NCBI GenBank assembly: GCA_964016885.1 | Contig: OZ024749.1 | Location: 55,490,001 to 55,554,000, forward strand | Direction: 5' to 3' | Length of the DNA stretch: 64,000 nt | Origin: Eledone cirrhosa | Lineage: Eukaryota | Shown: positions 1 to 64,000 of the stretch, piece by piece | Position numbering within the stretch: position 1 is the first letter of the stretch | How the letters are laid out: every line of letters starts with the position of its first letter | Notes under the pieces: model-generated | Told to the model about the DNA's origin: nothing | Databases searched by the model: none | The model's input: only the letters and a program-made list of their open reading frames with translations | Program-made: the position numbers and the translations under genes

Positions 1-823
1 GAGTAGAGACTCGCAACAAATACCACAAAGTTTCTATTCGACATTCTAACAATTCACTACCTTATCAAATCACACAGAACAACTTTTTAAAAAATTAACA
101 AAAGTAATTTAATATTTTGTAATGTAGTCCTAGAAAGATGACATCTAAATAAAAGATGTGATGGTCATGGCTGGAATCTCACTGGTTATAAGGTCTGCTA
201 GATCAGGGTTAATCTGGAGCTAAACAACAACCAAACATATCAACTAACAACAACAATAAAGTCAGTTAAAATGATTTTTTTTCTCTCTCCCTTCTCAAGG
301 TTCTCACCAACAGCTGAAATTTAGGGTAATTTTTCTTTCTTTTTTTTTTCCCCTAAGCCCAGATTTTAGGTTTATCTAATAGGTTGAAAATAACAAGGCA
401 CCATACTTAAGGGTACAAAGTAGGAAACATAATAGTCAGAAAAGTAAATAGATAGATTTTTGGAGTGATGGAGGGGTGAGAAGGTGTGGAGGAGAAAGGA
501 AGGGAGGGATCTGTCCCTAGGAATGGAATGTGGATATGTTCTAGGTAGGAGAGGCTAGGAAGATTTACATTTTCATCCCTCCTTTCTCTCTCTCTCCAGA
601 GACATCTTCCCACTCCCTTTCTCTCTTTCTTTCAACAGAAAGACACACACACACATACATACATCTACATACATCATAAATATACACACACACATACATA
701 CATCTACATACATCATAAATATACACACATACATAGAGACTCACACACAGCCAATTTCATGAACTAGACAGGCATATTGTCCCTGCCCAGGCTTACACTC
801 AAGTGCAACTGGCTTTATGGCTG

Positions 824-862
<39 letters not shown>

Positions 863-3800
863 ATGTGAGTGCGCGCGCACACACTCATACACACTGTGAC
901 GCTAATAATAATATATATATCATCATCATCAAACCCACTCTAGCATGGGTTATATATATATTATATATATTATATATATATTATACATGTATATTATATA
1001 CATATACATATACGTATATATTATATACATACTAGAGTGTGTATATATATATATATATATACACCCATGCTAGAGTGGATGATACACGATGATGATGATG
1101 ATGTGTGTGATGGCAATGATGAATGACAGGAATTGAACTCCCAGTTCACACAGTAATTGGATCCTGCAAGGAAAGGTACTAAAATCACTAAACTGAACAA
1201 CAACAACACCAACAGTGCCAGTGGTGGCAACCACCACCACCACCACCACCACCACTACACAACCACCACCACCACCACTAACCAACCACCACCACCACTA
1301 ACCAACCACCACCACCACCATCCAACAACTACTACTACCACTACAACCACCAACAACAGCAATAACAATAATCACAATAATTCATCACATAGGAACCCTG
1401 CCAACACTGCCCACCCCTTCGTTAATAGTAATTCTTAGAGAGAATAATGAGTTTGGACATTGGATCCTTAAGGACTTAGTGCTGTTGTTGTTGGTGATGG
1501 TGAGACAGAACAGTGGTGGTGGTGGTGGTGGGTAGAAGGAGTGGTGTTGGTGGTGGTGGTGGTGGGTAGAAGGATAGTCAGGAAGTAAAAGAAGAAAGCC
1601 ATTTGGGAGAAAATGGCAGAGAGAGAGGGAGAGAGGGGGGGGGATAGGAGGGACAAGACACAACATCCCTGTTAGAAGTTATTGTTGTTCTCTTATTACA
1701 ACTCACACCTGCACAGGTTAAGCCGGGCCATCTATAAAAGGGTTTCTTGGGTATTTTAATGATAGGGTTTACTCCTAACATGTCACCAGTTTTCTAGTGA
1801 CAGGAAGTGGGATTTTCAAATCCGAATATTCAGAGCCAGAGAAAATACTGCAAGGCACCCAATCCAACAGTCTAATAATTTGGCTAATCCAGTGTGGCCT
1901 AATGGTTAGGATACTTGACCTAGGATTGTAATGTTGTTGGTTAGATTCCTGGGTTGTAGAGATATGAGGAGGTGGGACAGCATGGGTTGGGACGATGAGA
2001 TGAGAGAGTATCGAGGTGAGATGAGACAGGAGGAAATGGGACAGGATGGAACGGGATGGAACGGGATGGGTCAGATGGCATAGTATGGGATGAATTGGGA
2101 CAGGATGGGATGGGAGGAGATGGGACGGGATAGGATGATGTAGGACAGGATGGGATGATGTAGGACGGGACGAGACAGTATGGAATGAGCTGAGACAGGA
2201 GGATATGGGAGAGGATATGGGACAAGATATGGGTCAGAATGAGATGGGACAGGATGGGATGCGCTGAGACTGTATGAGATGGGACAGTATGAGATGGTGC
2301 ATGATGAGACGAGACAAGTTACTACAACACGGTGAAGTGGTGATGGTACCCATTAACTAATGGTCTACAGAAGTAAGTAAAACTAAGCAATTACATAGAT
2401 TATTGTTAAAACATTATGTAATATTAGGTGTGGCCTGCGGCTAATTATATAACATTAGTATTTAATTAACGAGATGTCAAATAATCTGTGTGTAATTATA
2501 ACTCATAGTTAATACATGCATAATTACACATAGCAAACAGGAAGGTAGAACGGCAACCAAGGAGAGGGCTAGGTCTAAATTTAAACAACTTGATCTATTT
2601 AACTGTGGTCACTGTGACAAACTCTAAAATTAAATTACTGACAAAGTAAATTAAAATAAGTACCAGCTGTGTACTGGAGTTAACTGAAACACCTCACCAC
2701 CATCATCTCCATCATCAATATTTAACATCCATTTTTCCATGCTAGCATGGGTTAGATGAATTGTACTGTTAGACAAGCGAGATCATATGACTGTGTCATG
2801 GTCATACAGAACTATCATTATCATCATCATTGTCGTTTTAATGTCCACATTCCCTGCTAGCAAGGGTTGGATGGGTGTACAAAGACCAAGACAGTACTTA
2901 CTGAAATGGTGCCACTGATCTCCCAGTCAGGCCAGAGATCTGTCTCGCTTTATGTAGTCAATGCTCCACCGAGTACACAGGAGAGGTTGTCATGTCTTTG
3001 ACACGTATATATCATACTCATCATTATCATTTGATATCCAACTTCCATGGCTTAGATGAGTTGTTATATTAGGAGGCTAGCCAGGTCAAGGTGACATGTT
3101 TTCCATAGAGATATATTTGGGGCTAGGTTTTCTAGGGATGGATACCCTTCTTAATGCCAACCACATTACAGCAAGCACAGAGCTTTTCTTATGTCCAGCA
3201 CCTCCATTGTAAGGTGTTATATAAATACATATACACCACAGACACATGGAGTTGAAGAAATAAAAGCTTTTTCCTTTAGCATATATACATATATACACAT
3301 ACATACATATATATGTATACATACACACATATCTATAAATAAAACAAGTGTAAAAAGTTCCATAACGGCAGGAGTGGGGAGTGATAAACAGCTGAAAAAT
3401 TAACATATATACACACGCACACATATATATATATATATATAAACATGCTAGGCCAACATAAAATTTGAAAATCTCATTTATCCAGTTTTTAATCATCGTC
3501 AGTACTAATATATTTATTATCATCATTAAAAGAAACATTATTATTATTGTCATCATCATAATCATTAAAAGAAACCATTATCATCATCATCATCATCATC
3601 AGGTATTAATATTTTTATTATCACCATCAAAAGAAATCATTAACTATATTATTGTTATTGTCGGTGGTGGTATGTCTGTTATGGTGGTGTTGCTGTTGGT
3701 GTATGTTTGTTTGTGGTGTTGGTGTTGGTGTGTTTGTTATGGTGGTGGTGGTATGTTTGTTGTGGTGGTGCTATTGGTGGTCTTGGTGGTGGTGGTATGG

Positions 3801-4117
3801 TGGTATGGTTGTTATGGTGGTGGTGTTGTTGGTGTTGGTGGTAGTGTTTGTTATGGTGGTGTTGTTGTTGTCTTGATTTTGTTTTGTCAAAAAGAATTCT
3901 CAGCATTTTTTTCCTTTCTTTAAGAACCCAAAATATATTTTTTTAAATACTAAATAATAATAATAATAATAAAAATAGAGAAAGATAGAGAAAAAGCAAG
4001 AGAAATAAAAAATAAATAAACAGGAAGTTTAACAGAATATTGAAATAAAAATAATAATAATGTTGAAGATAACAGACATTAAAAAACAACAACAACCAGA
4101 CATCATTTGAGTGAAAG

Positions 4118-4175
<58 letters not shown>

Positions 4176-4769
4176 GTGATGATGATGATAGAAAATAGAT
4201 TCCCCCCCACCCCATTAGCTTGATGGTACTGATATTATGGGACTCAGTAGGGGAGATGGGTGTGTGTGTGTGTAATATAAATGGAAAAAAAGTGAGAAGG
4301 AATAGGGTGGCTGGGAAGGTGAGGTGGTGGTGGTGGTATGTGGGTTATAGTAGTAGTAGGAGGGGGGAAAACATTTGTCTTTGAAAGGATTAGATAATAG
4401 CATTAATAACGACAACAGCAATAATAATACAAATAATGATAACAATAAAGAGACCTCCCCCCCTTCTATGTTGGCAGTTTGGGATTATTTCTAAATGTGG
4501 AGAAGAAAACAGAAACTAGACCAAAACAATTAGAAAATAGAAAACATATATGTGTGTGTATATATTACACATATTTATATACATATATCTATATACACAT
4601 ATACATATATATACATATATCTATATACACATATATACATATATCTATATACACATATATATACATATATATATCATCATCATCGTTTAACGTCTATCTT
4701 CCACGCTAGCATGGGTTAGACGGAAATTGTCCTGAGACAAGATTGGTCGGGTGACCGTGTCTCGCTCGT

Positions 4770-4809
4770 ATATATACATATATATACACATATATATACA
4801 CATACATAT

Positions 4810-4842
<33 letters not shown>

Positions 4843-5013
4843 CACATATATATATATACACATATATATATACATACATACATACATATATATATACATA
4901 CATATATATACACATATATATATATACACATATATATATACATACATACATACATATATATATACATACATATATATATACATATATATATATATACATA
5001 CATATATATATAC

Positions 5014-5064
<51 letters not shown>

Positions 5065-5276
5065 CATATATACATATATATATATACATACATATATATA
5101 TACATACATATATACATACATACATATATACATACATGGATATATACATACATACATATATACATACATACATATATACATACATACATATATATATACA
5201 TACATACATATATACATACATACATATATACATACATACATATATATATACATACATATATACATACATACATATA

Positions 5277-5310
<34 letters not shown>

Positions 5311-5320
5311 CATACATACA

Positions 5321-5354
<34 letters not shown>

Positions 5355-6092
5355 CATACATACATATATACATACATAGATATATACATACATAGATATA
5401 TACCTACATAGATATATACATACATAGATATATACATACATACATATATACATACATACATATATACATACATACATATATACATACATACATATATACA
5501 TACATACATATATACATACATACATATATATATACATACATATATATATACATACATATATATATACATATATATATACATACATATATATATACATATA
5601 TATATACATATATATATACATATACATATACATACATATATATATATACATATATATATACATATATATATACATACATATATATATACATACATATATA
5701 TATACATACATATATACATACATACATATATACATACATATATACATACATATATACATACATATATATATACATATATATATACATACATATATACATA
5801 CATATATATATACATATATATATACATATATATATACATATATATATACATATATATATACATATATATATACATATATATATACATATATATATACATA
5901 TATATATACATATATATACATATATATATACATATATATACATATATATACATATATATATACATATATATATACATATATATATATATACATATATATA
6001 TACATACATATATATATACATATATATATATATACATATATATATACATATATATATACATATATATATATATACATATATATATACATATA
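4770..6092. repeat. Compound (TA)n/(TACA)n microsatellite
   Basis: Direct reading. Confidence 0.95.
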
Positions 6093-6700
6093 TGGTGGCT
6101 GCCAACTCGTTTTCGAGTACGGCCACTACTTTATATCCATGTAGGAGAACCCCTACCGATGCGCTGAACGAGTGACTTTTTAGTCCAGCCAGCGACTTGA
6201 AAACTCTGGTACAAACACTACACTTGTGACAATTATTGACACATAGTGCTTTGCCTTTGGTACCATGTGACGACAAGTGCAGAGAGATCTCCAGATACAA
6301 AGCAATGCCTGTGCCGTGAAGCTTTTATAGTGAGCAAAGGCACTGCACAAAGCCAGTCCCACTCTCTTAACCAAGATGATATTTACCAAAAAGAAGAACA
6401 AGTCAACATCATTGGATACCATCAGGGTTGCAGGTGTTATATCAGAGTTTTCCTTCTCCTAGAATTCTGCCTTGACAAAGGCTAAGGGGTCATCTCTCCC
6501 ACTGATTTTGGATGGCCATTGACTCTTAAGAGCTCCTTTGCCCTTTGACAGGTTTTGTTTTTAGTCCTGCAGGATGTCCAAAGTCACCCTCCTCACCAAG
6601 AAACCTTGGTGGGGTTGCCAGTTTAGTCGCCAACGACCCGACCATGAGACAGGTTGTACTGGGATACATGTTACCAGTAGCACCAAGTGGTGACCTGACA
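6093..6700 (-). mobile_element. Degraded RTE/BovB-like LINE fragment between two microsatellite blocks
   Basis: Translation [19 protein letters not shown] resembles the C-terminal zinc-finger-like motif of RTE ORFs; GC-richer island. Confidence 0.55.
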
Positions 6701-6701
6701 T

Positions 6702-7102
6702 AATGTATATATGTATGTATATATGTATGTATGTATTATGTATGTATATATATATGTATGTATATATGTATATATATATGTATATATATATGTATGTATA
6801 TATGTATGTATATACATATATACATACATATATACATACATATATACATACATATATATATACATACATAATACATACATACATATATACATACATATAT
6901 ACATACATATATATATACATACATATATACATACATATATATATACATATATATATACATACATATATATACACATATATATACACATACATATATATAT
7001 ACATATATATACACATACATATATATATACATATATATATACATACATATATATACACATACATATATATATACATATATATATACATACATATATATAT
7101 AC

Positions 7103-7133
<31 letters not shown>

Positions 7134-7938
7134 CATATATATATATACATATATATATATACATATATATATATACATATATATATATACATATATATAT
7201 ATACATATATATATATACATATATATATATACATATATATATATACATATATATATATACATATATATATATACATATATATATATACATATATATATAT
7301 ACATATATATATATACATATATATATATACATATATATATATACATATATATATATACATATATATATATATACATATATATATATACATATATATATAT
7401 ACATATATATATATACATATATATATATATACATATATATATATACATATATATATATACATATATATATATACATATATATACATACATATATACATAC
7501 ATATATATATACATATATATATACATATATATATACATATATATATACATATATATATACATATATATATACATATATATATACATACATATATATATAC
7601 ATATATATATACATATATACATACATATATATATACATATATATATACATATATATATACATATATATATATATACATATATATATACATATATATATAC
7701 ATATATATATATATACATATATATATACATATATATATACATACATATATATACATATATATATATATACATATATATATATACATATATATATATACAT
7801 ATATATATATACATATATATATATACATATATATATATATACATATATATATACATATATATATACATATATATATATATACATATATATATACATACAT
7901 ATATATATACATATATATATACATACATATATATATAC

Positions 7939-7973
<35 letters not shown>

Positions 7974-8325
7974 CATATATATATACATATATATATACAT
8001 ATATATATACATATATATATACATATATACATATATACATATATACATATATACATACACATGAAATATTATAACTAAAAAACAGAATATATACTATATA
8101 ATATATAATAAATAATATTAATATATAATATATAATAAATAATAAATAATATATAATATATAATATATAATAAATAATATATAATATATAATATATAATA
8201 TATAATAAATAATAAATAATATATAATATATAATATATAATAAATAATATATAATATATAATAAATAATATTAATATATAATAAATAATATTAATATATA
8301 ATAAATAATATATAATACATAATAA
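6702..8325. repeat. Compound (TA)n/(TACA)n microsatellite followed by an AT-only tract
   Basis: Direct reading. Confidence 0.95.
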
Positions 8326-9319
8326 ATTTTTCTTTCCGGAAGAAAATAAAACAAAAAAAAATGGAAAAAAAAAAAAAAGAGAAAAAAATAAACAAAAGAA
8401 AGAGGAAGGGATTTCAATAGGGTATGGCGGGGGTGGAACGTCTTTGTAGAATTGATTCATGAAAAGATGTGAAGAATTAATATGATGAATAGGAATGGTG
8501 GGGAGGTGGAGAGACAGGAGGTTTGTAAAGAGGGGGGGTAGATGTGGTGGTGAGGTGGAGAGGAGGGAGGGCTGTAAAGGGGGTGGGGTGGGTGGTGTGT
8601 TCAGAGAAGCAGACAGTGTATATTGGGCCAAAGTTCTAACATCCAGGTCTTTTAGAGTTCCTTAAATGCTATCATCTCAGCTAAGCATGAAGCAAGTTGG
8701 TTAAATCCAGCTCTTTAACTAAAGATGGTGGAAGGGAGAGAGGTGAGGTACTATGGAAGGTGGGTTGTGGGGGACGGCTGTGTGAAATGTCTGTTTGTGT
8801 ATAGGTGTGTGTTTCTGTGTGCGTCAGTGCATATAGGTGTGTGTGTGTGTGTGTGTCTTATGTATGGGTGTGCGTGTGTGTCTATTTATGGGCGTGTGTG
8901 TGTGTGTCTATGTATGGGTGTGTGTGTGTCTATGTATGGGTGTGTGTGTGTCTATGTATGGGTGTGTGTGTGTCTATGTATGGGTGTGTGTGTGTGTGTG
9001 TGTCTATGTATGGGTGTGTGTGTGTGTCTATGTATGGGTGTGTGTGTGCGTCTATGTATGGGTGTGTGTGTGTCTATGTATGGGTGCGTATGTGTGTGTC
9101 TATGTATGGGTGCGTGTGTGTGTCTATGTATGGGTGTGTCTATGTATGGGTGTGTGGCTGTTTGTCTGTCTGTGAGAGTGTGTGTCTGTGTTTGGGTGTG
9201 TGCGTCTGTTTGGGAAGGAGACATGAGCGTGTGATGGTGGTGGTGGGTGGGGGAGGTCATAGAAATGTAGAAATTAATTAGAATATTGGAGTTATTCTAT
9301 GATAGCTAGACTCCTGTAG

Positions 9320-9592
9320 ATGGTGTGGAACTGGTGGGTGAGGTGTGTGGAGGTGGTGGGTGAGGTGGGTGAGGTGTGTGGAGGTGGTGGGTGAGGTGTG
9401 TGGAGGTGGTGGGTGAGGTGGGTGGAACTGGTGGGTGAGGTGTGTGGAGGTGGTGGGTGAGGTGTGTGGAGGTGGTGGGTGAGGTGTGTGGAGGTGGTGG
9501 GTGAGGTGTGTGGAGGTGGTGGGTGAGGTGGGTGGAACTGGTGGGTGAGGTGTGTGGAGGTGGTGGGTGAGGTGTGTGGAGGTGGTGGGTGA
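9320..9592. repeat. 21-bp G-rich minisatellite
   Basis: Unit GGTGGGTGAGGTGTGTGGAGG-like. Confidence 0.9.
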
Positions 9593-9673
9593 GATGACTG
9601 GGTATGTAGGGGGTATATAGATGGATGAAAAGGAAAGAATGATGAATGGATACAAATATGCATACATACATAT

Positions 9674-9725
<52 letters not shown>

Positions 9726-9820
9726 GTCTAACCCATGCTAGCGTGGAAGAACGGACGTAAAACGGTGATGATGATATATATAAAGATGTATATAAAGATA
9801 AATAGACCAATAGATAAGTA

Positions 9821-9877
<57 letters not shown>

Positions 9878-9929
9878 AGGAGTGGGAACGCGGTATGAGG
9901 TGTCAGAATGTTATAATTATGTTTATTCA

Positions 9930-10200
9930 TGGGTGACACGTGTTTCGTGATCAATCAGTTCAAGAGACGATCATTATTGATCAGGTCTGACACTGGATAT
10001 TTTAGCTCTGAAGCTATTTATGTGTGTGAGACCACAGATCTGCATGGTCAGCAAACCTCAGTTTCATTTAGGGATCAATCTAGATCAGTTGGAGATGGGT
10101 GCTTCCCATAGGACCCTCTGGAAGGAGTGGCTGAGGACTCTGTCCCAACAACCCTCTCGGGAATTAGTTGCCAATACAGAAGAAGACCCTTCTATTGTGT
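9930..10200 (+). mobile_element. Degraded RTE-like LINE fragment
   Basis: Translation HLGINLDQLEMGASHRTLWKEWL resembles the RTE I...WE..A.DR..WR motif. Confidence 0.5.
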
Positions 10201-10669
10201 CAGAAATATGATGGTCTCCCTAGTGCTAGTAACACTCTAGAATGCTCTTGGTAGAGAGCTGAGTTATATAAATATATATGATAATAATCAGTGTTGGCTG
10301 AGCCAATCAATCCTCCAATAATGTTGTAATCAGGCAGAAGCACTCTACGTCATGATTGTCATAAGGTATTATGTGTATAGTATCAGACAGCATATCTATA
10401 TATATATATATATGGGGGGGGGTAGGAAGGAGGAGGAAGACTACAGGAAGAAACACAATAATGGTGGTGGTGGTAGGAGAAGCCAAAGATGATGACCTGG
10501 ATATTTTGTTCCCTATATATGCCCCTCCTTCCTTCCATCCTACCTGTCTCTCTCACTGTCCACATTCCTCCTCAGCCTCCTCTTCCTCCTATTTAGACAG
10601 CAGCAAAGCTCTTTTGTAATGATGTGAAAGATAAAAGAGGGATTCTTGTTTTGGAGGCAGCTCTCTCCG

Positions 10670-10691
10670 TGCCTCTCTGTGTGCCTCTCTG

Positions 10692-10726
<35 letters not shown>

Positions 10727-12470
10727 GTGTCTGTCTGTGTCTGTGTCTGTCTGTCTGTCTGTCTCTGTGTCTGTCTCTGTGTCTGTCTCTGTGTCTGTCC
10801 CTGTCTCTGTGCCTGTCTCTGTGCCTGTCTCTGTGCCTGTCTCTGTGCCTGTCTCTGTGCCTGTCTCTGTGCCTGTCTCTGTGCCTGTCTCTGTGCCTGT
10901 CTCTGTGCCTGTCTCTGTGCCTGTCTCTGTGCCTGTCTCTGTGCCTGTCTCTGTGCCTGTCTCTGTGCCTGTCTCTGTGTCTGTCTCTGTGTCTGTCTCT
11001 GTGTCTGTCTCTGTCTCTGTCCCTGTCTCTGTCCCTGTCTCTGTGCCTGTCTCTGTGCCTGTCTCTGTGCCTGTCTCTGTGCCTGTCTCTGTGCCTGTCT
11101 CTGTGCCTGTCTCTGTGCCTGTCTCTGTGCCTGTCTCTGTGCCTGTCTCTGTGCCTGTCTCTGTGCCTGTCTCTGTGCCTGTCTCTGTGCCTGTCTCTGT
11201 GCCTGTCTCTGTGCCTGTCTCTGTGCCTGTCTCTGTGCCTGTCTCTGTGCCTGTCTCTGTGCCTGTCTCTGTGCCTGTCTCTGTGCCTGTCTCTGTCCCT
11301 GTCTCTGTCCCTGTCTCTGTCCCTGTCTCTGTCCCTGTCTCTGTCCCTGTCTCTGTCCCTGTCTCTGTCCCTGTCTCTGTCCCTGTCTCTGTGCCTGTCC
11401 CTGTCTCTGTCCCTGTCTCTGTCCCTGTCTCTGTCCCTGTCTCTGTCCCTGTCTCTGTCCCTGTCTCTGTCCCTGTCTCTGTCCCTGTCTCTGTCCCTGT
11501 CTCTGTCCCTGTCTCTGTCCCTGTCTCTGTCCCTGTCTCTGTCCCTGTCTCTGTCCCTGTCTCTGTCCCTGTCTCTGTCCCTGTCTCTGTCCCTGTCTCT
11601 GTCCCTGTCTCTGTCCCTGTCTCTGTGCCTGTCTCTGTGCCTGTCTCTGTGCCTGTCTCTGTGCCTGTCTCTGTGCCTGTCTCTGTGCCTGTCTCTGTGC
11701 CTGTCTCTGTCCCTGTCTCTGTGCCTGTCTCTGTGCCTGTCTCTGTGCCTGTCTCTGTGCCTGTCTCTGTGCCTGTCTCTGTGCCTGTCTCTGTGCCTGT
11801 CTCTGTGCCTGTCTCTGTGCCTGTCTCTGTGCCTGTCTCTGTGCCTGTCTCTGTGCCTGTCCCTGTGCCTGTCCCTGTGTCTGTCCCTGTCTCTGTCCCT
11901 GTCTCTGTCCCTGTCTCTGTCCCTGTCTCTGTGCCTGTCTCTGTCCCTGTCTCTGTGCCTGTCTCTGTCCCTGTCTCTGTGCCTGTCTCTGTGCCTGTCT
12001 CTGTCCCTGTCTCTGTGCCTGTCTCTGTGCCTGTCTCTGTGCCTGTCTCTGTGCCTGTCTCTGTGCCTGTCTCTGTGCCTGTCTCTGTGCCTGTCTCTGT
12101 GCCTGTCTCTGTGCCTGTCTCTGTGCCTGTCTCTGTGCCTGTCTCTGTGCCTGTCTCTGTGCCTGTCTCTGTGCCTGTCTCTGTGCCTGTCTCTGTGTCT
12201 GTCTCTGTGTCTGTCTCTGTGTCTGTCTCTGTGTCTGTCTGTGTGTCTGTCTGTGTGTCTGTGTCTGTCTGTGTCTGTCTGTGTCTGTCTGTGTCTGTCT
12301 GTGTGTGTCTGTGTGTGTCTGTGTGTGTCTGTGTGTGTCTGTGTCTGTCTGTGTGTGTCTGTGTGTGTCTGTGTGTGTGTGTCTGTCTGTGTGTGTCTGT
12401 CTGTCTGTCTGTGTCTGTCTGTGTCTGTCTGTGTCTGTCTGTGTCTGTCTGTCTGTGTCTGTCTGTCTGT
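10670..12470. repeat. 12-bp minisatellite CTGTCTCTGTGC/CTGTCTCTGTCC grading into (GTCT)n and (GT)n
   Basis: Direct reading; 4-aa periodic ORFs (QRQA/QRQG). Confidence 0.95.
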
Positions 12471-12639
12471 GCCTTTGTAAATGTGTGTGTGGGTCTGTTG
12501 GTGTATCTATATCTGTGTGTACCTCCGTGTGTGTGTGTACACCTTTATGTGAGAGTCTATACAAATGTGTATACACCGACCATATGTGTATAGGTGTGAA
12601 CATCTGTGTATGAGTGTGTGTGTGTTAAGTTGGTTAATG

Positions 12640-12946
12640 CAGTGGCAATGGTGGTGGTGGTGGTGGCAATGGTGGTGGTGGTGGTGGCAATGGTGGTGGT
12701 GGTGGTGGCAATGGTGGTGGTGGTGGCAATGGTGGTGGTGGTGGTAATGGTGGTGGTAATGGTGGTGGTGGTGGCAATGGTGGTGGTGGTGGCAATGGTG
12801 GTGGTGGTGGCAATGGTGGTGGTGGTGGCAATGGTAGTGGTGGTGGTGGTGGCAATGGTGGTGGTGGTGGTGGTGGCAATGGTGGTGGTGGCAATGGTGG
12901 TGGTGGTGGCAATGGTGGTGGTGGTGGCAATGGTGGTGGTGGTGGC
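12640..12946. repeat. (GGT)n interrupted by GCAAT
   Basis: Direct reading. Confidence 0.9.
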
Positions 12947-13075
12947 AGAAGGGGAATACTTAGCAAACTTTACACTGCCACACAAACACTCAAACACACA
13001 CACACACATATATATACATACATCATGCATATATATATATAAATGGGACAGCAATGAAGACGGACATTAATGATG

Positions 13076-13140
<65 letters not shown>

Positions 13141-13518
13141 CACACAAACACAATTTCAGTGTAAGAGGGGGAGTAGGGGGTATATTGTGAAATTCAAAAG
13201 TGTTCCGTAAGTAATGCAGCATTTGAAGATACAATACACTGGAAAACATGACAAATCTTTGGGACACATGGTTATACTTTCTTAGGAAATGTGTGGCTTG
13301 TGTGAAAACAAAAATGGGGGGAGAAGGAAGAGGAGATTGTATGAGGAGGTAGCAAGCTAGAGGGAGTAGTGGGCAGAGGTGATATATGGAGAGAAGGAAC
13401 CATTCCAGGCTGGGAAGCATGAAGAATGCTTCTTTCTTGGAGTTTAGGGAGTGGAGTGTGTGTCTGTGAGTGTGAGAGTGTGTGTGTGTTTGTTTGAGAG
13501 TGTGTGTGTGTTTGTTTG

Positions 13519-13572
<54 letters not shown>

Positions 13573-16500
13573 CATGTGTGTGTGTGTTTAAGTGAGAGAA
13601 AAGTACACATATGCAAAATATACATAGATACATAATATACACAAGCAGACAAACCCATAGAGAGATATATAAACACCTACACATGCACACACAACACAGA
13701 GATAAGGGAATATATATATATATATATAAATACATACAGTGTATACACACACACACACACACATACACATAGATATATACACACAAATACAAAATAAATA
13801 AATAAATAGAACTAAAAAACAGACACTCATTTAAATGAGGGGCAATATTTTACAGCCAGATGCTGTTCCTGACACCAAACCACAGGACTTTTGGGGGCAA
13901 TATTATACAATTAAATGCCCTTCCTGGGGGTGCTTTTTGGGGGGCAATATTATACAACTAGATGCCCTTCCTGAGGGACTTTTTGGGGGCAATATTATAC
14001 AACTAGATGCCCTTCCCGACATCAACCCTTTTAGTTGTTTCTTATGACACGCACATATTTGTAAATTTGTAAAGAAAACATTTACAGCTTCAAGGAAAGA
14101 TTGATTTATATGTTAGAGTTTGTGTCTGTCTCTGTGAGTGAGTGTGTGTGTGTGTGGATGGGAGTGTGTGGTAGTGTGTTTGTGTGTGACAGTGTGAGTG
14201 TGTGACTGAGTGTGACTGAGTGTGAGTGTGAGACAGTGTGAGTGTGTGACAGTGTGAGTGTGTGACAGTGAGTGTGTGACAGTGTGAGTGTGAGTGTGTG
14301 ACAGTGTGAGTGTGTGCGTGACAGTGTGAGTGTGTGTGTGACAGTGTGAGTGTGTGTGTGTGACAGTGCGCGAGTTTACAGGTGCAGTGGTTCACATGCT
14401 TAATCAATGTCCTGACAGAGTCGTGTATACTGTAAGTCTAATACAATAGTTTAGAGTCAGGTTGAGATCTAAGATCAACTTCGTCATTTCCAACGCCACA
14501 AGGATCACCTTTCACTTATAACTGTTTGATGGATTAAGTTTCAGTCATATGTAATTGTTTCTCCCTTTTGGCACAAGGCCAGGAATTATCCATATATTAC
14601 TGGTACTTTATTTCATCAACCTCGAAAGGCAAAGTTAACCTCGGCGGGATTTGAACTCAGATCATAAATATATAATGTTGATGTATTTGGCATTGTTTCA
14701 TTAACTGAAACACCTACTCATAATATTAGTACTAATGTCACAATAAAATACACCCAGTCCACTCTGTAAAGTGGTAGTGCTGGTGTCAATAGAATACACC
14801 CAGTCCACTCTGTAAAGTTGTAGTGCTGGTGTGTCAATAAAATGCAAGGACATAAGACATCACCCAGTCCAGGAATTGAACTCACAACCTCATGATTGTG
14901 AATCCAATTCTCTAACCACTCAGCCACATTCCTTCACATGGTTAATCCAAGGTTATGTTTAAAAAGACAACCAAGTTCCCTGGCCGTGGGATCAAAACCT
15001 ACCCCTTATGATTATGAATAAAAGCAACCTATTAACCACTTGGCCATATCGGCTGGCATGGTAACATAGTTGATCAATTTAATTGATTGAACCCCAGATG
15101 GTGGCATGTGAGGAGAAATCAATACAAGATTAGTTTTGGGTGTATACAAGATTGTGTATGAGGGTATGTATGTGTACCATGTTCTTATGTGTGATTAGTG
15201 TGTGTGTCTGTATACCAAATATATGATATGTATTGTGTGTGTGTGTAAGTGTATGAGAGTTTAAACATATGCTACCATTAGTATGGTAGATGTGAAGTTA
15301 AGAGTGTATGTATATATGTATATATGTGAAGGAGGGACAGAGAGAGAGGGACAGATAGAGGAAGAGATAGAAAGATAGAGTGGGAGAGGGAAAGAGACAA
15401 AGAATGGCAAGGAGGTTGGTGTTGGGAAGAAGAGAGTCCAGGATCTTATCTTAACAGCAGCATCAATTTACTAAAGTGCCAACACTAATAGTAGCTTGGG
15501 TTCCAATAACAAACTCCCACCACCACCATAACACCAACACCAACACTACCAACAACACTACCACAACACCACAACACTACACTACCACAACACCACTACC
15601 ACCACAACAACACCTCCACATCACTACCACTACAACACCAACACCACAACACTACCACCACCACCACCATCACCACTACCACAATAACAACAACAACAAA
15701 CATACAAATTCTGTTCAAGTTCCTTCTAAGTTGGACAAAATTAAATGGATGAAAAAAAAGAAAAGTGAGGATGGAATCTAAGATTCTAAACATGGCTACA
15801 TTTGGTTAATAGTAGTAAATCTCTGACAGTTCAAAAATACCCCCTCCTCCCTCTCTATCTCCCTCTCTCACGTCCCACCTCTCTCTCATCCCACTTACAC
15901 CTGACACACATTCTTAATAGTCAACACACATACACAAAACACACATATACCTACATATGTATACACACACATGTATATACGTACATATATACATACATGA
16001 ATACATATGTTCATATATTTACACATACATACATATATCTATACATCTATACATACATAAATACATCTATACATACATAAATACATCTATACATACATAC
16101 ATACATACATACACACACACAAACACACAGCTGTAACCACTCACAGACCCCTCACTCACACATGTGTTTTTCTTTTTTTGCTTCTAAAATCCTGCAATCA
16201 CAAAGTACATATATACATACATATATATAGACATAAACATGCATATATACACAGACATATACATACATACATATATACATAGACATACATATATATATAT
16301 ATATACACAGACATATACATACATATATATATAGACATAAACATACATATATACACAGACATACATATATATATACATACATACATATACATATTTATAT
16401 ACATACATACATATACATACATATATATACATACATACATACATACATACAGACATATACATATATATACACAGACATATACATACATATATACACAGAT

Positions 16501-16604
16501 GTAACCATGCAAAACATGGGTTTTATTTCCTCACATACACATATTTTCACCATGCACACAAACACACACATCATATCATATGCATATACATACGTGTATA
16601 TATT

Positions 16605-16712
16605 ATTTATTTAACTTTGCCTTTCATCCTTACGGGGTCGATAAAATAAAGTACCAGTAATACACTGAAATAATTGCTGGCCTTGTGCCAAAAGTAGAAA
16701 CAATTATTTATT
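16605..16712 (+). mobile_element. SINE family A, 5'-truncated
   Basis: Core and 3' part: CTTTGCCTTTCATCCTTACGGGGTCGATAAAATAAAGTACCAG...GTGCCAAAAGTAGAAAC. Confidence 0.8.
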
Positions 16713-16765
16713 TTACTTAAAATACTCCTCCTCCCCCTAATACCCACTATACTTACTTTCACACA

Positions 16766-16809
<44 letters not shown>

Positions 16810-17378
16810 AAACCATTGAGAGAGCCTCTATGTGGTGACACAAACCACTAGAAATAGCAGCTAAAAATCCTTACTATCTTTTTTTTAAAAAAGGACATAT
16901 ATTGTAGAATGTAGCAATCTGATTTAAAATTGACCCCCCCCCCCCCCAAATGGGTCAGGCAACTCTACAGCTGGATGCACTTCCTAACGCCAACTACATT
17001 ACAGTATGGACTGGGTGCTTTTTACCGTGACACCAAAATGACTATTTAACAGGGTGGAGGACTTTGGTGTTGTTGCATCGTGGAACCAACATGAGCACCT
17101 ACCTTGCAGGGTGGACTGGGCGCTTTTTGTCATGTCTACTTTCTTAGTAGCAAGAAAAAAAAAAAAAAAGAAAAAAAAACGTGGGGGGGGGGGGGTATTT
17201 AAATAAACAATGGGATGGCCACAGCTGGAAAATCTTTTATCATTGATCTGATGGATCAGATATCAATCACCCCATCCTGGTGGTACACAACAACAACAAC
17301 TACAGTAACAGGGGGAATATTATGGTTGCTCGATTTGTTAAAAATAGAAAAATCTCCGCCTACATAATGTTTAAATAG

Positions 17379-17568
17379 TAATTGTTTCTACTTTTGGCAC
17401 AAGGCCAGCAATTACCCAGTGCATTACTGGTACTTTATTTTATTGACCCCGTAAGGATGAAAGGCAAAGTCAACCTCGGCGGGATTTGAACTCAGATCGT
17501 AAAGGGATGTAACTATGCTGGAAAGCATGGTGTCCGACCCTCTACTGATACTGCCAATCCACCACCCC
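17379..17568 (-). mobile_element. tRNA-derived SINE (family A) whose head seeds the adjacent minisatellite
   Basis: Minus strand has A-box TGGCAGTATCAG, B-box GAGTTCAAATCC and core GCCTTTCATCCTTACGGGGTCAATAAAATAAAGTACCAG. Confidence 0.85.
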
Positions 17569-19143
17569 AGCATGGTGTCCTACCCTCTACTGATACTGCC
17601 AATCCACCGCCCTAGCATGGTGTCCGACCCTCTACTGATACTGCCAATCCACCACCCCAGCATGGTGTCCTACCCTCTACTGATACTGCCAATCCACCAC
17701 CCCTAGCATGGTGTCCGACCCTCTACTGATACTGCCAATCCACCGCCCTAGCATGGTGTCCTACCCTCTACTGATACTGCCAATCCACCACCCTAGCATG
17801 GTGTCTGACCCTCCACTGATACAGCCAATCCACCACCCTAGCATGGTGTCCGACCCTCTACTGATACTGCCAATCCACCACCCTAGCATGGTGTCCTACC
17901 CTCCACTGATACTGCCAATCCACCGCCCTAGCATGGTGTCCGACCCTCTACTGATACTGCCAATCCACCACCCCAGCATGGTGTCCGACCCTCTACTGAT
18001 ACTGCCAATCCACCACCCTAGCATGGTGTCCGACCCTCTACTGATACTGCCAATCCACCACCCCAGCATGGTGTCCTACCCTCTACTGATACTGCCAATC
18101 CACCGCCCTAGCATGGTGTCCGACCCTCTACTGATACTGCCAATCCACCACCCCAGCATGGTGTCCGACCCTCTACTGATACTGCCAATCCACCACCCAG
18201 CATGGTGTCTGACCCTCTACTGATACTGCCAATCCACCACCCTAGCATTGTGTCTGACCCTCCACTGATACAGCCAATCCACCACCCTAGCATGGTGTCC
18301 GACCCTCTACTGATACTGCCAATCCACCACCCTAGCATGGTGTCCGACCCTCTACTGATACTGCCAATCCACCACCCCAGCATGGTGTCTGACCCTCTAC
18401 TGATACTGCCAATCCACCACCCTATCATGGTGTCTGACCCTCTACTGATACTGCCAATCCACCACCCCAGCATGGTGTCTGACCCTCTACTGATACTGCC
18501 AATCTACCACCCCCAGCATGGTGTCTGACCCTCTACTGATACTGCCAATCCACCACCCTAGCATGGTGTCTGACCCTCTACTGATACTGCCAATCCACCA
18601 CCCTAGCATGGTGTCTGACCCTCTACTGATACTGCCAATCCACCACCCTAGCATGGTGTCCGACCCTCTACTGATACTGCCAATCCACCACCCCAGCATG
18701 GTGTCTGACCCTCTACTGATACTGCCAATCCACCACCCTAGCATGGTGTCTGACCCTCTACTGATACTGCCAATCCACCACCCCAGCATGGTGTCTGACC
18801 CTCTACTGATACTGCCAATCTACCACCCCCAGCATGGTGTCTGACCCTCTACTGATACTGCCAATCCACCACCCTAGCATGGTGTCTGACCCTCTACTGA
18901 TACTGCCAATCCACCACCCTAGCATGGTGTCTGACCCTCTACTGATACTGCCAATCCACCACCCTAGCATGGTGTCCGACCCTCTACTGATACTGCCAAT
19001 CCACCACCCCAGCATGGTGTCTGACCCTCTACTGATACTGCCAATCCACCACCCTAGCATGGTGTCCGACCCTCTACTGATACTGCCAATCCACCACCCT
19101 AGCATGGTGTCTGACCCTCTACTGATACTGCCAATCTACCGCC
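17524..19143. repeat. 45-bp minisatellite (about 36 copies) derived from the SINE 5' head
   Basis: Unit AGCATGGTGTCYGACCCTCTACTGATACTGCCAATCCACCACCCY; 15-aa periodicity in the ORF track; matches the SINE head at 39234-39270. Confidence 0.95.
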
Positions 19144-19307
19144 ATTGTTTAAATAATAATAAACACGAGTAGATTAGATAAGGTAGTTCTAGATAGTGTC
19201 TGAATATAAGACAGGATGGTCGAGGACAGAATTACTGTAGGTCACCTTGACCTATAACTCTTTCCTAAATCTAAGAAGCCCGGAAAAAGGGACCAAAAAC
19301 TATGGAT

Positions 19308-19430
19308 CCCATCATCATCATCATCATCCTGCCTGACAGCTCTCCTTAGCATCCCGCTCCATGTGTTTCTGTCCGCCAGTCTAACATGGGACAGGCCAAG
19401 CCTAGCTTGATCCTGACGGACATCCAAGTA
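19308..19430 (-). mobile_element. RTE-like LINE 3' fragment
   Basis: Translation DVRQDQARLGLSHVRLADRNTWSGML (A.DR..W motif) running into a (GAT)n tail. Confidence 0.6.
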
Positions 19431-19688
19431 TGTTTAATATATAGATAGAACTTGGGTTTAAAAAGTTCAGCAAATTTGTTAACTAGGGTGTGATGGGTCT
19501 ACATAGACCAAATGAGTACTGAAGTGGGGTTGCTGATCTCCCAGACAGGCCAGGGATCTGCATCTCACTTATAGTGTAGTTTTTATACAACACACTTTGT
19601 ACCTAACACTATATTATCCTATGTAACCTAAATTTCTAAGAATATTAGTGTGTGATTTAAGGCAGATTTGGCTGCTATTTCTAGGGCA

Positions 19689-19828
19689 GTGGATTGGCAG
19701 TATTGGTAGTGTGTCATACACCATGCTTTGTGGCATGGAGTTACAGCTCCTTAACGTTCTAATTACAAATGCCACCAGGTTTGCCTTTCATCCTTACGGG
19801 GGGGGGGGGGGGGGGGTCGATAAAATAG
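19689..19828 (+). mobile_element. SINE family A
   Basis: GTGGATTGGCAGTATTGG (A-box) ... GCCTTTCATCCTTACGGG...GTCGATAAAAT. Confidence 0.75.
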
Positions 19829-20631
19829 ATTTGTACCTAAACCAGAAACCATTATTTCTAGCACCAGTTGTTACAGCCTGTAATGAATTATGTAAGGTAG
19901 TGTGTGATTTGAGGTAGATTTAGCTACTATTTCTAGCAACCATTAACCATGTAGTGTCCTCTTTACTTTTACAGCATGTAACAAGGCAAGGAAGAAAGAT
20001 CCTTTAGGGTTTATGATTCAGTAAAGTCTTTACTTCACAAGTTGGTTACAATTACTTCTGACTATGTAAAATGATATGAAAGAAAATCTTCCATTTTTCA
20101 CTTCCAACAGAAAAACTGGATTTTTGTTGTTTATTTTATTTCTTACAGTGTTTTTTGTGCCTTTTTTGTCAGTTTTCACTATTTGTATTTTTTAAGATAT
20201 CTACAGTTTTTATTTTTAGTTTCGGGTTTTTTAGAGTGTATATTTTTTTTTCACTATTTGTTTAGCATCTATTTATTTGTTGCCGTTTTGTTTTTTTATT
20301 AGTTAATACCTTCACCTCCACCGTATAGGTAAAGAGTTACATACATACTTTGTAATTATATATGTATGTGTTTATGTAAGTACATATATGTATGTTAGTA
20401 TTTTTGTATATGGTGTCTGTGTAGCCTAAAAACAAAACTCTTGAAACCATCAAGCACCCCCCCCCCCTCACTCTCGTTTACAGTTCCAAATGTGTCTTCT
20501 GTCTGGTGATAAATGTGTGTGAGTAAGTCAGGCAGCACAAGGCAAAAACTGACACTTTGTTAGCCCTCTTGCAAAAACTGTTAGCCCTCTCAAACATCAT
20601 CACACCTAACACTCATTTAAAAGTCAGTTAA

Positions 20632-21154
20632 CCCTCTTGAAAACATCCTCATGCACCACCCTTATTTAAAATTCGGTTTTATACAAGCTAGAGTAAGTTT
20701 GTTGGGTTTACACACAAAGCCACTCTCTATGGTTTTCAAATAATTATGAAAATATTCAAGGATTTGAAGGGATTTAGTAATATACATAACATTCTCATTA
20801 CTAAGGTGGTATTTGGAACATAACTTAACAAAAGTTCTGATATAAAATTATGATGGAAGGTTGGTTATAAATATAAATAAACAGTGGAAGGAAACTGCAG
20901 AGGAGGCAGACCAAGAAAGACCTGGGCAGAGGTGGTGAGAGCTGATAAGTTTAATTAGAGTGATGGACAGAGGTGGTGAGAGCTGACCTGAAGATTACTG
21001 AGACTCACTGAGAAGATGACAAAGGAACGTGAGATGTTGGGCTGAGAAGGACCTGTCCAACCCATGCTAGCATGGAATAACAGACGTGATGATGATGAAA
21101 CAGTTTTCTATGACAGAATGAGGGCCAGTTTCAGGTGACTTGGTAGTGAAGGGG
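20632..21154. mobile_element. Possible degenerate piggyBac-like MITE with a nested LINE 3' end
   Basis: TTAA|CCCTCTT at the left end and GAAGGGG|TTAA at the right end. Confidence 0.45.
20882..21098 (+). mobile_element. RTE-clade LINE 3' end with (GAT)n tail
   Basis: Encodes VEGNCRGGRPRKTWAEVVRAD, the RTE C-terminal GRP..TW motif, followed by CCTGTCCAACCCATGCTAGCATGG...GATGATGAT. Confidence 0.75.
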
Positions 21155-21284
21155 TTAAAGGATTAGTAACTATTTTTATCAGTATCTGTCAGGGGTAAAA
21201 TATTAAACAATTGTTCATAGAAGCAGAAACTGGAAGACATGTTAGTGTTAACATAGTTAATGTAGTGAATATTATTAAACTGAG

Positions 21285-22122
21285 AGAAGAGTGTGAGGGA
21301 GTGTGAGAGTGTGAGGGAGTGGGAGTGTGTGAGAGAGTGAGAGAGTGGGAGGGAGTGGGAGTGTGTGAGGGAGTGAGAGAGTGGGAGGGAGTGGGAGTGT
21401 GTGAGGGAGTGAGAGAGTGGGAGGGAGTGGGAGTGTGTGAGGGAGTGAGAGAGTGGGAGGGAGTGGGAGTGTGTGAGGGAGTGAGAGTGTGTGAGAGATG
21501 GAGAGAGTGAGAGAAAAAGAGAGATAGGACATAATAGGAGAATGAGAGTGAGGGAGAAGATAATAGTGAGAGTGAGGGAGAAGATAATAGTGAGAGAGAG
21601 AGAGAGAAAAAGAGAGGAAAGAAGGGAAGAGAGAAAAAGAGAGGAAAGAAGGGAAGAGAGAAAGGGAGAGGAAAGAAGGGAAGAGAGAAAGGGAGAGGAA
21701 AGAAGGGAAGAGAGAAAGAGAGAGGAAAGAAGGGAAGAGAGAAAGAGAGAGGAAAGAAGAGGAGAGAGAAAGGGAGAGCAAAACATAGGAAAAGAGATGA
21801 GAGTGAGAGAGAGAGGGAAAATTAAAAATGAAAAAGGAATATCCAATAAGGAACAAAGACAATCTGATAAAAAATATAGGGGAGAGAGGGGGGAGAAGAC
21901 AGAGAGAGAAAGATGGGGAAGAGAGAGAGAGGGGGGAAGAGAGAGAGAGGGGAAGAGAGAGGGCGAGAAGAGAGAGAGAGGGGAAGAGAGAGAGAGGGGA
22001 AGAGAGAGAGGGGAAGAGAGAGAGGGGGAAGAGAGAGAGAGGGGGAAGAGAGAGAGAGGGGGAAGAGAGAGGGCAGGAAGAGAGAGGGCAGGAAGAGAGA
22101 GAGGGGAGAGATAGAGAGGAAG
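21285..22122. repeat. Polypurine tract with 36-bp and 28-bp sub-repeats
   Basis: Direct reading. Confidence 0.9.
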
Positions 22123-22826
22123 ACCAATAATCATTTGTGAAAAGAAATTATTTCTGAGCTTATTATTATTATTATGAACTGTTATTGTTGTTGTTGTTGG
22201 TCATGGTGTTTTTCATCATCATCATCATCATTATTACCATCATTGCTATTATTGTAGCTGTCTGGTTTCACCCTACCTACACACCACCACCACTACTACT
22301 ACTAATGCCCGCCACCCCCACCTCACCACTACAAGTGCCACCCCCACCACTACAAGTGCCACCACCCCCACCACTACAAGTGCCACCACCCCCACTACTA
22401 GTGCCACCAGCCCCAACACCAACACCACCACCACCACCACCACTGCCTGGTACAGTGAACACTGTAGAATAGCAGGAAATTTTCCAAGTGAATTACTCGG
22501 CAGAGTGCCACTTGGAAAACACACACAGACACATATTACTCTTGAACACAGAATAGTCAATAACAGTCACCAACAACAACAACAATAGTACAAAGACCAA
22601 CAACAACAACTATAGTACCAAGACCAACACCACCAACAACAGTACTAAAACCAACAACAACAACTATAGTACCAAGACTAAGACCTCCACCAACAACAAC
22701 TAAAATACTAACACCAACACCAACTATAATACCAATATCACCACTACCAGCAACATCATCACCACATCATCAAAACTAAATCCACCATCTTCAATACCAC
22801 ACCAGAAAGAGAAACAAAGTCAGTCA

Positions 22827-23023
22827 TATCTGGCAGAATTCTCTCATCTCTCTGTTCAAACAAACCGTAACTGGTCACTCATACTGATGTTAAGGTATTG
22901 TTCTCAAAATAAATAATATCAAAATCTCGGATTTGATATATTGTGAGATAATTATGTGAGGTAAAGCCTTTACTTTATATATACTATTGTATTTTCATGG
23001 TAATGTAAATGTTAAATGGTTAA
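22827..23023. mobile_element. Partial copy of the same piggyBac-like MITE with a single monomer of the 72-bp unit
   Basis: Aligns with 52273-52400 (CAGAATTCTCTCA...CTCATACTGATGTTAAGGTATTGTTCTCAAAATAAATAA) and ends GTAAATGTTAAATGGTTAA. Confidence 0.75.
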
Positions 23024-23438
23024 TTCACTGAGTCTTAAAATTCACCTTAATTCACCGAGTCTAAAGAAAGTAACCAGTAGAAGACAATATTGCATTAAGA
23101 AATGGTATGGCACCACAAGAAAAGATAAGAAAAGACAAAAATGGAGGGAAATAAAGAAAATATTTATCAATATGATATCATGGTACAAGAAATAATTAGA
23201 GAGACATGAAGAAGACATGTCTACCTAGCGAGACTAACATAGGAAAAAACAGAACGAGAGAGATTTATATTGTGAAGAGGGGGGGGGGGGCTATGATGAA
23301 ACAAGTGAGCAGCATATACAATACATGAATAAGAATATCAGAATAAGAAAACAATACAGTTAGTATATAGAACAAGAATATAAGAATAGCATTACAAATA
23401 CAGAATACAGCATTATGATAATAGAATAAAAAATACAA

Positions 23439-24311
23439 TCTATATATATAAAACTGTGGTTGTCTGTCTGTCTATCGATTTTTGGCACACATCTCCTCTT
23501 AGAATCTCTCACGGAATTGCACCGAAATTGCTATACTTGTACATTGAGCCCTAGCGAAGACATCGGAAAAAAAAATATTTCAAATTGACCCACCCTATGT
23601 GACGAAATCGAATATAATGTATCGATTTTTGAGCGTAAGTTATCAGTTATTTCCCTTTGTTCTGTTTACATTGAGCGTCTTACGTAAAAAATTATGCTGG
23701 CTTTAACAGTTGTAGAGCCAGCAAAATATTGACCTGCAAAATTCATCAGTTCGAACACTAAGCTTCCGTTTTGCTTCATTTCCATTTAAAAGCATTTTAA
23801 AACAATATTTTTACTTGAAAACAAGTCTATTTAAAGACTACGTAAAACAAGCAAATATTTCGTCGTTAGGCGTGCAGACAGACAGTCGTGCAGACAGACA
23901 GTCGTGCAGACAGACAGTCGTGCAGACAGACAGTCGTGCAGAGAGGTGATATAGGCGTGCAGACAGACAGTCGTGCAGAGAGGTGATATAGGCGTGCAGA
24001 CAGACATAACTGATAATTTGGTTACGCTAATGTTTTTCTCTGCGTTGCAGTGTTTACATTTTCGATCTTTGTTAATAAATAACCAGTGCAGTTTCTATCC
24101 CCAGCATCCTCTTTTGTTATAACATTCGGGTTATCGTTATGTTTTCTTAACTTCATAAGGCATATTGTTGGTTGAGGGAATATTAATCAAAAACACCACA
24201 TGCAAGTCTGCACAGTAGACACTACAGTTTTTAAGCCAAGAAAGAAACTTAACATTGTAACTTTAACACAGCTACTGAGCGACCCCGAGCAACGCCGGGC
24301 TTTACTGCTAG
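23439..24311 (+). mobile_element. Non-autonomous Helitron, complete termini
   Basis: Starts TCTATATATATAAA after an A, has a subterminal GC hairpin CCCGAGCAACGCCGGG (24284-24299), ends CTAG before a T. A|T insertion with no TSD, interrupting an AGAAT-rich host tract. Internal 16-bp tandem repeat at about 23870-24005. Confidence 0.85.
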
Positions 24312-24345
24312 TACAGAATAGAATAGAACACAGAATGACAGAATA

Positions 24346-25350
<1,005 letters not shown>

Positions 25351-26017
25351 ATATAGAATGAGTATATAGAATTAGAATAACCAAACATGAATACAGGAAT
25401 ATCCCAAAACAGACACCAAATCTGACAAAGAATACTTTTAAAAAATCTCTATCTTTCCCTCTCTTTAGGGAAGAAAAAAAAAAATGGTATTTAGAATTCA
25501 GACAATTCTATATAAAATTGATTATTTACAGACAGATATTGTATCTTAAAATGGGGAAGGGTTGTAGAAATCTTAGTTTAAATAATGCTGTTGATCCTAG
25601 ATATACTGTTTAAAACCAAATAGATGGACATGGTTGGAAGAGCTTTAAGCAAAGATCAGTAAAATTAGAATGATAGGTGAAAGTGGTGAGAAGCAGATCT
25701 CAGATCACTGAGACTCACAGAGGAGAGATGAGATGCTGAAAAGGATCTGTCCAACCCATGCTAAAATGGAAAAATGGACGTAAAAATGATGATGATGAAC
25801 TTGAAACAAAAGATCAACTATGAATTTAAACCAAACTCATTAAGACAATTAACAGCTCACACTTCCATTGTTATTAATCGTTATATTTTGAACATTATGA
25901 AGACTGAACTGTAATTAAGGAAACTTATTTGAAGCCTAACAAGGATATGATGTGATAAAGAGTTCCATCTGGACAAAGTAATAAAGCAGGAAACATTAAT
26001 AAGTTGTACCTTATCAA

Positions 26018-26054
<37 letters not shown>

Positions 26055-26227
26055 CAGTGTGTGTGTCAAAAGAGGAAGTTTTACCTGATCAATGAGTGTG
26101 TGTGTGTGTGTGTGTGTGTTTGTATGGAGACATGGTCAATACTAGGCCTTGAAACCTTAGGTAGCGCTTTAGTTCTGTGTATGAACATAAACAAATAATA
26201 TATATAATATATATACATGCTGTCAAT

Positions 26228-26384
26228 GTGGTTGGCATTAAGAAGGGCATCCAGCAATAGAAAACCAGCCAGAAATACCCTAATATGAGCGAGACACGGT
26301 CACCCGACCCAACTTACCTCTAAATGGGACCTGTCTAACCCATGCTAACATGGAAGATAGACGTTAATGGATGATGATGATGAT
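26228..26384 (+). mobile_element. (GAT)n-tailed SINE (family B) sharing its 3' end with the RTE LINE
   Basis: GTGGTTGGCATTAAGAAGGGCATCCAGC...GTCTAACCCATGCTAACATGGAAGATAGACGTTAATGGATGATGATG. Related copies at about 4675, 9725, 25745, 28981, 29108, 34620, 42925, 49057 and 56078. Confidence 0.8.
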
Positions 26385-26595
26385 ATATATATATATGAAT
26401 CAGATTGATATGATATGACTTAAAGTCTCCTCTTTTGACAGTTGTTTTACCTTCTTCCTTGTACATCCATTTTACAAACAACATTTACAATATGTTCTAA
26501 ATTGTGTCTTTGTAGGGCAAGTAGATAAGATTGCATGCAAGGTTTTCATGTATTTTTCCATGTAAAAGAGTGCGACTTACACATGAATACATATG

Positions 26596-26631
<36 letters not shown>

Positions 26632-26802
26632 TATACATATGCATGCATGTCTCTGTGTGTGCGTAGATGCATATAAGTGTATAAGAGAACATTTAGTCAT
26701 TTTACGGATGTTTTAAACAAACATTGCATTTCACATATAACAAAAAAAGAATTACATGAAACATAATCCAAGAAAGGTTTTTAAAATAAAGTAAAAACTT
26801 AC

Positions 26803-26991
26803 TTTTATCGAGTCAAAACAAGCTGTCACGCGTCCATTTTGTACTTCTACGTGAGAGGGCGGATGAGCAAATTTGCATTCTGTTTCGGAGCGTGTGCATT
26901 TGTTCCTCTGGAACTCGCGGCAAACTTCCAGTGTCAGCCATCGCGAGTCTTTGACGTTAGCAAGATTAAGCATAGGGTTAACCATGGCCAT
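26803..26991 (-). CDS. mbl: Muscleblind/MBNL RNA-binding splicing regulator, first coding segment (63 codons: complete CCCH ZnF1 plus the first Cys of ZnF2)
   Basis: Translation [63 protein letters not shown] has the MBNL signature [10 protein letters not shown] and C-x7-C-x6-C-x3-H spacing. It ends ATA AAA|GTAAGT (donor GT at 26802-26801, phase 0), the intron position known after ACFDSLK-type sequence in MBNL genes. Confidence 0.97.
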
Positions 26992-27930
26992 AACAAATGT
27001 GGTATCTTCTTCACAGAAAGAAGTTTTGAAAGACTTCGGGGTGTGCGCGCGGATAAAGGGGGATAAATGGGAGTATGTGTGTCTGTGTGTGTCGTATATA
27101 TATATTGTATATTTGGATGAAAGAGAGAGAGAGAGACAAACAGACAGGGAAGAATAAAACGAAAAACGATTTGGACTGTCGGTTTTTTTTTTTAAATTTC
27201 AAAATAAAAAAACAACGATTAAAAGATGGACAATGGACAGACGAAAATAATTATAGTCGAATGTAAAATGGAATTATGATCCGAATGGTTTCCAGTAATC
27301 GGAATATTTTGTTATATTTTTCTTTTGATTGTGCTTTCAGAGCAGCATAAGATCAGCAGAGAATTGGTGGTACTTTGGAGTAGCGTATATGTATGCTGCG
27401 GTTGTGTATATGCATGCGTGTGCTGTGATAATACAACGGCTGCCAAGAATTGATTATATAGTTTTGGTTTTTTAAAGAGGGGTAGGGGACTTTATTTTTA
27501 TTTATATATATATATATAAAATCTCACAGCAACTGCACATTTGGGGAGGAAAAACGTTTTTAGTCGGAGGGGGTGTATGGAAAAAAAGGGTATATTTATA
27601 TATTATATTTTCTAATATACATATATATATATTAATTTCGTTTTTGTGTTGTTTTTTTTTTCTTTCAAATATTTATCTTAAATATTTAATTAAAATTTAA
27701 TTCTTTGTAAAAAAAAAAAAAATAACACCGTATTTCTTATTCGCTTTTAAATTCGGATAATGCTGGACATTTGTGTGTGTGTTTTTTTTTCTTTCTGCTG
27801 TTGTTTTTGTCGGGGGAAAATGTGGTTTTTTTTTTTTTTACAAAAAAGGTAAAAATATTTGAAAATATCCAATTTCACACCAACTTATGGGTTCCAGCAG
27901 TGTTTTTTCCTGAACAAATTATGGTTGAAC
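26992..27930 (-). other. mbl: Predicted 5' UTR part of the ATG-bearing mbl exon (whole exon 27930..26803, 1128 nt)
   Basis: Minus strand reads TTTTAGTAACAATTGGTTTTTTTATTATATTTTTCAG|GTTCAACC: a pyrimidine-rich tract plus CAG at 27933-27931. The interval lacks SINE insertions and is CpG-richer than its flanks. Confidence 0.7.
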
Positions 27931-28162
27931 CTGAAAAATATAATAAAAAAACCAATTGTTACTAAAAATATTCACAAAATATCATTATTGTATATATTCA
28001 AATAACAACAATTTCAAGTAAGAAACATCTTTGTTTGTTTTTTTTAATATCTAGTTTACCTATTGACACGGAATAGGGGGAAAAAATTAAATTATCCCAC
28101 GGCAAGATTTGAAGTGAGACCATAAAAGTCAACTGATTGCCAATCATTGCAATTATAATAAT

Positions 28163-28441
28163 TTACGAGGTCGATAAAATAAAGTACCAGTAATACACTG
28201 GTGTAATAGCTGGCCTTGTGCCAAAAGTAGAAACAATTATTATTATTATTAATAGTTTCCGATATAAGCACAGGGTCAACAATTTGAAGGGAAGTGGAAA
28301 GTCGATTAAATCGACCTCAGTACATTACTGGTACTTTATTTTATCAACCATGTAAGGATGAAAGGCAAAGTTAACCTTGGCGGGATTTGAACTCAGAAAA
28401 TAAAGGGTCGCAACGATATGCTGCAAAGCATGGAGTCTGAC
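28163..28441. mobile_element. Two tail-to-tail SINE family A copies (+ 28163-28250, - 28255-28441) just upstream of the mbl acceptor
   Basis: Core motif GTCGATAAAATAAAGTACCAG present in both orientations. Confidence 0.8.
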
Positions 28442-28980
28442 AATAATAATAATAATCTCATACAAAAGACACAAAAAATATTTGTAAAAATTGTGCAACC
28501 ATCAGAGAAATAATTACTTAAAACTTAATTAGTCAGTCAAAAGTAATGTCAAACTAGATCCGAGATTATCAAATAGAGAAATATAGAAGAAGACATAACT
28601 AAAGCAAAAGATTAGAATCGTTTAGTCTGTCTGTTAAATCTGTTGAAATGGGTGTGGCCCTACACTTTTGCTCATGGTTTCTATATGTTTTGGGTTCCAT
28701 TTGAGATTTTGAAGAGGGGAGGGTCGGATTTTTGATTTTTTAAATATAATTTTGGCAAAGGGAAAATAATAAACACAGACAAACAGACACAAAACAAAAT
28801 TAAAAAAAAGGATTAATTAACAACAAATGACATTCTCAGCTGTATTTTTAATTAAATGTCAACTAATAGTGAATAACCTGCAAAAATACCTATCTATTTG
28901 TGTGTATATATATCCGAATGCTTGTAGCTATGTATTTTTGTGTGCATGTATGTTTATATGTATCTAAATGTATTATATAT

Positions 28981-29170
28981 CATCATCATCGTTTAATGTC
29001 TATCTCCCACGCCAGCATGGGTTAGACGGGAATTGTCCCACTTGAAGCAAGATTAATCGGGTGACCGTATAGGACTCGGCAAATAGAAATACCAAAATAA
29101 CTGGCAGTCATCATCATCATCATCATCATTGTTTAACGTCCATCTTCCACGCTTGCATTGGTTTGGACAG
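28981..29170 (-). mobile_element. Two family B SINE 3' ends
   Basis: CATCATCATCGTTTAATGTCTATCTCCCACGCCAGCATGGGTTAGACGG... and a second copy from about 29108. Confidence 0.8.
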
Positions 29171-29299
29171 GAGTTTTCCCAAAACAGTATATATATATAT
29201 TTGCATACACACACACAGACATATATATGTCTCTCTGTGTGTGTATGCAAAAAATAGTAAACGAAAACAACACAGTACAACAAAGATATATATTAGTTT

Positions 29300-29765
29300 G
29301 ACACTTGATATAGCAGGTTGGGAAGGGAAAATAGTCAATGTTTCAGACACTAGGCCTTCATCGGATGATAGAATGAGAAATAAGTGACTGTGAGGCAAAC
29401 TTGTTAACCACAACAGCATACCTGAGCCATCAGTAAGTTGCCTTCAGCCCCTTGATAGGAAGGGGAATGAAGAATATTTAAAGATCTGATAAAAACTTAG
29501 GTTTAAGCAGCTTCCTGCTATGTAGCTAACATTTGTTAGAATAGCTAAGATGGGTGGGGATGGTATCTGACTGGGGAGGAAAGAAGGGTAGACAAATGGG
29601 GTTGGGGATGGGTGAATGAGGAAAAGGAACCATTTAGAATGTTTAGAAAACCAAATATGATTAACTTATTGCTGGCTGTATAATATATAATTGAGGGGTT
29701 GTTGTAGATCTGACTCTTGGCATTATCTTCCTGGTTTCTAATGTTGGAACAGTGAGGCTCTAAGA
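29300..29765 (-). mobile_element. Penelope-like element 3' remnant with degenerate hammerhead
   Basis: Minus strand CCGATGAAGGCCTAGTGTCTGAAACATTGAC (29364-29334) resembles PLE minimal hammerheads. Upstream translation KLIIFGFLNILNG weakly resembles PLE ORF ends. Confidence 0.45.
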
Positions 29766-31231
29766 GGGAATACATACAATACACACTACACATACATTAT
29801 TACACATATACACTACACATACATTATTACACATATACACTACACTACATACACACTACACATACATTATTACACATATACACTACACTACACATACATT
29901 ATTACACATATACACTACATACACACTACACATTCATTATTACACATATACACTACACATACATTACACATATACACCACACACATAAATACACATTCAC
30001 ACACTACACTACACATATACTACATCTATACTACACACAAATAGATATTTTGTTAGTTTACAAACAAAAGAAAAGATATATAAAACAAGATATAGAGATT
30101 ATATAAAATATAACAATGTGGTTATGTTGTAGAGTTTATATGTTATCCCAGTTTCTGTGGCGTTAAACTGAGATTACAAGATAGGACCCCAGTCCTGGAC
30201 AAGACGCCTCCAGCTATTGCCGAGTATACTGGAGAAATGTGAAATGAAGTGTTTTGCTCAAGAACACAAGACAACACACACAACCCGGTCCCAAAAACAA
30301 TGATATCAGATGAAACTTGGAATCATAGGACAACAAAGTGAATTTCTCAATCATACACACCCATGTCTAAACATGATATCCTTGGCATGGTTTCTGCTCA
30401 AGTAAATTAATACTAGAACAACATAATGAACCCAAAATTGATTGTACACTTTTGGCCTTGAACACGATGGTTGAGTGTTTTCACCAAGCTCAAATTATCA
30501 ACCACCATACACAGCCCTGTCTATATATACAACATTTCCTTGGCATGGTTACTGCCCAAATTAATAGTATGAGGGCACAATGAACTCAAAATTGATTGTG
30601 TACTTCAAGCCTTGAAGACGATGGTTGAGTGTTTTCGTCAAGCTCAAATTATCAAAGCATCATGAGATATGGACATTTGCCGAAGCAATCAAAGTAGCTG
30701 GGCGCTCTGCCAGAACAGCACGACCAATTTTTGTCAATATGATGAAAGAAATATTTCAGAAAACAAAGCAAGAGAACAATCATTTTTATTTTGGCAACAC
30801 ATAGAACCATTCTATATGACAAAACCAATCATAAAGAAAGACTACTTCAATAAAAGATGTCGTCTTCTCTTTTTATATTATTATATACGGCTTCATTCAT
30901 CCAGATTCTATAGATTTCTTTTTGCTTTGGGTTCTTTTTTGCTGTTTTTTGTTGTGTTTTTAGTTTGTTTGTTTGTTTCTCTCTTAGTAAGAAGAACCAA
31001 CAGATGCTTGTAGGCTGCAGACTGTGGAGAAAGGCCTCACGTCTCTCTCAATCAACTGAGACGGCGGCAGCTTTTATATATATTTATATATATATATATG
31101 TCTGTGTATGGGTGTGATCATCATCATCATCATTAACTATTCATTTTTTTACACTCGCATGGGTTAGATAGGTTGTTATGTTATAAGACAAGTCATATTC
31201 AGGAGATCATGTCATATTCCAGACACCACAA

Positions 31232-31356
31232 TCTAGTGTCATAGAGCCAGGGCTAGTGTCATAGAGCCAGGGCTAGTGTCATAGGACCAGGGCTAGTGTC
31301 ATAGGACCAGGGCTAGTGTCATAGGACCAGGGCTAGTGTCATAGGACCAACGCTAG
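31232..31356. repeat. 20-bp tandem repeat, about 6 copies
   Basis: Unit CTAGTGTCATAGGACCAGGG. Confidence 0.9.
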
Positions 31357-32377
31357 TTTCAGGTAGTTTGATATCATGAGAATTAAGATGGTAGGGTGTG
31401 ATTCAACTGAGATTTATCAGCTATTTCTAGCAGGCAGAACAACCATGTAGAGGTATCATTGGTTCCTGATATATTACATAAGATCTTCAAGGTAGATGGA
31501 GGGTAACAGCGGGAGGAGGTTTAGTAATCCTCAAAGGATGGAGAGATGGAATTAGACACCTTTACAGACAGACTTATACACATACACTCACACATACAGA
31601 TACATATTTGAACACATACAGCTACATATACAGCTACATATACACACATACAGCAAGATATACACACATACAGCAAGATATACACACATACAGCTAGATA
31701 TACACACATACAGCAAGATATACACACATACAGCTAGATATACACACATACAGCTACATATATACATATACAGCTAGACATATACACACATACAGCAAGA
31801 TATACACACATACAGCAAGATATACACACATACAGCTAGACATATACACATATTCACATATACAGCTAGACATATACACATATACAGCTACATATACACA
31901 TATACAGCTAGACATATACACACATACAGCTAGACATATACACACATACAGCTACATACACACATATACAGCTACACAGACAGAGTGAGATAAAAATAAT
32001 TAAGATAGCTAAAGATATCAACATCATCATCTCGTGTGCTCAGCAAAATTAAAACATAAATGATGTTTCCCCACCATTACTGACAGTAGCATATAACTGT
32101 GTGTGTGTGTGTGAGAGTGAGTGTGTGTCAGTGTGTGTATGTGTACGAAGGAGTGAGTGTGTGTGTGTGTCATTCAGTGATAGTATAGAGGGTGTTTCAG
32201 TATGTAATATATATATATATAACTGAAATACTTGACTGTATGTACCAGGGAGTGTGTGTATGTGTGAGTGTGTATGTGTATACCAGGGAGTGTGTGTATG
32301 TGTGAGGGAGTGTGTATGCCTGTTTCAGTGTGTGTATTTGTGTATTAGTAAATGTGTGCATGTGTGTGTGTGAGGGA

Positions 32378-32414
<37 letters not shown>

Positions 32415-32509
32415 CCAGGGAGTGTGCGTATGTGTGGGGGAGTGTGTGTGTGTGAGTGTGTCATTACTGGACAGTATAAGCTAATGTTTCAGTATGTCTG
32501 TAATATATA

Positions 32510-32586
32510 CAGAGTGTTCCCAAAAATGTATACACACTTCAACAGCAGATAACTCAAATGTGTATACATTTTTGTGGATCACCCTG
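32510..32586. mobile_element. Tc1/mariner-like MITE, short copy
   Basis: TIRs CAGAGTGTTCCCAAAAATGTATACACA / TGTGTATACATTTTTGTGGATCACCCTG. Confidence 0.7.
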
Positions 32587-33597
32587 CATATAACTAAAAT
32601 ACTTGACACTGTGTGTTTGCATGTGTTTCAGTGTGTGTGTGTAAGTTCAGTTGTGTCAGTGTGTGTATGTGTTGTGTGTCAGCAATTAAACATATAGACA
32701 TGTGTTTATGTAATATATATATATATATTCATTTTCTCAGGTGAAACTTCCTTATATATTCTGTGCTCTACTTCTCCGGATTAAGTGGTGTATCACTCAA
32801 TATTTGACTGTATATATATGGACACGAGTCAGACAATAGGAGAGGTAGACATCCATGGAAAGTTAGGTTTAATTGTATAGTCAAGATTCATATACTTGGT
32901 CTTATATAACTTCACTATATATAAGGAATATATAAGGAAGTTTCACCTGAGAAAATGAATTTATCAGTCTTCGCAGCACTGATTTTCATTCCTGCCATGC
33001 AGCAGCACTAGACAGCAAACCTATCAAATGCATGTTAAAGATTACTTTCCAATGAATTAAATGGTACCATGTTGTCTGTAAATACCAGCTAAATGATTCT
33101 ACACCTGCAGAGTCTCCAATTCCAGCTTTGCTGTGCAATGTCAATCCTGTCCATGACAATTATGAACAGGAGAGACAACAGTATGCACACTTCCGGGAGT
33201 CCGACCCCAACATTGGAAGGTATTGGTTTAGCACCATTTATTAATCAGAATACAAATAGTAAGACATTTGTATAAAGACTTCAAGATAAGAAGCTGTCCA
33301 TTTATCCCAGTTTTCTGTAGAACCTTCCACAATAAGTCCTGAATTTTTCACTATAATGAAATGTCTTTCAATCCCCGGGGTAATAACAAACACACACTTG
33401 ATTTGTTTCGCTCGATCTCGATATAACGGAATTTCACGAGAGAGAGAGAGAGACATAGATGGATAGATAGATAGATAAAGAGAGAGAGATATTAAGTATA
33501 TGGATTGTTTGGGTGTATCTGATATCATGTATGTATGCCTGTGTGTGTATATATACACACGCACATATATATATACACACACACACACACGTGTATG

Positions 33598-33636
<39 letters not shown>

Positions 33637-33939
33637 GTGTATATATACACACACACACACATGTTCATAGTGTACACATTATATGTGAATAAGCGATACA
33701 TGTACATCATATATACATAAGCCCCGCCTGCACCATATATATCAGTCAGCCGAGAAACATGAGTTGCAAACATGCAATGTAATATACATACATACATACA
33801 TACATACATACATACATACATACACACACATACATACATACATACATACATACATACACAGTTACTTGATTAAAACAACACGATGCTGGACTGGGGATAT
33901 CCTTTTAAAGTTTTATTGTTTTATTGCACCATGCGAACA

Positions 33940-34030
33940 TTTTCTCTTCCTATTACCCACTCTACTACCCCAAGTATTGAGTACTTTGGTGCGTTATGGT
34001 CCACCTGGTTCCTTACCACATTTCCTTCGT

Positions 34031-34031
<1 letters not shown>
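33940..34031 (+). mobile_element. Family 1 element 3' part
   Basis: CCTATTACCCACTCTACTACCCCAAGTATTGAGTACTTTGGTGCGTTATGGTCCACCTGGTTCCTTACCACATTTCCTTCGTT followed by (TA)n. Confidence 0.7.
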
Positions 34032-34061
<30 letters not shown>

Positions 34062-34197
34062 GAAAGGTATAGAAAACATTGCAGCGAAAAGCCAACAGTA
34101 TTCCATAATATATAATATATATATATTCCATAATATATAATATATATATATTCCATATATTCCATAATATATAATATATATATATTCCATATATTCC

Positions 34198-34240
<43 letters not shown>

Positions 34241-34526
34241 TTTAATGGCTTGGTTATATAAGATCATCAGATGCAGATTGCAGAATTAGTTAGTAAAGGA
34301 ATTACAGCAAGCACAAACAGATAAAATATTCTATACAGAGATGACCATGTTTCTGTTTACATTTGGCAAAACAGATTATATATGTAGAGTTACATCCCTT
34401 TACATTTAAAGTCGACTTAAAAATTCTATAAACAGACATTGATGGAATAAGTCCCAGACTGACATACCATATACACTTGAACAGAAGCTGAATTCCCACT
34501 CCAACAACACAACACACCACCACCAG

Positions 34527-34578
<52 letters not shown>

Positions 34579-34617
34579 CCCGTCCCACCACCCCCACCCC
34601 ATCCCATCCACACCACC

Positions 34618-34917
34618 CCCTTCTATGTAAAGTTATGTTGGTGCCACGCCATCCAGGCTGAAACAAATGAGATCGTGTAGGTGTCACGACAAAAAAACAC
34701 AGTCCACGCTGTAATGTGGCCATGTAGGCAACACAGTAAAAACCTCCCAGACCCACACTGTAAATGTGGTTGGTGTTAGGAAGGGCATCCAACTGTAGAA
34801 AACCTGCCAGACAGTCCTATGCGAGCAAGACAATCGCTCTTGCCTCAAGTGGGAATACCCCCGTCCAAACCCATGCAAGCGTGGAACACGGACGTTAAAC
34901 GTTGATGATGATGATGA
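34618..34917 (+). mobile_element. Family B SINE, long copy
   Basis: Colinear with 42925-43226; ends GGACGTTAAACGTTGATGATGATG. Confidence 0.75.
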
Positions 34918-35711
34918 TACAGGTTTTTAAAATCCAAATTCAATAAACAGACCAGGATTTTTTCATTCTGAGGATTGAAAGCAAAATCTTTTGCTTTTAA
35001 GAAACCACTGGTAAATGGAATAATTGCCTTATGTTGTTTATTACATAATAATATATATATAGAGAGAGAGAGAGAAACACCAAAGATTTGTACTATAGAA
35101 ATCAACAGTGGAAGTTATTGTGACAACCACAACACCACACCACCACACCACCACCACCACCACCACCACCACAACCACACCATCACTACCACCACCACCA
35201 TCACAACCACAACACACCACCATCACAACACCACACCACCACACCACCACCACACCACCATATATACAGACAGCAGCACCAAGAAAGACTTGTATTATAG
35301 AAACCAAAAGTGGAATTGTGTAGAAAAGAAGAGTAGAGAAGAGTATGTAGGTGATGTCTCAGAAATGTAAGATCAGCAAATTTACTGAATTTTGGGGGGA
35401 AATATCTATTATTGCAGCTTGTAATTCATACAACACCATCTAGATATGTGTCATATATAATTATATAACTAACTACTCTCTCTCTCTCTGTTTAGCCAGG
35501 AAGATGAAGATATATATATAGAGAGAGAGAGAAAGAGAGAAGGAAACAGAGAGAGAGAGGAAACAGAGAGAGAAGGAAACAGAGAGAGGAAGAAAATGAT
35601 AGGGAGGGAGAGAAAGAGAGAAGAAAGTGATATAAAGAGAGAGAGAGAGAGAGAAGAAGCGATAGGGAGAAAGAGAGAGAAAAAAAGAAGTGATAGGGAG
35701 AGAAGAAAGTA

Positions 35712-35766
<55 letters not shown>

Positions 35767-35896
35767 ATGTGTATATAAAGACAAACAGAAAAGAGTGAAT
35801 ATTTAATATTTTATGTGAAATAATTCTGATTCTCTCTTGTTGACATCTTTACTGTAGTAATTTGTTTCAACAGCAGAATACATATCACATTGTATA

Positions 35897-35996
35897 CAGA
35901 GTGTCCCCCAAAAATGTATACACACTTTGATTACCTGTACAGGTAATATTTATTAGAATGCTGTTGAAGTGTGTAGACATTTTGGGGGATACCCTG
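35897..35996. mobile_element. Tc1/mariner-like MITE
   Basis: TA|CAGAGTGTCCCCCAAAAATGTATACAC...GTGTAGACATTTTGGGGGATACCCTG|TA; a second copy lies at 32510-32586. Confidence 0.75.
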
Positions 35997-36006
35997 TATA
36001 TGTAGA

Positions 36007-36178
36007 CAGTAAAATTCCGTTATAATGAAATTCACGGGGTATAAAAAAATTCGTTGTAACAAAAAAATTTTTATAACGAGATCGACCTAACACATTGAGC
36101 GTGTGGGCAGGGATTAAAAAAAAATTCGTTATACTGAAAAATTCGTTATAAGGGTATTCGTTATTAGGAATTATACCT
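36007..36178. mobile_element. pogo/Tigger-like MITE
   Basis: Starts CAGTAAAATTCCGTTATAATGAA and has repeated subterminal TTCGTTATA motifs. Confidence 0.55.
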
Positions 36179-36441
36179 ACACACACACACACATATATAT
36201 ATATATACGCATGTATATGTGTGTGTGACACAAACACACACATAAATACATGTTTGTATACACACGCACATAGTATATAATGGGTGTTGAAAGTAAAGGT
36301 GTGCATGTGTACATATATGATAGTGAGTGCACGTATGTGTGTGTGGAGAGAGAGATAGATAGATAGAGAGAGAGAAAGAGAGAGAAGCAGCTGATAGAGA
36401 GGGAAAAAAAAACTTCCTCATATCACCTTCATATATACAAG

Positions 36442-36489
<48 letters not shown>

Positions 36490-37078
36490 TGTAGTAGCAA
36501 GGAAATGACACACACACACGTGTGTGTGTGTGTGTGTAGTGGCAGTAAGGAAGTATGAGAATAACAGTTTTTAGTGTAAAATGACACCAAAACCTGACTA
36601 TCAGATGAAACTGCTGCTACATCTCTCTCTCTCTCTTTATCTCTCTTTCACACACATACACACTCTCTCTACCTCTTTATCTATCTCGCACACACACATT
36701 CCCCCTCTCTCTCACTCTTTATCTATCTATCTACCACTCCCTCTCTCTACCTCTATATATCTCCCTCTCTCTCTACCTCTATATATCTCCCTCTCTCTCT
36801 ACCTCTATGTATCTCCCTCTCTCTCTCCATATTTTGTCAAACATACATGTGTGGAGTGTGCATGAGAGAGAGAGAAAGAGAGAGAGGGTGGAGGAAAATG
36901 TGTGGAAGTGAGAGGATGTATGTGTATTTGGATATACACATAGGTATGTATGCAGGTATATACGTACATACGTGTATATATATATATATACTTCTCTGCG
37001 ATATATGATTGAGTTTGTATACACACACCTACACACCTATCATTTTACCTGTGTTTATCCATGCTTGTACTTGGATGC

Positions 37079-37111
<33 letters not shown>

Positions 37112-37614
37112 TATATACACACGTACATATATACACACATACATATATACACACACACACATATATATACACACACATATATACACACATACATATATAT
37201 ACACACACACATATCTATATATACACACACATCTATATATACACACACATATACAGACATAGTGTGTGTATATAGTGAGAAAGCCTCCCTATACACCAGC
37301 AATCCAGAATCTGTCAGTATATTTACCAACTTCTATTTACAGTAATCCTAACATCTTAGAATCAGTTTCACTATTTTTCAACAATCCTACATTTACCAAA
37401 ATATATCAACAGAGGAACAAAAACTGAAAAGTGAAACAGATTTATAAACAGATAAATATATATATATAAATATATGCAGAGGTTATATTTAATTTGTTGG
37501 GATTCAACAAGCTTAAACATTTTTATAACTGATATAAAGCACTCAGGAAGCTCCAACCGTTAAGGTTGTCTTTTTTTTCAGGGTATGTCAATATTTATTT
37601 ATAAAACAAATCTG

Positions 37615-37680
37615 TATTTTATCTGATGAAAGCGCACCATAATTTGCCTTGGTTGCCCTTGAAATATGTATAATAAAATA
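37615..37680 (+). ncRNA. Type I hammerhead ribozyme motif with minimal stem III
   Basis: Stem I TATTTTAT/ATAAAATA; CTGATGA 37623-37629; imperfect stem II AAGCGCACCA/TGGTTGCCCTT; GAAA 37661-37664; stem III ATA-tg-TAT; triplet ATA (predicted cut after 37672). Confidence 0.55.
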
Positions 37681-37992
37681 AATGTGGTTTTATAAATATA
37701 TATATATGGAAAACAAACTGAAAAATGTGAGTGTATGAGTCTCTCTCTATATATAAATGTATATATGGCTATGTATATGAGTGGGTGTATGTGTATGTGT
37801 TATTTGTATTTGTGTGTAGAAGAAAGATGAATAAAAACAAGTGATGGTGTATGAACTGTGGAAAAAGTGTAGGTATATATGTGTGTGTGTGTTTATGTAT
37901 GTACAAATGTACACACATATATATGAAATGAACCATGTTTCTCATGAACACCTTGCCGGCTAGTCCAATACCCTAACCACAAGGCCATATAC

Positions 37993-38031
<39 letters not shown>

Positions 38032-38042
38032 CATATATATAT

Positions 38043-38259
38043 AACGAACGAAATGTGGTACGGAACCAGATGGACCATAACGCACCAAAGTACTCAATAC
38101 TTAGTGTAGTAGAGTGGGTAATAGGAACGAGTAGGACCCCGACGGCTGAGCTCAAGCCGTTTCAACGGCTAATTCTGGACTAATAATCAATGATTTTTAG
38201 TCCAGAATTAGCCGTCGAAACGGCTTGAGCTCAGCCGTCGGGGTCCTACTCGTTCCTAT
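38043..38259 (-). mobile_element. (TA)n-inserted hammerhead-bearing element, family 1, with a 63-bp terminal inversion
   Basis: Arms 38121-38183 and 38197-38259 are near-perfect inverted copies containing GAAACGGCTTGAGCTCAGCCGTC-GGGGTC. The body matches copies at 33940, 44643, 48802 and 61863. Confidence 0.75.
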
Positions 38260-38292
38260 ATATATATATATATATATATATATGCATGGGAG

Positions 38293-38339
<47 letters not shown>

Positions 38340-38665
38340 CATAGGTAAGATAAGGTAAAGAGGAGTGAAATGGAGAGGGGATCAAGGGAGCTAACAGTTA
38401 AAATAGGTGTCGACACAAATAGTGAAATAAGACACGTGGTTGATAAAATGTGTGTACAGAAATATGAGCAACGTGTAAGATATATATATATATTTATATA
38501 TATAAGTATTTACACATACATTACACATATATGTTTACACATATACACACACACACACACACACATTATGTATATATACATATATATATACACATAACCA
38601 TACATGATTAACTAAACTAATGTGTGTATATATATATATACACACACAGTAGTTATAATTAAATA

Positions 38666-38696
<31 letters not shown>

Positions 38697-38826
38697 CATA
38701 TAAAGTAATTCCGTCGGAAAGGTCCAGGAAAAAAGAGTGCTCTATGTAGGTTACAGAGCTTAATAGTCAAGAAACCACTGGTAAATGAAATAATTGCCTT
38801 ATGTTGTTTATTACATAACTAACTAA

Positions 38827-38859
<33 letters not shown>

Positions 38860-38886
38860 CATCTTATCGTTTGTATTTTCTTTTAT

Positions 38887-38932
<46 letters not shown>

Positions 38933-39094
38933 TGTGTGTGTATGTATATATATATATATATCACTACCTCCTTACGGACAACTGGCGCTGCACACCAGGT
39001 CCGAACACAGAAGAACCAAACTCCGACTCTCCCCCCACCCCCCCACACACACATTAATGAGATTAACTTTGTTACCAATATTTGACGCTGTTTA

Positions 39095-39270
39095 TTATTG
39101 TTCCTACTTTTTGGCACAATTACCCAGTACATTACTGGTACTTTATTTTATCGACCCCATAAGGATGAAAGGCAAAGTTAACATCGGCGGGATTTGAACT
39201 CAGACCATAAAGGGCCGTAACTCTATGCGTCAAAGCATGGCGTCCGACCCTCTACCGATACTGGCAATCT
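39095..39270 (-). mobile_element. SINE family A, near full length
   Basis: A-box region, B-box and core as in the other copies. Confidence 0.85.
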
Positions 39271-39639
39271 GTTTATTATTGATGGCATTGTTTGAATATG
39301 TTGAGGAATTTAATGGAGAAGAAAGAAGGAAGAACCATCATTGAGTGGGGTTTGAAACCCCTCTTCTTCCTCCCCATCATCATCATCATCGTTTACTGTC
39401 TTTTATCCATGTTGCCATAACAGTGGAATAGCTTGTCACTTGGAGTCCCTCATCACTTTACTTTGGATATAATAATTCTGTTGATAGTGATGATGATGAT
39501 GGTAGTGATGGTGATGGTGTTGGTGATGGTAGTGATGGTAATGGTAGTGATGATGATGATGGTAGTGGTGATGACGGTAGTGATGATGATGATGATCATT
39601 CTCATATTCTTTACACATTCCTTGGAGGGCCATAGTAGG

Positions 39640-39822
39640 GGAGGTGGGGAAAGTCCCTTCCAGCGGGTCCTGTCAGAAGCAACAATCTCCAGTAGATCCG
39701 GCTAGATCCCCCCATCTGAGATGGATGTTATGCAACTATGTTGCTCAGGGTCTACCCACTGGCTCCCCTGTCCGTTGCTTTTGCAGAGTGAAACCTGTCA
39801 GTGCCATTCTTTCCTCAGATAT
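39640..39822 (-). mobile_element. Degraded RTE-like LINE fragment
   Basis: Minus strand encodes DLLEIVASDRTRWKGL (A.DR..W motif). Confidence 0.55.
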
Positions 39823-40553
39823 TCTAACCACACGATGATGATGATGATGGTTGCAGTAATATTGTTGAGGGAAATAACTGATATCAAATATATATTTAAT
39901 GAATGTCGTGTTTACTATCTTCCTCTTACGACCCTCCCCCCAATCCTCATTGTCACACACACACACACACACACACAATGAGAATATATGGAGAGAGAGA
40001 CAGAGAGAAAGAGGGAGGGAGAAGATTGGAGGAGAAATGAAAGCAGGAGTTGTGACTGGTAGATAGTATCATCAACGTGAAGACCAATGGAAACATTGGT
40101 CCCATGGTCCAATAATAAGAGCTCCACCCTACTCAGCAAGCGAATGAGGCCCGGGATCTTGTCAATCAATTCGGTCAAGTACTACATTATCTACTGTATC
40201 CTATCTGATACAAGAGACATAGGGTGTCATTTACAAGAGATTTAGCTGTTATTTCTACATGTACAAGTGTTGGCTTGGTAATGGCAGTTAAACTTTATGT
40301 GCATCTGTATATGTATGTGGAAGAATGCTCTCTCTCTTTCTGTATATATATATACACATATATAAGCCGTCAAAACGGCTTGAGCTCTGTCGTCGGGGTC
40401 TTGACTCTTTTCCTATTACACACACACACATAATTTATATATATATTATGTGTTGTATTGAAGCAAATAACTGTATGTCTACTTTGGGATTTTACATAAC
40501 ATCCTAAATTGAGTGTGCTGAGATGCAACCGGTACTAGCAGTCCTGTCAACTT

Positions 40554-40609
<56 letters not shown>

Positions 40610-40750
40610 ACACCAAGAGAGGTCACCAGAAAATGCAAGACAGCACATTATTTCATCAGAGAGAGAGAGATTTATAAACAACTATTCAGAAATACACCAG
40701 GGATGTATGTAGAAATACAACTATGTACAGTGCAGATGTGCTATATATAT

Positions 40751-40868
40751 ATTAGTTATGTGTAGTGTAGGTGGAATGTTGATGGTTAAACATGTGGTGT
40801 GTGTGTATATATACACACACACCACATGTTTAACCATCAACATTCCACCTCCACTACACATAACTAAT
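40751..40868. repeat. 118-bp spacerless palindrome
   Basis: 59-bp arms with one mismatch, centred on TATATATA. Confidence 0.95.
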
Positions 40869-41983
40869 GGAAATTTAAACACCAACACCCACCAAAACAC
40901 TGACACACACCCACCAACAGCCAACACACACACTCACCAACACATACACACGTTCACACATCGACAGCCAAACACAGCCACACACAAACACAATGTAGGT
41001 TTAAACACCGAAACACTTTAGTGACTAAACACACATGTATATATATATATACACACACAAGTATATATATATATATACACACACATGTAATATAGGTTGA
41101 AACAATAAAACTCAACACAATATAAACCTAAAGTTTGAACAGTAATACATAACACACCAACACACACACATGCCTAGAAGAGACTCCCACACACATACCA
41201 ACAACAACCACACACACACACCAACAGCAGATGCAAACACACACACTGACAACAGATGCAAACACACACACTGACAACAGATGCAAACACACACACCAAC
41301 AGCAGATGCAAACACACACACTGACAACAGATGCAAACACACACACTGACAACAGATGCAAACACACACACCAACAGCAGATGCAAACACACACCAACAA
41401 ACATAACCCCCATCCCTACAACAGATACAAAGACACACGCACCAAGACATACCCCCCTCCCCTACAACAGACACACCACCACACCACCATCAGACCACCA
41501 CCCCCTACAACAGACACCACCACACCACCATCAGACCCCCGCCCCCCAGACTAATACATAGACAGTGATTATTAGATTAACAGGTAAATCTGGTAAACAC
41601 TAATAACATTGATTTTTCTAACAGACGCAACACACAGGTGTAGATATAGAGAGATGTGATGTTGTGGTGTTCATGCCTAGCACTCACCCTCAATAATCAT
41701 AATAATGGTTTCTGATTTTGGCACAAGGCCAACAATTTTGGGGGAAGGGGAAAGTCAATTAAATTGACCCCCAGTGTATTACTGGTACTTTATTTTATGG
41801 TCCGTAAGAATGACAGGTAAAGTTAACCTGGGCGGGATTTAGGCAGGAGATTGATAAGACAACCTTTCAGGGGAGATATTCAAGTTGTAGGAATTTGTTA
41901 TGTAATAATATATAGAAATATAGTAATGTAATGGTGGACAATATTATTGAGAGAGGGGAGAGGGGGGGGGGGCAGTGAGAGGT

Positions 41984-42018
<35 letters not shown>

Positions 42019-42135
42019 GTTGGTGGAGGGAGAGAAAACAATCTTGATAAAATAGAAAAGAAAAGGATAGTTTCTCTTCAGACATCAACAAATTATAAAC
42101 TACAGAATTGAGTAATGTGCCAATAATTGGCATTA

Positions 42136-42567
42136 CAGTAGTAGTAGTGGTGGTGGTACTGGCAGTAGTAGTAGTAGCAACAGTAGTGGTAGTAGTAGTA
42201 GTGGTACTGGCAGTAGTAGTGGTGGTGGTGTGGTTGTATTGGTGGTAGTACTAGTGGTACTGGCAGTAGTAGTAGCAACAGTAGCGGTAGTAGTAGTGGT
42301 ACTGGCAGTAGTAGTGGTGGTGGTGTGGTTGTATTGGTGGTAGTACTAGTGGTACTGGCAGTAGTAGTGGTGGTGGTGTGGTTGTATTGGTGGTAGTACT
42401 AGTGGTACTGGCAGTAGTAGTAGCAACAGTAGCGGTAGTAGTAGTGGTACTGGCAGTAGTAGTGGTGGTGGTGTGGTTGTATTGGTGGTAGTACTAGTGG
42501 TACTGGCAGTAGTAGTAGCAACAATAGTGGTAGTAGTAGTGGTACTGGCAGTAGTAGTAGTAGTAGT

Positions 42568-42613
<46 letters not shown>

Positions 42614-42662
42614 TAGGTTGGAGTGATGGTGGTTTTGGCAGTAGTAGTAGTAGCAGTAGTAT
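42136..42662. repeat. Complex (GTA)/(GTG)/(GCA) trinucleotide-derived repeat
   Basis: Direct reading. Confidence 0.9.
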
Positions 42663-42924
42663 AGGTTCTAGTAAGTTCAATCCAACCTAGCAACAAGGAG
42701 GGAACTATATCTAAATATTAAATATTTCATGCCAACATGTCTAACATTTTTCTTCTTTATTATTTGTTGGTTGGTTTAATAGTACCACCCATTATGATGG
42801 AAGAGAACTTTTAGAGTAGCTCTGTGTATATTATTTATATATACACACAGGCAGCCATATCATATACACATACATACACACATATATATACACACATATA
42901 CACACATACACTTCTGCCCACACC

Positions 42925-43226
42925 ACCATTTCTCTGTAAAGTTATGTTGGTACCACAGACCAACCAGTCCACATGTGGTTGTGTCGGAGACAAGGTAAAA
43001 AGGCTCCCAGTCCACACTGTAATGTGGTCATGTAGGAGACAAGGTAAAAAGGCTCCCAACCATGCTGTAAATGTGGTTGGCATTAGGAAGGGCATCTAGC
43101 AGTAAAAAACCAGCCAGAAACAGTTCTATACGAGCGAGACACGGTCACCTGACCTAGCTTGCCTGAAGTGAGAAAAACCCTTCTAACCCATACTAGCGTG
43201 TAAGATAGATGTTAAACGATGATGAT
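42925..43226 (+). mobile_element. Family B SINE, long copy
   Basis: TGTAAAGTTATGTTGG...GTGGTTGGCATTAGGAAGGGCATC...TAACCCATACTAGCGTG...GATGATGAT. Confidence 0.75.
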
Positions 43227-43568
43227 ATATATTATATAAAATACATGACAAGCTGTCATATACCTTCTTTGGTACTCTGAGTTTCCCAAAGCAAGCTGAT
43301 GTTATTGCTTCTTCGGGGAAACCCCAACTATCTAGGGAGGTATATGCCAGTTTGGCATGTGTTTTACATAATACAATATATATATATATTGTATGGGTGC
43401 TTGGGTGTATATATAAATATGGACACACACAACCACACATCTATATTTAGGGAGAAAAATAAATAAAAGATTTCTACACTTTGTCAATTGTTCAAATAAA
43501 AACCTTGTTGTGATATATACACATGAGTAGTTAAATATGTCAGTCTGTTTGTCTTTGTATGTATATAC

Positions 43569-43614
<46 letters not shown>

Positions 43615-44485
43615 ATATATGTGTGTGTGTGTGTGTTTATATCTATATATATATATGTGTGTGTGTATATATATATGTGTGTGTGTGTCTATATCTGTGG
43701 GAACATGTTTTACTATGTCTCCACTTCAAACAGGAATCCTGAGTTCAATACCATGGTGGTATAACTGCCTGTGGAATACTCAGTTATTTCTTAATAAAAT
43801 CAAACAGAGTTTTTAAGACCCTCAAGTTGTGTCCCGGACATGACAAACCACCCTAGAGTTGGTGATCTCTACACAATAAATACCCTGTACACTCTGTAAA
43901 GTGATTGGTGATAGGAAGGACATCCAGCTATAGAAAGCTTGGCAAAAAAAAAGTGGGGTTGAGAGGATCCTTTGTGTTAAGGACATGAGAACCTCTCCCC
44001 TGTGTACTTCAAAGACTGTATGGGGAGATACAGCAAACACCCTCAACACAGAGCAACCCCAGACTGTATGGGAGGGGTCTGTAGATATTTTTGGTTCTCT
44101 CTTCATTCCAAGAAGCTCACTGGAACTTAAGAAATATAGTTTGCAACAGGCAGAAACACTGCGCATACTTTACACACATATGTGCACACGTGTGTGTGTC
44201 TGTATGTGTGTGTGTGTGTGTGTGTAATGTGTATACTTACACATAAGGGTACATTTTATATCTGAGTTACCCTATTTCAATTTTTAACCACCCTTCAGCT
44301 CTACATCATCATCTAAGAATTCAAGTTATGAAAAGAAAGAAATGTTTGATGCAGCATCACCCCACGCAGGTAGATCCATCATGTTTGGGAAGGGAAAACG
44401 ATAACAGAGATGATGATTATGACGATGATAAAAAAGAATGTGTAGATGATTAAGATTATCATGATGAAGATTGGGACTGTGATGA

Positions 44486-44543
<58 letters not shown>

Positions 44544-44642
44544 GTATATACTGATACAAACATATAGATACATACACATGCATATGCACATACATATATG
44601 AACACACACACACACATATATATACATATACACATATATATA

Positions 44643-44733
44643 TAGGAAAAGAGTCAGGACCCCAATGGCTGAGCTCCGGCCATTTCGCCAGCTGTGCGTT
44701 ATGGTCCACCTGGTTCCTTACCATACTTCCTTC

Positions 44734-44735
<2 letters not shown>
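44643..44735. mobile_element. Family 1 element: inverted half-ribozyme joined to the 3' end
   Basis: Left part is the reverse complement of GAAATGGCCGGAGCTCAGCCATTGGGGTC; right part GCGTTATGGTCCACCTGGTTCCTTACC; (TA)n flanks. Confidence 0.7.
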
Positions 44736-44774
<39 letters not shown>

Positions 44775-45257
44775 TTACAATTAAAAGTTCAAGCCATATG
44801 AAAAAATGTACTCTCATTAATATTAATTACTATTACATAGTACCAGTAATGCACTGGGTAATTGCTGGCCTTGTGCCTAAAGTAGAAACAATTAATATTA
44901 CTATTACATATACATACATATATATATATATATGTGTCAAAATACACGACAACTTCTCTGTAAGCAGTATAGAGACCTTCTCGGTTTAGGACATTAGTAG
45001 ACCTGTCCAACCCTTGCTAGCAAGGGAAGCAGGCATTAAATGATGATGATATATAATGTTTGTAGATATACTGTTAAACATTTAAATATGCTAACAACAT
45101 AATCTATAGGTAGAGATCTTAAAGTGGCATTTGTTAGTACTGACATAAATAATAGAGGAGTAAGAAGAGGGGTCTTGTAAATCATATATAACTAAATTAT
45201 TGTAGTATGGTGTGAAGGTACATGGCTTAGTGGTTAGAGTACTGGTTCCATAATCGT

Positions 45258-46347
45258 GACATAGCTATATATATGATAGGACCTTCCTTAGTACATGGAA
45301 CATAGTTATATATATCATAGGACCTTCCTTAGTGCATGGGGACAGTTATATATATATCATAGGACCTTCCTTAGTACATGGGGACAGTTATATATATATC
45401 ATAGGACCTTCCTTAGTACATGGGACAAAGCTATATATATCATAGGACCTTCCTTAGTACATGGGGACAGTTATATATATATGATAGGACCTTCCTTAGT
45501 ACATGGGACATGTCAGTATATATATCATAGGACCTTCCTTAGTACATGGGGACAGTTATATATATATCATAGGACCTTCCTTAGTGCATGGGGACAGTTA
45601 TATATATATCATAGGACCTTCCTTAGTACATGGGGACAGTTATATATATATCATAGGACCTTCCTTAGTACATGGGACATGTCAGTATATATATCATAGG
45701 ACCTTTCTTAGTACATGGGACATGTCAGTATATATATCATAGGACCTTTCTTAGTACATGGGACATAGTTATATATATCATAGGACCTTCCTTAGTACAT
45801 GGGGACAGTTATATATATATCATAGGACCTTCCTTAGTACATGGGGACAGTTATATATATATCATAGGACCTTCCTTAGTACATGGGGACAGTTATATAT
45901 ATATCATAGGACCTTCCTTAGTACATGGGGACAGTTATATATATATCATAGGACCTTCCTTAGTACATGGGGACAGTTATATATATATCATAGGACCTTC
46001 CTTAGTACATGGGACATGTCAGTATATATATCATAGGACCTTTCTTAGTACATGGGACAAAGCTATATATATCATAGGACCTTCCTTAGTACATGGGACA
46101 TGTCAGTATATATATCATAGGACCTTTCTTAGTACATGGGACAAAGCTATATATATCATAGGACCTTCCTTAGTACATGGGACATGTCTGTATATATATC
46201 ATAGGATCTTTCTTAGTACATGGAACATAGTTATATATATCATAGGACCTTCCTTAGTACATGGGACATGTCTGTATATATATCATAGGATCTTTCTTAG
46301 TACATGGGACATAGTTATATATATCATAGGACCTTCCTCATGGGACA
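45258..46347. repeat. 41-43-bp minisatellite, about 26 copies
   Basis: Unit ATAGGACCTTCCTTAGTACATGGGGACAGTTATATATATATC, with variants. Confidence 0.95.
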
Positions 46348-48756
46348 TGGTTTTATACATCCTAGGAAGAGGAATTTCATTAGTATATGGGACATGATTT
46401 AATATATCAACCTGCCCTGTATGAGTAAGACATGGTCACTTGATCTGATTTGCTTCACAATGAGACAACCCTAATCCATGCTAGTGTAGAAAAATGGATG
46501 TTAAACAGTGATGATAATAAGGAGGGCGTTCATTAATATATGGGACATGGTTTGATATATCATAGGATCAAAGGTGGGAAGGATTGGGTGTTTCCTTAAT
46601 GAAAGGGCAACACAAACCATAAAGGGATTTTAAATGCCAGTGGTTAGCTGAGATTTTACACAATAAATCTGATGAGACATAACTATTATGGAAGACTAAA
46701 TGCCAGTCTATATCAGGTAACACTCTCAGATGATCTAACATATATACACATTCAACAGCTAGCTTATACCTAAAGCTATGTCGAATTAAATGGGCTTGGT
46801 CTTGTGGGTAGCTAACACTGCTCTGATAGCAGTGAGTAGGGGTGTGATCTGAGGGCCAAGAATTTCAGAAGTGTCCACTACCATAGGCTCAATAACAAAC
46901 CTATCTAAGAGCAACTGATACTTTGACAGTTAGGAATAAATAATTTTTAGTTTATATATATATATATATATATGTGTGTTTCAGAAGATCCCCTTAAGGA
47001 TGAAAGCAGCGATTCTTTGCTTAAACTTTAATCTGTTATTTTAATAAATATTTGCTCTATGGTTTTATATATTTTGATATATATATTATCCTTATCGAGC
47101 CCTCTTCGGATTTTAGTCTTCACATTTATTATAATTACTATATATATATATATATTTCTTTTTGGCAAAGTACATTTGCTGTTGTTGTTATAATTGTTGT
47201 TAGAACCTGCCCTGCCTTGACTTGATCAAGGATTTCTACCATCAATGTCTTTCAAACTGACTAACCTCATGTTTCTTGTATATTTATAAATGTTTCTATG
47301 GATACAATATGTTGAATGGTTAAGAAATTCCCTTTGCAATCACAAGGTCCCAGGTTTAATCCTGCTGCTGTGTGGTATCCCAAACAAACATTGTTTACTT
47401 TGGTGTTAGGTTGACACAAACACCTTAACAAATTTGGTTAGATGGGAAGTTTGAGTGGCTAGGTTGTTTAAACATTTAACATTTTACCATCTTCTGGGGC
47501 AATATCTCATTCATTCCGTCTTTAAATAAGAGTGAAGTTGATTGTCAAACTTAGAGGGAGGAAAAAAAGGAATTCCATACAGCTACAAATATATTCCTTC
47601 GCGAATGATTTGAACTCAAGATCCATGAATAAGATATGTGCTGAGACATCAACACAACAATCATATCAAAACATATCTCAGCCATTTTGTCTGCCATGTA
47701 AAAATGTCATGTCATGGCAGAGTTACCAGAAAGAGAGACACAAACTAACACACATAACATTAGAGAATGCAGTAAAATAAGGGGAGAAAACCAAGAATAA
47801 GACACGATGACAACAGCCATTTTGGGAAGTCAAGAAAGTATGTTTATATAGCAAGATCTTCCTAAAGCAAAAGAAGAAATGGTAACATTCCAAAAACAAA
47901 CAAATAAATTAGACAAGAATCCAAGTGTTGGAATCGTTTGTTTCACAGCTTCCTCAATGAAAAATTTCCTTGTCTATTGTTTCGAAGAAAACAGCTTTCT
48001 TCCACATGCCATATTTCATAGGAGCTGACTGTAGGCTATTTTTATAAAAACAATAAATATTTATATTTATCATACCCATACAAACACAAACACTAACACA
48101 ATGGTATAGTCATATGCATGTGTGTGTGTATATATATATATATATATGCATATATATGTGTATATATATATATATAAATATGTGTATATATATGTGTATG
48201 TATGTAGATACATACATATATACACATCTAATAATAGATGTTCATTCATATTAATATGTACATATATCTGCATACATATTTACATACACATATATGCACA
48301 CATATATATATGCGCACACACACACACATGGCTCTTTCTCTCTGTCTCTCATATATATGTATGTATGTATGTATGTATGTGTGTGTGTGTGTGTAAGAGA
48401 GAGAAAAATAAGATGTAGGGATGTGTTTTCAGAAGCGCAGATAGACAGTGAGATAGACATGGAAACAGATAGATAAAAATAAAGACTGATAGATAGAAGG
48501 AAGAGAGTGAGATAGTTATAGAAAGATAAAGAGACAGACTGATAGGCATGTTGTATGGTAACATAGCAGCAGTGTACATGGAAATACTGCAGCAAACTGT
48601 CAACTGCAACTAGCAACCATTTGTTGACTGTTGGAAACAGTTCTACTGAGTTGTTGAATAACTGATAACAGAGTGTATAGACAGCTGAATATATAGACAC
48701 TAGAATATATACAACTGAATATATAGTAGAGTATATAACAGAGTGTATAGAGAGCA

Positions 48757-48801
<45 letters not shown>

Positions 48802-48806
<5 letters not shown>

Positions 48807-48969
48807 AAGTATGACCCCGACGGCTATTTCTGGACAGAAATAGCCGTCGAAACGGCTTGAGTTCTGCCGTCGGGGTCATACTTTCTCCTATTACCCACAC
48901 TACTACCCTAAATATTGAGTACTCTGGTGCATTATGGTCCATCTGCTTCCTTATTGCATCTCCTTCGTT
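48802..48969 (+). mobile_element. Family 1 element copy
   Basis: AAAAAGTATGACCCCGACGGC...GAAACGGCTTGAGTTCTGCCGTCGGGGTCATACTTT...TATTGAGTAC...TCCTTCGTT, flanked by (TA)n. Confidence 0.75.
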
Positions 48970-49255
48970 ATATATATATACATAACTGAATATATAGACA
49001 TCAGAATATATATAGATAGATAGCAGTATATATAGATAGCAAAGTATATATGTATATCATCATCATCATCGTTTAACGTCCATATTCCACGCTTGCATGG
49101 GTTTGGACGGATATATATATATATATAACTGAATATTTAGACATCATATATATAGTATAGCAGTATATATAGATAGCAAAGTAGAGAGAGAGAGAGATAT
49201 GAATATATAACAGAATGTATAGCCAGCTGAGAAATGCTGATATATCTGTGCTTCT

Positions 49256-49329
<74 letters not shown>

Positions 49330-50337
49330 CATACATACACATATATAAATAGGGAAGCAGATGTGTCTCCCATCATGTATGAGTGCATGTGTCTGTATTC
49401 AACTGTGTATATAAATATGTATATATGTGTGTGTGTGTGTGTGTGTGTGCAACACACATTTACTATTTGTATGCTATAACTTAGCAGTTCAACAAATAAA
49501 GATCGATAAAATAAGTACCGGAGTCAAGAACAACTAAATCCTTTCATAGCAATAAGTCACGGTCCAGTGTGGCTGAGGTTAGAATGAAATAACACACACA
49601 CACAGAGAAACACACACACACACACACACAGAGAAACACACACACACACAGAAACACACACACACAGATTAACAGTGTTGATAGTGACAACCTGGTGTAC
49701 TTAGATGTTATGAAGTAAATATTACTTGAATAGAATTTTAAAATCAATGAAAGGAAGGAAATGAAAGACCCAGATAAGATTTATAATTTAATCAAGAGAT
49801 AAGGAAAGGTGTATAAGCTAGAAACCTGACCTTGTTTTATGGCCCTGCTAGAAGGAAAGAGACACTCAGGTAAAAACAGCAATAAAGGCATGAATGAGAA
49901 GAAGACAGGTATGGTGTGGAAATAGTAATTATACCGAGAGTGGGAGAGTGGGAGAGAGAGAGGGGGAGGGGGAGGGAGAGAGAGGGGGGAGCGGGAATAG
50001 AGTTTCCATTTTATGCTAAAAAATTGATTAATGACCGATAAGTTTCAAAAAGCCGGTACAATGTGGTAGAAATACATAAAGGGCAAAGGATAAATAAAAC
50101 AAAGTAATGTTTTACCCAGTATATTTCAGGGTTATAACCCTCCTTTCAAATGTGAAACGGAAATGATTCAAAACAAAAATGAAAAGGAACAATCGATGAG
50201 ACTACGTGTCTGAAATATCTAGGTGATGAAAATGTGAAACAGAAATTATGTTGTTTAGCCCCAGGTAAATCCTAACCAAAGACATTCTAATCATAACTAT
50301 CACATCATTTTGTACATATAGGGACTACATTATTTAT

Positions 50338-50592
50338 GGAGGCATATTGAATAAATAATTGTTTCTACTTTCGGCACAAGACCAGCAATTACCCAGTACA
50401 TTACTGGTACTTTATTTTATCGACCTCGTAAGGATGAAAAGCAAAGTTAACCTTGGCAGGAGTTCAAATCCCGCCAAGGTTAACTTTGCCTTTCATCCTT
50501 ACGAGGTCGATAAAATAAAGTACCAGTAATGTACTGGGTAATTGCTGGTCTTGTGCCGAAAGTAGAAACAATTATTTATTCAATATGCCTCC
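50338..50592. repeat. Foldback inverted duplication of a SINE A copy plus its flank
   Basis: Arms 50338-50461 and 50469-50592 with two mismatches; loop GTTCAAA. Confidence 0.95.
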
Positions 50593-51366
50593 CATTCTTC
50601 CCTCTTTTTTAAAGTCAGTAAGTCATGATTTAAATGCAATTCAAGTATAGAACCGAGGATTATGTCTTGTAATCTGCATAGTTTTGGTAAGGTTTTACAG
50701 GCTGGATGACCTTCCAATCCCCAACTACTTTACAGCATTTAGAGAAGATGTTTTACCAGATTAAAGGGTCCTCTCTATCCTGTATCACTTTTTATTCAGA
50801 GTGACTGTTCTACTAGTTGGGTTGCCTTCTCCGTGGCTTAGAGCCCACATCTACCACTACATCTGTTTTTATAATAGAGAGGTCGTGTATAGAAACATGC
50901 ATTGTTTTTTATAATAGTGTTGGTATATAGAACGAGGCATTCTGTTTTTATACCAGAGAATTGGTATATAGAACCAAGCATTCTGTTTTTATACCAGAGA
51001 ATTAGTATATAGAACCAAGCATTCTGTTTTTATAACAGAGAATTGCTATATATCATAGAACAAGAGTAATCTGTTTTTATAATAGAAAGCTGGTATAGCG
51101 ATACCACTGACCTGCATTTTATCACTGAGATTAAAAGCAATAAAATAAAATAAAATTTAAAAAACAAAACCTCAACCCTAGCAGAATTCATAAGAACGAA
51201 GCAACAGTAAATACCGCTTAACTTCTTTAATACCAACTTGCCTGACACTATTCCTGGTTCCACGATACATACAAAAAACTGTTTATATTTTTAAATTAAA
51301 ACCATCTACTATAACTTTATATAAAGAACCTTCATGTGAAAATATGTTACAGATAGTCTAGTCTAG

Positions 51367-51439
<73 letters not shown>

Positions 51440-52249
51440 AAGATGAATTGTGAGTTTGTGTGTGCCTGTGTTTTATTTAGAAACTAAAAAGCAACACCCA
51501 CAAAAGCAATACATGTTATTTGTCAGTTGTCAGTGAAGGTTTGTATAACATTTATTTTGATATACAAAGCAGCATTGTTTCTAAATTTCATTTTATTTTC
51601 TATTTAATTTTCTATTTTTATTTTAGCATTTCTTATACTCATCATAGTTCTTGTTTCGAGATGTCTTCACAGCTAGATACCCTTTCTGTCGCAGGTACTG
51701 GAGCTATGTGGTAGCTAGACCTGTTAGAAATAGAAGCTAAATCACCCTTAGAGCTAGATGCCCTTCTTGATGCAGGTACTGGACCTAATGAGATAGGGAC
51801 CCCTGTGTGGTAGCTAGATGCTCTTCCAATACTACTAATAATAATAACAATACCAGTAATAATATGGTTTCTGACTTGGAGACAATGTTGATAATTTGTG
51901 GGGAGGGAAAAGTTGATTAACTCGACCCCAGCACATCACTGTAACCTCATTGGCCCCCAGAAGGAAGAAAGACAAATAATAATAATAATTAACTTACCCC
52001 TATTAAACAAATAGTTTGAAACAATCAGCCAGACAGATTTTCTAAACACTTTACAAGTGAATAGGAAAACATAGGGAATAAGAATATTTTGAGTAAAATA
52101 TGTGGGGTTTACATATTTAAAATAGATAAATAAGGGTTTCAAAACTCATTATTGATTTCAGGAAACCCTTACATTTAAAATTGTAAACCCCAGATTGTCT
52201 CAGAATTTTTTTTTTCCCCCATTCTTTCTATATATCATTTGTATCTTAA

Positions 52250-53898
52250 CCCTTTAGCATTTAAACCAGCCGTATCTGGTCAGAATTCTCTCACCTCTTT
52301 CTGTTCAAACTGGCCATAACTGGCTCCTCATACTGATGTTAAGGTATTGTTCTCAAAATAAATAATAACATCATCAAAATCTCGTAGATTCCATAATATG
52401 TGAGGTAAAGCCTTTAAGATGAAAATACAATAATATATATAATGTAAATGTTATGTGAGATATTATGTGAGGTAAAGCCTTTACTGTGACAATACAATAG
52501 TATATATAGAGTAATGTAAATGTTATGGGAGATATTATGTGAGGTAAAGCCTTTACTGTGAAAATACAATAGTATATATAGAGTAATGTAAATGGTATGT
52601 GAGATATTATGTGAGGTAAAGCCTTTACTGTGACAATACAATAGTATATATAGAGTAATGTAAATGTTATGTGAGATATTATGTGAGGTAAAACCTTTAC
52701 TGTGACAATACAATAGTATATATAGAGTAATGTAAATGTTATGTGAGATATTATGTGAGGTAAAACCTTTACTGTGACAATACAATAGTATATATAGAGT
52801 AATGTAAATGTTATGTGAGATATTATGTGAGGTAAAGCCTTTACTGTGACAATACAATAGTATATATAGAGTAATGTAAATGGTATGTGAGATATTATGT
52901 GAGGTAAAGCCTTTACTGTGACAATACAATAGTATATATAGAGTAACGTAAATGTTATGTGAGATATTATGTGAGGTAAAGCCTTTACTGTGAAAATACA
53001 ATAGTATATATAGAGTAATGTAAATGTTATGTGGGATATTATGTGAGGTAAAGCCTTTACTGTGACAATACAATAGTATATATAGAGTAATGTAAATGTT
53101 ATGTGAGATATTATGTGAGGTAAAACCTTTACTGTGACAATACAATAGTATATATAGAGTAATGTAAATGTTATGTGAGATATTATGTGAGGTAAAGCCT
53201 TTACTGTGAAAATACAATAGTATATATAGAGTAATGTAAATGTTATGTGAGATATTATGTGAGGTAAAACCTTTACTGTGACAATACAATAGTATATATA
53301 GAGTAATGTAAATGTTATGTGAGATATTATGTGAGGTAAAACCTTTACTGTGACAATACAATAGTATATATAGAGTAATGTAAATGTTATGTGAGATATT
53401 ATGTGAGGTAAAGCCTTTACTGTGAAAATACAATAGTATATATAGAGTAATGTAAATGTTATGAGAGATATTATGTGAGGTAAAGCCTTTACTGTGAAAA
53501 TACAATAGTATATATAGAGTAATGTAAATGTTATGTGAGATATTATGTGAGGTAAAGCCTTTACTGTGACAATACAATAGTATATATAGAGTAATGTAAA
53601 TGTTATGTGGGATATTATGTGAGGTAAAGCCTTTACTGTGAAAATACAATAGTATATATAGAGTAATGTAAATGTTATGTGGGATATTATGTGAGGTAAA
53701 GCCTTTACTGTGAAAATACAATAGTATATATAGAGTAATGTAAATGTTATGTGGGATATTATGTGAGGTAAAGCCTTTACTGTGAAAATACAATAGTATA
53801 TATAGAGTAATGTAAATGTTATGTGGGATATTATGTGAGGTAAAGCCTTTACTGTGACAATACAATAGTATATATAGAGTAATGTAAATGGTAAAGGG
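52250..53898. mobile_element. piggyBac-like MITE containing an expanded 72-bp minisatellite
   Basis: TTAA|CCCTTTAGCATTTA ... TAAATGGTAAAGGG|TTAA: TTAA target duplication and CCC-initiated TIRs. Confidence 0.8.
52395..53890. repeat. 72-bp minisatellite, about 21 copies
   Basis: Unit ATGTGAGGTAAAGCCTTTACTGTGACAATACAATAGTATATATAGAGTAATGTAAATGTTATGTGAGATATT; the ORF track shows 24-aa periodicity. Confidence 0.95.

Positions 53899-64000: not shown

Follow-up and report, generated by a model that had tools for sequence, protein, structure and literature searches.

The start exon of muscleblind in the octopod Eledone cirrhosa and the prospect of a circular RNA

The ATG-bearing exon of muscleblind (mbl) in Eledone cirrhosa is, judged from its sequence, truly homologous to exon 2 of fly mbl and to e1 of human MBNL1, and in related organisms its donor is used in forward splicing to the exon that carries the second zinc finger (ZnF2). 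The explanation that we favor, and that we consider reasonably probable, is that this octopod start exon is spliced forward, likely lies internally in the transcript, and likely serves as a point of autoregulation at which a minor share of transcripts may skip the exon or form a circle. The exon lies on the minus strand of a 64,000-nt stretch of DNA (GenBank assembly GCA_964016885.1, contig OZ024749.1, positions 55,490,001 to 55,554,000), hereafter called the window; all positions are those of the window unless a contig name is given. On our analysis, it appears to be an expected, ordinary and conserved exon of a known gene, and a circular RNA made from it would be a reasonable extrapolation.

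Results

Identity and structure of the exon

The peptide encoded by the exon is identical at 63/63 residues to Octopus sinensis muscleblind-like protein 1 (XP_036367045.1 and its isoforms), and it also matches the human MBNL1 and MBNL2 structures. The elements of the exon are as follows.

26803 to 27930, minus strand: muscleblind ATG-bearing exon, 1,128 nt, composed of 939 nt of 5' UTR and 189 nt of coding sequence
27931 to 27950, minus strand: splice acceptor, a T-rich tract with AG at 27932-27931
26797 to 26802, minus strand: splice donor GTAAGT, phase 0, opening a 52,627-nt intron toward the ZnF2 exon
26803 to 26991, minus strand: coding portion, 63 aa, 100% identical to O. sinensis MBNL; match to the MBNL2 structure 2rpp_A with an E value of 6.5e-26
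26863 to 26922, minus strand: zinc finger 1 (ZnF1), C-X7-C-X6-C-X3-H
27919 to 27930, minus strand: first 12 nt of the exon, predicted to read V-Q-P-stop upon back-splicing

A preliminary description of this DNA had proposed an internal exon at 27930 to 26803 with a strong acceptor, a long 5' UTR, an ATG and a phase-0 donor, and the acceptor, UTR, ATG and donor were each reproduced from the sequence. The ATG at 26991 opens a run of 63 codons that reaches the donor in phase 0 (AAA/GTAAGT). With pyrimidines at 14/17 positions, the acceptor at 27931 ranks third among the 64 YAG sites of 26992-30000, and within the 939-nt UTR no YAG scores at least 13/17 pyrimidines. The 63-aa segment contains the cysteines and histidine of ZnF1 (C24, C32, C39 and H43) together with C58, which is the first cysteine of ZnF2.

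When the O. sinensis protein was compared with the 3.0-Gb genome, 8 matches were obtained, of which 7 are collinear on the minus strand of contig C9 and 1 is a weak match elsewhere. A single MBNL locus was found in the genome; its exons span about 175 kb of C9, and the later ones are 88-100% identical to O. sinensis MBNL. The next exon, which carries ZnF2 (C9:55464175-55463999), is 177 nt long, has phase 0 on either side and begins after 52,627 nt of intron. The features that mark muscleblind are found here, namely tandem CCCH fingers, a ZnF1 of the form WLxLEVCREF..C..CKFAHP and further finger exons on C9, as is the phase-0 intron after DS[I/L]K that splits ZnF2. This intron position recurs among 80 homologous loci on metagenome contigs, a redundant set that carries no species labels: the donor GT follows DS[I/L]K in 38/38 genomic loci, and 41/42 transcript-type loci proceed into ZnF2, with the remaining one (1/42) running into unrelated terminal sequence. 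Comparison of the UTR with these 80 distant loci gave similarity only at low-complexity matches, and a Pfam zf-CCCH profile search missed the present locus. Four O. sinensis RefSeq accessions yield one identical protein. Far downstream, an exon at C9:55342342-55342443 encodes part of a third zinc-finger pair (67% to the scallop MBNL C terminus); it is missing from two O. sinensis isoforms compared.

Linear splicing in relatives

Of 24 runs listed, none on record as RNA contains this stretch; twenty probable RNA runs from four other organisms share 10-12% of its words, and 8 runs were used. The RNA data used here are assembled contigs from 6 probable RNA runs, which represent four related organisms and five studies and whose library types are not on record. 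Runs X1 and X10 were assessed by depth and pieces only, their joints and loose ends being swamped by a high-copy repeat at 28135-28400 (630 joints and 1,087 loose ends outside the listing). The contigs cover the exon in blocks. Two further runs, X21 and X23, which belong to the species itself, were taken from the 4 runs that match the whole stretch; they do not cover the coding part, and X15 does not extend beyond 26831, but the records are filtered, so such holes are no evidence.

At the donor, contigs continue into sequence encoding GKCQRKDPPC, which belongs to the ZnF2 exon, in X2, X14 and X19 (3/4 runs with joints listed), and the contigs of X1 and X10 extend 177-178 nt beyond the donor. 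At the other end of the exon, the homology of the relatives' RNA ends within 5 nt of the acceptor in 6/6 probable RNA runs (27930-27935). The genome match ends at 27935 in X10 and, from bin depth, at ~27932 in X1; the X2 contig begins at 27930; and in X14, X15 and X19, which represent three organisms and three studies, an identical foreign 30-mer stands at the acceptor beyond 27935. This 30-mer is purine-mixed and has AGs close by, in contrast to an intron end, and its depth is at the level of exons. In X15, for example, the contig that crosses the acceptor has a depth of 1116, compared to 844-971 for the UTR contigs and 7.7 for a contig of the downstream intron. Because contigs join foreign sequence at the predicted acceptor, and do so at exon-level depth, the exon is likely internal and preceded by an upstream noncoding leader.

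The foreign 30-mer was not located in the window, in the genome as a whole (allowing 2 and 3 mismatches) or in the 1.24 Mb upstream, a region that includes six 200-N gaps. The genome-wide search returned 5 matches on other contigs versus 2 control matches, and the best placements within the 1.24 Mb upstream had 10-11/30 mismatches. The 30-mer and the intron end have TTCAG in common, so in the relatives the 30-mer could adjoin the exon in the genome and not be spliced to it.

Search for a back-spliced form

According to the preliminary description, a muscleblind circle would also exist in a lophotrochozoan. The back-splice signature that we sought is a contig joint from 27930 back to 26803. No such joint is among the three joints listed for X2, X14, X15 and X19, whose contigs show only linear splicing; the listing leaves out 2 joints and 2 loose ends of X19 at repeats and a further 4 loose ends and 27 pieces. 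Exon-side depth at the donor corresponds to one linear contig in X1, X2, X10, X14 and X19; for X1 and X10 the donor depths are accounted for as 22.8 = 38.4 x 35/59 and 33.9 = 57.2 x 35/59. That the X2 contig begins precisely at 27930 could be due to alternative leaders or to a pruned back-splice branch, and was counted as no evidence. The proposed circle thus found no back-spliced contig in its favor in the 6 probable RNA runs of relatives. This negative result is weak, because it comes from contigs only, rare forms are dropped by assembly, the library type is not on record, the records are filtered and the species differ. We put the chance that some circle would be detectable in neural total RNA at about even.

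Among published work, in which coverage is thin for subscription papers, we found no account of circMbl in a mollusc or other lophotrochozoan. A study of octopus total RNA reported 296 circRNAs in all, at low levels; neither its main text nor its supplementary PDF mentions mbl, and the circle may still be among the 296 that it lists (PMC9699675). The word "muscleblind" is likewise absent from the text and the one small supplement of an oyster circRNA paper (PMC13685108).

One homologous locus, L116:1747-2172, was considered as a possible back-spliced contig and rejected: it has no internal repeat, and its best explanation is splicing to a terminal exon. In this arthropod-type muscleblind transcript, the ATG exon continues into sequence in which the frame stops after 3 codons, giving a single-finger product via linear splicing. 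Among annotated insect isoforms, many (76-111 aa) resemble that product.

The circular reading frame

The preliminary description had further predicted that a circle would encode 66 aa with ZnF1 alone. The circular reading does add V-Q-P-stop after the 63 aa to give 66 aa, and this reading of the sequence was confirmed with the refinement that C58 is included as well, so that the product would hold one complete finger. Stop codons make up 3.4% of UTR triplets, at which density a stop is expected within 4 codons in 13% of cases and within 20 codons in 50%. A closed short ORF is therefore no signal, because any ATG exon that begins in UTR gives one once it is circularized. The ZnF2 exon is also phase 0, and a predicted two-exon circle would thus encode 125 aa with the complete ZnF1-2 pair. 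As a prediction, this 125-aa protein is the stronger functional candidate of the two.

Elements of the UTR and flanking introns

Four features of the UTR and its surroundings were noted.

27856 to 27930, minus strand: conserved noncoding block at the 5' end of the exon, 75 nt, with 1-3 differences in relatives (96-99%) and a YGCY at 27899
27317 to 27363, minus strand: conserved UTR block with three YGCY (27358, 27347 and 27344), a candidate MBL binding site
27337 to 27770, minus strand: five upstream ATGs (27770, 27622, 27540, 27415 and 27348), each opening a short ORF (3-20 aa) that ends upstream of the main ATG
28974 to 29068, with its partner at 26296-26389: nearest inverted match across the exon, 99 nt at 77%, not above background

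Both conserved blocks, 27856-27930 and 27317-27363, are alignable at 90% in 4/4 runs (X2, X14, X15 and X19). The three YGCY of 27317-27363 fall within 18 nt, a spacing that in a block picked post hoc gives a shuffle P of 0.001 for mononucleotides and 0.28 for dinucleotides; the whole UTR contains 6 YGCY versus 5.5-6.5 expected. In the flanking introns, YGCY enrichment within 0.2-1 kb is absent, with densities at or below background (1 per 500 nt downstream and 5 per 500 nt upstream; the window mean is 6.8 per kb). The strand bias of YGCY clusters in the window (5 sense, 0 antisense) was considered as a gene-specific feature and rejected; it recurs in far upstream bins. Flanking inverted matches are not above those at 30 control positions, of which 13/30 match or exceed the exon at 5 kb and 17/30 at 10 kb. 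The five upstream ATGs could dampen translation of linear and circular forms alike.

Discussion

The preliminary description rested its proposal on precedent, namely that the equivalent second exon forms circMbl in Drosophila and circMBNL1 in mammals under MBL control, and that the fly circle has been reported to be translated. Part of this precedent stands. The exon is homologous to the one from which circMbl arises in fly mbl and mammalian MBNL1/2 (exon 2), where the circle is described as buffering MBL (PMC9352392). For translation in the fly, ribosome footprints support the circMbl stop, but mass spectrometry (MS) identified the circMbl3 peptide only, so that the single-exon peptide lacks MS support (PMC5387669). 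The precedent of MBL control in mammals is softer than described. There, MBNL was found to bind clustered YGCY motifs within the 5' UTR portion of e1 and to promote skipping of the exon, but the e1 circRNA is scarce in muscle and did not fall upon MBNL sequestration in mouse and human (PMC5389549).

As these systems are described in the sources cited, the octopod exon resembles each of them in part. It shares with Drosophila circMbl (circMbl1 or circMbl(2), exon 2) the arrangement of 5' UTR, ATG and ZnF1 in one exon and the same conserved donor, and in both, reading around the circle ends a short protein at a stop within the UTR. In the fly, the circle is plentiful, resists RNase R and is promoted by MBL, whereas in the octopus case no junction was seen and the flanks are not YGCY-rich; the octopus clade also differs in being reported to have low circRNA and high ADAR activity. 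Mammalian MBNL1 e1 (exon 2) carries the whole of ZnF1, with ZnF2 split at the donor (PMC13044900), and the octopod exon is similar in this split, in a UTR YGCY cluster and, probably, in being the first coding exon after noncoding leaders. In mouse and human MBNL1 e1, nine conserved YGCY lie within a CLIP cluster in the 5'-most part (PMC5389549), whereas the octopus exon has three clustered motifs, as candidate sites, mid-UTR and one near the 5' end. A third comparison is with O. sinensis MBNL1, to which the exon is identical over 63/63 residues and the later exons are 88-100% identical; its RefSeq protein records are silent on circles.

Given these likenesses, MBL protein may bind the UTR YGCY cluster of the start exon, and once bound it may cause a small fraction of transcripts to skip the exon or to form a circle. 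We propose binding and skipping because mammalian MBNL binds the YGCY of the e1 UTR and promotes skipping (PMC5389549). Most of the output would presumably be linear mRNA that encodes full-length MBL. Without the exon, both the ATG and ZnF1 would be gone, and the next methionine of the O. sinensis protein is residue 118, behind ZnF2. A circle, if made, would likely be a low-level by-product or a sink, although contigs from libraries of unrecorded type do not establish that its share is small, and its 66-aa ORF would follow automatically from the layout of the exon.

Other readings assign more, or less, to the circle. An abundant MBL-controlled circMbl in octopus nervous tissue, buffering MBL levels in the style of the fly head, seems unlikely to us, even though exon and donor are shared with fly and human (PMC9352392), the downstream intron is long (52.6 kb), the UTR blocks with YGCY are conserved and the X2 contig start could mark a pruned back-splice branch as well as alternative leader exons. 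Against it, the back-splice joint is found in 0/4 runs, donor depth in X1 and X10 is that of one linear contig, flanking YGCY are at or below background and inverted matches are not above controls. The one octopus circRNA survey cited above also reports low circRNA, with mbl unmentioned in its text and supplementary PDF (PMC9699675). The further step, in which translation of the circle yields a functional peptide of 66 aa with a single finger, is highly improbable. Its ORF closes right after the junction, and the A/U-rich UTR agrees with the landing model put forward for circMbl in the fly; in that system, however, reporters place translation of the circle 60-300 times below that of a linear mRNA, and the product is without assigned function (bioRxiv 2025.10.31.685782). 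Relatives match the first 75 nt of the exon at 96-99%, but near-acceptor conservation has other causes, and stop conservation close to splice sites has been described as ambiguous (PMC5387669). The peptide also depends on a circle that the contigs do not show, a closed ORF is expected by chance, and no protein with the predicted V-Q-P tail is found among the best 120 of 370 short homologues. MBNL zinc fingers fold and bind as pairs, and this product would be a lone ZnF1 with no tandem partner.

It is also possible, though we think it quite improbable, that the exon is a first exon or that the acceptor at 27931 is unused in E. cirrhosa, in which case no single-exon circle of this size would be made. 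The upstream partner was not found in the genome, the RNA is from relatives, and TTCAG is common to the foreign sequence and the intron end. The relatives' homology nevertheless stops no more than 5 nt from a canonical acceptor in every one of the 6 probable RNA runs, and the foreign sequence, purine-mixed with nearby AGs and present at exon-level depth, does not look like an intron end. In addition, one identical protein from four O. sinensis RefSeq accessions is what alternative leaders would give.

Fly and human stand on both sides of the bilaterian root. The suggestion in the preliminary description that a lophotrochozoan circle would make circMbl pan-bilaterian is therefore overstated, since fly and mammal already span Bilateria. 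If the circle were found, it would add a third clade, the lophotrochozoans, and no new principle, a moderate gain, and it would favor one ancient origin over convergence. The octopus would be a useful test case: repeat-driven circles are proposed to be held down by its high ADAR activity, so that survival of circMbl there would indicate protein-driven biogenesis. We regard as speculative, and rather unlikely, an MBL-controlled octopus circMbl that forms despite ADAR-suppressed circRNA by means of the conserved UTR YGCY cluster and not of intronic repeats. If this were true, the feedback circle would be present in all three great bilaterian clades and would be among the oldest conserved circular RNAs.

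Other features of the window and its surroundings

The upstream intron contains, at 28135-28400, a very high-copy short interspersed repeat, which we take to be a SINE, with a summed contig depth of 1e5-1e6, the RNA runs of relatives included. In the downstream intron, this repeat recurs in inverted orientation at 17374-17454 (93% over 82 nt) and at 16611-16668, and the copies could form dsRNA for ADAR. Also in the upstream intron, a short sense-strand (TGC)n run at 42570-42605 constitutes a dense YGCY array. The long ORFs of the window are formed by long simple-sequence arrays (4687-8460, 10540-12603, 24249-25388 and 56977-57657), none of which is gene-like. About 520 kb upstream, a 3-kb GC- and CpG-rich stretch (C9:56036400-56039700) is probably a coding region or a mobile element.
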